Shown piece by piece: positions 1 to 64,000 of a stretch of 64,000 nucleotides of DNA; the first letter of the stretch is position 1; the number at the start of each line of letters is the position of its first letter. The notes beneath the pieces were generated by a model, which was given only the letters and a program-made list of their open reading frames with translations, searched no databases and was not told the DNA's origin. Source of the DNA: Nitrospinaceae bacterium (lineage in GTDB: Bacteria; Nitrospinota; Nitrospinia; Nitrospinales; Nitrospinaceae); assembly GCA_965223665.1 (NCBI GenBank), contig OZ245011.1, forward strand, positions 480,001 through 544,000. The letters are read 5' to 3'. A program made the position numbers and the translations under genes.

Positions 1-16
1 ATAATATTTAAAATAA

Positions 17-53
17 TATAAAAAGCCCTCCTTATAAAAATAATGAGGGCTTT
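17..53 (-). terminator. Intrinsic terminator downstream of the Mrp/PCP_red gene pair (possibly bidirectional)
   Basis: Inverted repeat AAAGCCCTC(22-30)/GAGGGCTTT(45-53), with an A-run on the left and a T-run on the right. Confidence 0.65.
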
Positions 54-81
54 GTTTTTTGAAATAGGGTTTTATGAGAAG

Positions 82-516
82 TCACATTCCAACCTTTTCT
101 CGAACTTCATCCATAAGAGCGGCATCAATAACTTTTATTCCCCGATCTCTCGCAAAATTAAGAACAGTTTTTTTAGCCATTCCTCTCACGAAAAAAGGTA
201 CTTTTTGAATTCGGTCTTTCGCTTCTTGTGTCCATTCGAAGGCTTCATCAGGAAGAGGTTTTTTGATTTCCTCCTTTCCCTGAGCTAAAGCGGAACCTAA
301 AACACCCATAGGCTGGGTAGAAATATCAGACGCTCCACCGGCTTCCACCCCTAATTTACTAACAAATTCAGTTTCAAATTTATTGGTCAACATAGCAATC
401 ATATGACCACATTTTTTACATTTAAATTTTAACGCAATGGCTTTCCCCTCTTCGGGCATAATGCCATCGGTTTGGGTATCCATTTGTTCATCGCAAGGTA
501 TACAAAGAAATTTCAT
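82..516 (-). CDS. Cys4 (zinc-ribbon/rubredoxin-like) + PCP_red-domain protein
   Basis: N-terminal CIPC...CKKC. C-terminal WTQEAKDRIQKVPFFVRGMAKK..LNFARDRG resembles the BchB/ChlB C-terminal PCP_red domain. RBS GAGG upstream. Confidence 0.75.
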   Translation of the reverse strand: MKFLCIPCDEQMDTQTDGIMPEEGKAIALKFKCKKCGHMIAMLTNKFETEFVSKLGVEAGGASDISTQPMGVLGSALAQGKEEIKKPLPDEAFEWTQEAKDRIQKVPFFVRGMAKKTVLNFARDRGIKVIDAALMDEVREKVGM

Positions 517-533
517 TACTTTTCCTCACAGGA

Positions 534-1418
534 TTATTTTTCTAAGAATTTAATAATATTATTTACGCTGTCCTTAATGGCTTTTCCAGCCACAGAATCA
601 GGATGCTCCGTATAAAACAATTTGCCAGATCCCGTTTGTTTCGAAACCCGAGTATCAAAAGGGATACGTCCAATAAAGGGAATTCCTTTCTTTTTCGAAA
701 GTTCTTCCACATTTTCTCCCTCAAATAGCGTTCCTTCTTCATTACAGTGAGGACATACATAAGTTGCCATATTCTCCACTAAGCCAATGATGGGAACTCC
801 CAATTCTGTATTTTTTGTAATAGACTTAGAGACAATATGTTGAGAAATTAGAGAAGGAATTGTTATTTCGACTACCCCTCCCAATTCCGGAATCAAATCA
901 CGAATATTATCTATTCGATCACTTCCCGGAGGCATGTCAATTAATAGAAAATCCAATTCATCCCAAACCGTATCCGCCAATAATTCACGAAGCGCAGTAC
1001 ATTCCATAGTACTAACCCAAACTGCACTTGCTTCTTTTCCCTCGGTCCACATTACAGGTGAATCAGGGTTTGGGAGTAACATGTCCATAGACATAATTTT
1101 TATGCCACCGGCACCTTGTCCTGGATGAACGCCTTGCTCATCTACCTTTAATTTTTCTGAGTTTGAAACTCCTAGTAAATTACCTATACTGGGACCATTC
1201 AGGTCCGCGTCCAAAATCCCTACTTTATATCCTTGAGATACCAAACAGGCGGCAATATTTGCAGTAATGGAACTTTTCCCCACTCCGCCTTTTCCACTCA
1301 TCAGAGAAATTTTGTATTTAATTTTATCGAGTCTATCCCGAAGTTTCTCTCTCTGGCTAACTACCTGTTCTATAATTCCCGAACCACCGTCAGAAGCCAG
1401 ATCTTCGTAAGATTTCAT
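534..1418 (-). CDS. Mrp/ApbC/NBP35-family P-loop ATPase (Fe-S cluster carrier-like)
   Basis: Deviant Walker A SGKGGVGKS, DADLNGPS, DMPPG, ENM..YVCPHC. RBS AGGAG. Confidence 0.85.
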   Translation of the reverse strand: MKSYEDLASDGGSGIIEQVVSQREKLRDRLDKIKYKISLMSGKGGVGKSSITANIAACLVSQGYKVGILDADLNGPSIGNLLGVSNSEKLKVDEQGVHPGQGAGGIKIMSMDMLLPNPDSPVMWTEGKEASAVWVSTMECTALRELLADTVWDELDFLLIDMPPGSDRIDNIRDLIPELGGVVEITIPSLISQHIVSKSITKNTELGVPIIGLVENMATYVCPHCNEEGTLFEGENVEELSKKKGIPFIGRIPFDTRVSKQTGSGKLFYTEHPDSVAGKAIKDSVNNIIKFLEK

Positions 1419-1697
1419 TATTGAACTCCTTCAAACAATCTAAATATTTAAAATAGCTATGTCCCTATATATTTAGGTTTAATCATATATAAAATTCTTT
1501 TTATTGCAAAGGTTTAGTTTTTTGGGTTAAGGGCCTTGCCAGTTTTTCAATAGGTTTTATATTTCTATATGAAGATTAATTTTTTCCTAAAGGAGATGGT
1601 AAAGGAGCATGACTCCACCAGACAATTTAATTAAAGTAAAAAATTAGATATTCATATATAAATATGAATAAACAAGAAGTTTTTCTTGTGATTAATT

Positions 1698-1736
1698 GAA
1701 AAATTCGTTGGATCCTCACCAGCGAATTTTTCTTTT
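1698..1736 (+). terminator. Orphan intrinsic terminator in the mrp/truA divergent intergenic region
   Basis: GAAAAATTCGTTGG(1698-1711)/CCAGCGAATTTTTC(1719-1732) 14-bp stem (one G-U), followed by TTTT. Confidence 0.55.
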
Positions 1737-1865
1737 CTAGTTCGTTAAAACCATCTAAAACCACTTTATATTGTTTTATCCTTTCTTAATAATTCCCATT
1801 CATTCAGGTTTCAATAGTATGATTAGTTCCTTTAACACTTTGTATTAAAGCTTGTTAAATTTCAC

Positions 1866-2627
1866 ATGCGTAAAATAAAAATTATATTGGAATATGAGGG
1901 GACTCAATATTGTGGTTGGCAATATCAACCGGATAGATTGTCCATACAGGAGGTTTTGGAAAAATGTTTAGAAAAAATCACCAAAGTAAAAACGGCCGTT
2001 GTGGGTTCGGGACGGACTGATTCCGGGGTCCATGCGAAAGGACAGGTGGCTCATTTTTTAACTGAATCTAAGATGACAGAACATCAATTTCAGAAAGCTC
2101 TTAATAGTCTGTTACCTCATGACATTGTGGTTCAACAAACTAAAGAAGTAGATATGAAATTTCATTCTAGAAAGTCTGCAACCAGGAAGCTTTATCGCTA
2201 CACGATTTTAAATCGTGATTATCCTTCTGCTTTAAATTGTCGTTATTCTCATTATATTGCTTCCCCTTTAAAGATAAGTGCCATGAGACAGGCAGCTAAA
2301 GAATTCCTGGGTAAGAAAGATTTTGCTTCGTTTCAAGGAGCCGGCTGTGAAGCCAAGAGTTCAGTCAGAGAAATTTATAAATTTACAATTTCAAAGGAAG
2401 AAAACTGGATTGAAATCAATATTATTGGAAGTGGTTTTTTAAAACATATGGTGAGAAATTTGGTTGGAACATTAATTGAGGTTGGGCTGGGTAAGTGCGA
2501 TGCTCAATCTGTTAGAGCCATTCTGAAGGCGAGAGATAGAAATAAAGCAGGGCCTACAGCTCCTGCACGAGGGCTGTGTCTGGTAAAAGTAAGCTATAAA
2601 AAAGGCAAAACAAAGAAAAAAGAATGA
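1866..2627 (+). CDS. truA: tRNA pseudouridine(38-40) synthase
   Basis: EYEGTQYCGWQ, GSGRTDSGVHA, GFLKHMVR, TAPARGL motifs. Confidence 0.97.
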   Translation: MRKIKIILEYEGTQYCGWQYQPDRLSIQEVLEKCLEKITKVKTAVVGSGRTDSGVHAKGQVAHFLTESKMTEHQFQKALNSLLPHDIVVQQTKEVDMKFHSRKSATRKLYRYTILNRDYPSALNCRYSHYIASPLKISAMRQAAKEFLGKKDFASFQGAGCEAKSSVREIYKFTISKEENWIEINIIGSGFLKHMVRNLVGTLIEVGLGKCDAQSVRAILKARDRNKAGPTAPARGLCLVKVSYKKGKTKKKE

Positions 2628-2705
2628 AGTCTCTAATTCCTTCCGGATAATTGCTGTATAATATCGCCTCCCAAAATTGTTAACAAAGTTAAAGAAAATT
2701 ACATT

Positions 2706-3794
2706 ATGAAAAACGAATATTCAATTGTTGTATTGCCTGGAGATGGTATAGGTCCTGAAGTCATCCGAGAAGCACAAAAAATAATCAAAGTAATCGAATC
2801 TAAACTCAACCTGAAAATTAATGCCGAAGAGAAGCTTGTTGGTGGAGCAGGGTACGATGCTACGGGCCACCCTCTACCAGATGAAACCCTTCAATCGGCT
2901 AAAAAAGCGGATGCAGTATTGTTAGGTGCTGTGGGTGGTCCCAAGTGGGAGACTATTGATTTTTCTTTAAGACCGGAAAGAGCTTTACTAGGTTTGAGAT
3001 CTCAATTGGGGTTATTTGCCAATCTTCGTCCAGCAAAGATTTTTCAAGCTTTGGCCCATGCCTCTACATTAAAGTCTGAAGTCGTAGAAGGGTTAGATAT
3101 TTTAGTGGTTAGAGAACTGACGGGTGGAATTTATTTTGGTGAACCAAGAGGAGTGGAGACCTTAAGTGACGGTTCAAAAAAAGGATTAAATACTTTAGTT
3201 TATACTCAATCTGAAGTTGAAAGAATTGCAAAGGTAGCTTTTGATGTTGCAAGAAAACGAAGTAATAAAGTTTGTTCGATTGACAAGGCCAATGTTTTGG
3301 AATGTACCGGATTTTGGCGCGAGGTAGTGACTGGAGTCCATAAGAATTATAGTGATGTTGAATTAAGCCATATGTATGTTGACAATTGCGCAATGCAATT
3401 GGTGAGATGGCCCAAGCAGTTTGACGTAATTCTTACCACAAACATGTTTGGAGATATATTGAGTGACCAAGCCTCTATGCTTACAGGATCAATTGGAATG
3501 TTACCTTCAGCGAGTTTAGGGGGGAGTACTGCAATGTATGAACCTATTCATGGAAGCGCTCCTGATATTGCTGGAAAAGATATTGCGAATCCATTAGCAA
3601 CCATCCTTTCAGTTGGTATGATGTTTAAATATTCCTTTGATCGAGAGGAAGTCAACTCGGCAATTGAGTCGGTTGTGGAATCTGTTTTAGAGGATGGTTA
3701 TCGAACTAAAGATATTATGTCTGAAGGAATGAATGAAATTGGATGTGCTGCAATGGGTGATAAAGTAGCTGAAGCTTTGGAGAAAAATCTTTAA
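2706..3794 (+). CDS. leuB: 3-isopropylmalate dehydrogenase
   Basis: [40 protein letters not shown]. Confidence 0.97.
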
Positions 3795-4801
3795 TGGAAA
3801 AGAAATTAAAATATAACGTAGCTGTTGTTGGGGCTAGCGGGGCAGTGGGAAGAACGATGATTTCCATTCTGGAGGAAAGAGATTTTCCTGTTAAGGAATT
3901 AAAGCTTCTGGCTTCAAAACGATCCGCAGGTTCCAAACTTCTATTTAAAAACCATGAAATTACTGTAGAAGAATTAAATAAGTCTTCCTTTGAAAATGTT
4001 GATATTGCATTGTTCTCCGCTGGAGCGACCATTAGTCGCGAATTTGCTCCGATTGCTGTTAAATCGGGGTGTGTTGTCATAGATAATAGCAGTGCTTTTC
4101 GAATGGATGAAAATGTTCCCTTGGTTGTACCAGAGGTGAACCCACATGCCATTGGTGAAAACCCAGAAATTATAGCCAATCCCAATTGTTCCACAATTCA
4201 AATGGTGGTAGCACTAAAACCCATCCATGATAATTATCATATCAATCGAGTTGTGGTTTCCACTTACCAATCAGTGTCAGGTTCAGGTCAAAAGGCCATA
4301 GAAGAACTAAAGAATCAGGCTGAAGATATTTTAAGTGAAAAGGCAATTGAAACGAAGGTATACCCTCACCAAATAGCTTTTAATTGTCTTCCTCATATAG
4401 ATGTATTTTTGGAAAATGGATATACCAAAGAAGAAATGAAAATGGTAAACGAAACCCAAAAAATTTTAGAGGATGACTCCATTGCTGTTTCGCCCACCAC
4501 TGTTCGAGTACCAGTATTTTATTCACATTCTGAAGCGATTAATGTTGAGGCCGATAAGGAAATTAACGTGGAAGAATTAAAAAATCTTTTATCAAATTCT
4601 AAGGGAATTTGTTTGGTGGATAATCCTGAAAATATTGAATATCCGCTAGCCACTCATGGGGCTGGGAAGGATGAGGTATTTATTGGCCGAATTCGAGGTG
4701 ATTTGAATAATCCCAAATCCGTTAATCTTTGGGTAGTTGCAGATAATTTACGGAAAGGGGCAGCACTAAATGCTGTTCAAATTGCAGAATTGCTAATATG
4801 A
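3794..4801 (+). CDS. asd: Aspartate-semialdehyde dehydrogenase
   Basis: GASGAVG, ANPNCST, YQSVSGSG, DNLRKGAALNAVQIAE. TAATG overlap with leuB. Confidence 0.97.
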   Translation: MEKKLKYNVAVVGASGAVGRTMISILEERDFPVKELKLLASKRSAGSKLLFKNHEITVEELNKSSFENVDIALFSAGATISREFAPIAVKSGCVVIDNSSAFRMDENVPLVVPEVNPHAIGENPEIIANPNCSTIQMVVALKPIHDNYHINRVVVSTYQSVSGSGQKAIEELKNQAEDILSEKAIETKVYPHQIAFNCLPHIDVFLENGYTKEEMKMVNETQKILEDDSIAVSPTTVRVPVFYSHSEAINVEADKEINVEELKNLLSNSKGICLVDNPENIEYPLATHGAGKDEVFIGRIRGDLNNPKSVNLWVVADNLRKGAALNAVQIAELLI

Positions 4802-4941
4802 ATAAAACTACTTATCCTAATTAGGAAAGATAGGGTTTTTGAATTATTTGAACTAACCTCTTCTTTACAAAAGCTTTAAATGATATAAAATTAATTATTT
4901 ACTGGTATTTTCCCTGATTTATTTTCCTAGGAAAACTGCAA

Positions 4942-7221
4942 ATGGCCGATGATTCTTCAACAAACCAACCTGACGAAATAGAACCTGATAAGGATCTTAA
5001 CAATCCGTCTTCTTTTGACCTCAATCAATTTAGAGAATTGATTGTGGTTGCTAGCCAGGAGCGTAAAAACCTCCAACTTTTGGTAGAGTATTTTGACAAT
5101 CAAACCCAAAAATTGGAAGAAAAACAGGAATTATTTGAGCAGTTTAGCCGTCAATTTCCTGAGACCTTAGAAAAATTTCAATCTATAAATGAAAGCGTTG
5201 GAGAAATCAAAGATATAGAGAACCGCGTACGAGATTTCCAAAAAGTCTCCAAAGAGTTGGAATCGAGCTATCAAGAATTAAAACGTGAATTGGATAATCT
5301 CCATATGTTAAGTGAACATGTGGACCAAAAAACTAAGGCTCTTGGCCAACAGAGAGGATTGGTAGAAAAAGCTAATGAAGATGCAGGTCGATTAAATGTC
5401 CTGGTTTGGGATATGGAATCGAAAATAAAAAAGCTTAAAGAGGAAAATAAGTTAATAAAAAATACGGATAGAAATGTCAACCGACTGGAATACATGTTAG
5501 AGGGAATTAGTAAGCAGGTTGAAGAGGTTGCTGGCTTTAAAGATATGATGAAGTCCAGTAGTAAAAATGTTGACGAAATGAAAAGTGTTATTAGCGAATT
5601 GGAATCTAAGTTAGAAAATCTTAGTCAAGAAAAAGAATTCTTGGAAAGCTACGCAAAGGATACTCATGATTTAAAGGAAACTTTAGATAATGTTCAGACC
5701 GATGCAGAAAAAATCCTTGGTCAAAATCAAATGGTCCAGGAAACATATGAGACTGTCCGGAAACTAATGCAAGATATTAAAGATTTGAAAATTGAATCAA
5801 AAAATATTTCTGTCAAAAATGAAATGATTCGAAGTATTAGTGGTCGTCTGCGTGATTTAGATGGAATGGCTGTTGAGGTAGAAAACAAGATTTCTAAAAT
5901 ACGCGATGACGGTAATATGATTCAAAGGACAGAAGAAAAAATCAATCGACTAAATACCTTTCTCATTGAGAACTTAAGTAACAAAATGAATATACTTAAG
6001 GAAGAGATGAAAAATATTGAGTCGGCAAATGACAAAATGAGCCGATTTAATGTGATTGCTGGGGAAGCTGAAGAGAAGGTTAAGCGATTTCAAGAAGAAA
6101 TTAAAAAAGCTGATCGTGTTTCCGAGTTGCTCATTAAAAATCAGGAATTGATGGAAAATACCCGGTTACAAATGGAAGAAATTTCCCGTCGGCAGCAATT
6201 GGTAGATCAGGTTGATAAAAAAATAAATGATTTGAGCTCTACGGTCATAAGCCTTGATGTCAAAATGGAATCACAAATGCAACGAAAGGCTTTAATTGAA
6301 AAATTAGAAAAAAAGGTTGATGGATTGGATTTCTTTATTGAGGAAGCAAACCTGAAAATTAATAAAGTTTCTAAAAAAATAGACTACTTGGAGAAGGTGG
6401 AAGAAAAATTAAATAACCTCGATAAAATGACAGAAGATATCGATAACAAAATTCTTGATATGACTAAGCAAAATGCAGCAATTGACGATCAAGAACGGCG
6501 TATGGGTAGTTTGAATTCTAAGCTTGGCTTATTGGAAGTTGAACTGGTTTCAAAAATTAAGGACCTGGAGGATTCCAAACAAGAAATATCCAATATTGAG
6601 GGAGTTCGTGATGACCTTGGGCAAATATTGGAAAATTTTGAGAAAAAATTTCAATCCATGAAAAAAGAGGAAGAGACGGTTGGTAAAACAGAAGAGCGTT
6701 TGAAAGAAATTGATCGAATTTATAGCGATTTAAAAATGAGACAGGAAATTCTTGAGGATAAAGAAGAAAATATCACGCATGCAGAGAAGAAAATACAATA
6801 TTTAGAAACTCTGGTATCTAATGTGGAAGATAAAATTGAGAAGATCGATAAAAGCCAAAGTAAAATTCAAAAAACTCAGTCGGCTGTTAATGAACTGGAG
6901 GGTTCAATAAGTAAGTTGACATCTGAAAAGAACCGGGTGGCTAAAGAACAGGAATATCTGGGAAAAGTATCATTTAAAATTGAAAAGCTAACATCAATTT
7001 TTGAAAGTGCTGAGGCACAAATTGAAGCGTTAGATAGTAAAATAAAGCAATTGGAGCAGGCAGAGAAGCGGATGAGCGCTTTGACAATAGTTTCTGAAGA
7101 TATCAATGTGAAGATCCAAACAATCAAAAAAGAATCGGACTTTATTGATAATTTGGGTCAACAGATTGCTGAATTAAAGTTTTTATTGAAGGAAATTGAT
7201 AGCCGAAAAAAAGAAAATTAA
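4942..7221 (+). CDS. Long coiled-coil protein with tandem 31-residue repeats, function unknown
   Basis: 759 aa, E/K/L/I rich. No Walker motif, TM segment or signal peptide. No Pro after about residue 73. Confidence 0.85.
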   Translation: MADDSSTNQPDEIEPDKDLNNPSSFDLNQFRELIVVASQERKNLQLLVEYFDNQTQKLEEKQELFEQFSRQFPETLEKFQSINESVGEIKDIENRVRDFQKVSKELESSYQELKRELDNLHMLSEHVDQKTKALGQQRGLVEKANEDAGRLNVLVWDMESKIKKLKEENKLIKNTDRNVNRLEYMLEGISKQVEEVAGFKDMMKSSSKNVDEMKSVISELESKLENLSQEKEFLESYAKDTHDLKETLDNVQTDAEKILGQNQMVQETYETVRKLMQDIKDLKIESKNISVKNEMIRSISGRLRDLDGMAVEVENKISKIRDDGNMIQRTEEKINRLNTFLIENLSNKMNILKEEMKNIESANDKMSRFNVIAGEAEEKVKRFQEEIKKADRVSELLIKNQELMENTRLQMEEISRRQQLVDQVDKKINDLSSTVISLDVKMESQMQRKALIEKLEKKVDGLDFFIEEANLKINKVSKKIDYLEKVEEKLNNLDKMTEDIDNKILDMTKQNAAIDDQERRMGSLNSKLGLLEVELVSKIKDLEDSKQEISNIEGVRDDLGQILENFEKKFQSMKKEEETVGKTEERLKEIDRIYSDLKMRQEILEDKEENITHAEKKIQYLETLVSNVEDKIEKIDKSQSKIQKTQSAVNELEGSISKLTSEKNRVAKEQEYLGKVSFKIEKLTSIFESAEAQIEALDSKIKQLEQAEKRMSALTIVSEDINVKIQTIKKESDFIDNLGQQIAELKFLLKEIDSRKKEN
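5296..7218 (+). repeat. About 20 degenerate 31-aa protein repeats plus a partial repeat
   Basis: From residue 119, 18 units of exactly 31 aa, one of 32 and one of 35, e.g. RLNVLVWDMESKIKKLKEENKLIKNTDRNVN / DLDGMAVEVENKISKIRDDGNMIQRTEEKIN / YLETLVSNVEDKIEKIDKSQSKIQKTQSAVN. Confidence 0.8.
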
Positions 7222-7333
7222 TTCATTGAAATAAATTGCATCCCAATTTGTTCCTTCACATTTAATTTTTTTAAATTCCCACCTGTAACAAAAATTCCCT
7301 TAAAACATTTTGCCCAAATTTGGAGGTTCTACT

Positions 7334-8191
7334 ATGGTAGAAAAAACATTAGGCGTGATCGGTGGAAGCGGTCTCTATAGTATGAAAGATTTAAAGGTAA
7401 TTGAAGAACGGTCTATAGAAACTCCATTTGGATCACCTTCAGATAAAATTGTGATTGGCGAAATCCAAAATACACGACTGGCATTTTTACCACGTCATGG
7501 AGTGGGGCATCGTATTTCTCCCTCCGAGATAAATTACCGCGCAAATATTTACGCCATGAAAAGTTTAGGTGTTGAAAGGATTATAAGTGTTAGTGCGGTT
7601 GGAAGTATGAAGGAAGAAATTGTTCCAGGGCACATAGTGCTTCCAGATCAATTTATCGATAGGACTTTTCGCCGAACAAGTACTTTTTTTACGGATGGGA
7701 TTGTAGGCCATGTAAGTTTAGCTGAACCGGTGTGTATGGAAGCGCACAAGCATGTTTCCAAATCCGCAAAGGAAGCTGGAGCTACTGTCCATTCCAAAGG
7801 GACCTACATATGTATTGAAGGACCACAATTTTCTACCCGGGGAGAGTCTCTGGTTTATCGAAGTTGGGGGGTAGAAGTGATTGGTATGACAAATGTAACT
7901 GAAGCAAAACTCGCACGCGAAGCGGGTCTTTGTTATGTTACTATTGCCCTGGCCACCGACTATGATTGTTGGCATGTTGAGGAAGAGCCAGTGACTTTAG
8001 AAGCCGTTATGGAAATTATGCATAATAATGTAGAATTGGCTCAGAAAATTTTAAAACAGTTAATTCAGGAACCCATATTAGATAGAAATTGTGGTTGTGG
8101 AGACGCAGCAAAAAATTCTATCGTTACTGACCGTAATAGGATTCCTCAATCAGTAAAAAATGATCTTGAACTCTTGCTAGGACCGTTATGA
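7334..8191 (+). CDS. mtnP: S-methyl-5'-thioadenosine phosphorylase
   Basis: [44 protein letters not shown] at 7334 follows GGAGG. Confidence 0.93.
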
Positions 8192-9477
8192 ATCGTCATA
8201 AATCTGAAAAACTATTTGAGACTGCAAAACAATTTATTCCAGGTGGAGTAAACAGCCCGGTACGTGCATTTAAAGCCGTTGGGGGAAATCCTCTTTTTAT
8301 AGAAAAAGCTTCAGGTTCCAGAATATTTGATGTCGATGGTAATGAGTTTATTGACTATGTGGGGTCATGGGGGCCTCTTATTTTTGGACATTCTCATCCA
8401 AAAATTGTTGAGGCAATCACTCAATATGCCCAGTTGGGAACCAGCTTTGGGGCACCTACAGAATTAGAAACTACTTTAGCGAAAAAAGTGGTTGAATCGA
8501 TCCCCTCAATTGAAACCGTTCGAATGGTAAGTTCCGGAACCGAGGCAGTGATGAGTGCTATTCGGTTAGCCCGGGGGGTTACAGATAGGGATAAAATTGT
8601 AAAATTTGAGGGCTGTTATCATGGCCACGGGGATAGTTTGTTGGTTAAAGCTGGGTCAGGACTTTTGTCATTAGGGATTCCGGATTGTCCAGGCATTGTT
8701 GAAGACTTGGCAAAGAATACTTTGACACTTCCCTTTAATGGATCTTCACAAGTACAAGAATTGTTTGAAAAAGAAGGTCAGAATATTGCCTGCCTTATTG
8801 TAGAACCCGTTGGAGGGAATATGGGAGTGGTTCCTCCGCAACCGGGATTCTTGGAATTGTTAAGAGAGATTACAAAACAATACGGATCCATTTTAATATT
8901 TGATGAAGTAATCACAGGGTTTAGGGTTTCATTGGGAGGCGCTCAAAAGTTGTTTAATATTTCCCCTGACTTAACGTGCTTGGGAAAAATTATTGGAGGG
9001 GGCTTGCCAGTGGGAGCGTATGGAGGCAAAAAAGAATTAATGGATCATATTGCTCCAACGGGTTCAGTTTATCAAGCGGGTACATTATCTGGAAATCCTC
9101 TGGCAATGGCTGCTGGTAATGCAATGGTCGACCTGTTATCACAATCCGGTGTATATGATGATTTAGAGAATAAAAGCGATACTTTGTGTAAAGGATTTCA
9201 AGCTAATGTCCAGGAACTTGGGATACCGGCAAGCTTTACTCGGATTGGTTCCATGTTTTCCATGTTTTTTACCGATCAATCCATTGTAGATTTTGAATCC
9301 GTTAAAACGGCAGACTTAGAATTTTTTGCTCGTTATTTTAATGGGATGTTAGACGAAGGAGTCTATATTGCTCCTTCACAGTTTGAGGCTGGGTTTATGT
9401 CAGCTGCGCACTCTGAAGAGGATATTCAAAAAACAGTTGAAGCTAATTATAAAGCTTTAAAAAATGCAAAAAGCTAA
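8188..9477 (+). CDS. hemL: Glutamate-1-semialdehyde 2,1-aminomutase
   Basis: [43 protein letters not shown]. Confidence 0.97.
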
Positions 9478-9492
9478 TTGTAAAAAGGATAA

Positions 9493-10779
<1,287 letters not shown>

Positions 10780-10891
10780 AGTGTCTTAATTCATATATTT
10801 TTCAATAGGTTGAGTCGTCTTCACTAAATTTCAAATTGTGAAATTTAGAGGATATTTTTTAAGATAAATAATAAATTTTTTTGGTAAGGTT

Positions 10892-11191
10892 TTGAAGAAA
10901 CCCAATAAGGCTCAGACAACTTTTTATTTGAGTTTATTTATGTTTTTGTTGGTCCTTGTTGTAGCAACTTTTGGCGACAAGGGAGTGGTAACTGTTTATA
11001 AATTTAAGAGTGAACTCAATCAACTGAAAAGTTTAAATAAAAATCTCACCACAGAGAACCTAAAGCTGAAAAACGAAATTGCTGCTTTAAAATCCGACCC
11101 CTTTGCAGTTGAAAAGGTGGCCAGAGAAAAATTAAATCTGGTCAAGGCTGGAGAAGTTATTTATCAGTTTGTTCCCTCCTCAAAAAATTAG
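10892..11191 (+). CDS. ftsB: Septum formation initiator FtsB/DivIC
   Basis: TM helix, FGDKG, coiled coil, EKVAREKLNLVKAGE. Conserved position after eno. Confidence 0.85.
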   Translation: MKKPNKAQTTFYLSLFMFLLVLVVATFGDKGVVTVYKFKSELNQLKSLNKNLTTENLKLKNEIAALKSDPFAVEKVAREKLNLVKAGEVIYQFVPSSKN

Positions 11192-11687
11192 CCTGAAATG
11201 GCAATTAAAATTTTATTTTTACCCTTCCTGTTAATTTGTTAAAATTTAAAGTAATTTATTGAAAACAAAGGCCTTATGAAGATTTTTTTGTTTCTCATGG
11301 AAATTTTTAAAACCATTGAAAAATAGGCGCTTACACGGGTTGTTCCCTTCGATTTTGGAGTTATATGTGGGTTAAACTGCCAAAAAATCAAAAATTTCCA
11401 AGGATTTTTTCATTAACCTATTGATATTTTTGTAATAAATGGTAGAGTATATACATCCAAATAAATAGGGGGAAAACTTTGGAGGAGACAATACTCTGTA
11501 AAGAGAATCTCTGAAAAAGGGAATTAAGGTTCTTGGCGCCTTGAATCGAAAGCTAGTCAATATATTTATTTCAAGTTGCTTAAAGCATCTGGCAAATCTT
11601 ATTTCTAGCTGAAATTTCGTTTAGGTACAAAGTCCTAAATTCTTGAGAAAAATAGTTTTACTATCATTTCATTGATAAGGAGGAAGC

Positions 11688-11972
11688 ATGACCAAGCAAG
11701 ACATTATTAATCATGTTTCACAGGAAGCCAGCTTATCTCGTTCTAAAGCGGAAGAAGCAGTTGAAACTGTGATCAAATTGATTAAAGAGTCCCTGGGTCA
11801 AGGTGAACCAGTAATTTTACGTCGTTTTGGGACGTTTCAAGTGAAGCAAAAAACCAAACGGATGGGACGGAATCCAAAAACTGGAGAAGAGGCTGAAATT
11901 ACAGCCAGGAAAGTTGTGCGATTTAAGTCTGGTAAGCATTTTAAACAGGCTGTGAATGACGACGAAAATTAA
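11688..11972 (+). CDS. HU/IHF-family DNA-binding protein
   Basis: MTKQDII, FGTF, GRNPKTGEE, VRFKSGK. Strong RBS AAGGAGG. Confidence 0.95.
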   Translation: MTKQDIINHVSQEASLSRSKAEEAVETVIKLIKESLGQGEPVILRRFGTFQVKQKTKRMGRNPKTGEEAEITARKVVRFKSGKHFKQAVNDDEN

Positions 11973-11986
11973 TGCTAAGTTTATAG

Positions 11987-13024
11987 TTATAGGATAAGCA
12001 TGGCATCACCATAACTATAAAACCGGTATTTTTTTTGAATTGCCTGTTGATATGCCTTTTGAATAAGGGATGGACTGCCAAAAGCGCAAACTAATAAATA
12101 TAGACTTGATTTTGGTAAATGAAAGTTAGTTATTAAGTGGTCTGTATTTTTAAAAGTTTGGCCTGGATAAATAAAGCGTTCCGTCCAATCACCATATGGA
12201 TTTTTTCGGTTGGATTGAATATCAATTGACTCCAAGACTCGGGTTGTCGTAGTCCCTACAGAAAGAATTTTTGTTTTTTGTTGTTTTGTTTGAAAAAGAG
12301 TATTCCAAGTTTGTGAAGAAATTTGGAAATACTCTTTTTTCATTTTATGTTGAGTTATATTTTCTGTTCGAATGGGTTGGAAAGTTCCAGGTCCTACTTG
12401 AAGTGTCAAAAAAGTCATTTGAAATTTTGATTTTAGACTCTCCATCATTGAATCTGAAAAATGAAGACCTGCCGTCGGTGCGGCGATAGACCCTGGGAAT
12501 TTGGCAAATACCGTTTGGTATCTTTCCTTATCCAAAGCCTCTAATTGATCATCCCCAACATTTCTTCGAATGTAGTGGGGTAGTGGAAACCTTCCAATGG
12601 TATTCATAAGTTGTTGCACATCAACTTCATCTGAAAATTGAAGAATGCCTAGATCTTCCTTTTTTTTCAAAAAAGTCGCGCAACAATTTGGGCTAAACTC
12701 AATGACATCCCCTGATTTAAACTTTCCTAAACCCTTAACCAATATAGACCAGGTTTTTGGTTTGATTTCTTCTACCAGTAAAATTTCTGAAACTCTTTTA
12801 GTATTTTTCCAAACTCCAATGATTTTAGCGGGAAGTACTTGGGTATTATTAAAAACGAGAAGGGGTTTGGTTTTTAAATAGTTGGGTAAAGAGGAAAACT
12901 GATCGTCATAAATATTGCCTGTCTTTCTTTCTATGACCATTAAACGAGATTGCCCTCGTTCGGGACTTGGTTTTTGGGCGATTAAACTCTCAGGCAATTC
13001 GAAATCAAAATCTGATAACTTCAT
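11987..13024 (-). CDS. queA: S-adenosylmethionine:tRNA ribosyltransferase-isomerase
   Basis: MKLSDFDFELPESLIAQ start (13024), AAPTAGLHF, VGTTTTRVLE, TNFHLPKSS, YRFYSYGDAMLI. Confidence 0.95.
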   Translation of the reverse strand: MKLSDFDFELPESLIAQKPSPERGQSRLMVIERKTGNIYDDQFSSLPNYLKTKPLLVFNNTQVLPAKIIGVWKNTKRVSEILLVEEIKPKTWSILVKGLGKFKSGDVIEFSPNCCATFLKKKEDLGILQFSDEVDVQQLMNTIGRFPLPHYIRRNVGDDQLEALDKERYQTVFAKFPGSIAAPTAGLHFSDSMMESLKSKFQMTFLTLQVGPGTFQPIRTENITQHKMKKEYFQISSQTWNTLFQTKQQKTKILSVGTTTTRVLESIDIQSNRKNPYGDWTERFIYPGQTFKNTDHLITNFHLPKSSLYLLVCAFGSPSLIQKAYQQAIQKKYRFYSYGDAMLIL

Positions 13025-13190
13025 GATAAAATAAGGGTATTTATATCGGAAATTTTTGAGGTTTCTCTTTGTTTTATAAAGGTTTTTCAGCCATTTAAAG
13101 GAATTTTGAGGTTGACCTCTTTTTGTAAATATTATATTCTTCGCTGACGTCCAGAGTTTAGAACAAAAACCGTAAAAGTCCAAATAGGGT

Positions 13191-14045
13191 ATGAAAACAA
13201 TGAAAAATTTTAAAACCGTAGGATTGCTATTTTTATCAGCCCTTCTTGTTTTCCTTGGAGGCGTGGATTCTGCTAATGCTAAAAAGAAAAAGATTCCTAA
13301 AAAACCCAGTTATGTTGGGGCAGCAAAATGTAATGGAAGTTGTCACGACCCTTATTACCAAGCGTGGAGAAATTCTCCACATGGCAAGACTTTTGACATT
13401 TTAAAAGCAGGTGAAAGGGCAGATGCAAAAAAGAAAGCCAGCCTGGACCCTGAAAAGGACTACACAACAGATCCAATGTGTTTACGGTGTCATACCACCG
13501 GATACCGCCAAAAAGGTGGTTTCAAACCCGCGGGCAGTAAAAAGAAAGGTAAGGATATAAGCACCAAAATTGATCCGGAAGAACCTAGTTTAGAGCAGGT
13601 AGGTTGTGAGATGTGCCACGCCGCTGCTGGAGGAGCCCAATTCCGAGTGGTTATGAAAAATACAAAGGGCGACTTTAAAAAGAAAGATACTGAGAAATAT
13701 GGACAACGTTGGGATTATGCTAACGTTTGTACGCGCTGTCATAATCACCCTAAAAACCCTCATAATGAAAAGTTAGATGCAAAATATGCTTTTGATTATG
13801 AAAAGAAAAAAGGGGAAGTCCATCCTTATGAAAAATTTCTCTCTGAAGACAATGCGGATCAGAATATTGTTGCGGATGGAAAAGTGAAAGATCGTGCAAA
13901 AGTAAAAGCGAAGTCTGAGGAAAAACCCTTGAGAATTGAAGACTTCGAAATCAACGATAAAGGAAAACTTAAATTTGTTAAGAAAACTCGCCCTTATAAA
14001 TACAGCAAAAAGAAAAAGAGAGGAAAATTTTATTATCAAAAATAA
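13191..14045 (+). CDS. Periplasmic tetraheme cytochrome c554-family protein
   Basis: Sec signal (..SANA). Heme motifs CNGSCH, CLRCH, CEMCH, CTRCH. Segments AKKKASLDPEKDYT, QKGG, VGCE and DAKYAF resemble Nitrosomonas c554 as I recall it. Confidence 0.85.
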   Translation: MKTMKNFKTVGLLFLSALLVFLGGVDSANAKKKKIPKKPSYVGAAKCNGSCHDPYYQAWRNSPHGKTFDILKAGERADAKKKASLDPEKDYTTDPMCLRCHTTGYRQKGGFKPAGSKKKGKDISTKIDPEEPSLEQVGCEMCHAAAGGAQFRVVMKNTKGDFKKKDTEKYGQRWDYANVCTRCHNHPKNPHNEKLDAKYAFDYEKKKGEVHPYEKFLSEDNADQNIVADGKVKDRAKVKAKSEEKPLRIEDFEINDKGKLKFVKKTRPYKYSKKKKRGKFYYQK

Positions 14046-14079
14046 TTTTTTCCATTATCCTATATTCAAGCCATAATTA

Positions 14080-14127
14080 ATAAGGGGGAGATCCTGGCGA
14101 GCACGGATTTCCCCCTTATCTTATTTT
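14080..14127 (+). terminator. Intrinsic terminator after the c554-like gene
   Basis: ATAAGGGGGAGATCC/GGATTTCCCCCTTAT stem followed by CTTATTTT. Confidence 0.7.
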
Positions 14128-14152
14128 CAACTCTTTCTTAAAAATTCATTCC

Positions 14153-15538
14153 ATGAGCGAGAACACCTTTAAAAAGAAAATTGTATGTATTGGAGCCGGT
14201 TATGTTGGTGGCCCAACAATGACCGTTATTGCAAAACATTGCCCGGATTATAAGGTTACCGTTGTTGATATTTCTCAAGATAAGATTAATCAGTGGAACT
14301 CTGATAATTTGCCTATTTATGAGCCAGGTCTAAAAGAACGTGTATTAAAAACTCGCGGAAAAAATCTGTTTTTTTCTACTGATGTTGAAGCAGGGATTGA
14401 TGAAGCCGACATGATTTTTGTTTCCGTAAATACTCCTACCAAGACGTTTGGAGAAGGAGAAGGGCGCGCAGTAGATTTACAATATGTTGAGAAAACTGCT
14501 CGAAAAATAAAGGAGTGTTCTCGTTCAGATAAAATTGTAATTGAAAAAAGTACCTTACCTGTCCGAGCTGCAGAGACTATTGGAAAAATTTTACACTCCG
14601 GAAAAAATGGAGTGAACTTTGAAATTTTGTCGAATCCTGAATTTTTGGCCGAAGGAACGGGAATCATGGATTTGGAGGAACCGGATCGTATTTTGATTGG
14701 CTCTAAAGAAACCCCATCAGGATTAAAAGCCTGTGAAGAACTGGTGAAGGTTTATGAGCATTGGGTTCCACGAGAAAAACTTATTACTACAAATCTATGG
14801 AGTAGCGAGCTTTCTAAATTGGTAGCCAATGCATTTCTAGCGCAAAGAATTTCATCTATCAATAGTATATCAGCGTTGTGTGAGGTAACTGAGGCGGATG
14901 TGAAAGAAGTTGCGCATGCGGTTGGGCGGGATTCAAGGATTGGTTCTAAATTCCTGAACGCTGGAATTGGTTTTGGTGGCTCATGTTTTCGCAAGGATAT
15001 TTTAAATTTAATTTACTTATGTGAGCACTATGGCCTTCACCCAGTTGCAAAGTTTTGGCAACAGGTAATTAATTTAAATGATTACCAAATGGACCGATTT
15101 GTTACTCGAATATTGAGAGCCATGTTTAACTCAGTGGTCGGTAAGAAAATTGCGATATTTGGTTTTGCATTTAAGCCTGATACTGGAGATACTCGGGATG
15201 CTCCAGCGATTCATGTATGCAAAAAGCTTTTGATAGAAAAAGCACATCTGTCTATTACAGATCCTCATGCCCTGGAGAATGCTAAGAGAGATCTACAAGG
15301 TATAGAGGGTGAAGTAGATTACGAGCTTGATCCCTACAAGGCAGCGGAAGGAGCCCATGCCATTGCTTTGATGACGGAATGGAGAGAATTTAAAGACCTG
15401 GATTTCCAAAGAATTTACGACAGTATGGAAAAGCCAGCTTTTCTATTCGATGGTCGAAATCATTTAGATCATAAAGCACTTCATAAAATGGGTTTCAATG
15501 TATTTGGTGTCGGGAAACCTACCTTGGATAATTTTTAA
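14153..15538 (+). CDS. ugd: UDP-glucose 6-dehydrogenase
   Basis: [53 protein letters not shown]. Confidence 0.96.
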
Positions 15539-15581
15539 TAGACATTAAAGATTTCTCCAAAATGCCATTTTTCAAAAATGC

Positions 15582-15845
15582 TTACTTCGTCACGTTGGGT
15601 TTGTGACAAAAGGTGCAGGTTTCCATAGGTCTGTGGGGCATGATGGGTGCATCTTTTACTTTTTGGACATGACAGGAGAGACACTCTTCCACTGGAGCCT
15701 CAGGCTTATGAAAGGGTTGTTTGCTGAGAGCGGGCGCAGAGTCTAAAAATGATTTTACAATATATACAATCAATATTAGACCGAGAACTGCTGATACTTT
15801 CATGAAATTTATTTGACCGGAAAACTTGTTTTTCTTTTTTGCCAT
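15582..15845 (-). CDS. Small membrane-anchored diheme c-type cytochrome
   Basis: One N-terminal TM helix, CLSCH and CTFCH, plus two extra His (PFH, MPH). Confidence 0.75.
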   Translation of the reverse strand: MAKKKNKFSGQINFMKVSAVLGLILIVYIVKSFLDSAPALSKQPFHKPEAPVEECLSCHVQKVKDAPIMPHRPMETCTFCHKPNVTK

Positions 15846-15857
15846 TTCAAAAAGCCT

Positions 15858-16247
15858 TTAGCCCGTTGTGTGGGCTGCAATTACATCAATTTCTATTTTG
15901 GCACCTTTTGGTAATGCCGCTACTTGAACACACGCTCTCGCCGGTTTTCCTTCTCCAAAAAACCTTTCATAAACAGCATTCATTCTTTGGAAATGTTCCA
16001 TATCTGATAAATAAACATTAGCCTTTACTACATCATTAAAGGAAAGTCCATCTGCATCCAAAATTGCTTTAATATTTTTTAAGGTCAACTCTGTTTCTTC
16101 TTCAATTTCCCTAGATAAAAAATTTCCGCTTTTTGGATCAAGTGCAATTTGTCCTGAAGTAAAAAGGAAATCTCCAATACGAATCGCTTGTTGATACGGC
16201 CCAATAGCCGCTGGTGCTTCACTGGTTTGAATTGCTTTTTTGATCAT
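15858..16247 (-). CDS. ridA: RidA/YjgF/UK114 reactive intermediate deaminase
   Basis: APAAIGPYQQA, SGQI, PARACVQVAALP, EIDVIA. Confidence 0.92.
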   Translation of the reverse strand: MIKKAIQTSEAPAAIGPYQQAIRIGDFLFTSGQIALDPKSGNFLSREIEEETELTLKNIKAILDADGLSFNDVVKANVYLSDMEHFQRMNAVYERFFGEGKPARACVQVAALPKGAKIEIDVIAAHTTG

Positions 16248-16272
16248 TGTAATTTATAAACTCCATTCAGAG

Positions 16273-17034
16273 TTAATAATAAACTTTTTCCATTTGTTTT
16301 ATTAAGGGATAGGATTTTAATTCCCTTCCCAATCGGGACAGGACTAAACGGTGAGTAATATACTCTAACTCTTTTTCAACTCCTTTGGGGATTTTTAATC
16401 GGTCACTTCTTGAAATATCAAAGGTAAGCATTTTTTTTAAATAATTCAGGGTTCCCGATTGAAGCTTAGCTTCTGCAATTTCTGAGTTTTGACAGGGTTG
16501 GCAGATAATACCTTGTTTACTGAAACTAAATCCCACCCAGGGAGATTTGGATTCTTTTTTGCAGACTAAGCATAAAGAAAGCCGTGGTTTGTAACCTGCC
16601 AACGCTAATAGGCGAATTTCAAATAATCGGCATAAATTATCCAATACATTTAATTGCATTGATGCTGATAAAGAACTGACTAATAGGTGAAATATTTCAG
16701 GTTCCGGATGTCTTTCTCCAATCATTGCCTCCACGAGTTCGATAAAATAAATTGAAGTATAAAACTTGGTGGGGTCTTCTCGAACCGATTGGTAGGATTG
16801 AATAATATCACACTGGTTTAATCGATAAATTTCTTGAGTTTCTTTCCCAAAATAAATTAGAGAAAGATAAGTCATTGGCTCTAGTGAAGCTCCAAAACGG
16901 CTTTTGAGTCTTCTTGCAGCCTTTGCAACACATTTAATTTTTCCATATGTCTCTGAAAATAGCGTGACCAGCTTGTCTGTTTCTGAAAGCTTTAAAGTGC
17001 GAAGAACAATGGCTCGTGTTTTAAAGAGGGGCAT
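16273..17034 (-). CDS. recO: DNA repair protein RecO
   Basis: AIVLR..LSETDKLVTLFS..GKI, SRFGASLEP, C-terminal CxxC..CxxC zinc finger. Confidence 0.93.
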   Translation of the reverse strand: MPLFKTRAIVLRTLKLSETDKLVTLFSETYGKIKCVAKAARRLKSRFGASLEPMTYLSLIYFGKETQEIYRLNQCDIIQSYQSVREDPTKFYTSIYFIELVEAMIGERHPEPEIFHLLVSSLSASMQLNVLDNLCRLFEIRLLALAGYKPRLSLCLVCKKESKSPWVGFSFSKQGIICQPCQNSEIAEAKLQSGTLNYLKKMLTFDISRSDRLKIPKGVEKELEYITHRLVLSRLGRELKSYPLIKQMEKVYY

Positions 17035-17566
17035 TTTGTTTCTGTTCAAAATCCAATAAATAAATTTTTGTTTTTAGGCCTCCAGTGTAACCGCCCAAAC
17101 TACCATTGTTCTGGATTACTCTATGGCAGGGAATAATTATTGGGATTGGATTTTTGGAATTTGCATTTCCAACGGCTCGGCAAGCTTTTGGGTTGTTGAT
17201 GGATTTGGCTAACCAGGAATAACTTCGTGTTTCTCCATAGGGGATTTGTATAAGTTTTTTCCAAACCCTTTGTTGAAAGGGAGTGCCTGACCTAAGGTCA
17301 AAGGAACAATTAAATTGTTTTAATTTTCCTTTAAAATACTGGTTAATTTGAGAAGCAATATGATTTAATTTTTTTACATTTTTTTTTGCAGGGGCTGAGA
17401 AAGTTTTATCCAAAAATTTAATATAATTGGCTTCATTATTTATTTTGGTTTGGATATTACACAACCCAAATTCTGTTGTTGCGATACCCCACTTTCCCAA
17501 AGGGGTATTAACAATAGAGAAAAATAAATAGTCTGATTTTAAGGGCGACTTGGGGATGAATAGCAT
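17021..17566 (-). CDS. ogt: Methylated-DNA-protein-cysteine methyltransferase
   Basis: GTPFQQRVW, IPYGETRSY, RAVG, IPCHRV active site. Confidence 0.93.
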   Translation of the reverse strand: MLFIPKSPLKSDYLFFSIVNTPLGKWGIATTEFGLCNIQTKINNEANYIKFLDKTFSAPAKKNVKKLNHIASQINQYFKGKLKQFNCSFDLRSGTPFQQRVWKKLIQIPYGETRSYSWLAKSINNPKACRAVGNANSKNPIPIIIPCHRVIQNNGSLGGYTGGLKTKIYLLDFEQKQNAPL

Positions 17567-17570
17567 TATT

Positions 17571-18482
17571 TTAAAGAATGGTTCTTGCAGCAGAAAAAAC
17601 CATATCTAAAGAATCATCAATTTTAATTGCTCTAGTATCATTTTCTTGTATTGCCGAAATTAAATCCGAATGTTTGGTGGAGTCATAACCCGTCACGGTG
17701 GACCCAATTATAAAATTGAAATGATCATCACTGGAACCAATGGAAGCAATGTTTAATTGCTCGGAATAATTTTCTTCGTAACCGTGACCAGTGCTTATAT
17801 CTTCAATGGCATTGACTGCACCCAAAAGATGTTTTTGGATAAAAGATACCTTGATTCCAAAGGGGTAATCCTTCCGTTCAATATTTGGGTGAGGGACAAT
17901 TGAAACTCCACCCAAAGATTGTATCATAAGGGAAGCTTGTTCAGCGGTATGGTATTTTTTATCGAAAACTGAGAAATTGTTTATTAAATCATTTTGATAT
18001 TTTGGGTGAAGCCAATCCTCTGACATCGCCAAAATTAAATGCCCCTGCTCTGTACTTAACTCAAAAGCGGGATATAATTTTAAATGACCTAAACCTTGTT
18101 CGTTTAAAACTTTTGTCACTTGCCATCTATCATAAAATGACTCCAAAGTTTTTCTAAGCGGAATTTGGCCTGGTATTAAATGCTCGGTAATTAACAGAAA
18201 GTCCAAACCCACATTGGCTGCGCGAAAAGCGATTTCCTCTACAGAATAGTGCCCGTCTGAATGAAGAGAATGACAATGGGTCTCCCCTAGCTTCATGTTG
18301 GGGTTCTTTATTTTAAATTTTGTAATATTATTTTTGATTTTTTTATTTAAAAAGGAATTTCCAATTAAACCAGAAACCGGAGTTACCATTTTTGCTTTAG
18401 TTTGATATGGAATCGTAAGGTGCGCACCTAATAACCCAAGTGTGGTACCAGAAATAAACTTTAGGAATGATCTTCTGTTCAA
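17571..18482 (-). CDS. Tat-exported PHP-domain metallohydrolase
   Basis: NRRSFLK twin-arginine motif. HCHSLHSDG, TEH, PHP, SSDDH metal ligands. TTG start at 18482 follows GGAGG. Confidence 0.8.
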   Translation of the reverse strand: MNRRSFLKFISGTTLGLLGAHLTIPYQTKAKMVTPVSGLIGNSFLNKKIKNNITKFKIKNPNMKLGETHCHSLHSDGHYSVEEIAFRAANVGLDFLLITEHLIPGQIPLRKTLESFYDRWQVTKVLNEQGLGHLKLYPAFELSTEQGHLILAMSEDWLHPKYQNDLINNFSVFDKKYHTAEQASLMIQSLGGVSIVPHPNIERKDYPFGIKVSFIQKHLLGAVNAIEDISTGHGYEENYSEQLNIASIGSSDDHFNFIIGSTVTGYDSTKHSDLISAIQENDTRAIKIDDSLDMVFSAARTIL

Positions 18483-18539
18483 AAATACCCCTCCCGAATA
18501 ATAATTTAGTAAAGATTTACATTGTATCAAACTTGAGGG

Positions 18540-19817
18540 CTATTTATTCAAGAAAAAATTAACTAAAAATAAGCTGAGTAAAGGGATGTAGGTAATTAAC
18601 AATAACGCAATTATCCGAAGACCTAAAAATGGTAGTGTGGCTGAATATAGTCGAATCACCGGTTCTGAGAAACGGGAACTTGCTATAAACAAATTTATTC
18701 CAACCGGTGGGGTAGAGTAGCCTATTTCAAGGTTAGTAAGAAAAATTATTCCCAAATGAACCATATTAATATCAAAACTTTGGGCTATAGGAATAATTAA
18801 AGGGACCACCACAATTATCGCTGAAAAGATATCCATCATGCATCCAACAGCCAAAAGAAACACATTGAGGACCATGAGAAACGCGATTTTACTGTCAATA
18901 TATTCTTTCATTAAGTCAAGTAATTGCATTGGGACTTGTTCATCGACTAAGTAACTGGTGAATCCCATAGCCGTTCCCATAATAATTAAAATGGTCCCCA
19001 CCAAAATCATGCTTTTGGTCATTAATTGAGGAAGGACTTTTATCGGGTGGATATCTTTATAAATAAAAGACTCTATAAAAATTACATATACTACGGTAGT
19101 TGCGGCAGCTTCGGTAACAGTGAACCACCCACCATAAATTCCAAAAAGAACGAAAAATGGAAGAGCCACCTCCCAAACAGCTTCCTTAAGAGAAACAAAA
19201 GCTTCCTCCCAATTTATTGGTTTCCTTTCTATTTGAAATTTTGCCCCCATCCCTGTGCTGTAGAAAGCCAGAAGAGAAATCATTAGCAATCCAGGGACGA
19301 TTCCGGCTAAAAATAATTGATCCACATTCACTTGAGCAATTAAGCCATATAAAATTAAAGGAAGTGAGGGAGGAAATAATAAGCCCAGGCTTCCTGAAGA
19401 AGTCATGAGCCCCAAAGAAAAATTCTTGGAATATTTTTCTTTAAGCATGAGGGGATATAATAATCCTCCCAGCGCAATGATTGTCACCCCAGAAGCCCCA
19501 GTAAAGGCTGTAAAGAAAGCAGATGCTACTAAAACAACTAAGGGGATTCCACCAGGAATTCCGGCTAAAAGAGTTTGGGAGAGTCGTGTAAGCCTTTGAG
19601 GTGTTTTGCTTTCAGCTAAAATAAATCCAGCAAATGTGAATAAAGGAATGGCAATTAGGGTAGGGGCACTTGCCACACGATATAATTCAATAAAAATAGC
19701 CGCAGAATCGATCTCTGCATAATGGAAGGCCAATAATCCAGCCAAGCCAATCACTGCATATAGGGGCGTTCCCAGGAAGGCTAGAAACAAAATTCCTAAA
19801 ATTATTAATAAGGTCAC
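18540..19817 (-). CDS. dctM: TRAP transporter large permease
   Basis: AIPLFTFAG, GSLGLLFPPS, LFLAGIVPG, TPPVGINLF. Confidence 0.93.
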   Translation of the reverse strand: MTLLIILGILFLAFLGTPLYAVIGLAGLLAFHYAEIDSAAIFIELYRVASAPTLIAIPLFTFAGFILAESKTPQRLTRLSQTLLAGIPGGIPLVVLVASAFFTAFTGASGVTIIALGGLLYPLMLKEKYSKNFSLGLMTSSGSLGLLFPPSLPLILYGLIAQVNVDQLFLAGIVPGLLMISLLAFYSTGMGAKFQIERKPINWEEAFVSLKEAVWEVALPFFVLFGIYGGWFTVTEAAATTVVYVIFIESFIYKDIHPIKVLPQLMTKSMILVGTILIIMGTAMGFTSYLVDEQVPMQLLDLMKEYIDSKIAFLMVLNVFLLAVGCMMDIFSAIIVVVPLIIPIAQSFDINMVHLGIIFLTNLEIGYSTPPVGINLFIASSRFSEPVIRLYSATLPFLGLRIIALLLITYIPLLSLFLVNFFLNK

Positions 19818-20305
19818 TTTTGAGATTCCTTGGCATTAAATATATTCTCAAATACTCTAATAATGACTCGGACAGTGATCATTGCAAAACTAAAGGGTAA
19901 AATAGTTTGAAATATCCATACTGGAATTTCTAAGAATAACGTCGATTCTGCTTCTTTTTCTAAAAGTACAAATTGAAAGGCAGCGGCTGTTAAAAGAGTA
20001 GTGATTAAAGCAGTAACCACGTCAACCCATATTTTTACTCTTTGGCTTACTTTTTGGGGAAGAAAATGAGGCAGAAAGTCAATGGCGATATGCTTTCGTT
20101 CTCTTACCGCCAAAGAGGCTCCAAGGAAACCCACCCACAAAACAAGTTGTCGGGTAAGTATATCTGCCCATAATATTCCCCCATTAAAAAAATTTCTTAG
20201 TAAAACTTGAGTGAAGGTAAGAATCACCATTGATGACAATAAAAAAGCAATAAAAATACTTTCCATTTTGGCTATGATATTGTCGAGGGTTTTAAGAGGA
20301 CGCAT
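19814..20305 (-). CDS. dctQ: TRAP transporter small permease
   Basis: QVLLRN, WADILTR..LWVGFLGASLA..KHIAID. Four TM helices. Start probably ATG 20305. Confidence 0.9.
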   Translation of the reverse strand: MRPLKTLDNIIAKMESIFIAFLLSSMVILTFTQVLLRNFFNGGILWADILTRQLVLWVGFLGASLAVRERKHIAIDFLPHFLPQKVSQRVKIWVDVVTALITTLLTAAAFQFVLLEKEAESTLFLEIPVWIFQTILPFSFAMITVRVIIRVFENIFNAKESQK

Positions 20306-20445
20306 GGTTGCCAATTTAAGAGAGAATTTGCCGGAATTAGAAAATGCCAAAATTCCAGAAGGGCAGGTACTTGACTATAATAAAGGCTTTGTTTAATAGT
20401 CTCAATATTTTATTATTCATGGTTTGAATTATTTTAGGATGCATT

Positions 20446-21228
20446 GTGATTTATAGAATTGGTTATTTCTTGGGAATTGCTTTATTTATTTTATTAAATA
20501 ATCTGGTCCATGCTGAAAATAATAGGGACGATATGGTATATTTTCCTGCTGGTGAGTTTTTGATGGGCAGCCCTGAGGGAAAAGGACGAAAAGATGAAAC
20601 CCCTATGCATAAGGTTTATCTGAATTCTTTTTGGTTGGATAAATTTGAAGTCACCGGAAAAGATTTTGAAGATTTTTTAAAGCATTATCCCAAAGAACAC
20701 CCGACAATTACCGGGTGGTATGGAAGGGAAGCCCGTCCTGATATGAAAAATAAACCGGTTATCGGTTTGACCTGGAAGCGGTGTAAAAAATATTGTGAAT
20801 GGAAGGGGAAACGACTTCCTACGGAAGCTGAATGGGAAAGAGCGGCCTCAGGTTTGGAGAAAAGAGAATTTCCATGGGGAAATGAATTACCTGATTTTGA
20901 CAGAGCAAATTTTAATCGTTGCTGCTTTATAAACAAAGGAACTATTTTGCACGAAGTTGGGACCTTGGAAAAAGGTAAAACCCCAGAGGGAATTTATGAT
21001 ATGGCAGGCAACATTGCAGAATGGGTTTTTGATTGGTACGATAAAAAATATTATAAAGTTAGTCCTTATAAAAATCCAAAAGGCCCTGCAAAAGGTAAAT
21101 ACCATGTGATAAGAGGAGGGGCCTGGAATAGTCTGACGAATTATATGCGTTCTTCCTTTCGTTACGGAAATAATGATGGGCAAGAATTTTATGGAATTGG
21201 GTGTCGTTGTGCGAAGTCGGCAAATTAA
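20446..21228 (+). CDS. Exported FGE-sulfatase (SUMF1)-domain protein
   Basis: Signal peptide, FLMGS, RLPTEAEWE, DMAGNIAEW, RGGAW, GCRC. Confidence 0.9.
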   Translation: MIYRIGYFLGIALFILLNNLVHAENNRDDMVYFPAGEFLMGSPEGKGRKDETPMHKVYLNSFWLDKFEVTGKDFEDFLKHYPKEHPTITGWYGREARPDMKNKPVIGLTWKRCKKYCEWKGKRLPTEAEWERAASGLEKREFPWGNELPDFDRANFNRCCFINKGTILHEVGTLEKGKTPEGIYDMAGNIAEWVFDWYDKKYYKVSPYKNPKGPAKGKYHVIRGGAWNSLTNYMRSSFRYGNNDGQEFYGIGCRCAKSAN

Positions 21229-21250
21229 AAACTAAATTAGAAATTATTTT

Positions 21251-22159
21251 ATGGATGATATTGAATCAAAAATAGATGCGTTGGAAAGAGACAAATTGGT
21301 TTCATTGATCCAAGAGAACGCAGTGCGTATTAAGCGTATAAAAATAAAGTTTACCAAATTTAATAAAAAAGATTCTTTAGAGCATTGGCAAAAATATTAT
21401 GAATCCTATGATCGACTTATACGCAATATTCCAAAGGAAATATTTCGGATTGAAAGAGAGGTTCGGGCAAAATTTTTAAGTGATTTGACACCCGAGAGGG
21501 TTCTAAAATTAAAGAGCTTTATTAATTCTGAAGCTCAATTGCAGTTTGAAAAGTTAGAAAAGGAATGTGGAATAGAATTTCAAAAGATGGGTCATCAGAA
21601 GGATTTTGAAGATCTAGTTCAAAAAACCCGATTAAAAGTAAAAAAAGGCATTGAAGAGCAACTAGAAAAGTGTGAACAGGTTATAAAAAAAGAAACATCT
21701 GAATCGGGAAAACTGAAAATTGATGAGGTTTGTAAAATTTACAATATCAAAGAATCAATTTTGCATGAACTCAATATTTTAGAAGTTCTCCAAGACATAA
21801 ATATTGCCATGAATAAAATGAGAGAAAAGAATGGCGGAGATTCGGTAGTTAATGAAATCCAGTCTTCTTTTAGGGAAATGCTTTCAAATATTCAAAATGA
21901 AACAGTTCAAACTTCCGGTTCTGTTGAAGCTAGAAAGCTTAGAAAAATTCAAGTGGCTCGAGAATCCTTAATGTTTAGGGACTTAATGGTTAATTGTCAA
22001 TACATGTTGAGCCAGGCAGTCTTATCCAGGCAACCTAAAAATATGGAAATAATTGGAAAAATATGGTCTAAAATAGAGGAAATATTAGAGACGGGTAGAA
22101 AAGATTGGTCTCAATATATTTCTAAATTTGAAAAATTATTTCAGTTTATTCAGGAATAA
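21251..22159 (+). CDS. Hypothetical alpha-helical protein
   Basis: 302-aa ORF in an apparent operon, charged and helical. No recognised motif. Confidence 0.75.
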   Translation: MDDIESKIDALERDKLVSLIQENAVRIKRIKIKFTKFNKKDSLEHWQKYYESYDRLIRNIPKEIFRIEREVRAKFLSDLTPERVLKLKSFINSEAQLQFEKLEKECGIEFQKMGHQKDFEDLVQKTRLKVKKGIEEQLEKCEQVIKKETSESGKLKIDEVCKIYNIKESILHELNILEVLQDINIAMNKMREKNGGDSVVNEIQSSFREMLSNIQNETVQTSGSVEARKLRKIQVARESLMFRDLMVNCQYMLSQAVLSRQPKNMEIIGKIWSKIEEILETGRKDWSQYISKFEKLFQFIQE

Positions 22160-22166
22160 TAGGCCC

Positions 22167-23153
22167 ATGATTTTTATTAAATCAAATTATAAGTTTTATG
22201 TCCTAATATTATTTTTCCTGATAAGTACTTTGGGTTCTGGCTGCACTTTATTAAATGTAAACTTAGTTCCTCCAATTTCTCCCTTAAAAGAAAAAGTAAT
22301 TTTTGGTAAGGGAAATGATAAGGTTTTATTGATTGATATTGATGGAGTAATTGGAAATAAAAAGAAGGAATCCTCTCTAGGCAGTACCACCGAAGTTGGT
22401 TTAGTCGAGAGGGTTCGTGAAGTTTTAAAAAAGGCAAAGGAAGATAATGAAATTAAGGGAATTATCCTTAGGATAAATAGTCCGGGTGGAACGGTTACTT
22501 CAAGTGATGTGATTTATCATGAATTAAAGGTTTTTAAAGAGGAAAAAAATATTAAGTCTTACACTATGATAATGGATCTTGCGGCCTCGGGTGGATATTA
22601 CATAGCACAAGCTTCGGATAAAATATTTGCCCATCCCACTAGTCTGACGGGAAGCATAGGTGTGATTGCCTTAAAGGTTAATTTGGATGAATTGATGGAT
22701 AAAATTGGCGTTGATCTTGAAGTCGTGAAATCCGGAGATAAAAAGGACTTTTTGTCACCCTTTAGGCCGCTAACAAAAGAAGAGCGGGTTTTGTTCCAGG
22801 ACACAATCGATAGTTTTCATAAAAGGTTTGTTCAGATCATTGCTAATAATCGAAAGATGCTGAGTTTTGCGGAAATTGAAAAATTGGCCGATGGACGTGT
22901 TTATACAGCTGAACAGGCATTAAACGAAAAATTGATTGATCAAATTGTATATTTGGATGAGGCCATAGAATTGGTCCAAAAAGATTTGAAATTAAATGAA
23001 ATTAAAGTAGTAACCTATCACCGCCCAGGTGATTATAAAAATAACTTGTATTCTGCTGTACCTAAAAGTCCTTCCATTAATGTTTTAAATTTTAATATTA
23101 ATCTCCTTCCTCACTCCACCGAACCCAATTTTTTGTACATGTGGATGCCTTAA
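22167..23153 (+). CDS. sppA: Signal peptide peptidase SppA (36K type), probable lipoprotein
   Basis: INSPGG, AASGGYY, TGSIGV, KSGDKKD, ADGRVYTA. Lipobox-like GSGC. Confidence 0.92.
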   Translation: MIFIKSNYKFYVLILFFLISTLGSGCTLLNVNLVPPISPLKEKVIFGKGNDKVLLIDIDGVIGNKKKESSLGSTTEVGLVERVREVLKKAKEDNEIKGIILRINSPGGTVTSSDVIYHELKVFKEEKNIKSYTMIMDLAASGGYYIAQASDKIFAHPTSLTGSIGVIALKVNLDELMDKIGVDLEVVKSGDKKDFLSPFRPLTKEERVLFQDTIDSFHKRFVQIIANNRKMLSFAEIEKLADGRVYTAEQALNEKLIDQIVYLDEAIELVQKDLKLNEIKVVTYHRPGDYKNNLYSAVPKSPSINVLNFNINLLPHSTEPNFLYMWMP

Positions 23154-23286
23154 GTTACCTGTTATCAAAACAATTAGAAAATTATTGTTGTTAGGATGGG
23201 TAGTAAGTTGACCTTGGAGAAGCTTTTACTTACCATAAAATATAGGGCCTCTTATCTATTTAAAATCAAAAGGTTACTTGTATTTA

Positions 23287-25239
23287 ATGGGAAATCCAAT
23301 TTCCGAATATCGATTTTTAATTGTTGATGACGACAATGATGATTTTTTCCTGATAAAAGAATTATTAAAGGAGGGAAAGTTTGATTTTGAAGTTGTTATT
23401 AAACAGTTATCCGACCCTAAAGATATTTTTGAGTCGTTAAGGAAAAATAACTTTGACCTTTGTTTTATTGATTATTATTTGGGGAAAAGTAATGGTATTG
23501 AGATTATTCAATCTATTAGAGATCAGGATTACACAATACCAATTATCTTGTTAACCGGAAGAGGAGATTCCGATACTGCGGTTCGAGCGATTAAAGCTGG
23601 GGCAAATGACTATTTAGAAAAATCGGATTTGTCGGTTGATAACCTTTCCAAACTAATTAATATTACCTTAAAAAGTTATAAGGAAGAAAAGCAAAGGCGA
23701 GAATTTGAAAAAGCTTTTTATAATCAGGGATTATTGTTGCAGGGAGTATCGGAAGCGGCAACCCGCTTATTGACAATACACGATCATGAATTGGGGATAA
23801 AAGAAGCTTTGTCAATTTTAGGAAAAGCTTCTAAAGTGGACTATGCTTTTATATTTAATGATCACCCTCATCCGAAAAACGGAGAGAATGCTTTTAGTTT
23901 AAAGTATTCTTGGAGCCTTAGTAATAATTGCAATTTTACAGATAGCTTACGAAATCTTTCCCATAGAAATCTTGGGATATCAAAAATTCATCAGGAACTA
24001 GCTTCGGGCCAAGTGGTAACAAAATTAATCGATGAACTTCCCCAAGGATTGGCATTACATTTTTCCAAACTGGAAATTAAATCCGTAATTTTTGTACCCA
24101 TTAAAATTGATTTTATTCTTTGGGGGACCTTATCCTTTGCGGATAGTATTGGTTATAGAGTTTGGTCCCCTGAAGAGATTTCCATTTTAAAGACCATGGC
24201 CTCCAGTATTGGAGGGAAATTAAAAAGAACCCAGGATGACCTGGCTTTTCGGTCTATTGTTCAAGGAATTTCTTCCTTCACTGGAAACGATTTTTTTCAA
24301 TCTTTAGTACGAAATTTAGCTACAGCTCTTCCCGTAAGATGCGCATTTGTAAGTGAAATTCTAGATTATTCCAAGAGTAGGTGCCGCGTAATAGCAGGAT
24401 GTAATGGGTTTGAAAATATAGAAAATTTTGAGTTTGATTTACTCAACACACCTTTTGAAGATATGTTGGCAGGATTATTTAGTTATTATCCGGACTATGT
24501 TCAGGAAATTTTTCCCAATGAAGAAATATTTAAAAAATTTCGGGCCAATAGTTTTGCAGGAGTTCCTTTTTTTGATTCAAACTCTAAAGTTATTGGTCAC
24601 TTGTCAGTTTTGGATGATAGGCCGATTGAAGATAAAAACCGAACAAGCTCCATATTACAGATTTTTGCATCTCGTGCTGGAGCTGAATTAGAGCGTAAGC
24701 GAGCGGATGAAACAATTAAAAGTTTAGCTTATTATGATTCCTTGACGGGTCTTCCAAACCGAATTTTGTTAAACGATAGAATAAACTTGACTCTGGAAAG
24801 AGCCAAAAGACACAATCAAAATTTTGCATTGATGTTTTTAGACTTTGATCATTTTAAAGAAATTAATGATAACTATGGTCACTCTGTCGGTGATTTTTTA
24901 TTAAAAAGTGTGGCAGACCGTCTTATTCAAAGTATCCGTGGTCAGGATACAGTCGCTAGACTGGGAGGCGACGAGTTTATTTTATTATTTCCTGAAATCA
25001 GTCAACCTGCTGATGCTAAACTTATTGCCGAGAAGATTCTTGAGCTAGGGCGAGAACCAATGAAAATTGAGGGCAAGCTTATAAAAATATCATTTAGCAT
25101 TGGGATTGCTATTTTTCCATTTGATGGAAATGATTCTAAAGAACTTACCTTAAATGCAGATCAGGCCTTATACATTGCTAAAAATAATGGGCGGGATTCC
25201 TACCATTTTGCTTCTTCTAGTCTATTAACGTACAAATAA
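23287..25239 (+). CDS. Response regulator diguanylate cyclase (REC-GAF-GAF-GGDEF)
   Basis: REC (IVDDD, FIDYYLG, LTG, YLEK), two GAF-like segments, YDSLTGLPNR, RGQD I-site, RLGGDEF. Confidence 0.9.
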   Translation: MGNPISEYRFLIVDDDNDDFFLIKELLKEGKFDFEVVIKQLSDPKDIFESLRKNNFDLCFIDYYLGKSNGIEIIQSIRDQDYTIPIILLTGRGDSDTAVRAIKAGANDYLEKSDLSVDNLSKLINITLKSYKEEKQRREFEKAFYNQGLLLQGVSEAATRLLTIHDHELGIKEALSILGKASKVDYAFIFNDHPHPKNGENAFSLKYSWSLSNNCNFTDSLRNLSHRNLGISKIHQELASGQVVTKLIDELPQGLALHFSKLEIKSVIFVPIKIDFILWGTLSFADSIGYRVWSPEEISILKTMASSIGGKLKRTQDDLAFRSIVQGISSFTGNDFFQSLVRNLATALPVRCAFVSEILDYSKSRCRVIAGCNGFENIENFEFDLLNTPFEDMLAGLFSYYPDYVQEIFPNEEIFKKFRANSFAGVPFFDSNSKVIGHLSVLDDRPIEDKNRTSSILQIFASRAGAELERKRADETIKSLAYYDSLTGLPNRILLNDRINLTLERAKRHNQNFALMFLDFDHFKEINDNYGHSVGDFLLKSVADRLIQSIRGQDTVARLGGDEFILLFPEISQPADAKLIAEKILELGREPMKIEGKLIKISFSIGIAIFPFDGNDSKELTLNADQALYIAKNNGRDSYHFASSSLLTYK

Positions 25240-25307
25240 AAATATTGTTGACTTTCCTTGGTTTTCCCCTTAGAAATGAGACTATTTCATAAAATAGGGA
25301 ACCCAAA

Positions 25308-25979
25308 ATGTTTATTTTAAATTCCATTAATATTGGAAAGTCTGCGGAAGTTCCATACGACGGGAATAAAACCTTCCGGTCTTCAATATTAAAGAAGCCG
25401 GTTAATGGAAAAATATTTGTAGATGCTTTAGGTTTGGATGGAGACTCAGTTACCAATAAATCCGTTCATGGTGGAGTTGACAAAGCCATTTGTTTGTATT
25501 GTGAAGACCATTTCCCTTATTGGGAGAATAGAGTTCAACAAAATATTAACCCTGGAGCATTTGGAGAAAACTTTACTATTAAAGGAATAACTGAAGAGGG
25601 GCTTCAAATTGGTGATAGCATTCAAATAGGAGATGTTGAATTACAAATTTCACAACCTCGACAGCCCTGTCAGAATTTGGTTAAAAAATTTGGCGTTCCT
25701 AAACTAGCACAAATGATAACAGCAACTGGTTTCTCAGGTTTTTATTGTCGTGTTATCCAGCCAGGATGGATAGAGTCCGGGATGACATGCAGTATAAATG
25801 AAACAACAGGTGAAAAAGTTACTCTGTCTGAAGCAAATAGAATTTTTTACAAAGATAAGGAAAATATAGAAGCTATTAAGAAATTATTAAGTATAGAAGC
25901 CCTTTCTGATAGTTGGCAAGGTTATCTAAAGGAGAGACTCAATAAATTAATCCCAAATGAGATTTCCCATAAGAGTTAA
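25308..25979 (+). CDS. MOSC-domain protein (YiiM-like, with 3-alpha domain)
   Basis: HGGVDKA, GAFGEN, SQPRQPC, GFYCRVIQPG, LSDSW. Confidence 0.9.
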   Translation: MFILNSINIGKSAEVPYDGNKTFRSSILKKPVNGKIFVDALGLDGDSVTNKSVHGGVDKAICLYCEDHFPYWENRVQQNINPGAFGENFTIKGITEEGLQIGDSIQIGDVELQISQPRQPCQNLVKKFGVPKLAQMITATGFSGFYCRVIQPGWIESGMTCSINETTGEKVTLSEANRIFYKDKENIEAIKKLLSIEALSDSWQGYLKERLNKLIPNEISHKS

Positions 25980-25991
25980 AAATCATTCCTG

Positions 25992-26564
25992 ATGAGTTCC
26001 CTTTTTCCTCCGGTACAATCCCTAGAACAATGGACGTCTGAATTAAAATTATTATTGAAACCAGATGTTAATACAGAAGTTGTGCATTGCTTATTTTTTC
26101 ATTTGGTGGACTTGGGTATGTTTAAAAAAATCGGGTTAAATGATTGGACACTCGCAAATGAAAAATATGAAAATGAGGATTCCATAAATAAATTGCTAAG
26201 CGCAGAACTGCAAAAATATAGTGATACCCCCGAGGGATTTGCAATTGGATATTTTATCTCTGAGTGCGTTGATCCTACACTGCCATATTTTTTAAAGGAT
26301 ACAAAAGTAAGAATTAAACCAGCTAAGAAGAAAGCTCATCTTTCGAAAAGTTCTGACTTAAGTAATCTTCAAATAGTAAAAAAATATGGAAAGCAGGTTG
26401 AGGAATTTATTGAGTTTGAAAAAATATGCACAGAGAAATTAGTAGGCCCCAATACTCCAAAAGGGAATGCAAGAAAGATTTTCAATTATATCCTGCCCAA
26501 AATTCAAAAAAAAGTTACTCCAAGACCTTGGGAACAGTTGAGCCGCAGACGTCATAAAAAATGA
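25992..26564 (+). CDS. Hypothetical protein
   Basis: 190-aa ORF co-oriented between MOSC and lpdA. No motif recognised. Confidence 0.65.
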   Translation: MSSLFPPVQSLEQWTSELKLLLKPDVNTEVVHCLFFHLVDLGMFKKIGLNDWTLANEKYENEDSINKLLSAELQKYSDTPEGFAIGYFISECVDPTLPYFLKDTKVRIKPAKKKAHLSKSSDLSNLQIVKKYGKQVEEFIEFEKICTEKLVGPNTPKGNARKIFNYILPKIQKKVTPRPWEQLSRRRHKK

Positions 26565-26645
26565 GTTAGAAAATAAATGATTTTGGTGTTTCGGTTTAAA
26601 TGGGATAAAATTTCCCCTTCATTTTACTCTTGAGAAAGTGTTTTC

Positions 26646-28049
26646 ATGGACAAAAAAAATGTTGTCATAATTGGTGCTGGCCCTGGAGGATATACTGCCG
26701 CTTTTTTAGCTGCAGATAAGGGTTTAAATGTCACATTAATAAATGAGGAAAAGTCTTTAGGAGGCGTTTGTTTGCAAAGGGGTTGTATTCCTTCTAAGGC
26801 TTTGCTGCATGCGGCAAAATTGATAACTGATGCAAGAGATGCAAATGAAATCGGTTTGAATTTTTCTTTAGAAAGTTTGAATTTAGAAAAACTTAGGGCT
26901 TGGAAAAATCAAGTGGTAAAAAAAATGACTGGAGGGTTAGCGCAGCTTTGCAAACAACGTGGCATAAATTATGTTGTTGGTCGAGCTCAATTTGTCAATT
27001 CGAGTGAATTGAAGATTATTGGTGGCGATGCCATCAAATTTGATTATGCCATCATAGCCGTTGGCTCAATCCCTCACATTCCTGAATCTTTTAATGATAT
27101 TAGCACTAGAATAATGGATTCCACTTCAGCATTAGACTTAGAAGAAATTCCAAATCGATTGTTAGTTGTCGGGGGAGGGTATATTGGTTTGGAAATGGGG
27201 ACGGTTTTTTCTTCTTTAGGCACAAAAGTTAGTGTTATTGAAATGATGGACGGGCTACTCCCAGGGGTGGATCAAGATTTAGTAAGAATTCTTCAAGTGC
27301 GTTTGAGAAAAGAGTTTGAATCGATTCTCCTGAAATCAAAAGTTTCCTCGATTACAGAAATCAAAAATGAATTAGAAGTTTCCTTTGAAACCGAGTCAGG
27401 AATTCAAAAACAGAATTTTGACCGTGTTTTGATTTCAATAGGAAGAATACCGAATAGCGAAAACTTGGGTTTAGAAAATACTGGTGTTGGAATTGATAAA
27501 AAGGGATTTATTACTGTTAACGAACATTTACAAACACATGAATCATCGATTTTTGCTATAGGTGATGTTATTGGCGGTGCTATGTTAGCCCACAAAGCAG
27601 CCCATGAAGGAAAAAAAGTTGTAGAATATATTTTGGGTCATACAACAAACAAAACTAATTCAAATACTGTCCCAGCAGTGGTATTCACAGATCCAGAAAT
27701 TGCCTGGTGTGGGGTCACGGAGGACCAGGCCAAGGCCGATAATTTGAACTATACGGTTGCCAAATTCCCTTGGGGAGCATCCGGGCGTGCTACGGCAATG
27801 AGCAGGAATGATGGACAAACCAAATTAATACTAGAAAAAGAAACAGGGATTATTTTGGGAGTGGGAATTGTGGGGGTGGGGGCCGGAGAGCTTATATCAG
27901 AGGGTATTCTAGCGGTGGATCAAAAAATGACAGGGAAAGATTTAGCTGAAAGAATTCATCCTCATCCAACCTTATCTGAAACTATTATGGAAGCCGCTGA
28001 AGTTCATGAAGGTTTTCCTACGCACATTTTTAAGAGGCCGCGCAGGTGA
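26646..28049 (+). CDS. lpdA: Dihydrolipoamide dehydrogenase
   Basis: GAGPGGY, GGVCLQRGCIPSK, GGGYIGLE, LAHKA, HPHPTLSE. Confidence 0.95.
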   Translation: MDKKNVVIIGAGPGGYTAAFLAADKGLNVTLINEEKSLGGVCLQRGCIPSKALLHAAKLITDARDANEIGLNFSLESLNLEKLRAWKNQVVKKMTGGLAQLCKQRGINYVVGRAQFVNSSELKIIGGDAIKFDYAIIAVGSIPHIPESFNDISTRIMDSTSALDLEEIPNRLLVVGGGYIGLEMGTVFSSLGTKVSVIEMMDGLLPGVDQDLVRILQVRLRKEFESILLKSKVSSITEIKNELEVSFETESGIQKQNFDRVLISIGRIPNSENLGLENTGVGIDKKGFITVNEHLQTHESSIFAIGDVIGGAMLAHKAAHEGKKVVEYILGHTTNKTNSNTVPAVVFTDPEIAWCGVTEDQAKADNLNYTVAKFPWGASGRATAMSRNDGQTKLILEKETGIILGVGIVGVGAGELISEGILAVDQKMTGKDLAERIHPHPTLSETIMEAAEVHEGFPTHIFKRPRR

Positions 28050-28074
28050 ACAAAATAAATTCTATTTAACAAGA

Positions 28075-29082
28075 TTAGGACGCTGGTTTGGAGTGAGTCA
28101 ACATGTCCTTAATCCCCCCAATGGAACTCAAAATTCCAGTTGCTTCATAAGGTAGATAAATTACTTTGTTGTCCTTTCCCGTTACCATTTCACCTAAAGT
28201 CTCTATATAGCGGACCGCTATTAAATAATTGGCCGGATCTGTGTCAGCATTCTTTAAAGAAGCTGTAATTTTTTCTATGGCTTCTGCTTCCGCCTGAGCC
28301 ACCTTTATTCTTGCTTGAGCCTCTCCCTCTGCCTTTAATATGGCGGCTTGTTTTTCACCCTCAGCTCTATTGATTTCGGATTCTTTTACGCCTTCAGCCT
28401 GCAAAATAGCTGCCCGTTTTTCACCCTCGGCTTCTAAAATGGATGCCCGACGGTCTCTTTCCGCTCGCATTTGTTTTTCCATAGCATCCTGGATATCTTT
28501 TGGGGGGTTTATATCCTGAAGTTCTACTCGATTTGTTTTTACACCCCACTTGTCCGTTGCATCATCTAAAATGCCGCGCAATTTATTATTGATTGTATCC
28601 CGAGAGGCTAAACACTCATCCAAATCCAATTCCCCAATAACATTTCTTAAAGTTGTTTGAGTCAGTTTTTCCAATGCCTCGGGAAGATTGAAAATTTCGT
28701 ATACGGTTTTGAATGGATCAATAATTTGAAAATACAAAAGGGCGTTTATTTCAATACCAACATTATCCTTAGTGATTACATTTTGCCTGGGAAAATCATA
28801 AACAGTTTCTCTTAGGTCAATTTTGCTGATAATGGATTTGTAGACATATGATTTTCCGCTTCCGGGGTCTATTTGGGTGTACCTCCAATGAATTTTTCTT
28901 GGAACATCTACTAAAGGAATAATTAAATTAATTCCACTATTTAAGGTCCTATGATACCTTCCTAATCGCTCAATAACCATGGTCTCGGCTTGTTGAACAA
29001 TAATAAAACCCTTGGAGATAAAAATTACAACTAAAAATATTATTGCTCCCGCAATTATTAAGGTGGGTTCCATATTTTCCAT
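28075..29082 (-). CDS. SPFH/stomatin-family membrane protein (QmcA-like)
   Basis: N-terminal TM, IERLGRY, QNVITKDNV, TTLRNVIG, MEKQMRAER, AEG repeats. Confidence 0.93.
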   Translation of the reverse strand: MENMEPTLIIAGAIIFLVVIFISKGFIIVQQAETMVIERLGRYHRTLNSGINLIIPLVDVPRKIHWRYTQIDPGSGKSYVYKSIISKIDLRETVYDFPRQNVITKDNVGIEINALLYFQIIDPFKTVYEIFNLPEALEKLTQTTLRNVIGELDLDECLASRDTINNKLRGILDDATDKWGVKTNRVELQDINPPKDIQDAMEKQMRAERDRRASILEAEGEKRAAILQAEGVKESEINRAEGEKQAAILKAEGEAQARIKVAQAEAEAIEKITASLKNADTDPANYLIAVRYIETLGEMVTGKDNKVIYLPYEATGILSSIGGIKDMLTHSKPAS

Positions 29083-29093
29083 GAATCAGCCTT

Positions 29094-29531
29094 TCAATTA
29101 ATTTTTTCCACGTAAACCGTGGCTCCTTCAATTTTTTTTACCACAACTTCTTGATTTTTTTCGATATCAAGATTATCTAGAGATTTAGCCCGCCAATCCT
29201 CTCCATTGATTTGAACACGGCCAGAATTTTTTAGGTTTTGAATTTTTTCAATGACGTTTGCAGTTTTTCCTTCGAGAGCAGAAACGCCATGCAGTCGTTT
29301 TGAACTTGATCTATACAATAATTCCTTTAGTTTAGGACGGAATCCAAAAAAGAAAATTAACGAAATGACGGCAAATGAAATGGTTTGAATTTCTAATTCA
29401 TAACCTAACCATGTAGCAATCCCCCCAGCGAATGCTCCCATTCCAAAGCTGGCAAGGCTGAATTCCATGGTTAAAATTTCTAAACCAAACAAAACTATTC
29501 CTGCAATAAACCAATAGTGTACGGGTTCCAT
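29094..29531 (-). CDS. NfeD-family membrane protein
   Basis: TM helices plus OB fold (GRVQINGEDWRA). Adjacent to SPFH gene. Confidence 0.9.
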   Translation of the reverse strand: MEPVHYWFIAGIVLFGLEILTMEFSLASFGMGAFAGGIATWLGYELEIQTISFAVISLIFFFGFRPKLKELLYRSSSKRLHGVSALEGKTANVIEKIQNLKNSGRVQINGEDWRAKSLDNLDIEKNQEVVVKKIEGATVYVEKIN

Positions 29532-29662
29532 AAAAGCACCAACGGATTTTAAGGAATTATTATTTATTTTAACAATGAGCTAAAAAGTCATTAGTCAAAA
29601 ATTTCTGCAAAGTAGCTTATGATAAAAAAAGAATTTTGTAAAAGAAATATTTTTTAAAAAAT

Positions 29663-29944
29663 TTATATATCTATTATGTCATCATCCTTCGGTCTTTGGG
29701 GAGACCGTTGAAAATTCGGATTTTGTGGGAAAGGAAATTTTGAAGTGGGAGACATATGATTTTGTTTACGTCTGCCAAAAAGATTTGCAATCCAGGTAAC
29801 CACACCACCACCAATGGCAATAAAAAGAAATGTAACCCCAAAAAGAAAAAGTGCGGCAACAGCCATAATTATGGTAACAAAAAGGATGATTTTGGTCCCA
29901 AGTGGCATTTGCCTGAAAGGGTGATTCGAAGAAAAAATAAACAT
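29663..29944 (-). CDS. Small membrane protein (start may be 29908)
   Basis: Hydrophobic hairpin and C-terminal DDDIIDI tail. Confidence 0.6.
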   Translation of the reverse strand: MFIFSSNHPFRQMPLGTKIILFVTIIMAVAALFLFGVTFLFIAIGGGVVTWIANLFGRRKQNHMSPTSKFPFPQNPNFQRSPQRPKDDDIIDI

Positions 29945-30002
29945 TAGTGATCCTAACGGAATAATATTTTATAATAGGTCAAATTTAACCTAATGAGACT
30001 TT

Positions 30003-30212
30003 ATGGAAAAAGATATTTTTATCATTGATTGCTCAAATTGCGGAGCAAAAAACAGGGTAAAATCTTATTCTCCTGATAAGATTCCCGTATGTGCGAAATG
30101 TCGGACCCCATTGGTTGAAAAAGATAAAAATGAAGCCCATGCCAAGTATGCTAAAAACTTGAAAAATTTTTATAATTTACCTGACTTTGGAGCACGTCCC
30201 CCAAAGTCTTAA
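30003..30212 (+). CDS. Stand-alone Cys4 zinc-finger protein (TrxC N-terminal-like)
   Basis: CSNCGAKNRV...PVCAKCRTPL. Confidence 0.7.
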   Translation: MEKDIFIIDCSNCGAKNRVKSYSPDKIPVCAKCRTPLVEKDKNEAHAKYAKNLKNFYNLPDFGARPPKS

Positions 30213-30241
30213 AATTAACCTTATTGTATCGAAAAATCATA

Positions 30242-30532
30242 ATGGATGAAACTGTTCAAATTATAGACAATATATTGAAAGAAAAGTTAGATGCTCAACA
30301 CGTTGAAATTATTGATGAAAGTTATCTACATCGTGGTCATAAAGCCGCAGGAGGGGGAGGGCACTATGCGGTGGTTGTTGTGTCTGAAAAATTTAAGAAT
30401 GTTAACTTAATTGATCAACGCCGGCTGGTGTATTCTGCACTCGACGATCAAATTAATGGGACCCCTAAATTAATACACGCGTTGCAAATTAAAACTCTGA
30501 CTCCGGAGGAGTGGAAAAGTATCAAAAACTAA
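30242..30532 (+). CDS. bolA: BolA-family protein
   Basis: DESYLHRGH, HYAVVVVSEKF, QRRLVY, IHALQIKT.TPEEW. Confidence 0.9.
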   Translation: MDETVQIIDNILKEKLDAQHVEIIDESYLHRGHKAAGGGGHYAVVVVSEKFKNVNLIDQRRLVYSALDDQINGTPKLIHALQIKTLTPEEWKSIKN

Positions 30533-30934
30533 TTTCAAACTTGGTTTTTCTAAAGGGATATAATAAAAATTTAACTTTCCCCGAAAAATCGATTCCTTTT
30601 CCTCAATATAGTAGGCACGATTTTTCCAGTATAGTAGTCCAGCCTCTAAATCCATTTTTATAGGCTGACCTAAATTTCCTGCGTATCCTACTCTTGTATG
30701 ACTTACCCAATATCTTCCCACCAAAAACGGATCTTCAGTAGCTCCACAAAGGCCAATATGTTTTTTGAAAAAAGCATTAGCAACGTAAGAAGCTTCATTA
30801 ATATTTGATTGAAATGAAATGTTTGTTACAGGAGAAACAACATTACTTTTTTGCGTGCAACCTATTCCAAAGAATAGAATAATAAGAATCGAATGTGTTT
30901 TAAATCTAGAAGCTAAATTGATAAACAATCTCAT
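30470..30934 (-). CDS. Hypothetical lipoprotein
   Basis: Hydrophobic stretch and GIGC lipobox-like motif. 3' end overlaps bolA convergently by 63 nt. Confidence 0.5.
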   Translation of the reverse strand: MRLFINLASRFKTHSILIILFFGIGCTQKSNVVSPVTNISFQSNINEASYVANAFFKKHIGLCGATEDPFLVGRYWVSHTRVGYAGNLGQPIKMDLEAGLLYWKNRAYYIEEKESIFRGKLNFYYIPLEKPSLKLVFDTFPLLRSQSFNLQRVY

Positions 30935-30992
30935 TTTCTACTCTTTTAGGAGAATCTAAGGATAATTTAATTTTGTAGTATTGGGTATTTAA

Positions 30993-31472
30993 TTATTCAC
31001 GATATATTTCCAGTTCCTCACAATTTTTTAAATTTTCGGATTCCATAAGTGCTTTTATTCCACTATTTGTAAACTGATTTTTATATAGATCTAATTTAAG
31101 CAATTTTTTACTGTTAGGCGATTCTGCAAAAGCTTTTGCTCCCTCATCTCCAATAACATTTCCAAAGAGGGATAAATATTTTAACTTGGGAAAATTAGAT
31201 GAATTCGCTAGTGCAATGGCACCATCATCCCCAATTTCATTATGGTTCAAATTTAATGTTTCCACGTTTATTAAATAGGGACAATCTGCAATTGCCTCCG
31301 CACCTTCATCACTGGCTTGATTAGCAGAATAGGTCAGATTTTTTACGGTTTTTAATTCTTCACATTTACAAAATTCGAAGGTTCCTCGTAGACCTATATT
31401 TTTATCTCTAAGATTGAGAATGGTTCCATCCTCACTTATAGATGCTTTAATTAATTCTTGAATCCGGCTCAT
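30993..31472 (-). CDS. Leucine-rich-repeat protein (RI-like, 27-aa repeats)
   Basis: LxLxxNxIGDxGAxAL(A) units, e.g. LNLNHNEIGDDGAIALANS, LSLFGNVIGDEGAKAFAES. Confidence 0.88.
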   Translation of the reverse strand: MSRIQELIKASISEDGTILNLRDKNIGLRGTFEFCKCEELKTVKNLTYSANQASDEGAEAIADCPYLINVETLNLNHNEIGDDGAIALANSSNFPKLKYLSLFGNVIGDEGAKAFAESPNSKKLLKLDLYKNQFTNSGIKALMESENLKNCEELEIYRE

Positions 31473-31557
31473 ACGTTACTCCCAAAGTACAATAAATGTT
31501 TGTTTTTATGGTCAGGAGTATCTTATCAAAATAGAAAAAAAATGAGATAAAAACTTT

Positions 31558-31589
31558 AAAAAAATCGGCAGAGGAATTGCCCTCTGCCG
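31558..31589 (-). terminator. Intrinsic terminator after diheme cytochrome paralog 2
   Basis: CGGCAGAGG/CCTCTGCCG stem next to an A-run (U-tract on the minus strand). Confidence 0.75.
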
Positions 31590-31609
31590 GAATTAAGGAT
31601 TAAAAGAAT

Positions 31610-32725
31610 CTATAGCAGGGGTTCTAAAAATAATCCTTCGTTTTTCCACTTGGCTATATCCTCCTTTGTTGGAATGGGAGGAATCGGTTTTTTGGTTTTT
31701 CTTTTACCCAGGGGATCGTGAAACGTTCGCGCATAAGCTTCGGCTTTCCACAAATAAAGGTGCGGAAACATTGTTCCCCATGGACCCATTGCCGTTCCAT
31801 CAATTCCTCTGGTGACTCGGCGATAGTATAACTCATCGGGCCAGTCCTTAAGCACTTTGTCCATGTGGTCAGGCATTTTATCTGTATCTGGTCCATTCGG
31901 ATCCCTGAAATCAAATGCGCCTGTCATCATAGGAATTCCGTTAGCCCCATGACAAACTGCACAATTGAGTCCTTCAGTCGCGGGTTCCTTGCCTTCAAAA
32001 ACAATTTTACCTTCCATGATTATTTGAGGATCATCCCACCAAGTCCACTGATTTCCCAGTTTTCCTTCTACAGGTATGTGTGTTGGGTCTCGAAGAGATT
32101 TTAAATAGGCTATCAGTGCTGTCATCTCGTTTTCTTCTATTTCCTCTTCATAATAAGTAGGCATGGCTTTTTTAGATTTAGGATCCTCAAACCCGGGCGA
32201 TTGTTTTTTTCTAGGGTCAATAATTTGTTCTTTAATGTAGTTTTCAGGATAAAGGCCGATTTGTTTAGTTCCCAGGTTTGGACCTCTATCCGAATTTCCC
32301 TCCCAAAACACTTTGTGACAATTAAAGCACTTATTGGATTGGAAAACATTGCGGCCCTCTTTAATTAATTCAGGGGCGGGTATATTTATAATGTTTATTG
32401 GGGGTTTATCAATAACTCTTAATTCGTATTTAGGATCAAATTGAGGCAGTTGAGAAGTTACAGTGATAAATAGAATGGAGGGAAGTGCATAAGTTCCAAG
32501 TAATCTAATTGTGGAATGTCGTGTGCCTTGTTCAGGTTTTAATGGAGGTAAATCCATTAGAACAAAAATTAAAAACCCAATAAATGCAAAGGAGACAAAT
32601 TCGATTTTCCACCAAACAGGGAATCCAACATATCCTGCCAAGTACCAAATTGAAATTGCGAGAAAAAGAAATACCGGTAGTTTGAATTTAATGTTATCCC
32701 AAAATATATTTAATTTGGTTCGCAT
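31610..32725 (-). CDS. Membrane-bound diheme cytochrome c, paralog 2
   Basis: Three N-terminal TM helices, CFNCH...AMP, CAVCH...AMGPW. ATG 32725 follows AAGGGAG. Confidence 0.9.
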   Translation of the reverse strand: MRTKLNIFWDNIKFKLPVFLFLAISIWYLAGYVGFPVWWKIEFVSFAFIGFLIFVLMDLPPLKPEQGTRHSTIRLLGTYALPSILFITVTSQLPQFDPKYELRVIDKPPINIINIPAPELIKEGRNVFQSNKCFNCHKVFWEGNSDRGPNLGTKQIGLYPENYIKEQIIDPRKKQSPGFEDPKSKKAMPTYYEEEIEENEMTALIAYLKSLRDPTHIPVEGKLGNQWTWWDDPQIIMEGKIVFEGKEPATEGLNCAVCHGANGIPMMTGAFDFRDPNGPDTDKMPDHMDKVLKDWPDELYYRRVTRGIDGTAMGPWGTMFPHLYLWKAEAYARTFHDPLGKRKTKKPIPPIPTKEDIAKWKNEGLFLEPLL

Positions 32726-32828
32726 AATTTTATCTCCCTTGGATTTGGATTCAATTTCCAATAAGAAAAATTATCTTAATTATTCCAATAAAATAAAATT
32801 ATGACCCCAAACTTGAATAAAATGCAAT

Positions 32829-32861
32829 AAAAAAGCCCAAACCAATTGAGATGGTTTGGGC
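32829..32861 (-). terminator. Intrinsic terminator between the two diheme cytochrome paralogs
   Basis: GCCCAAACCA/TGGTTTGGGC stem next to an A-run (U-tract on the minus strand). Confidence 0.75.
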
Positions 32862-32890
32862 AAATATATGAAATTTAAAGTTTTAAAAAA

Positions 32891-34012
32891 TTACAATAAC
32901 GGGTCTAAAAATAATCCATCCGTTTTCCAACGTGCAATTTCTTCCTTAGTTGGGATTGGTGGAACTGGTCTTTTTTCAGCTCTCTTATCTAAAGGATCAT
33001 GAAAGGTTCGAGCATATGCCTCTGCTTTCCACAAATATAGATGCGGAAATATGGTTCCCCAGGGAGCCATCGGCGTATTGTCAATCCCTCTAGTTACACG
33101 TTTATAATATAATTCATCAGGCCAGTCTTTTAGCACTTTGTCGACATGGTCTGGCATTTTATCTGTATCTGGGCCGTTCGGATTTCTAAAGTCAAAGGCT
33201 CCGGTCATCATTGGAATACCATCCGCACCATGACAAACGGCACAATTAAGACCTTCCGTTGCAGGTTCTTTACCTTCAAATACAACCTTACCTTCTTCTA
33301 CTATTTGTGGATCATCCCACCACGTCCATTGGTTGCCAAATTTTCCTTCAACAGGAATATGAGTAGGATCCCGCATGGTTTTTAAATAAGCGATTAAGGC
33401 TGTCATTTCATCTTCACCTAAATCTTCTCCGTAATAAGTAGGCATAGCTTTTTTAGATTTTGGATCGTCAAACCCAGGAGATTGTTTCTTTCTGGGTTCA
33501 ATAATTTGTTCTTTGATGTAATCCTCTGGGTAAAGACCAATTTGTTTAGTTCCTAAATTTGGTCCACGATCCGAGTTACCTTCCCAAAAAACCTTGTGAC
33601 AGTTGAAGCATTTATTTGATTCAAAAATTTCTCTACCCGCGGCTATTACTTCGGGGCCGGCCAAACCCGTAAGTTTAACAGGGGGCTTTTCAAGTTTTGC
33701 CACTTCAACCTGAGGATCGAATTGAGGAAGCTGTGCTGTAACTGTAATAAATAAAGCGGAGGGAAGTAAATAGGCTCCTAAAAGTCGAAAAGTTGTTTGT
33801 CGAAAACTTTTCTCCGGATCCATTTTAGGCAAATCTAAAATGATAAAGAATATCAATCCAACAAATGCAAATGTAACAAATTCAATTTGCCACCAAATGG
33901 GAAAACCAAAATGTCCCGCAACAAACCAAATTATGGTTGCAAGAACAATAAACATTGGAATTTTAAATCGAATATTTTGCCAGAAAGTTTTTTCTTTCTT
34001 AACCATTCTCAT
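32891..34012 (-). CDS. Membrane-bound diheme cytochrome c, paralog 1
   Basis: Three TM helices, CFNCH...AMP, CAVCH...PMAPW. Starts 17 nt after the bd-like gene. Confidence 0.9.
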   Translation of the reverse strand: MRMVKKEKTFWQNIRFKIPMFIVLATIIWFVAGHFGFPIWWQIEFVTFAFVGLIFFIILDLPKMDPEKSFRQTTFRLLGAYLLPSALFITVTAQLPQFDPQVEVAKLEKPPVKLTGLAGPEVIAAGREIFESNKCFNCHKVFWEGNSDRGPNLGTKQIGLYPEDYIKEQIIEPRKKQSPGFDDPKSKKAMPTYYGEDLGEDEMTALIAYLKTMRDPTHIPVEGKFGNQWTWWDDPQIVEEGKVVFEGKEPATEGLNCAVCHGADGIPMMTGAFDFRNPNGPDTDKMPDHVDKVLKDWPDELYYKRVTRGIDNTPMAPWGTIFPHLYLWKAEAYARTFHDPLDKRAEKRPVPPIPTKEEIARWKTDGLFLDPLL

Positions 34013-34029
34013 CAGTCTCCGTCAAACAA

Positions 34030-36183
34030 TTATTCTGCCATTTGAGGTGCGGCTTGTGCTGCCGCTTCCTCTTTCACTTTCTTTGATTTTGGATACTTAA
34101 TACCCAGCCAAATAATGGCAGTCATGATAATGAAAAAAGTCCAAACAATGGTGGTCACAAAAAAGCCAGATTCTGCAAGCGAAGGCGTATATTTATCAAC
34201 CGTAACATCTTTAAAGACTTTATAGATGTGCCAATTCATCCTTGAAAGTTCACGGATAGTACCCATCCAACTCATGAGCCAAATATCACTGAATCCCATA
34301 AAAATCAGGGTATATAGGGCCAGTGGATTAACTTTACCCCATTGGATTTTTCCGGTTTTAGTGGCGATAGTATAGAAAATATAGTTAATCAGCGTTACAG
34401 TAACCAAAGTAAACGCAGCTGTATTTTTTGAAATCATTAATGCCAGGAATGCAAGATTGTCAGGAAGTACCATATCCGGATTCATACCCGGTTCCGGGAG
34501 CATTGTTGCGAAGAATCGGCGCGGTGTAAACCATATGGTTGCAGCTAAAATAATTAAACAGAAACCAATTTTCATAAATGGAAAGAACCTTTGCGCATTT
34601 TCAATTCGCTGCATACTGATCCACATATATAGATTACTAGCACTGAACATGGTTCCTACTAATAAACCTTGAACCAGCATAAACATGGATTCGCGATCGG
34701 ACATGATATACATTCCGATGGTGGCATCGTACTGATAAATTTCACGGACAAAGATGTATCCCATGGCTGGAAGAGGAATCATAATCATAACCCCAATGGC
34801 GTTACCCATATAACCCATCCAGTCGTAGTATTCTTTTTCTTTCGGGTCTTTGGACCATAAATACATATAAGCGGCAATAATACCCACCATAAAACCACCA
34901 AAAGTTCCATTTCCAACCAGCCGGTGATAGTTAAGGGGCATCCAGGTCATGGTTGCGATACGATCCCATTCAGTCATAGTGGTGAAGAGATCTGCATAGG
35001 GTTTTGGAGGTGTCTGCATCAAAGTTGCAGGCCCATCTAATGCACACAATAGAGATAGTCCCAATATATTAAGTATGACACCGGTAACAATATGTCTTCC
35101 TTTTTTATTTGACTTATTTAGCGGATCCCAGGAGTACACGTAAATGTACATGACAATAGTTTCTAAGATAAAGAGGGTGGGGTAGCCAATGACAAATAAG
35201 ATGGGGTAGGCATTCACCAGGTAGCTAATAAAATCTTTATAAGCAACCATCATAATGAATAAAAACAAACCACCTGTTAAAGCGGTAAAACTGTAACAAA
35301 TACCAATAACCTTTGTGATTTCATGAGCTAAACGTTCAAATTTGAAATCTGCTTTAGCAAACATAATACTGGTGGAAAGTAAACCACCTACGGCACCATT
35401 AAGAAAAGCTAATATCAAAGCAGAGATTTCCAAATGCTCAACAGGAGTAACTGCATAAGCAAAAGCAGTTCCGACCACTCCGGCAATTAGCGCGGAAACT
35501 TTTACATTCATTACCTGATGGAAATAGTTAAGAAAACTAACTACCAAAGCCCCAAAAGCACAGGCCCACATTCCATATAAAACCCCAAGGTGAATACCCA
35601 CAATAATTTCACCAATGATTCCAAAGGTTACTCCTATCAGTACCCCGAGAAATACATTTGAAAGTATGATGGCTTTTCTAACCCCTTGCGTACGACGAGC
35701 ACCCATAACTTCCATAATGACGACGAACATTGGGCATCCTAGAATAAAGGAAGCAAATAGGATATGCATTTGAGCGGCAAACCAGGTTGCCTTTCGATTT
35801 CCAATGCCAGGGAAAGTAAATGGTTCGTTTTTGACTTCTTTGGCGAGGCCAATATCGGTTAAATAGGATTTATCTTCTTCTTCAGCTTCGCCTTCACCTT
35901 CGGCTCCTTCTTCGCCTTCTTCACTATCTTCTTCAGCAGACTCATCTCCTTCAAACTCTTCGCCCTCTTCATCTTCCTCGTCTTCTTCCTCTTCTTCCTC
36001 CTCCTCTTCTTCGTCTTCATCTTGGGCAAAAGCACTTTCTGGCCCACTCCATTGTAAAAAGGAAACGGATGAGTTTAGTGTGAAGGAGGGACTGAGGTGG
36101 ACCAGTCCATAAAAGAAGACAAAAATCAAAACCAGCTTAAAAATGAAGGAACTATTTCGTGGAGCCGGGGTGATACTGCCCAT
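34030..36183 (-). CDS. Cytochrome bd-like oxidase subunit I homologue (no Q-loop)
   Basis: AQMHILFA (CydA His19-like), FILET, LMQTP, NYHRL (His186-like), IRELSRMNW (GRQPW-like). Many TM helices. Confidence 0.8.
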   Translation of the reverse strand: MGSITPAPRNSSFIFKLVLIFVFFYGLVHLSPSFTLNSSVSFLQWSGPESAFAQDEDEEEEEEEEEEDEEDEEGEEFEGDESAEEDSEEGEEGAEGEGEAEEEDKSYLTDIGLAKEVKNEPFTFPGIGNRKATWFAAQMHILFASFILGCPMFVVIMEVMGARRTQGVRKAIILSNVFLGVLIGVTFGIIGEIIVGIHLGVLYGMWACAFGALVVSFLNYFHQVMNVKVSALIAGVVGTAFAYAVTPVEHLEISALILAFLNGAVGGLLSTSIMFAKADFKFERLAHEITKVIGICYSFTALTGGLFLFIMMVAYKDFISYLVNAYPILFVIGYPTLFILETIVMYIYVYSWDPLNKSNKKGRHIVTGVILNILGLSLLCALDGPATLMQTPPKPYADLFTTMTEWDRIATMTWMPLNYHRLVGNGTFGGFMVGIIAAYMYLWSKDPKEKEYYDWMGYMGNAIGVMIMIPLPAMGYIFVREIYQYDATIGMYIMSDRESMFMLVQGLLVGTMFSASNLYMWISMQRIENAQRFFPFMKIGFCLIILAATIWFTPRRFFATMLPEPGMNPDMVLPDNLAFLALMISKNTAAFTLVTVTLINYIFYTIATKTGKIQWGKVNPLALYTLIFMGFSDIWLMSWMGTIRELSRMNWHIYKVFKDVTVDKYTPSLAESGFFVTTIVWTFFIIMTAIIWLGIKYPKSKKVKEEAAAQAAPQMAE
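35872..36021 (-). repeat. Low-complexity acidic tract in the bd-like protein
   Basis: 38 of 50 residues are D/E, encoded by mixed GAA/GAG/GAC/GAT codons. Confidence 0.9.
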
Positions 36184-36303
36184 TGTGAATATCCTATCTT
36201 TGTTTAGATGAAATAAATAAAATTTCAGGAATCGACATCGGTAAATTTATTAAGCCCTCACAAAACAGAGAGATTGATAAAATTACAAATGAAAAGGTAG
36301 AGA

Positions 36304-36331
36304 ATTATCATATCGGCTCATGAAAAGTCAA
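36304..36331 (-). promoter_or_regulatory. Putative sigma70 promoter of the bd-like operon
   Basis: TTGACT-16 nt-GATAAT on the minus strand. Confidence 0.4.
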
Positions 36332-36495
36332 GAAAATTAAAGGATTGGAGGCAACCTGTTGAAAATAATATGGCTAACTGAAATCAATATAAAAGGTACT
36401 TAGCTATTGAAAAAAAGTAAGGGAATTCTATCCATAATTTTTATGGTTAATGAAAAGTTTTCAACTGATTTTAGAATAAATCGACTATTTATTTG

Positions 36496-37536
36496 TTACT
36501 GGGTCATAGCGACTAATTGACCGCAAGCCCCAAGAATATCTCCGCCTCGGTTTTTACGTATAAATGTAGTGTAGTTTTTGGAAATTAAGTAGTTTTGAAA
36601 ATTCAAAATGCGTGATTTTGGAGGGGCGCTGAAATCTGATTCTTTAAAACCATTGAAAGGAATCAGATTAATTTTGGAAGGGATTCCTCGCAGAAGTTTG
36701 GCCATGCGAACCGCATCTTCATGAGAGTCATTGATTCCGTTTAATAATACATATTCAAAAGTTATTCTACGCGTTGGTTTTAATGGGTAATTACGTAAAC
36801 AATCTAATAATACAGCGATCGGAAATTTCTTATTTATTGGCATTATTTGGTTTCTTGTTTGATCATTTGTTGCATTTAAGGAAATAGCTAAATTTACCGG
36901 AAGGTTTTCATTTTGAAACATTTGGATTTTGTCCACTAAACCTGAGGTGGAAAGTGTAATTTTTCTTGGGGAAATTCTCATAACTTCAGGAGAAATCATT
37001 AATCTCAATGCATCACAAAGAGCCTCATAATTGTCTAGTGGTTCCCCCATTCCCATTATTACAATGTTAGTGACCTTATCATTCTCAGCCAGGCCGTCGT
37101 TTATTGTTAAAATTTGACCTATTATTTCCGCAGAGGTTAATTGTCTTTTTAAACCGAGTGTCCCTGTATAACAGAAGGTGCAACCCAATCTGCAACCTAC
37201 CTGAGTTGAAATACATAGGGTTTTTCGGTCTTCCTCGGGCATCCAAACACTTTCAATGGTTTCTCCATCCCCTAATTCCAATAGATACTTAATAGTCCCA
37301 TCTTTAGATAAAGTTTTTTCTGCCACCTTGGGAAGTTCAATTGAAAAATAATCATCAAGCTTTTTCCTAAGGTTTTTGGAAATATTCGTCATTTCAGCCA
37401 TTTGATTTACCCGGTGATTGTAAATCCAATTTAGTACTTGAAAAGCCCTGAATGGTTTTTCTTCCCAATTTTTAATCAATTGAATTAGGCGGTCTTGCGG
37501 AAAACCGATTAAATTTACCTTTGCAATCTGTTCCAT
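36496..37536 (-). CDS. rlmN: 23S rRNA (A2503-C2)/tRNA methyltransferase, radical SAM
   Basis: CISTQVGCRLGCTFC, MGMGEPL, NLIPFN, GACGQL. Confidence 0.96.
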   Translation of the reverse strand: MEQIAKVNLIGFPQDRLIQLIKNWEEKPFRAFQVLNWIYNHRVNQMAEMTNISKNLRKKLDDYFSIELPKVAEKTLSKDGTIKYLLELGDGETIESVWMPEEDRKTLCISTQVGCRLGCTFCYTGTLGLKRQLTSAEIIGQILTINDGLAENDKVTNIVIMGMGEPLDNYEALCDALRLMISPEVMRISPRKITLSTSGLVDKIQMFQNENLPVNLAISLNATNDQTRNQIMPINKKFPIAVLLDCLRNYPLKPTRRITFEYVLLNGINDSHEDAVRMAKLLRGIPSKINLIPFNGFKESDFSAPPKSRILNFQNYLISKNYTTFIRKNRGGDILGACGQLVAMTQ

Positions 37537-37669
37537 ATTACGAGTATTATTTCGCTGAAAGGCCTTAAGGATAAGGCTATTTTAATAATTTTGGGATCCA
37601 CTCTGCCTTTTAAGCAATGGGTTCCCCTATATTGCGTTCCCCTTATCGCAAAGTCAACCCTGGGAGGGA

Positions 37670-38302
37670 TTGAAAATGGCCAAGGGATTAGGCCTCAAAG
37701 AATGTCATAGAATTTTAGACGTTCCTGAAGGGGCAAGTTTAAAAGAAATTCGTAAGTCTTTCCTAAAGTTGGCAAAGGTATACCACCCTGACCGAAATCC
37801 CAATAGTCCCGATAGTGAAGAGCGATTTAAACTTATGGCTTCCGCCTTTGAGTTTCTAGAGAAGTACTATCAGAAACATATGCCTATCACCGTATCAACG
37901 CCTGATTTTACTTTTGATCCTGAATTTGACTTTAGGAAATATCGGGCCAATGATTATTCACAAGATAGCGATGATTCTTTTGATACTTCAGTTGAATTTC
38001 CAAATATTTTTGCCCGTCTTAGGAAAACTTTTCTTGGTGTTTTGAGACTTTTGGAACGAAAAATCCTGGTGATGGACTTAGACATAACAATTATAATTAG
38101 CAAATCGACAGCTGAAAAGGGAGGGGTGATTCGAATAAAAACAGGGAACAAGCCAATACGAATCAAAATCCCTAAAAATGCTCAAGAAGGTGTGGTTCTT
38201 AAAGTTCCGGAAAGAGGGGAAAGGGGTTTTTTTAGCCGCAAACGCGGAGATTTATTTTTAAAAGTTCGAATGGCCCCAGAAAATGTTTGGCCGTTTAAAT
38301 AA
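37670..38302 (+). CDS. J-domain co-chaperone with truncated DnaJ C-terminal domain
   Basis: ILDV..ASLKEIRKSFLKLAKVYHPD. C-terminal IKIP...GERG...GDLFL. Confidence 0.85.
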   Translation: MKMAKGLGLKECHRILDVPEGASLKEIRKSFLKLAKVYHPDRNPNSPDSEERFKLMASAFEFLEKYYQKHMPITVSTPDFTFDPEFDFRKYRANDYSQDSDDSFDTSVEFPNIFARLRKTFLGVLRLLERKILVMDLDITIIISKSTAEKGGVIRIKTGNKPIRIKIPKNAQEGVVLKVPERGERGFFSRKRGDLFLKVRMAPENVWPFK

Positions 38303-38341
38303 AAGAGTATTCTTTTTTTAAATTAAGTCTTAAATAATCCT

Positions 38342-39157
38342 CTATTGATTTGGGGCAAAATAAATTTCATTTTTAGTCTCTGAATATTTTTGGTAAGTTT
38401 GGATTATAGTAGCTGTAATAAAAATACCCATAGCAATGGTACAAATTGCCACTCCAATCAACGCAATTCTTGATTCTCCCTCAGGTACTTTATAAAAATT
38501 TATAACACTCATTAATACGCAGATAACAGCAATCGCGGCCGAACCTGCCATTAAACCCTTTAATAGAGGTGTGAGTAGAACATCCTTATTGATATGGTTG
38601 AGTAGGGCTACAGTAAAACATAAAGGTAAAATAGCAATGAAGAATGGTCCTAATATAAGGCCCGCCTTTTGAGTTTTATATTGGTTATATATTCTTAACC
38701 CGTACCAGAGGAGTACAATAACTAAAACCCCTGACATAAAGTCTACAGTTTTCTTTTCGCGTTTTTTATTCCGTATATAATTTAAAGACCCTAATACGTA
38801 ACTGGATACTTCTTCTTCACCCATTTCATAAAAACCACCTTGCTCAGTATCAAAAGCAAATACCCTGGCAGTTACGGACTCCGCAGCAAGAGATATTGCT
38901 CGATAGGAATCTTTACCAGCCTTTTCAATTTCCAGGTATACAATTCCAGAGTGGTAATTTAATTCATACTTTTCAATCTCGATTAGGTTTTTTGCGTAAC
39001 GGCCTTTTTCTTGATGAAATTTTTCCTGAATATCCGCCAAGTCTAAAAGGGCTTGTCTGGCTTGTATATCTTGATCCGTTTCAAAAATTCGATTACAACC
39101 TGAAAGTAAAATCAAGATAGTAAAAAGTAGAACTAGATTTTTTAAAATAAGATTCAT
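38342..39157 (-). CDS. Lipoprotein with pilin-like domain and four C-terminal TM helices
   Basis: LLSGC lipobox. ARQALLDLADIQEKFHQEKGRYA resembles the type IV pilin alphaC region. Hydrophobic C-terminus. Confidence 0.6.
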   Translation of the reverse strand: MNLILKNLVLLFTILILLSGCNRIFETDQDIQARQALLDLADIQEKFHQEKGRYAKNLIEIEKYELNYHSGIVYLEIEKAGKDSYRAISLAAESVTARVFAFDTEQGGFYEMGEEEVSSYVLGSLNYIRNKKREKKTVDFMSGVLVIVLLWYGLRIYNQYKTQKAGLILGPFFIAILPLCFTVALLNHINKDVLLTPLLKGLMAGSAAIAVICVLMSVINFYKVPEGESRIALIGVAICTIAMGIFITATIIQTYQKYSETKNEIYFAPNQ

Positions 39158-39277
39158 TTAATTAATTTATCCCTTCACAACCAAAGGGGCAAGATATAAC
39201 ATAGGTAACCACATTCATCAACCACAAGCTATTTGGGGAACTAGTATAAGGTTAAGTTTGTATAAAAAATCGATATT

Positions 39278-39835
39278 ATGAATCAATCCGACTTCTGGAA
39301 ACAATTAAAGTTTGTCACCGGAAACCTAAATAAATTAAGAGAAGCTCAGGAAATATTAGGGCTCGATCTTGAAGTGGTTTCAATTGATAATTTGCAGGAG
39401 ATTCAAACTTATGATGTTGAGGAAATCGTGTTTCATAAAGCAAAATCAGCTTGGGAAAAATTAAAATGCCCTGTGTTAGTTGAGGACTCAGGGCTTATTT
39501 TTAAGGCTTGGAATGGATTGCCTGGAGCTCTAGTGAAGTGGTTTGAAAAAAGTGTTGGGTGCCAGGGTATGTTAAAAATGCTCCATTCTTTTGAAGATCG
39601 TAGTGCATTAGCACTTTGTTTAGTTGCCATTTACGATGGAAAAGATTTTAAAGTCGGTAAAGGAGAAGTTAACGGAAGTATTGCTCCTCAAATTAAAGGG
39701 ACTCAAGGCTTTGGTTGGGATGTGATTTTTATTCCAGAGGGATCTAAAAAAACTTATGCCGAAATGAATCCTGAAGAAAAAAATGCGATTTCCCATAGAC
39801 GCCGTGCATTCGAAAACTTAAAACTTTCAATTTAG
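39278..39835 (+). CDS. rdgB: Non-canonical purine NTP pyrophosphatase (Ham1/RdgB)
   Basis: FVTGNLNK, VEDSGL, GLPG, GFGWD, SHRRRA. Confidence 0.93.
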   Translation: MNQSDFWKQLKFVTGNLNKLREAQEILGLDLEVVSIDNLQEIQTYDVEEIVFHKAKSAWEKLKCPVLVEDSGLIFKAWNGLPGALVKWFEKSVGCQGMLKMLHSFEDRSALALCLVAIYDGKDFKVGKGEVNGSIAPQIKGTQGFGWDVIFIPEGSKKTYAEMNPEEKNAISHRRRAFENLKLSI

Positions 39836-40233
39836 ATTTGGGAAGAAAGGCGCTGGTGTAAAGCTTTAATATGGAGTGTATATTTTTCCAGGTTTTGATA
39901 AATCGAATCTCTGATATTGTTTAAAGTATTTCCATTGATTTTTTCATAATCCTGAAATAAGCTTTCCCAACTTTTAGTATTTTCCAACCATCCCATATTA
40001 TTGGCAAATTGATGACAATCTTGAGTGGTCACGCATTTAGCTTTTTGATCCTTTGCCCCCGCTCGAATGCATTTTAAAGCACTATCTACAGTAAATCCAA
40101 ATCGCTGTAAGGCTGCATTTCTATAATAATCTGATTTATCTTGTTTCTGAATCTCTTCTAAATGCTTAATATTCCATTCTAAGTGGGTAAGAAGAATATT
40201 TAAAGAAGGATTGCTTTTATCTTGAGAGTCCAT
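39832..40233 (-). CDS. Nucleotidyltransferase substrate-binding (HI0074/HEPN-like) protein, degenerate
   Basis: YRNAALQRFGFTVD..LK resembles RDxxIQRFEFT. No RxxxxH motif. Confidence 0.65.
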   Translation of the reverse strand: MDSQDKSNPSLNILLTHLEWNIKHLEEIQKQDKSDYYRNAALQRFGFTVDSALKCIRAGAKDQKAKCVTTQDCHQFANNMGWLENTKSWESLFQDYEKINGNTLNNIRDSIYQNLEKYTLHIKALHQRLSSQI

Positions 40234-40368
40234 ATCATAACCTAAAGTGGTTTAATGAAATTTGTAGTATTAAATTCTATTCTAGTCTCTCTTACTTTGG
40301 AAGAAGATTTTGAAAAGCTTTTTTCAAAGTGATATTCTTTCTCATTATTTATTTTCCTTAATTTTCAA

Positions 40369-40797
40369 ATGGATAACAATCGCTTTCAAGACAACGGAGA
40401 TGGTACCATCTCAGACATTAAAACCGGCCTAATGTGGGCTAAAACTGATTCCATGATTGATTTGAAAAAATGGGTAAACTATCAGGATGCGGTAGATTAT
40501 GTACGCGAAATGAGTTCAAATAAATTTGCCGGTTTTGATGATTGGCGTTTGCCTAATAAAGAGGAAATGGAGACTCTTTATGATACTTCGTTTTCCTTGA
40601 AAGATAAATTTGGCAAGACAATTCATATTAATGAAAAATTCGAGCCCGGTTGTGGGTTTTCTATGATTGCAAAAATGGTAGATGGAAGAATCCGAACTTT
40701 TGTATTTAATTTAAGGGATGGAACATTTGATCACCCGGATGGATTGTGGACTTTGGCAGAAGCAGCTCGGGCTGTCCGAACAGAATCCATTCAATAA
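40369..40797 (+). CDS. DUF1566 (Lcl C-terminal-like) domain protein
   Basis: RFQDNGDGTISDIKTGLMW, GFDDWRLPNKEEM, RAVR. Confidence 0.85.
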   Translation: MDNNRFQDNGDGTISDIKTGLMWAKTDSMIDLKKWVNYQDAVDYVREMSSNKFAGFDDWRLPNKEEMETLYDTSFSLKDKFGKTIHINEKFEPGCGFSMIAKMVDGRIRTFVFNLRDGTFDHPDGLWTLAEAARAVRTESIQ

Positions 40798-40877
40798 GAA
40801 GGTTTTGAATAAAGGATAAGTTTTAGAGTTCTTACCAATTTAAATTTTAAAAAGTTGTAAACTTAGGAGCCATCTTT

Positions 40878-42842
40878 ATGGTAGATAAAATATATAATCC
40901 CCCCTCCCGAATTCAAGAAGGAGCGTGGGTTAAAAATATGGAAGATTATCGTAAAATGTATGAAAAGTCTGTGGAAGATCCCGAAGATTTTTGGGATGAA
41001 CAGGCAGAAAACTTTGTTTGGTACAAAAAGTGGGAAAAGGTTAGAGACTTTAATTACGATACCCGAAAGGGAAAAGTCTTTGTTGAATGGTTTCGCGGAG
41101 CTAAAACTAATATTACTGTAAATTGTTTAGACAGGCATATTGAATCGAAAGGAGATCAAGTCGCAATTATTTGGGAAGGAAATGAGCCAGGCGACTCAAA
41201 GAATATTACATATAAGCAATTATTAGCTGAAGTTTGTAAATTTGCCAATGTTCTAAAGAAGCATGGAGTGAAAAAGGGTGACCGAGTTTCCATTTATTTA
41301 CCAATGGTTCCCGAACTGGCTATTGCAATGCTAGCTTGTGCCCGAATTGGGGCTATTCATTCAATCGTTTTTGGAGGATTTTCTCCTACGGCGTTGGGTG
41401 ACCGAATCGTAGATTCGTCTTGTTCGGTTCTGATAACCTCTGATGGTGCATATCGCGGAGCAAAAGATATTTCTTTAAAATCTAATGCCGATGAAGCTAT
41501 GGATTTGGCTAAAAATGAAGGTGTGGAAATAAAAGCTTGTATCGTAGTTAAACGAACGGGTACTGATATTCAAATGCAAACGGATCGTGATAGTTGGTGG
41601 AATGATGAAATGAAAAATGCTTCAGAGGAGTGTGATCCGGAAGTTTTGGATGCGGAGGACCCTTTGTTTATTCTCTATACATCGGGCTCTACAGGAAAAC
41701 CTAAAGGGGTTCAACATAACGTGGGTGGCTATATGATTTATACCGCACTCACTCATAAATATATATTCGATTATCATGATGGTGATATTTGGTGGTGTAC
41801 AGCAGATATCGGCTGGGTTACTGGACATTCATATATAATTTATGGTCCTTTGGCTAATGGGGCGACCACTCTTATGTTTGAAGGCATTCCTACCTATCCC
41901 GATGCAGGACGATTTTGGGATGTGGTAGACCGACATAAAGTGACTCAATTTTATACAGCTCCTACTGCAATCCGCGCACTTATGTCTCATGGGGAAGAAA
42001 TTCCGGCAAAATATAATTTATCTACTCTAAAAGTTTTAGGCTCCGTTGGGGAACCGATTAATCCAGAAGCTTGGCGTTGGTATTTTAAAAATATTGGGCG
42101 AGGTAATTGTCCAGTGGTGGACACGTGGTGGCAAACGGAAACGGGAGGTATTTTAATAACTCCACTACCAGGATGTACCCCATGTAAACCTGGTTCGGCA
42201 ACATTTCCATTTTTTGGTGTAAAACCGGTAGTCATTGAAGCTGAAACTGGAAAGGTGATTGAGGGTAATGGGGTGTCAGGAGTATTAGCTTTGGAAGAGA
42301 CTTGGCCCGGTCAAATGCGAACAGTTTATGGTGACCACGAGCGGTTTGAAGAAACCTACTTCAAATTATTTCCAGGCTATTACTTTACCGGAGACGGTTG
42401 CACGCGAGATGAAGATGGCTATTATTGGGTCACTGGAAGAGTGGATGATGTCATAAATGTATCAGGACATCGTATAGGAACAGCAGAGGTTGAATCGGCT
42501 TTAGTACTTCATAATAAAGTTGCGGAAGCTGCTGTAGTAGGTTTTCCACATGAAATTAAAGGGCAGGGGATTTATGCTTACACAACTTTAATGGACAATG
42601 TGGAATATACAGATGAACTCAAAAAAGAATTGATCCAATTTGTTAGAAAAGAAATTGGGGCAATCGCGACTCCGGATGTTATTCATTGGGCTCCAGGTCT
42701 ACCCAAAACTCGCTCAGGAAAAATAATGCGTCGTATTCTTCGAAAAATTGCCGCTGATGAAGCCGATCAACTAGGAGATGTTTCGACCCTTGCGGATCCT
42801 TCAGTGGTAGATCATTTAAAAGCTACCTATAAGAAAACTTAA
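40878..42842 (+). CDS. acs: Acetyl-CoA synthetase
   Basis: [42 protein letters not shown]. Confidence 0.97.
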
Positions 42843-42846
42843 TACT

Positions 42847-43586
42847 TTAATTAGAATTTTCAATTTTACCAATTATCTTTAATATCATTGGCCGAATTTC
42901 TTCATAAGTGGGTGGCTGTTTTCTATTGAAAAAACCATAGGTTTGATGACGAGAAGGGAAGTAGCCATCTAAATGATAGAGGCGCTCGTCTTCTTTTAAG
43001 TTTCCTAATTCTCGATCGATTTGATTGGTGTGCTCATAACTGCCTAAAGAAATTGTATAAGCTTTGTATCCTTTACTATCGGTTACAACAAATGAGTAAA
43101 ATATACTTTGTTGACTTTGTAATGGATCAAAATATTGAAAAGCAAAAACCTTCCGATTATTTACCAGAATTTGTTCACGACAATATCTATCCTTTTTTTT
43201 AAACTCTGGGTTTTTTGAATTTTTCCTATTGTTAAATAATATTTCTATCACTTGATCTCTTGACTTTCTGTCACCCAAAGCTTGATAAGTCTGTATGAGC
43301 TTTGCTAATACTCGCCAATCGTCTGGTTGTATTTTTTGATATCTTTTCCAATATCGGAGTGCTTCCTGATATTGAGAAACTTCTGTTGAAGTAATTCCAA
43401 GGTTCCAAAGAATTGCGGGATTGTTTGGAAAGGTTTCTAAAGCGTATTGTAATACCTGATTGCTTCTAAGTAATTTCCTTCTTGTTGATTCTTGATGCCT
43501 TGATTAAATGCTTCTTCAGGAGTTATGTGATTTTCTACGGAAACCTGAAATAAAAGAGAAAAAATTAATACAAAAGAGGAGGACAT
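42847..43586 (-). pseudogene. Frameshifted exported TPR protein (pseudogene or sequencing error)
   Basis: Frame A from ATG 43586 gives MSSSFVLIFSLLFQVS..PEEAFNQGIKNQQEGNYLEAIRYY and then stops. A shifted frame continues QYALETFPNNPAILWNLG..YQEALRYW..QTYQALGDRK into the 143-aa ORF. The offset equals a 1-nt deletion near 43440-43503. Confidence 0.75.
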
Positions 43587-43725
43587 TTCATATTTCCTTA
43601 TTGCAGGGTTGACAAATGAATAAGAAAAAACCTAATATCAAAAAATATCACCGACCTCATTCATTTTAAAAAGTATATTTCGAAAGCTAATTAGCTTCTT
43701 TATCTTGTTCATGTAAGAGAGATTC

Positions 43726-45033
43726 ATGTCTAAAAAAAAAGAACGCGGGTTACGGGAGTTATACGAACAGGATCCTGAAAGAGCAGATGCCGAAATTTGG
43801 GGAAGAAAACCGGAATCGCTTTCTCGAAGAGGGTTCTTGCGAAAATCTGGTTTGGCAGCCATGAGCCTTGCATTGGGTGCACATATTCCATTTTTCCGTA
43901 ACATGCCAGCTGGTTTTATACCTGCTGCATTGGCCGATCCCACCAATCAAAGGATAATTAAGGGAAAAGAAGGTTTAACAGTATTAAATGATAGGCCGTT
44001 GAATGCAGAACCCGCCCCACATCAATTAGATGATGATATCACACCAAAGGAAATTCATTTTGTTAGAAACAACGGGTTACTCCCAGAAAAAACAAAAGAT
44101 CCTGATAAATGGAAAATAACTATAGAAGGTGAAGTGCATAAAGCACTTAAAATTACACTCGGAGAATTGAAACAAAACTTTAAATCCCATTCCTTTGCTT
44201 TGCAAATGGAATGTGGAGGTAATGGTCGAGCGGGTTATTTTCCTTCCGCAAAAGGGAATCAATGGAAATTTGGAGCGGTAGGATGCTCCAAATATAAAGG
44301 GGTTCGTCTTAATGATGTTTTAACTGCTGCTGGTCTAAAGAACAATGCAACATTTACCGGTTATTATGGGGCCGATTCTCACCTTTCTGGGAATCCAGAA
44401 AAAGATTCTATTTCTCGAGGGACGCCAATTGAGAAAGCTCTGGAAGATCATACAATTATTGCCTGGGAAATGAATGGAGATCCACTTCCATTGCTGCACG
44501 GTTATCCAGTTCGATTGGTAACACCAGGTTGGCCAGGTTCTACATCTCCTAAATGGTTAAAGAAAATTTGGGTAAGGGATCGAGTTCATGATGGGCAAAA
44601 AATGGACAAATATCGAGTTCCTAGATTTCCGGTGAAACCAGGCTCAAAAGTTTCGATGGAAGATATGGAAATAATTGAGTCCATGCCCGTTAAATCGTTA
44701 ATAACTTTTCCAAAAACTGGAATTACCACAAAAGAGGGGAAAGTAATTTCAATTCGGGGCCATGCTTGGGCAGGCGAGCGATCTATTAAGGATGTTCACC
44801 TTTCTTATGATTTTGGAGCTACTTGGATTCATGCGATTCTAGAAAAACCAACCAATCGTTACGCCTGGCAACATTGGAACTTAAAGTTTCGTCTTCCCAG
44901 TAAAGGATATTTTGAAATTTGGGCACGTGCTACTGATAGCCAGGGAATTATGCAACCCATGGTTGTTCCAGGTTGGAATCCTTCTGGTTATATTAACAAT
45001 GCTATGCACCGAATTGCTGTTACGGTAGTGTGA
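43726..45033 (+). CDS. sorA: Tat-exported sulfite-oxidase-family molybdoenzyme (SorA/SorT-like)
   Basis: SRRGFLRK, FVRNNG, Mo-ligand ECGGNGR, HGYPVRL..PGW, KWL, YAWQHW. Confidence 0.85.
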   Translation: MSKKKERGLRELYEQDPERADAEIWGRKPESLSRRGFLRKSGLAAMSLALGAHIPFFRNMPAGFIPAALADPTNQRIIKGKEGLTVLNDRPLNAEPAPHQLDDDITPKEIHFVRNNGLLPEKTKDPDKWKITIEGEVHKALKITLGELKQNFKSHSFALQMECGGNGRAGYFPSAKGNQWKFGAVGCSKYKGVRLNDVLTAAGLKNNATFTGYYGADSHLSGNPEKDSISRGTPIEKALEDHTIIAWEMNGDPLPLLHGYPVRLVTPGWPGSTSPKWLKKIWVRDRVHDGQKMDKYRVPRFPVKPGSKVSMEDMEIIESMPVKSLITFPKTGITTKEGKVISIRGHAWAGERSIKDVHLSYDFGATWIHAILEKPTNRYAWQHWNLKFRLPSKGYFEIWARATDSQGIMQPMVVPGWNPSGYINNAMHRIAVTVV

Positions 45034-45398
45034 TGAAGTTAAGAATTTTTCTTTTATTGATTATTTTTATCATTTCAAAAGCATCACACTTGTCAGCTTC
45101 AGAGTTGGTATCCAACCTGCCAGAGGGGGAAGGAAGGGACTTGGTAATAGAAAATTGTACCGCATGTCATACAGCATCCATTATTAAACAAAATCGAATG
45201 AATCGTAAAGAATGGAATGAAACCATTGATTGGATGCAAAAAAATCAGGGGATGTGGGAGTTGGAAACTGCGGAGAGAAACATAATTTTAAACTACCTTG
45301 CCGGACACTTAGGGAAAAAGGAGAGTTCTTTGGGTTCTGAAGGGAATCAAAGGTCAAACCCAATGTATGAATTTCAGTATTTACCTAATCCACTTTGA
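45030..45398 (+). CDS. sorB: Monoheme cytochrome c partner of the sulfite dehydrogenase (SorB/SorU-like)
   Basis: Signal peptide, LPEGEG..V..NCTACH, W..TIDWM. Overlaps the sorA stop. Confidence 0.8.
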   Translation: MMKLRIFLLLIIFIISKASHLSASELVSNLPEGEGRDLVIENCTACHTASIIKQNRMNRKEWNETIDWMQKNQGMWELETAERNIILNYLAGHLGKKESSLGSEGNQRSNPMYEFQYLPNPL

Positions 45399-45452
45399 TA
45401 CTTCAACTTCTTGTTAGAAATTTTTTAATTCTAAAGGAGTGCAATTTACGGG

Positions 45453-45487
45453 ATCATGGAGTTGATGTTTTCAACTCCATGATTTTT
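45453..45487 (+). terminator. Strong hairpin/terminator downstream of sorAB
   Basis: Perfect 13-bp stem ATCATGGAGTTGA/TCAACTCCATGAT followed by TTTT. Confidence 0.65.
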
Positions 45488-45555
45488 CGCAAGGCGGCGA
45501 AAAGAGAAAGGCTTTCCTCCCTCCCCAAATGTATTGAGCTATTGATTCAAATTGA

Positions 45556-45584
45556 AAGATACATCACCAAATTTATCCTGTCAA
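45556..45584 (-). promoter_or_regulatory. Near-consensus sigma70 promoter with no downstream gene
   Basis: TTGACA-17 nt-TATCTT on the minus strand. Confidence 0.45.
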
Positions 45585-45681
45585 CGAAATAATTTGATTT
45601 ATTTTGACTTATGGCGTTTTCCCCAGTTTTATTCACAGTATATTCACAGGAGCTTTAAGTGGAATTACGATTTTAAGGGAC

Positions 45682-48018
45682 TTACATATTTTGCAGTGCT
45701 AAAAGTTGTTTTACTTTTCTTAAACCATTTTTAGCTTGGAAATCTAAGGGTTGATGATGAAGGGCTTTTTTAAAAGCGTGGCGAGATTCTATTAAGCGGT
45801 TAAGCTTCAAATATACTAAACCTAAACCTGTATGAACCTGTGGCCAATTGGGGTGGCGCTTTAATTCCTTTAAAAATGTATTCAAGGCTTCGTTGTATTT
45901 TTTTTGTTTGATTAAAACAAGACCCAATTTGGTTTGAGCGCTGGTTATTATATGAGTAGTCCTGTTATTTCCTACAAATTTTGCAGCTTCTTTAATAGGA
46001 GTTGCTTCTGGATTTCTTTTAATGCTTTTCTTTAAATAATCTTCTGCAAGTTTATAATTTTTAAGGATTAAATAGTTATAACCCAGTCCTTTCATTGCTT
46101 CAGAAGATCGAGGATATTTATGCAAAGCATATTTAAAATGTTCAACTGAGATATTATTTTTTCCCTTATGGTAATAGGCCCAGCCTAAATGATTATAAAT
46201 TTGCCAACCATAACGTTCCCGATCAATCAGTTCTCTAAATTGGTCCGAGTAAGCAATATCGGGTTCCAGTTCGGTGGCTTTTAAAAAATACTCAACTCCT
46301 AAATCTGGATCCTCAAATTTATAGTAAAGCCAACCTAAGGCCATATAGGCGGAGGATTGTTTTGGGAGACTTTTTACTTTTTCCAGGAAATAATGTTTTG
46401 AAGTTTTTGTATCCCAACTTAGAAGAACACTCCAATCCAACTCATGAGAAAAATCTTTTTGCTTAGGCTGTAACTGCTCTACTTGAATTAAATACTGGGT
46501 TGCTAAGTCATAGTTTCCAATATAAAAATTAGCTAAACCCAAACCTTTTATTCTCTCAAGGTTGTGTTTTTTTGAAGGGGAAAGCCGCTCAAAGTTTTGG
46601 ATAGCCAATTTATATTGTCCTTTTTCAATTTGGCTATATCCCAGTTTACTGTATGCTTTGGATAGGGAATTAGTTAAGATTGCTTCATGTTTATGGTCTT
46701 GGATGTATTCATAATATAGGTGTGAGGCTGTTTTGAAATTTCCCTCTGCAAAGGCCTTATCTGCCAATTCCAATCGATCAGAATCTGGAGCTTGAAGATG
46801 ATCAATTCCTTTTAAGGCATCTGGATCATTTGGGTTTCTCAATAGTGCTTTTTGAAAATACTCCGCAGCAGTTTCCGGATCGTTATTATCAAAATAAATC
46901 CAACCAAGCATACTCCAGGGATGTGACCATTCTGGATATTTTCTAATTAGTTTTTTATAAAGATTTTTGGATAAAGAGTATTTTCCCCAATCGTAATATC
47001 GTTTGGCTACAAGTGATTTGGTTTTCAAGACTTCATCTACACTTTTTAAACCTTGCTGTGCCCCAATAAATCCAGGATTTTGATCCAGAATTTCTAGGAA
47101 AAGTATTCTAGCTTCAATAAGCTCTTCATTTTTTAATAAGCACCAGGCTAAGCCATTTTTTGCATCCAATGTTTTTTGTTGTTCAGGGGGTAGACTTTGT
47201 ATTAAACGTAATGCCTTTTTGTATCTTTTTTGGTTATAGGCTTCCCAGGCTTTTTGGATTTTCAAACTTTTTTTGTGCTTCGGCAAAGTAAATAAAATGC
47301 TTCTATAACGAGGGGCTTCCGCCTCTGAAGCAAAAATCTTGATTGGGCTTTTCGGATTTTGGAAAGCATAATGTGGTTTGTAAGGTTGGTTATTCTCTGA
47401 TTTGGACCATTCATTAATAAGTTCATAAACATATTGAAAGGGATAGATTTGTTCTAGTTCAATTTTAGCCAAATCAAATTGTTTTAAAAAAAGATGGCTA
47501 TAGCTTATTCCCTTTGTTGCCTGGAAAGATTCTGTATTCAATGATTTTGCTTTTTTGAAACTAATAAGTGCTTTTTCATATGACTGTAGTGCCAAATAGC
47601 ACCATCCCATCCCGATTAAATATTTAGGGTTTCTTGGATATTTAGTATGAACCTTTTCGAAATTATTTAAGGCTTTGTCGAATTGATTTTGATTGAAAAA
47701 TATCCAGGGTAGAGTTTTTAGAGCAACTGGATTTTCGGGAGAGTGAATTAAGGTTTTTTTTATGTAAAACTCAGCTAAAGAATAATTTCCCGCATAATAT
47801 TGCTGGAGGCCAAATTCTAAGTCTTTCTTAGACTGCTTATTCAATACTTTTGGAGATGGTTTCTTTTTTTGAGGCCCATCTGGAAGACGATTGAGAACTA
47901 CGTTTTCAGGATTGACTTGTGATTTCTTAGAGAAACAACCCGTAATGACCAGAATTCCATACACTATTAAAAAATAGAACATTAAATTGCTTCGGAAATT
48001 CAATGGAAATCCCTTCAT
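45682..48018 (-). CDS. Large TPR-repeat protein, probable lipoprotein
   Basis: ITGC lipobox-like motif. Many LGW/LGY..A...F TPR units. Confidence 0.88.
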   Translation of the reverse strand: MKGFPLNFRSNLMFYFLIVYGILVITGCFSKKSQVNPENVVLNRLPDGPQKKKPSPKVLNKQSKKDLEFGLQQYYAGNYSLAEFYIKKTLIHSPENPVALKTLPWIFFNQNQFDKALNNFEKVHTKYPRNPKYLIGMGWCYLALQSYEKALISFKKAKSLNTESFQATKGISYSHLFLKQFDLAKIELEQIYPFQYVYELINEWSKSENNQPYKPHYAFQNPKSPIKIFASEAEAPRYRSILFTLPKHKKSLKIQKAWEAYNQKRYKKALRLIQSLPPEQQKTLDAKNGLAWCLLKNEELIEARILFLEILDQNPGFIGAQQGLKSVDEVLKTKSLVAKRYYDWGKYSLSKNLYKKLIRKYPEWSHPWSMLGWIYFDNNDPETAAEYFQKALLRNPNDPDALKGIDHLQAPDSDRLELADKAFAEGNFKTASHLYYEYIQDHKHEAILTNSLSKAYSKLGYSQIEKGQYKLAIQNFERLSPSKKHNLERIKGLGLANFYIGNYDLATQYLIQVEQLQPKQKDFSHELDWSVLLSWDTKTSKHYFLEKVKSLPKQSSAYMALGWLYYKFEDPDLGVEYFLKATELEPDIAYSDQFRELIDRERYGWQIYNHLGWAYYHKGKNNISVEHFKYALHKYPRSSEAMKGLGYNYLILKNYKLAEDYLKKSIKRNPEATPIKEAAKFVGNNRTTHIITSAQTKLGLVLIKQKKYNEALNTFLKELKRHPNWPQVHTGLGLVYLKLNRLIESRHAFKKALHHQPLDFQAKNGLRKVKQLLALQNM

Positions 48019-48174
48019 GAAATAATTGGTTTAAAGGTTTATTATCGGCAATATTTGCCTAAATTTTAGGGTTTTTCTTAGAAGTGGGGTGTGGATATTT
48101 TGAAAGAAAAATTTTTAGCGGATTGTGATTGAATAAGGTATTATTCCCTTTTTCACGATTATTTGACAGGAATT

Positions 48175-49068
48175 ATGAAACTTCTAAATATAGCTTTTTT
48201 AATATTGGGGATTTTCTTATTTGGGTGTGAGGGCAAAGATGTTTCTGTGCAAAAGAAAACAGCACCCTTAATATCTGAAATTGAGAAGGAAACGACCCTT
48301 TCAGAATCAGAAACAGAAAAATTAGAATCCAAAAAGCCTGCAGAACTAACTCCTGAGCAAAAGCAAAAAGCCGCCCTGGCCCCTGAAGGGATGGTTTTTA
48401 TAAAAGGAGGATGTTTTCAAATGGGTAACAATCAGGCACAGGAAGATGAAAAATGGGAACACGAAGTCTGTTTGGATGATTTTTATTTAGATAAATATGA
48501 AGTTACCCAAGCCAGATGGTCGAAAATAATGGGTTTTAACCCATCCAAATTTATTGGCGACAATCTTCCGGTTGAACAAGTGAGTTTTGATGATACCCAG
48601 GAGTTTATAAAAAAATCAGGAGGTAATTGTCGTCTTCCAACAGAAGCCGAATGGGAATATGCTGCCCGAGCAGGTGCCGACACTCGCTATTACTGGGGAA
48701 ATTTGATGGATGGTTCTTTTGCCTGGTTTGAAGATAACTCTGAAAAAAAGACTCATCCGGTAGGGAAAAAGAAACCTAATGATTTTGGGCTTTATGACAT
48801 GATGGGTAATGTATGGGAATGGACTTCGGATTGGTATGAGCTCCTATATTCAAAAGAAAAACAAATCAATCCTAAAGGTCCTCAAAAAGGTGAGAATAAA
48901 GTGATTCGAGGTGGATCTTTCATTTCTTCTGCAGGGGCGTTAAGAATAACCAACCGCACATGGCTCCATCCGGCAAACCGGGTTTATACGAAGATTACAA
49001 GTTATGCCGGAATTTCTAACGAGATTTTCAACTATGTTGGGTTTCGATGTGCAAAGTCAGCAAAATAA
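48175..49068 (+). CDS. FGE-sulfatase-domain lipoprotein
   Basis: LFGC lipobox, FQMG, RLPTEAEWEYAARAG, PNDFGLYDMMGNVWEW, GFRC. Confidence 0.9.
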   Translation: MKLLNIAFLILGIFLFGCEGKDVSVQKKTAPLISEIEKETTLSESETEKLESKKPAELTPEQKQKAALAPEGMVFIKGGCFQMGNNQAQEDEKWEHEVCLDDFYLDKYEVTQARWSKIMGFNPSKFIGDNLPVEQVSFDDTQEFIKKSGGNCRLPTEAEWEYAARAGADTRYYWGNLMDGSFAWFEDNSEKKTHPVGKKKPNDFGLYDMMGNVWEWTSDWYELLYSKEKQINPKGPQKGENKVIRGGSFISSAGALRITNRTWLHPANRVYTKITSYAGISNEIFNYVGFRCAKSAK

Positions 49069-49112
49069 AAAATAAACGCTCTCAATTAATGAAAAGAAAT
49101 AGAATATTTTGT

Positions 49113-49547
49113 TTAAAGATCTTGGCAATCTTTACAGACTCCAAACAGATCTAATTTGTGAGAGGTCATTTTAAACTCATGCTCTGAAGCAACTTTTTCC
49201 TGGAGCTTTTCAATCATTTGATTATGAAACTCTATTATTTTCCCACACTTTGTGCAGATCATGTGATCGTGATGACCGTGTAAATATTTATGCTCATAAC
49301 GTTTTTGACCGTCACCGAAATCCAATTCTGAAGCTAGACCGCTTTCAGTAAGTAAAGAAAGAGTTCTATAAACCGTAGCCAAACCTATTTTAGGTTCTTT
49401 ATCTGAAACAATTCGGTACAAATCCTCAGCGCTGACATGGTCCTCGATTCCAAGGAACGCCTCTAATACGGCTCGTCTTTGTTTAGTGACTTTCAGTTTA
49501 TGTTGAGAGATATAGCTCTCTAAAATTTCTTGTTCTTTACTTGGCAT
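49113..49547 (-). CDS. fur: Fur-family transcriptional regulator
   Basis: TKQRRAVL, HVSAEDLY, GLATVYRTL, HHDHMICTKCG, CKDC. Confidence 0.92.
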   Translation of the reverse strand: MPSKEQEILESYISQHKLKVTKQRRAVLEAFLGIEDHVSAEDLYRIVSDKEPKIGLATVYRTLSLLTESGLASELDFGDGQKRYEHKYLHGHHDHMICTKCGKIIEFHNQMIEKLQEKVASEHEFKMTSHKLDLFGVCKDCQDL

Positions 49548-49636
49548 GATTTATTCCCAAAATTTATAGAAATCTAACATTTCACATTTCTGGAGTCAAA
49601 TCTACATTAAGGAGATTAAGTCAGGAATAGACCGGA

Positions 49637-50899
49637 TTATTTTATATGAATTTCCATTTCAGAAACCAAAGTTTCTGCATTAATTTCTGTTTGGCTACCT
49701 TCATCCATATTTTTTAATACATATTTACCACTGGTAACTTCATTTTCCCCAATTATAAGAACGAATCGACTATTCATTTTATTTGCTTTTCGCATTTGGC
49801 TTTTCAGGCTACCTCCGGTAATTTCTCTTTCTACTTTGAGCCCGGATGCTCTTAATTGGTGGATTAAGGGGAATGAAATTTTATTGGCTGCTTCCCCAAG
49901 AATTACTACGAAAATATCTGGCCTATTTTGAAAATTAACAAAAGCTTTTTCAGGAATTATTGAAATGAGACGCTCCATTCCTACTGCAAATCCAAAACAC
50001 GGAGTTTCAGGTCCATCAAACTCTTTAACTAGACTGTCATAGCGTCCACCACCACAAACTGCATTTTGCGATCCTAACCCTTCGTGGGCAATTACTTCAA
50101 AAGTTGTTTTTGTATAGTAGTCTAAACCACGTACCAATTGCCCATTTACTGTATAACGTGTCTCAATGGAATCTAATAATTCTTTAACTAAATTAAAGTC
50201 TTCTTTACATTGATCGCATAAATGGTCTTTAGTTTGAGGCAATGTTTTTGCGATTTCTCGGTCTCGTTCCACCTTACAATCAAGTACCCGTAAAGGATTT
50301 CTTTCATATCGTTGGTTGCAATTAGGGCAAAGCTCATCCAAATGTTTTTTAATGGAATCTTTTAAAATATCCCGATATTGGGGTCGGCAGTTTTTGCAGC
50401 CCAAAGAATTGATTTGAAGTTCTAATTGATCTAACCCTAATGCTTTGAATAATTCTATTAGCATGGACATTACTTCAACATCAATGGTTGGACTTGCGGA
50501 ACCCATCGCCTCCACCCCGATTTGGTAAAACTGGCGAAATCGGCCCGCTTGAGGTCTTTCATATCGAAACATGGGACCTAAGTAATAAAGCTTGGTAATC
50601 TGTCCTGGGCCATACATTTTATGCTCAATAAATGAACGAACTACCGAGGCTGTTCCTTCAGGACGTAAAGTAATTTCTTCTCCCCCTCTATCCTTAAAGG
50701 TGTACATTTCTTTTTCTACAATATCTGTTGTTTCACCGATGCTTCTTTTGAATAAATTTGTGCTTTCAAAAATAGGCAGACGAATTTCCTGGAAACCGTA
50801 GCGGGGAAATATTCTTCGCAAGGTTGATTCGACCCATTGCCATTTTTCAACCTCTCCTGGAAGGATATCTTTGACTCCACGAATACTTTTAAATTTCAT
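49637..50899 (-). CDS. hisS: Histidyl-tRNA synthetase
   Basis: LRPEGTA, FRYERPQAGRFRQF, VRGLDYY, GGGRYD. Confidence 0.98.
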   Translation of the reverse strand: MKFKSIRGVKDILPGEVEKWQWVESTLRRIFPRYGFQEIRLPIFESTNLFKRSIGETTDIVEKEMYTFKDRGGEEITLRPEGTASVVRSFIEHKMYGPGQITKLYYLGPMFRYERPQAGRFRQFYQIGVEAMGSASPTIDVEVMSMLIELFKALGLDQLELQINSLGCKNCRPQYRDILKDSIKKHLDELCPNCNQRYERNPLRVLDCKVERDREIAKTLPQTKDHLCDQCKEDFNLVKELLDSIETRYTVNGQLVRGLDYYTKTTFEVIAHEGLGSQNAVCGGGRYDSLVKEFDGPETPCFGFAVGMERLISIIPEKAFVNFQNRPDIFVVILGEAANKISFPLIHQLRASGLKVEREITGGSLKSQMRKANKMNSRFVLIIGENEVTSGKYVLKNMDEGSQTEINAETLVSEMEIHIK

Positions 50900-50932
50900 A
50901 GGGGTTGGGTGTTAGAGAATTGAAATTATAAA

Positions 50933-51922
50933 TTATTTTAGAAATCGTTCCATAAGTTGAATTTCACTGGTGCTACCAATAAAAAGTGGAACTCTTTGAT
51001 GTATTTCTTTTGGGGTAATTTCCAGCATTCGCTGCTTTCCATTTGAGGCGCGACCTCCCGCATTTTCAACAATAAAGGCCAAAGGTGCAGCCTCAAAAGC
51101 AAACCTTAACTTACCATTTGGATTATTTTTATCTCCGGGATACATAAAAATTCCACCTTTAAGTAGGGTTCTATGAAAATCGGAAACTAGAGATCCTATA
51201 TAGCGAAGCTTGTAGGGACGCTTGGTACTTTTATCGCTTTCCTTAAGGTAACGAATTAAGTTTTGCTGATTATCATCCCAATTTTGCTTATTCCCTTCAT
51301 TTGCACTGTAAGTGCTACCGGATTGTGGAATTTTGATATTTGGGTGTGAAAGGAAAAATTCTCCCAAAGCTGGGTCTAATGTAAAACCATGGACACCGCT
51401 TCCGGAGGAATAAATAAACATGGTACTTGGCCCATAAACGATGTAGCCCGCCGCTACTTGTTGATCTCCCTTTTGTAGAATATCTTCTTCACGAACATCA
51501 GTTCCATCGCTTTTCTTTCGGTAAATGGAAAATATGGTACCAATGCTAACATTTACGTCTATATTTGAAGAACCGTCCAAGGGATCCATCATAAAAATGT
51601 ACTTACCTGCGCGATCGGGAGGAATAATAATAGGTTTTTCATTTTCCTCCGAAGTTATTGCACATATATTTCCAGATTCCCCCACAATTTTTATGAAAAT
51701 TTCATTTGCGTATTCATCCAATTTTTGTACTTCTTCTCCCTGCACGTTGACATGGCCAGTGAGTCCTAATATATCGGCCCCAATCCCAGCTTGATTTACC
51801 TGGAGAGAAACAAATTTTGCGGCTACGAGAATTTCTGTCATTAGACTAGTAAATTCACCTGTGGCACCTTCTGCAAGTTTTTCCTGCTTTCGAATGAATT
51901 GAACTAAGGTGGTCTTATCCAT
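50933..51922 (-). CDS. fbp: Fructose-1,6-bisphosphatase class 1
   Basis: GEEVQKLD, DPLDGSSNID, RYIGSLVSDFHR, GKLR. Confidence 0.96.
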   Translation of the reverse strand: MDKTTLVQFIRKQEKLAEGATGEFTSLMTEILVAAKFVSLQVNQAGIGADILGLTGHVNVQGEEVQKLDEYANEIFIKIVGESGNICAITSEENEKPIIIPPDRAGKYIFMMDPLDGSSNIDVNVSIGTIFSIYRKKSDGTDVREEDILQKGDQQVAAGYIVYGPSTMFIYSSGSGVHGFTLDPALGEFFLSHPNIKIPQSGSTYSANEGNKQNWDDNQQNLIRYLKESDKSTKRPYKLRYIGSLVSDFHRTLLKGGIFMYPGDKNNPNGKLRFAFEAAPLAFIVENAGGRASNGKQRMLEITPKEIHQRVPLFIGSTSEIQLMERFLK

Positions 51923-52311
51923 TTAAATTCTTTCTTGAACAATAGGTTGAGAATTTAGATATATACATTAAATCCGGGCCGGATTGTACCTGATTTAGTT
52001 TAATTCGGCAATGGGGGTAAATCCTAGGTGAATATGGGGGTAAAAGGTAGACTTTACTATTTTTTCTAGAATGATCCGAACATTTAATATCTTATTGACC
52101 GGTATCTGTCATTGGGGTAAGTTAATTTCGGAAAATTATTTTAGGTATTTTGCAAAATTCAAATCTCCTCATTTCTATTTTGGTTGTGTATGATTAACCA
52201 GACTCATTTTTTCTTTCAATAATTCTCAAAGATAACTATTTCATTTCATTTAATTTGCAGAAAATCGAATGATGGTTCAATCCCTTTTCCTGAAGGGTAG
52301 ATAGCAAAAAA

Positions 52312-53553
52312 TTGGAAAAAATTAGTTTTTCAAAAATAAGAAAATCACTTGGTAAAAATCCTCAAGTTACTTTAGGAGAATATCTGGTAATAGGTATTGG
52401 ATTTGCCCTACCAATTAGCACGTCTTTAACAGGTATTTTTTCAGGTTTGGCCCTGATTTGTTGGATACTTTCCGACCACCCTCTCAATTTAATAAAAAAT
52501 AGTTTGTCCAATCCTCTCACTCGGGCGGGTTTCATTTTATTATTTATATTATTAATTGGAATCTCTTATACTTCTGTCCCGGCTTCTACCGCATTTTCTG
52601 TTTTTAAAAAATATCGAGAATTATTATTTATGGCAGTTTTTATGAGTTTTCTTACTACGGAAAGAAATCGAAAGTTTGCTTTCTTAGGTTTTATGTTTGC
52701 CATGTGCCTTAATCTAATTATTTCATACTTTGGGGCTTTCACTCAGCCTAATTCTCCGGAAGGTACACCGGTGACGGCTTTTAAAAATGAGATTACTTAC
52801 AGTATTTTAACTGCATATTTTGGGTTTTGGATTTTGGAGGAAGTTTTTTATGAAAGCAAATATAGAAAATTAATGCTGGTTCTATTTATTTTAACAGTAT
52901 TTAATATTCTCTTTATAGGTACAGGTCGTACGGGCTATATCTTATTTATTATTTTATTAGCTTTATTTGTTTTCCATAAATTTAATTGGAAAGTTTCTAT
53001 TGGAGGATCATTAGCTATTATTTTAATCTTTATCAGTGTGATTAGTTTTTCAGATAGCTATAGGACTAAATTTATGAATTTCGTGAATAAATTTGTAAAT
53101 TCCGATTATTCCATAGGACTCCGAAAACAGTATTATAAATATAGTTGGGACTTGATCAAGCAGCGTCCAGTTCTTGGTTTTGGAACTGGTAGTTTTGAAA
53201 ATGAATATAAAAAAATAACCGATAAGGCAGGAAATCCTGTTAAAACATCAAACCCACATAATGAGTATTTGATGATTGGAGTGCAAACCGGCGTTATTGG
53301 AATAATCGGTTTTCTCTACTTTCTTTTCTGTCACTGGAAGTGGTCTTTAAGTTTGTCTTCCCGTGAAAAACTGCTTGCACAGGGATTAATTCTTTTATTT
53401 GCTATTGGCTGTATTCCTAATTCCCTTCTTTTAGATCATACGGAAGGTATGCTTTTGGTATATTTTTCTTCCGCATTATTTGGTCCTTATTTTCATTCAA
53501 AGCAAGTTCGAGGGGATGAAAGTATTTTGAATCCAGGAAATTCTAATGCCTAA
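52312..53553 (+). CDS. O-antigen ligase-family membrane protein
   Basis: About 11 TM helices, GRTG, R..Y.....LI..RP..GFGTG, NPHNEYL. Confidence 0.87.
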   Translation: MEKISFSKIRKSLGKNPQVTLGEYLVIGIGFALPISTSLTGIFSGLALICWILSDHPLNLIKNSLSNPLTRAGFILLFILLIGISYTSVPASTAFSVFKKYRELLFMAVFMSFLTTERNRKFAFLGFMFAMCLNLIISYFGAFTQPNSPEGTPVTAFKNEITYSILTAYFGFWILEEVFYESKYRKLMLVLFILTVFNILFIGTGRTGYILFIILLALFVFHKFNWKVSIGGSLAIILIFISVISFSDSYRTKFMNFVNKFVNSDYSIGLRKQYYKYSWDLIKQRPVLGFGTGSFENEYKKITDKAGNPVKTSNPHNEYLMIGVQTGVIGIIGFLYFLFCHWKWSLSLSSREKLLAQGLILLFAIGCIPNSLLLDHTEGMLLVYFSSALFGPYFHSKQVRGDESILNPGNSNA

Positions 53554-54361
53554 AATAAGTTTAATAGTATCCACGTATAACCGTCCAGATGCGTTAAATT
53601 TAGTTTTAAAAAGCTTGGAATCACAGATCTATAAGGATTTCGAAGTGCTAATCGCAGATGATGGTTCCGGGGATGAAACGCGCCAACTCATTCAAACCTT
53701 TCAAAGTCAAACCAAATTAGATGTAAAACATATATGGCAAGAGGATGAAGGATTTCGGGCAGCCTCAATTCGGAATAAATCGGTTGCATCCAGTTGCGGA
53801 GACTATATTGTTTTTCTCGACGGAGATTGTGTGGTTTTCCCCGATTTCCTTAAAATTCATTCGTCATTAAAAGAAAAAAAACGATATATTTTTGGAAATC
53901 GAATTCTATTGAGCCAGGAATTAACTGAAAAAGTGTTAAAAGACCAAATCAAAATTTATGAATGGAATTTGAAAAAATGGTTGCGAGAGAGAATTAATAA
54001 AAATGTTAACCGATTTGTTCCTATGCTTAAAATTCCCATGGGTTTTTTAAGGAAAATTTCTCCGCGTCAATGGAAAGGGGCAAAAACCTGCAATCTTGGA
54101 GTTTGGAAAAAAGATTTCTTAGAGATAAATGGATTTGATGAAGCGTTTATAGGATGGGGATATGAAGACTCCGATTTAGTTGCTCGCCTTATAAATAAGG
54201 GAGTTTTTAGATTAGATGGTCGTTTTGCTATTCCAGTATTACATCTTTGGCATCCCTTAAACGATAGAGAGAATGCAGATAGAAATATGAGTCAACTTAA
54301 AAAGGTATTGAACTCAGATATCATTAGGGCTGTCCGCGGAGTCGATCAATATTTAAATTAA
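53546..54361 (+). CDS. Glycosyltransferase family 2
   Basis: STYNRP, IADDGS, FLDGDC, GFDE.F.GWG.EDSD. Confidence 0.93.
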   Translation: MPKISLIVSTYNRPDALNLVLKSLESQIYKDFEVLIADDGSGDETRQLIQTFQSQTKLDVKHIWQEDEGFRAASIRNKSVASSCGDYIVFLDGDCVVFPDFLKIHSSLKEKKRYIFGNRILLSQELTEKVLKDQIKIYEWNLKKWLRERINKNVNRFVPMLKIPMGFLRKISPRQWKGAKTCNLGVWKKDFLEINGFDEAFIGWGYEDSDLVARLINKGVFRLDGRFAIPVLHLWHPLNDRENADRNMSQLKKVLNSDIIRAVRGVDQYLN

Positions 54362-54411
54362 TTGATTCAAATTAGTATAGACTTCAATATTACATTTGTT
54401 GAGAGTTTCCA

Positions 54412-54678
54412 ATGACGGATGATGAGGTTTTGGAAAAATATGGAGAGGAACCTCTTCATTTTTCACACTATTATAATTTTGTTTTCGTTTATAAAAGTGA
54501 AAAGTTAGAAAACGGTGACCAAATCTTTTTGCATTTAGGAGGTACCATGGAAAAAGTTTCAGCCATGGTTGTCGATGTAGAGGAGCCTTTGACACTTAAT
54601 GAAAATGGTGAGGACGAATACGCATTTATAAAAAATTCTGACAACCAGGTGATTTGGAAGCAAGAAAAGGAAAACTGA
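54412..54678 (+). CDS. Hypothetical acidic protein
   Basis: 88-aa ORF with RBS-like GAGAG. No motif recognised. Confidence 0.6.
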   Translation: MTDDEVLEKYGEEPLHFSHYYNFVFVYKSEKLENGDQIFLHLGGTMEKVSAMVVDVEEPLTLNENGEDEYAFIKNSDNQVIWKQEKEN

Positions 54679-54883
54679 TTTTAGTAGAAAATTAATTTTG
54701 GATTAATTTATAGACTCAACATTTGAAAATATTGCCTTAACTAGTTTCTTTTGGTATAAAAATTTAAGGTTTTTTGGCTAATGCGATACCGGGCCATAAA
54801 TTTTTAATGGCCAATTGATAAGCTTATAGAATTTTCTGTTGCCCATTGAAGCCGCTAATGTACTTTTTGGGAAAGGCTATTCC

Positions 54884-55675
54884 ATGAAAATAAATCTTTC
54901 TATATTAATAATTTTATTTATTGCTTTTAATGCACATGCTGGAATAAAAACTGAGGAAATTAAATACTCAGTTGAGGGAACACAGTTGACAGGGTTTATA
55001 GCTTACGATGATTCTATTAAAGATAAGCGTCCGGGAATTTTAGTGGTTCATGAATGGTGGGGGCACAATAAGCATGCAAGAGAAAGGGCAGGGATGTTAG
55101 CGAAATTGGGATATACTGCTTTAGCACTTGATATGTATGGGGATGGTAAACTAGCCGACCATCCTAAAAAGGCCGGTGAATTTATGAACGCCGCTTTCCA
55201 AAATTGGGAATCTTCGAAAGCCAAGTTTAATAAAGCTAAAAGTATCTTGAAAGCTCATGATACTGTAAACCCTGAGAAAATTGGTGCTATTGGTTTTTGT
55301 TTTGGAGGGGCAGTTTCTATTCGTATGGCTCGGGGAGGAGCAGATCTTGATGGGGTTGTGGCTTTCCACAGCGCTCTTCCTAATCAACCTCCATTAAAAA
55401 AAGATTCAGTTAGTGCTTCTATTTTAGTTATCAATGGATCGGAGGATTCTTTTTTGAGTTCTGAAACCGTTGCTGCTTTTATGAAAGAAATGATGGAAGC
55501 TAATGTTGATTTGACATATATCAATCTAAAAGGAATTCGACATAGTTATACAAATCGTATGGCAGACGAGTTTAACAAAAAGTTTAATATTGAGAATTTA
55601 AAATATGACGAACAAGCTGATAAGCGTTCATGGGTAGAAATGGATAGCTTTTTTAAAAGAGTATTTGCAAAATAA
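54884..55675 (+). CDS. Exported dienelactone hydrolase-family protein
   Basis: Signal peptide from ATG 54884, HEWWG, GFCFGG nucleophile, HSYTN. Confidence 0.92.
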   Translation: MKINLSILIILFIAFNAHAGIKTEEIKYSVEGTQLTGFIAYDDSIKDKRPGILVVHEWWGHNKHARERAGMLAKLGYTALALDMYGDGKLADHPKKAGEFMNAAFQNWESSKAKFNKAKSILKAHDTVNPEKIGAIGFCFGGAVSIRMARGGADLDGVVAFHSALPNQPPLKKDSVSASILVINGSEDSFLSSETVAAFMKEMMEANVDLTYINLKGIRHSYTNRMADEFNKKFNIENLKYDEQADKRSWVEMDSFFKRVFAK

Positions 55676-55694
55676 ATTTTAGGTGGATTCAAAA

Positions 55695-56042
55695 ATGCCA
55701 GTAACCATTTATCATAATCCAAAATGTTCAAAATCCCGCCAAACTTTAGAGTTAATAAGGGAAAAAGGAATTGAACCCACTGTTATTGAATATTTAAAAA
55801 GTCCGCCTACCCAGAAAGAACTCAAGGACATCCTTAAACTGTTAGGGATGGAGGCAAAGGAATTATTGAGGAAAAAAGAATCCGTTTATAAAGAATTGAA
55901 ACTGGATCAATCTTCTTTATCTAAAAATGATTTGATATCAGTGATGATTGAAAACCCCATTTTAATTGAACGCCCAATAGTGCTTGCGGATGGAAAGGCG
56001 GTTCTGGGACGTCCACCTGAAAATGTCATAAGTCTCCTATAA
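55695..56042 (+). CDS. arsC: Arsenate reductase (glutaredoxin-type ArsC family)
   Basis: IYHNPKCSKSR, LIERPIV, GRPPE. Confidence 0.85.
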   Translation: MPVTIYHNPKCSKSRQTLELIREKGIEPTVIEYLKSPPTQKELKDILKLLGMEAKELLRKKESVYKELKLDQSSLSKNDLISVMIENPILIERPIVLADGKAVLGRPPENVISLL

Positions 56043-56096
56043 ATTCTCCAAAATTATTTTTAGACTAGAGAATTGAATTTTCTTGCGTGTTTTAAT

Positions 56097-56537
56097 TTAG
56101 CGCAATCTAGGGTTTGCAAAAAAGGACACTAAATCACGAACAGAAAGCATTCCTACAATTTTCCCCCCATCAGTAATAGGGAGATGTCTGATTTTTTTTT
56201 GTGCCATGAAAGAATTAGCCTCCGTGACTGCTTTATGGCAATCTAAGGTATGGATTGGTGCTGCCGTCATTATTTCAGAGACTTTTATTGTAGCCGAATT
56301 TAAGCCTTTTCTTATCACCTTACGAGTTAAGTCTTTTTCCGTAATAATTCCAACAAATTTGTCTTTTTCTTTTACGAGCACACAACCTATATTTTTATCG
56401 TCCATTAATTGAGCCGTTTCCAAAGCAGTAGCGTTGGTTTGAATGCTAATTATGGGGGTGCTCATATAATCTGAAATTTCTTGTCTTGGTTTTACCTGGC
56501 CTTCTGCATAATGATGTGTCTTATGTTTTGTTTCCAT
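56097..56537 (-). CDS. CBS-domain pair protein
   Basis: Two CBS repeats (VGIITEKDL; IRHLPI..VGMLSVRDL). ATG 56537 follows GGAGG. Confidence 0.9.
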   Translation of the reverse strand: METKHKTHHYAEGQVKPRQEISDYMSTPIISIQTNATALETAQLMDDKNIGCVLVKEKDKFVGIITEKDLTRKVIRKGLNSATIKVSEIMTAAPIHTLDCHKAVTEANSFMAQKKIRHLPITDGGKIVGMLSVRDLVSFFANPRLR

Positions 56538-56758
56538 AGTCCACCTCCAATTAGGAAAGCTTTTAGATTTTTTTAGTAGAGCATTAAAAATATGATGTTT
56601 GTGATTTGGCAAGGATTCATATTTTAAGTTTATTTTGATGGGTCTTAATTAATCAGACTGTAGTCCTTTGATTTAATTTTACTAAAAAATCTATTTAATT
56701 AGGGTGTTTCTCTTTGTGTATGGTACTTTTTTAAGAAAATACTTTGAAGAGATAAAAA

Positions 56759-59700
56759 TCAATTTGGTTCTGGAGAGTTTTGGACAAATTTGATATTGAA
56801 AAATAATGCGTATAACACCGGGGCTACTACTAAGGTAAGAAATGTAGAAACGATTAGCCCGCCAATGATGGCAATGGCAAGAGGTCCCCACAAGAGGCCA
56901 CTCACGGCCAAAGAAAACAAGCCTGCCACGGTAGTGATTGTAGTTAAAAATATTGGATATGCTCTTCTTTGTCCAGCATGGATAATTGCTTCAATCGGAG
57001 GTTTTCCTGCTTCTAAATCTGCGTCAACCTGTTCAATTAATAGAATGGCATTATTTACAACAATTCCAGCCAAACTTAAAATTCCTAATTGTGCGAAAAA
57101 GCTAATGGGATATTCCATTAAATATAAACCCAAAATTACTCCAATAAATGATAATGGAATGGTTGTTAAAATAATAAGCATTTTCCTGACATTACCGAAT
57201 TGAATTACCAAAATCATAATTAAAAAAGCTAGTCCCACAGGCAATTTCGCTACAATACTTTTTTGAGCTTTACTGCTTTCTTCTAATTCACCTCCAAACT
57301 CTATCCCATAACCGTAAGGAAAATTTATGGTTGATAAGGAATTTTGCGCATCTTGTATTAAATCCATTGGTGACCGTGTTCCATCTGAATAAGCTAAAAT
57401 TGTAATAGTGCGTCTTTGGTTATATCGTTTAATTTTTCCGGTTTCCCATTTCAATATTCTGTCTGTTACTTGTGAAATAGGAACCATATATCCTTCAGAA
57501 GTGGGTATCTTCATATTTTCAAGTTTGCGAAGTGTGGTTCGCTCTGGTTTAATTGCTCTAATCATTACGGGGATATCGTCGTTTCCTTCTCGGTAATTTG
57601 TGATTTCGGTACCAGAAAAAACGGTTTGCAATACACTGGTTATTGATTCAGTGCTGATTCCTACTCTTCGTGCATTTTCCTGATTTACCTGAAGAGTCAC
57701 CATGGGAACTCGTCTTCCCCAATCATTTCGTGTTCCAGTGGTTCCGGGAATTTTTTCAATTTTATCCTGTATTATCTGAGTGAAATTGTATAATTCTTCA
57801 AAATCTTTTCCATGAACTCTAACCTGAAGAGGTGCACCTACAGGCGGACCTTCCTCGATTGGTTTTAAAATTAATATGGCGTCTTCATAATTCGAATTAA
57901 AATGTAAGGGGAGTTCTTTTAACATTTTTTCTCGATGCTCATATGTATTTGTGTTAATTACAAACTGAGCATAATTGCTGGTTTTTTGCTCTTTAATTAC
58001 CGAGGTGTGAAACATCGGTCCACCTTCTCCTAAGTACAAAGCAAAAGTATCCATTTCTTCTGGATAGGTATTCAGTAAATATTGTTCCAGCTTAATGGCT
58101 TGTTTTCGGGTTTCTAAAAAGTCAGTACCTTCAGGAAGATGCATATCAATTGTGAACTGTCCACGTCCAGAAGGGGGGAAAAATGTCTTTTTTAAAAATC
58201 CTCCTAATGGAGTAACAAAAAAGAATAAAGCTATCATACATAATATTGTTAATAGCCGAAAATTTAGGCATATTTTCATTAGTTTTCGATAAAATTTTGT
58301 AATTAGGGATGATGAATTTTCTTTTTCTGATTTGGGTTTGATTAGCCAAATTCCCAGAATGGGAATTAAAGTCATTGCTACAAAGTATGACGCTAGCAAA
58401 ACGGTTCCTATTACATAGGGAAGAGAATTACAATACACCCCTACTCCGGAGCGGGCTAAAGCAATAGGGGAAAATGCGGCTACGGTTGTCCCTGTTGCGG
58501 CGAGCAAAGGAAAGAATAATTCCTTGCCGGATTGAATAGCGGCTTCTTCTTTAGAATACCCTTTGTTGATGTAATCGGTAATGGACTCAGTCATCACAAT
58601 GCCATTATCCACCAACATACCCAATGAAATGATTAAAGCTGCTAAAGAAATCTGGTGTAGAGGAATTTCCATAGAGTTCATTATTATTAATGTAATTAAA
58701 TAAGATGCCGGGATTAAAAGAGAAACTATAATTCCTTGTCGCCAACCTAATAATAAAGTAATGATCACCGCAACCATTCCAATAGCTTGAACCAGGTTGC
58801 CCACAAATTCCTCAATTTTTACTATGGTCCACTTGGGTTGAAAATTTATAAAGTTGATATTGATTCCGTGAAAAAGATCCTCAGTAAATCTTGCAGTTGC
58901 CTGTTTTATATTGTTTCCCATTTCAATAATTTGTCCGCCATCCTGCATTTCAATAACTAATCCAATAGCTGGTTTTCCTTTGTAACGCATTTGCATTTCA
59001 GGAGGGTCAATATACTCTCTTTTGATAAGGACTAAGTCCTTTAGAAAAAAACTGCTTGGACTTCCGGGGACACTTATTAGTGTATTACCAATTTCTTGAA
59101 TTGACTTGAATTCACCACTGGTTTCCAGACGAATCCGTTGTGGGCCTAATTTGACTCGTCCTCCAGGTTGAAGAATATTTTGTTGTCTAATAATATCCAC
59201 AACGCTTTGTGCAGACATCCCTAATTCGGACATTTTGTTTGTGGAGACCTCCAAGAAAACCCTCTGTTCCTGCTCTCCAATAATATCCACGCGAGCGACA
59301 TACTCCACTTGTTCAAATTCTTTTTTTAGATCATCTGCAACATCACTCAGTTCCTTATTGGAGAAACCTGGTCCCGTGATAGCCAATACAATGGATTTGG
59401 TTTTTCCAAAATCATTATTCAACCAGGGGTCTTTAACACCTTCAGGTAAAGTTCCCTTTAGGTCATCTAATTTATTCCTGACTTTATCCCATATAGGTTT
59501 AACATCCCACCATTTATTATCTATTTTTAAAAAGATGTAAGAAATTCCAAATTTTGAAGTAGATGTTACTTTTTCGAATTCTGGAATCTCCTGCATTTTT
59601 TTTTCAATTCGTTCTGTAACCAATTCTTCAACTTTTAAAGGAGAAGCTCCAGGAAAGCGCGTAATGATTACTGAGCTCCATTGAGGAAATTCAGGATTCT

Positions 59701-59800
59701 CTTGCTTACCAATTGTTTTAATTGATTGATAACCTAGGAGAGTGACAAGGAAAAAGAAGAAGAGGATTACCCCTTTATGCGTTATAGAATATTTAACCAT
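56759..59800 (-). CDS. RND efflux transporter permease (AcrB family)
   Basis: FPGASP..VE..VT, GMLVDNGIV, GIVVNNAI, R..PI.LTT. Confidence 0.93.
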   Translation of the reverse strand: MVKYSITHKGVILFFFFLVTLLGYQSIKTIGKQENPEFPQWSSVIITRFPGASPLKVEELVTERIEKKMQEIPEFEKVTSTSKFGISYIFLKIDNKWWDVKPIWDKVRNKLDDLKGTLPEGVKDPWLNNDFGKTKSIVLAITGPGFSNKELSDVADDLKKEFEQVEYVARVDIIGEQEQRVFLEVSTNKMSELGMSAQSVVDIIRQQNILQPGGRVKLGPQRIRLETSGEFKSIQEIGNTLISVPGSPSSFFLKDLVLIKREYIDPPEMQMRYKGKPAIGLVIEMQDGGQIIEMGNNIKQATARFTEDLFHGININFINFQPKWTIVKIEEFVGNLVQAIGMVAVIITLLLGWRQGIIVSLLIPASYLITLIIMNSMEIPLHQISLAALIISLGMLVDNGIVMTESITDYINKGYSKEEAAIQSGKELFFPLLAATGTTVAAFSPIALARSGVGVYCNSLPYVIGTVLLASYFVAMTLIPILGIWLIKPKSEKENSSSLITKFYRKLMKICLNFRLLTILCMIALFFFVTPLGGFLKKTFFPPSGRGQFTIDMHLPEGTDFLETRKQAIKLEQYLLNTYPEEMDTFALYLGEGGPMFHTSVIKEQKTSNYAQFVINTNTYEHREKMLKELPLHFNSNYEDAILILKPIEEGPPVGAPLQVRVHGKDFEELYNFTQIIQDKIEKIPGTTGTRNDWGRRVPMVTLQVNQENARRVGISTESITSVLQTVFSGTEITNYREGNDDIPVMIRAIKPERTTLRKLENMKIPTSEGYMVPISQVTDRILKWETGKIKRYNQRRTITILAYSDGTRSPMDLIQDAQNSLSTINFPYGYGIEFGGELEESSKAQKSIVAKLPVGLAFLIMILVIQFGNVRKMLIILTTIPLSFIGVILGLYLMEYPISFFAQLGILSLAGIVVNNAILLIEQVDADLEAGKPPIEAIIHAGQRRAYPIFLTTITTVAGLFSLAVSGLLWGPLAIAIIGGLIVSTFLTLVVAPVLYALFFNIKFVQNSPEPN

Positions 59801-59811
59801 AAAGAATCATT

Positions 59812-61074
59812 CTAATTGGAAAGTACTTTCATGCCTTCTCGCATACGATCGGTTCCTGCAACAACAATTTGATCGCCGTTCACCAAACCATCAATAATTT
59901 CGATTTCGTCTGATGAAATCTCACCAATTCGTATTTGCCGTTCGGATACTGTGTTGTTGGTTGGATCTAACACCCAAACCATTTTATTCTCGGTTCCTGG
60001 CTTTTCAATAATTGCATGAATAGGGAGAGTGGGGTATTCTTCGCCTAATCCTTTTAAGACTAAATAAATTGTGGCGGACATTCCCGGTAAAATTTTATTT
60101 TTTAGATTTTTTAATTTAACAAAAACCGGGTAAGTCAAAGTCGCTGAATCGGCTACAACTCCAATTTTATCCACCCACCCTTCAAAGGTTTCATTTGGAA
60201 AGTTTAAGAATTTAATTTTAGCGGTTTGTCCTTTTTTAATTTTGGAAATCCATCTTTCAGGAATGCTAATTTGAAACTCTATAAAATTTATATCAACGAG
60301 TGTGTAAATTTTTTGACCCGCGGATACCCGTTCAAAATTAGAAACATGCTTAATTGACAATTCACCATCAAAAGGAGCCTTCAAATTGGTGTCTTTTAGA
60401 TTAGCGTTGGCTTGGTCTAGATTTGATTTGATCGATTCAATTTTAAATTTTTGAGCTCGAATTTCTTCCTCACGGCCTCCATGAGTTGCAATTACATATT
60501 CTTCATTTGCAGATTTTAAATCTAAACGAACTTTATCAAAATTATTTTTTGCCTGATCTAATCTGCTTTTGGAAGCGGCATCATTAGCGTATAATTGTTG
60601 TACACGCCGATATTCCAGTTCTGCAGTTTTTAAGGTAGACTCAAGACTTTTGATTTTATTGTCAGCAATTCGTACTTCCTCAGTTCTGGCCCCTTTTATT
60701 AGTTGATCGAATTGCGCTTGTGCGGAAGTAAGTTGACCCTCTAAGTCTTTGACACGAAGCAAATAATCCCTTTTGTCCAAAATGGCAATGATATTCCCTT
60801 TTTTTACTTTATCCCCAACCTCAGACTTCATTTGTTGAATAACTCCGGAAACACGAAAGCTTAAAATTGAAGATTCGTCACTTTCAGCAACACCACTAAA
60901 TTCTTTGTTTTCTGAATTAGAAGAATTTATTTGAATTGTCCGGGTTTTAACTGGCCGCAATATCTCTTTTTCTGGCAGCGGAGCTTCTTCTTTATTACAA
61001 CCCACCACAATTAGCAAAAGCAAAGTGAAAATAAAGTATGAAAAAACTTTTAAAACCTTTTCTTTCATCATCAT
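59812..61074 (-). CDS. RND periplasmic adaptor (membrane fusion protein)
   Basis: VVGC lipobox, LSFRVSG, long alpha-hairpin, APFDG, LPGM. Confidence 0.93.
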   Translation of the reverse strand: MMMKEKVLKVFSYFIFTLLLLIVVGCNKEEAPLPEKEILRPVKTRTIQINSSNSENKEFSGVAESDESSILSFRVSGVIQQMKSEVGDKVKKGNIIAILDKRDYLLRVKDLEGQLTSAQAQFDQLIKGARTEEVRIADNKIKSLESTLKTAELEYRRVQQLYANDAASKSRLDQAKNNFDKVRLDLKSANEEYVIATHGGREEEIRAQKFKIESIKSNLDQANANLKDTNLKAPFDGELSIKHVSNFERVSAGQKIYTLVDINFIEFQISIPERWISKIKKGQTAKIKFLNFPNETFEGWVDKIGVVADSATLTYPVFVKLKNLKNKILPGMSATIYLVLKGLGEEYPTLPIHAIIEKPGTENKMVWVLDPTNNTVSERQIRIGEISSDEIEIIDGLVNGDQIVVAGTDRMREGMKVLSN

Positions 61075-61075
61075 T

Positions 61076-63487
61076 TTAATTCTTCGGATTTAAATAAGGT
61101 TCAGTAGATTGATTTTCTTTAAAGAATATATTCACTTGATTTATAAATTGACCCAATTTCATTTCATTATCAAATTCAAAAATTAAATCAGTTCTTCCTA
61201 CGGTTCGAAATAAGGCAAATAAGTCTTTAAAAAATTGATATCGTGTTCTTGTGGCGCTAGTGATACTAAGTATTAGCCGCGTTTGACTGTCTAAAAGATC
61301 GATAACGGGAAGATCACCTTCTAAATAAGAAATTTCTGCAAGTTTTAAATTTTCTTTTGACGAATTTACATTTCGGAGTGCAAACTCCAGATTCTTTCTT
61401 GATCGAAATAAATTAAATAACCCGGATCGTGATCTTTGAGATAAAGAGTTTTTTAAACTATTAACTCTGGCCTGAAATTCCAAAATTTGAGAATTAGCTT
61501 GTTCCAATTGTTTAAATCTTGCTCCACCTAAAAATAAAGGAATATCCAATCGAAATTGAGCTTGCCAACCATCCCCGAATCTATTTTCAAAAGTTTGTTG
61601 TTGTGGTGGGGTAAAATTTTGCGAGCTATCCTGGAATTGATTAAAATATTCTGCTTGCAACTTGGCAGTGGGATAAAATTGAGATAACACTTGGTCTTTT
61701 TGGACATTTGCCCGTTTTAAATTTGTCTTTAGAGCTTTCAAGTCCGGAGAATTATTTAAGGACTCTTGTTCAAAAAAATCCCGAAAAGTTTTAATTTGTT
61801 TCATGGTTAATAAATATTTAGAAAAACGATTGCCTCGCTTGGAATAATCTTTTTCAGAAAAGGAACCTTCTTCAAATTTATGAGCCGTTTCTCTGGGAAG
61901 GTTTAAAAGATTATTTAAAATGACTTGAGCACGAAATTGAAATTCTTTGGCATCCATCAAATCGATTCGTGCATTTTCCAACTCAATATTTAATCGCAAG
62001 ATGTCGCTTTTTCCGGTTTCACGAGTTTTGAACTTTAATTCTGCCAAACTTTGATTTTTCCGTATTACATTTAAATAATCTTTTTGGATGTTTACTAACT
62101 CATATCCTAAAAGGTTGTCTAAGTAAGCAAGGCTTACCTGCTCAATGATATCCTGATTTAAAACCTCCAGGTTCTGCTTTTCAATTTTATTGGTAACTTT
62201 TGCAGTTTCAATAGATTTGGAGAGTTGCCGATCATACAACCTTTGCTCTAATTGAATCTCCCATTTTGCCTCACCACGGGGTTGAAGAAAAGCATCTGCT
62301 CTGCTTTTGTTGGTCCTATTGTAGTTTAGGCCTGTAGTTACTTGTGGATAAAAACCTCTCTTAGTGATTTCTACATCTAGGTATGCTTGGTTTTGAAAAA
62401 GAGCTTGTGCTTTAATGTCATAATTTTGATTCAAAGCAAGTTGGATTGCCTTTTTAAAAGTTAATAAAGGATTTTCCTTGGTTTTTCCATACATTCTAGC
62501 TTCATCTAAAAAATCAAAAGGAATGTGATAACCAATCTTTTCTGCAGTTTCAAGATTGAAAATGAGTTCTGCACTTTTAAAGTCTATTACGGGGATTTGA
62601 TCTGTTGGAGTATTGTTTATTATATCGTAAAGCTTGAGCGCAAAGTTTCTTCCCATCCGAGAGGTATTGTAGTCATGGATGGAGACTAGAGCGCCTTTTT
62701 TAATTCCGTTTAATCCGTCCACAGTGAAACTTACAATTCTTCTTTTTATCAAAAGATTATAAAGATCCACCATTTGCTTATCTGTGAAACCTTTTAGTGG
62801 TTCTACAATCGCTAAGGAGGTGTTTAATTTACTTATTATTTCAGGATAGTTTTGGGGAGTAATGATAACTACTTTGGCTTTAGAATCACCTTTTACAAAA
62901 TTTTCTATCAAGCTTGGTATTTGGGAGTTAAACCCACAAATAACTTTTGGGCATAATATTGCAAACTTTTTTACTGGCAGCAGTTTAGGAAAAATTTTTA
63001 AAGTGTTTTCAACATATGTTGGGTCAAAGGAGGTTGTCCAATTAGGATTTATCGGTTTGAAAGTTTTTGGGGATAACATTCCTAATCCTGTAGGAAGAAT
63101 AAAATCCATGGCCACTACAGGAATAGGAAGAGGAGTTTGTTTTGAAAAATACAAACTCGAACCCATTCCAAATGAAATAATGGCATCTAATTTTGAATTT
63201 AAGAGTGTTGCTGCATATTTTTTTATCTTTTGGGGATCATATTGAGCATTTAAATTAAATTGTTTAGGATAGACAATTTTGAATTGACCATCATTCAGTT
63301 TATCCAACTCTATTTTCACTTTAGATATGAGAGGAGAGTTATACCAATATGGACCGTCTTGTAATATGCCTATTTGGATCGTTCTCTTTTTTTTTAGAAT
63401 AGTTTTAGCTTGTAGGTTTATATTTAGAGAAAAAATAAAAATTAAAAAAACGGTGAAAAAGAAACATCTATACATGCTTTTCCCCAT
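61076..63487 (-). CDS. TolC-family outer membrane factor fused to an N-terminal periplasmic-binding-like domain
   Basis: C-terminal ~460 aa show OEP patterns (AIQLALNQNYDI, YLEGDLPVIDLLDSQ). N-terminal ~330 aa end in LIFNLETAEKIG, resembling the ABC_sub_bind family. Confidence 0.8.
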   Translation of the reverse strand: MGKSMYRCFFFTVFLIFIFSLNINLQAKTILKKKRTIQIGILQDGPYWYNSPLISKVKIELDKLNDGQFKIVYPKQFNLNAQYDPQKIKKYAATLLNSKLDAIISFGMGSSLYFSKQTPLPIPVVAMDFILPTGLGMLSPKTFKPINPNWTTSFDPTYVENTLKIFPKLLPVKKFAILCPKVICGFNSQIPSLIENFVKGDSKAKVVIITPQNYPEIISKLNTSLAIVEPLKGFTDKQMVDLYNLLIKRRIVSFTVDGLNGIKKGALVSIHDYNTSRMGRNFALKLYDIINNTPTDQIPVIDFKSAELIFNLETAEKIGYHIPFDFLDEARMYGKTKENPLLTFKKAIQLALNQNYDIKAQALFQNQAYLDVEITKRGFYPQVTTGLNYNRTNKSRADAFLQPRGEAKWEIQLEQRLYDRQLSKSIETAKVTNKIEKQNLEVLNQDIIEQVSLAYLDNLLGYELVNIQKDYLNVIRKNQSLAELKFKTRETGKSDILRLNIELENARIDLMDAKEFQFRAQVILNNLLNLPRETAHKFEEGSFSEKDYSKRGNRFSKYLLTMKQIKTFRDFFEQESLNNSPDLKALKTNLKRANVQKDQVLSQFYPTAKLQAEYFNQFQDSSQNFTPPQQQTFENRFGDGWQAQFRLDIPLFLGGARFKQLEQANSQILEFQARVNSLKNSLSQRSRSGLFNLFRSRKNLEFALRNVNSSKENLKLAEISYLEGDLPVIDLLDSQTRLILSITSATRTRYQFFKDLFALFRTVGRTDLIFEFDNEMKLGQFINQVNIFFKENQSTEPYLNPKN

Positions 63488-64000
63488 TCGCTCATCCTTT
63501 ATTAGAAATTGTAATTTTTTTCTAATATTACCAATCCATCATGGACATGTCTTATTAATCCTGGATTCCTTAGATCCTTTTCCCAGTTAAAGAATCCAAT
63601 TTCCAAAATTTATATGAGTTTTGCAAAATACACTAAATTTATGAGTTTTGGAAGCAAGTCTTTATGGTAAATAATTTGGGTTCGTAATTTTTTGGAATGG
63701 GTAAGAACTTTATTTTCTTAATTTGAAGGGTTAACTGAGGACTTTATAGAAAATTTAATTAGATTAGCCTAAAAGCCAAACAGGCCAATGGAAAAAAAAT
63801 AATTTTTAAGGTCTTTATTTAAAAACTTAAACCTTTTTTTATTGGAAGTTTCCTTTAATCCCTAACTTGATTGTTATTATCCTATGAGAATTTTTAGATT
63901 TTGAATTATTTAAAAAATATTTCTTTGGTGTATATTTCCTAATCAATGCTATTTTTAAATTACTTAAATAAGGGTAATATGGTTGCTTTTAACTCTCAAA

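Follow-up and report, generated by a model that had tools for sequence, protein, structure and literature searches.

The gene at positions 4942..7221 (+) of the 64,000-nucleotide stretch of DNA analysed here (the window, from contig OZ245011.1 of a Nitrospinaceae bacterium) encodes a 759-residue protein, P0001, composed of about 23 units of 31 residues. The gene product may be a cytoplasmic, non-enzymatic structural rod of the coiled-coil scaffold or filament type, a reading to which we give about an even chance. Long coiled-coil proteins usually change fast in length and sequence. The rod of ~650 residues described here retains its repeat number and register across phyla, together with a regular stammer and a periodicity below 3.5.

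The gene is a single ORF that starts with ATG and continues for 759 codons to the stop without internal stops, as originally predicted. The strand opposite 4942..7221 contains many stops, and the gene is present as a single copy in the genome. In the 140-bp spacer that separates it from the upstream gene, asd, there is a weak promoter-like sequence, TTTACA-16-TAAAAT (4864..4891, +; 10 of 12 matches), and promoter-like sites in the region are not above chance (5 found against 10.2 expected from shuffles). Residues 1-28 (4942..5025, +) make up a non-helical acidic head rich in Pro, Ser and Asn, with AlphaFold pLDDT below 50 at residues 1-25, and correspond to the short acidic N-terminal tail of the original prediction. 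The absence of an ATPase head, hinge, transmembrane (TM) segment and signal, which had been claimed as well, also holds: no ATPase or other globular domain was found in the Pfam scan, no signal peptide was found, and no TM segment is present in P0001 (maximum Kyte-Doolittle 19-residue mean of 0.65).

The central claim, a repeat of 31 residues, was confirmed by autocorrelation and Fourier analysis with shuffle controls. Autocorrelation of the hydrophobic residues (ILMFV) of P0001 has maxima at lag 31 (0.465), lag 62 (0.358) and lag 93 (0.332), and the top Fourier period of its hydrophobicity is 3.463, against 31/9 = 3.444. This periodicity far exceeds that of shuffled sequences. Over lags 8-59, the highest autocorrelation reached by each of 2000 residue shuffles had a mean of 0.080 (sd 0.017, maximum 0.158), and the lag-31 value of 2000 heptad-block shuffles had a mean of 0.000 (sd 0.037, maximum 0.145). 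By mean BLOSUM62 score, too, residues are most similar at a lag of 31 (0.423), followed by 62 (0.377). Among 72 family proteins of at least 650 residues, 10 of which are near-identical members of one cluster, 64 have their highest autocorrelation at lag 31. A parse by dynamic programming on family-averaged hydrophobicity gave 20 units in succession over residues 119-743 (5296..7170, +), namely 18 of 31 residues, one of 32 and one of 35, and then a 16-residue partial unit with a conserved ELKFLLxE (residues 744-759; 7171..7218, +). Thus, the predicted unit count from residue 119 was correct, whereas the predicted start was not: the pattern already begins at residue 29, and two 31-residue units and one 28-residue unit precede residue 119 (residues 29-118; 5026..5295, +).

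The positions at which hydrophobic residues and Lys had been expected to recur are also seen in a position profile of 21 units in 44 orthologues. The hydrophobic fraction is 0.92 at unit position 2, 0.83 at 5, 0.64 at 6, 0.72 at 9, 0.65 at 13, 0.89 at 16, 0.97 at 23, 0.39 at 26 and 0.82 at 30, and Lys or Arg occupies 62% of positions 12 and 46% of positions 29. The profile fits a 31-residue unit with a regular stammer (4x7+3), as proposed. After the 28-residue acidic head, ~730 residues of near-continuous alpha-helix would carry a seam with d=2, a=6, d=9, a=13, d=16, a polar a=20 and d=23 in each unit; three extra residues (24-26) and a=30 would complete four heptads plus one stammer. This seam would be buried by pairing of like helices, producing a homo-oligomeric and more tightly left-handed coiled coil. 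It is broad (positions 5+6 and 22+23), and beta-branched residues are frequent at its d positions 9 and 23, so that it is unlike that of a simple parallel dimer. At the textbook rise of about 0.148 nm for each residue, such a rod would measure roughly 100 nm, and its axial period would be ~4.5 nm. The regular stammers might serve as a register lock, by which chains would pair in register or offset by whole 31-residue steps, and such a lock would favour one defined rod or a staggered lateral assembly. In passages of one study, stammers are described as increasing left-handedness, periodicities below 3.5 as rare yet within the allowed range, and most non-heptad coiled coils as having periodicities above 3.5 (PMC4786415); another, in part of its text, describes the stammer phase as able to impose partner and register specificity (PMC9369452). 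A literature search found no publication on coiled coils with a 31-residue repeat. Very few known coiled coils fall in the regime of a sustained 31/9 (3.44) periodicity, and this protein would offer structural biologists a natural example on which to study sustained overwinding of a coiled coil.

The units of P0001 have diverged from one another. Unit-to-unit identity inside the protein is 14.9% (210 pairs), against 6.7% out of register, identity between orthologous units is 26-84%, and there is no DNA-level tandem repeat in the gene. From these alignments the repeats appear to be ancient, each of the ~21 units being individually orthologous across phyla with indels almost absent, so that selection appears to preserve how long the rod is and where its conserved blocks lie. 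The three N-proximal units contain the motif ASQERKNLQLLVEYF, which is common to relatives of ~900 residues, there as ELxxLIxxAREERxAL, and a nearly invariant Pro73. Next to them lies a cross-phylum signature block of two units (residues 119-180; 5296..5481, +; orthologous identity 0.67 and 0.71) that reads LHxLSEHVxxKxKxL ... RLNVLVWDMxSKIKKLKEE, contains the sole Trp of P0001 and is absent from 688-aa variants. Conservation is highest in residues 430-491 (6229..6414, +; orthologous identity 0.84 and 0.73, with invariant columns), which read DLSSxVISLDVKMExQMQRKALIEKxEKKVDGLDFFIEEANxKI. Self-contacts, whether end-to-end or lateral, or the binding of partners would probably take place at the conserved blocks (residues 29-48, 119-167 and 420-490, and ELKFLL at the C-terminus).

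Judged by its alignments, the family spans well beyond Nitrospinota, with length and register conserved across phyla. The ~900-aa relatives are found in named records of Fibrobacterota and Longimicrobiales and in Atlas clusters of Acidobacteriota and Gemmatimonadota, and 50 of the 54 distant relatives have 888-917 residues. In hhalign, the Nitrospinota group and the ~900-aa group align with a probability of 100 and an E-value of 2.7e-50 over 646 colinear columns with two small gaps, so that repeat number and register appear to be ancient. Of the 72 long family proteins examined, 71 have neither a signal peptide nor a TM segment. In the exception, the distant relative P0071, a signal peptide comes first, then a TolB-like propeller, and next a TM helix with RRRGR behind it; the same rod follows, with the signature LxxLVEHI ... 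IIKDMDAKI, and by this layout it lies on the cytoplasmic side of the membrane. The genes around the ~900-aa family are lineage-specific sets that differ from the Nitrospinota neighbourhood. They were surveyed at 25 metagenome loci with 76 neighbour ORFs (26 loci were chosen for their long flanks, and one was dropped because the target ORF was uncalled). One set consists of a divergent ComM/YifB-like Mg-chelatase gene (10 loci), SLT+LysM (5) and an M23 peptidase (3), and the other of TPR+SLH (4), an epimerase (3), CDP-alcohol phosphatidyltransferase (2) and a sugar transferase (2). Neither set has a gene in common with the Nitrospinota row, and no partner gene conserved across phyla was found in that row and the 25 loci.

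In Nitrospinota, the gene (X) lies in the fixed row truA-leuB-asd-X-mtap-aminotransferase (AT3)-eno-ftsB-HU-queA. The synteny comparison identifies this as a conserved housekeeping row, in agreement with the predicted core-genome context, and, just as had been noted, ftsB (DivIC Pfam; 10892-11191) lies four genes downstream. Its closeness reflects a frozen housekeeping gene order, that is, generic synteny and not an operon with division genes. The rod gene was detected in 83 of 120 Nitrospinota genomes, and 40 of 44 aligned Nitrospinota proteins have 754-765 residues. In some lineages, the gene is dispensable. In the complete genome G024, asd is followed by a gap of ~830 bp and then mtap, the rod gene being cleanly deleted, and in G021 it is reduced to a 70-residue remnant. 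In genus g2, 7 of 11 genomes have no match, and G012, G016, G018 and G020 have a short form without the signature block. Because the gene is absent from some complete genomes, it is not an essential core cytoskeletal element. These natural knock-outs, together with the membrane-anchored variant, could guide experiments. Literature searches found no publication tying fimV, asd and truA together, and nothing relevant to Nitrospina coiled-coil proteins and the cytoskeleton among the matches listed.

Instead of a self-polymerising filament, the protein may be a fixed-length ruler or tether, in which one rod, a dimer or trimer, would run along another periodic polymer or bridge two structures, and each 31-residue unit (~4.5 nm) would be one equivalent binding site, as in tropomyosin on actin. 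We regard this as possible, if rather improbable. Length and register conserved across phyla with almost no indels, every unit being individually orthologous, are consistent with such a function, and the conserved terminal and central motifs are possible docking sites. Charge-stagger analysis showed no preference for any parallel or antiparallel offset such as myosin and intermediate filaments have, so that a charge-stagger signal for paracrystalline self-assembly is absent; this result also counts against the scaffold or filament reading. Furthermore, the ~900-aa relatives begin with a conserved peptide, M-L-D-A-F-K-K, and a Gly/Ser-rich linker behind it, an arrangement that resembles a tethering motif; however, this peptide is not present in the Nitrospinota proteins. 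No partner was found either, and the neighbourhoods vary between phyla. A flagellar link was considered and rejected, since the presence pattern does not track FlhA, the flagellar export gate and the sole machine compared, with mismatches in both directions. The rod gene is present and FlhA was not found in G027, G036, G039 and G075 (93-98% complete; G039 and G075 are single contigs), whereas FlhA is present and the rod gene was not found in G002 (a single contig), G006, G009, G015 and G076. G024 has neither, and the FlhA frame of G021 has in-frame stops. By analogy, the ~21 conserved 4.5-nm units might even lie along a cytoskeletal or envelope polymer and count its subunits as a bacterial molecular ruler; this idea is a long shot, and it would account for a length and register that stay fixed between Nitrospinota and the ~900-aa relatives. 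FtsZ and FtsA protofilaments, whose subunit spacing is about 4.4-4.8 nm, are candidates with a similar spacing.

Structure prediction agrees with the reading of P0001 as a coiled-coil rod or scaffold, for which the periodicity speaks as well. In the AlphaFold model made with 44 orthologues, 723 of 759 residues are helical (mean pLDDT of 71.8), in three long helices at residues 27-186, 190-457 and 464-758. Only extended long helices are seen, and a head, hinge, TM segment and bundle are all absent. A VIA-align search of the PDB with the P0001 model gave no matches other than single, long coiled-coil helices. These include tropomyosin (7ko4_P; Z of 10.2 for model residues 190-460, where an rmsd of 43.7 over 271 residues denotes long-helix likeness only), BICDR1 (6f1t_X; Z of 10.0, model residues 474-758) and lamin coil 1b (6snz_A; Z of 7.8). 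A wide VIA-align search gave no outstanding hairpin, bundle or solenoid match, and Foldseek gave no PDB match at E <= 0.001. The predicted long rod is thus supported in the form of an all-alpha, rod-type protein. A two-copy complex prediction for residues 464-758 scored 0.00 (mark 0.42) and gave no answer either way.

The same model bears on another arrangement, in which the chain would fold back on itself at Asp-Gly 460-461, and perhaps near residue 188, into an intramolecular antiparallel two- or three-helix bundle. It would resemble a headless SMC/Rad50 arm, or a chemoreceptor hairpin with a conserved functional tip. The model has breaks at 187-189 and 458-463, the latter enclosed by the most conserved block of the protein and containing the conserved Asp460-Gly461, which is also retained in the ~900-aa family. 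The helices 190-457 (268 residues) and 464-758 (295 residues) are alike in length, a hydrophobic seam this broad is suited to a bundle of three or more helices, and there is a weak anti-diagonal bump of covariation near residue 445-446 (z of about 3-3.2). However, a bump of this size is at chance level for ~1000 diagonals (162 sequences, Neff 73). AlphaFold left the helices unpacked, with low pTM in both family models (0.21 for P0001 and 0.26), and none of the structural matches extends across a hairpin. The P0016 model has its breaks at 215-241, 402-415 and 589-602, with no equivalent of the break at 458-463; since the positions differ between the two models, the hinges are uncertain. In addition, the arms about residue 461 are unequal, with 429 against 295 residues, and ~560 against 310 in the ~900-aa form. 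Folding back therefore seems unlikely. Less plausible still is a membrane-coating, surface or secreted fibrillar protein (a PspA/Vipp1-like coat, S-layer stalk or adhesin): despite a generic helical VIA-align match to Vipp1 (8qhv_0; Z of 7.0) and the envelope-related SLT+LysM, M23 peptidase and TPR+SLH neighbours of some relatives, those neighbours vary by lineage, the family proteins lack export and membrane signals apart from P0071, whose rod is cytoplasmic, and their size and repeat architecture differ from PspA/Vipp1.

In agreement with the original prediction, no clear match to a characterised family was found in Pfam, NCBIfam or the PDB profile search. The sole curated NCBIfam model passed is SpiroCoCo_C (NF047515), with 166.2 bits for the whole protein against a cut-off of 125, but this score sums 3-6 overlapping repeat-on-repeat stretches, of which the best single one has 52 bits. 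The stretches lie within profile positions 2 to ~264 of 313, and the profile end (~265-313) is unmatched, those of P0001 stopping at or before 253 and those of its relatives (orthologous frames of ~650-800 aa) at or before 264. SpiroCoCo_C is the best NCBIfam match of all 44 Nitrospinota orthologues (E <= 1e-10) and the top match of all 19 distant relatives tested, while SpiroCoCo_N (NF047514) gives 70.3 bits, under its cut-off of 75. SpiroCoCo and P0001 are both long helical rods. No publication was found in a literature search on SpiroCoCo or on the NCBIfam LA_3659 family (NF047516). In Pfam, BLOC1_2 (PF10046) gives 49.6 bits against a gathering threshold of 33.4, with its best stretch at residues 41-116. 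The model also hits 39 of the 44 orthologues, as well as 52 of the 54 distant relatives, but no single stretch passes at E <= 0.001, so that the score is a sum of weak repeat matches. The PDB sequence profile search returned no BLOC-1 chains; its best E-value was 0.002, and the 10 chains at 0.002-0.01 were all generic coiled coils.

Crescentin has heptads with a stutter, and Scy and FilP have a 51-residue hendecad-rich repeat with a periodicity above 3.5. P0001 differs from all three by its 31-residue stammer repeat (3.44) and by a length fixed across phyla. It is unmatched by Rod_CreS (PF19220) at E <= 0.01, and one of 54 distant relatives matches that model (4.8e-5). In build, P0001 is like these proteins, having the same tripartite plan of a short non-helical head, a very long coiled-coil rod and no enzymatic or nucleotide-binding domain, and cytoplasmic-type sequence features. 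By this analogy, it could assemble by itself, without cofactors, into a mechanical scaffold. Parts of two reports describe crescentin, FilP and Scy as bacterial coiled-coil-rich proteins resembling intermediate filaments (PMC6599971, PMC2680258). With tropomyosin and SF-assemblin, P0001 shares an unbroken helix of the coiled-coil type, a super-period over heptads and a conserved overall length, but there is no sequence homology, and its period is 31 rather than ~39.5 or the 29 residues of the SF-assemblin repeat. PADLOC and PHROGs searches gave only coiled-coil cross-hits (LmuB, JetC and tape-measure proteins), which were rejected. The similarity to SMC and Rad50 models (50-56 bits) is compositional; NCBIfam scores for SMC, Rad50 and MukB are 17-56 bits against cut-offs of 567-1087, and P0001 has neither a head nor a hinge nor a zinc hook. 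Relatives are usually annotated automatically as 'chromosome segregation ATPase'. Because the likeness is one of coiled coils only, such names are mis-annotations, and they are carried by a widespread family outside Pfam that is a candidate scaffold or ruler.

The gene under study, X (P0001), is a single ORF of 759 codons with an ATG start at window positions 4942-7221 (+). Its translation has no internal stop, and the strand opposite is closed by many stops. Autocorrelation of hydrophobic residues (ILMFV) along the protein is maximal at lag 31 (0.465) and rises again at 62 (0.358) and 93 (0.332); Fourier analysis gives a leading period of 3.463 residues, near 31/9 = 3.444. In residue shuffles (n = 2000), the largest autocorrelation at lags 8-59 had a mean of 0.080 and never exceeded 0.158; in heptad-block shuffles (n = 2000), lag 31 gave a mean of 0.000 and a maximum of 0.145. 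The 31-residue repeat proposed in the original prediction thus stands well above both controls. BLOSUM62 similarity within X peaks at lags 31 and 62, and no tandem repeat of 93 bp was found in the gene at the DNA level. Dynamic programming on hydrophobicity averaged over 44 orthologues parses the protein from residue 29 into units of 31, 31 and 28 residues, eight of 31, one of 32, three of 31, one of 35 and seven of 31, with 16 residues left at the end. This parse reproduces exactly the unit count predicted from residue 119; the pattern holds from there onward, but its true onset lies 90 residues earlier, at residue 29. Over 21 units in 44 sequences, hydrophobic residues occupy positions 2, 5/6, 9, 13, 16, 22/23, 26 and 30, positions 19-20 are consistently polar, and Lys/Arg occur at 12 and 29. 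This profile matches the expected four heptads plus one stammer (three extra residues) per unit, and a unit can be read as a coiled coil with d=2, a=6, d=9, a=13, d=16, a=20 (polar), d=23, three extra residues and a=30.

Comparison with known families gave coiled-coil cross-matches alone in Pfam. An SMC/Rad50 identity was rejected, with scores an order of magnitude under the cut-offs of these families. X scores 49.6 against a gathering score of 33.4 for BLOC1_2, a eukaryotic Pfam family (residues 41-116). No single stretch passes E ≤ 0.001, and therefore this score is a sum over weak repeat matches. Most members of the X family likewise exceed the gathering score: BLOC1_2 is matched at E ≤ 0.001 by 39 of 44 Nitrospinota proteins and by 52 of 54 long forms (distant relatives of ~900 aa outside Nitrospinota). 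Such summed scores probably give rise to some misleading automatic names, Atlas cluster names among them. The NCBIfam SpiroCoCo_C cut-off is passed (166.2 vs 125), likewise by summing over repeats: matches consist of 3-6 overlapping stretches within roughly the first 250-264 of 313 positions, the best single one reaching 52 bits, and SpiroCoCo_N falls slightly below its cut-off. X shares the type of rod with SpiroCoCo but is not counted as a member. In the literature searched, no paper on SpiroCoCo, LA_3659 or a 31-residue coiled-coil repeat was found. The X family is uncharacterised and absent from Pfam.

A profile search of 1.84 billion representative proteins gave 300 matches at E ≤ 0.001 (109 at E ≤ 1e-10), many of them ~900 aa long and aligning end to end at 17-23% identity. 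Those named at source are called 'hypothetical protein' or 'chromosome segregation ATPase' and come from Fibrobacterota and Longimicrobiales; in the ESM Atlas, Acidobacteriota, Gemmatimonadota and Eiseniibacteriota are the groups most often represented in the nearest clusters. Autocorrelation is highest at lag 31 in 64 of 72 family proteins of at least 650 aa; ten of the 72 are almost identical and belong to a single cluster. When 44 Nitrospinota sequences were compared profile to profile with 54 long forms, the probability was 100 (E 2.7e-50), and Nitrospinota positions 112-761 align with long-form positions 228-874 over 646 colinear columns with only two gaps, of one and three residues. Both groups share ELxxLIxxAxxERxxL near the N-terminus, LNxLAEHVxxKxKxL ... 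RLNxxVWxMDxxIxKLxE at X residues 119-167, a conserved Asp-Gly in the central block and a C-terminal L(K/x)F. Units within X are 14.9% identical to each other, whereas the same unit is 26-84% identical between Nitrospinota orthologues; therefore the repeats are old, each keeping its own identity and place.

Long forms carry ~115 extra N-terminal and ~35 extra C-terminal residues relative to X. Their residues 1-10 hold a conserved peptide, M-L-D-[AST]-[FIL]-[KF]-[KR] (M-L-D-A-F-K-K), followed by a Gly/Ser-rich linker; the peptide is no more than moderately amphipathic (mean hydrophobic moment 0.50 vs 0.38 in control windows). It may loosely resemble the conserved C-terminal peptide of FtsZ and N-terminal amphipathic membrane-targeting helices. 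In one long-form lineage, the gene is invariably transcribed divergently from a ComM/YifB-type Mg-chelatase-like ATPase gene (10 of 25 metagenome loci: L085, L089, L094-L097, L100, L102, L105 and L112); five of these loci have a convergent SLT+LysM lytic transglycosylase gene after the long-form gene, and three an M23 peptidase nearby. A TM-like segment occurs in only one of the 72 family proteins of at least 650 aa, the distant relative P0071 (1163 aa), in which a signal peptide, a TolB-like beta-propeller, a Pro-rich linker and a TM helix are fused to the 31-residue-repeat rod. The rod carries the family signature directly behind the TM helix on the positive-inside side, and the propeller lies on the other side. 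As a membrane-spanning variant, P0071 would link the periplasm to a cytoplasmic rod, and this topology favours a cytoplasmic and possibly membrane-proximal location.

Among 59 related loci from the genome collection, 56 are recorded as Nitrospinota; the other three (L044, L045, L065) have the same neighbours, asd-X or leuB-asd-X-mtap. X is single-copy in its own genome, and locus L010 is 97% identical. Orthologues are 33-57% identical to X and align with hardly any gaps (67% mean column identity). Length is 754-765 aa in 40 of 44 aligned orthologues and 688 aa in three, which lack ~65 residues including the signature block (X residues 119-180). The gene lies in an eleven-gene row (window 1866-13183) of truA-leuB-asd-X-mtap-aminotransferase(class III)-eno-ftsB-HU with queA, on the other strand, as its last member; the row is nearly unchanged across the phylum and kept as far as contigs extend (asd in 48, mtap in 56, eno in 52 and ftsB in 34 of the 59 loci). 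The proximity of ftsB had been offered as a functional hint, which was not borne out: the row is a frozen housekeeping order in which ftsB adjoins eno, and no functional link is apparent from it. In gamma- and betaproteobacteria, the polar hub gene fimV/hubP lies beside asd and truA, which may parallel the position of X; no paper naming fimV, asd and truA together was found. Where the conserved row ends, queA adjoins a gene for a 284-aa multihaem cytochrome at 13191-14045 (+), with Cytochrome_C554, Cytochrome_C7 and paired CXXCH Pfam matches.

By profile search, X was found in 83 of 120 phylum genomes, in 47 of the 57 that are ≥90% complete and ≤5% contaminated, and in 27 of 30 genera. The single-contig genome G024 has asd, ~830 bp and mtap with no trace of X, in G021 all that is left of X between asd and mtap is its final 70 codons, and 7 of 11 genomes of genus g2 have no match. 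Thus, X is not indispensable. The g2 matches (G012, G016, G018, G020) are a short form of ~646-700 codons without the signature block. In the 688-aa variants (L005, L006, L008, L051, L055, L066), an in-frame loss of ~65 residues removes the AEHV ... VWDMD block, and this sub-lineage in g2, where the gene is so often missing, may reflect relaxed selection before loss.

AlphaFold2 with a 44-sequence alignment predicted helices at residues 27-186, 190-457 and 464-758 of X (mean pLDDT 71.8, pTM 0.21). Foldseek gave no match to this model, and among ~48,000 chains VIA-align matched single long coiled-coil helices only, each on one model helix; the model is thus extended, and not a hairpin, bundle or solenoid. 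Covariation summed along anti-diagonals (Neff 73) gave no hairpin signal distinguishable from chance. The break at 458-463 falls on the conserved Asp-Gly of the best-conserved block. For the long form P0016, a model built with 54 sequences (mean pLDDT 63.0, pTM 0.26) breaks elsewhere, and therefore the positions of helix breaks are uncertain.

The sequence of X shows an amphipathic helix of ~730 residues whose long period is strictly kept. A stammer lowers local periodicity and raises left-handed supercoiling. One account takes 10/3 as the lower limit of coiled-coil periodicity, places the vast majority of known non-heptad coiled coils above 3.5, and describes known stammers as absorbed by short 3-10 segments (PMC4786415); in another, the phase of a stammer can enforce partner specificity (PMC9369452). 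In X, stammers would limit pairing to in-register alignment or whole-unit shifts. From the long amphipathic helix, its period and these effects on supercoiling and pairing, we infer that X forms an overwound, homo-oligomeric coiled coil ~100 nm long, with a period of 4.5 nm. The proposed coiled-coil rod or scaffold is supported, and X is rated among bacterial coiled-coil-rich structural proteins; its family is unusual for its 31/9 periodicity and for a register conserved across phyla. The frozen length and individually conserved units point to position along the rod mattering, as it would if staggered rods assembled into a defined lattice or filament, or if the rod were a ruler or tether whose binding sites are ordered.

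A filament for shape or division is a hypothesis, and a number of observations speak against X being a simple, essential cytoskeletal element. X is lost in some lineages, it shows no charge-stagger signal, and its hydrophobic seam is broad with d positions rich in beta-branched residues. Furthermore, no conserved partner gene was found across Nitrospinota loci and long-form metagenome loci, and the presence of X is uncorrelated with flagella. The flagellar export gate FlhA (PF00771) occurs in 93 of 120 Nitrospinota genomes, and a flagellar link was rejected since X showed no correlation with it among them. FlhA itself is absent from several genus g6 genomes that are complete or nearly so (genomes without it are G024, G027, G036, G039 and G075), and its frame in G021 (C5:292151-293624) has in-frame stops; this genus thus appears to be losing its flagella.
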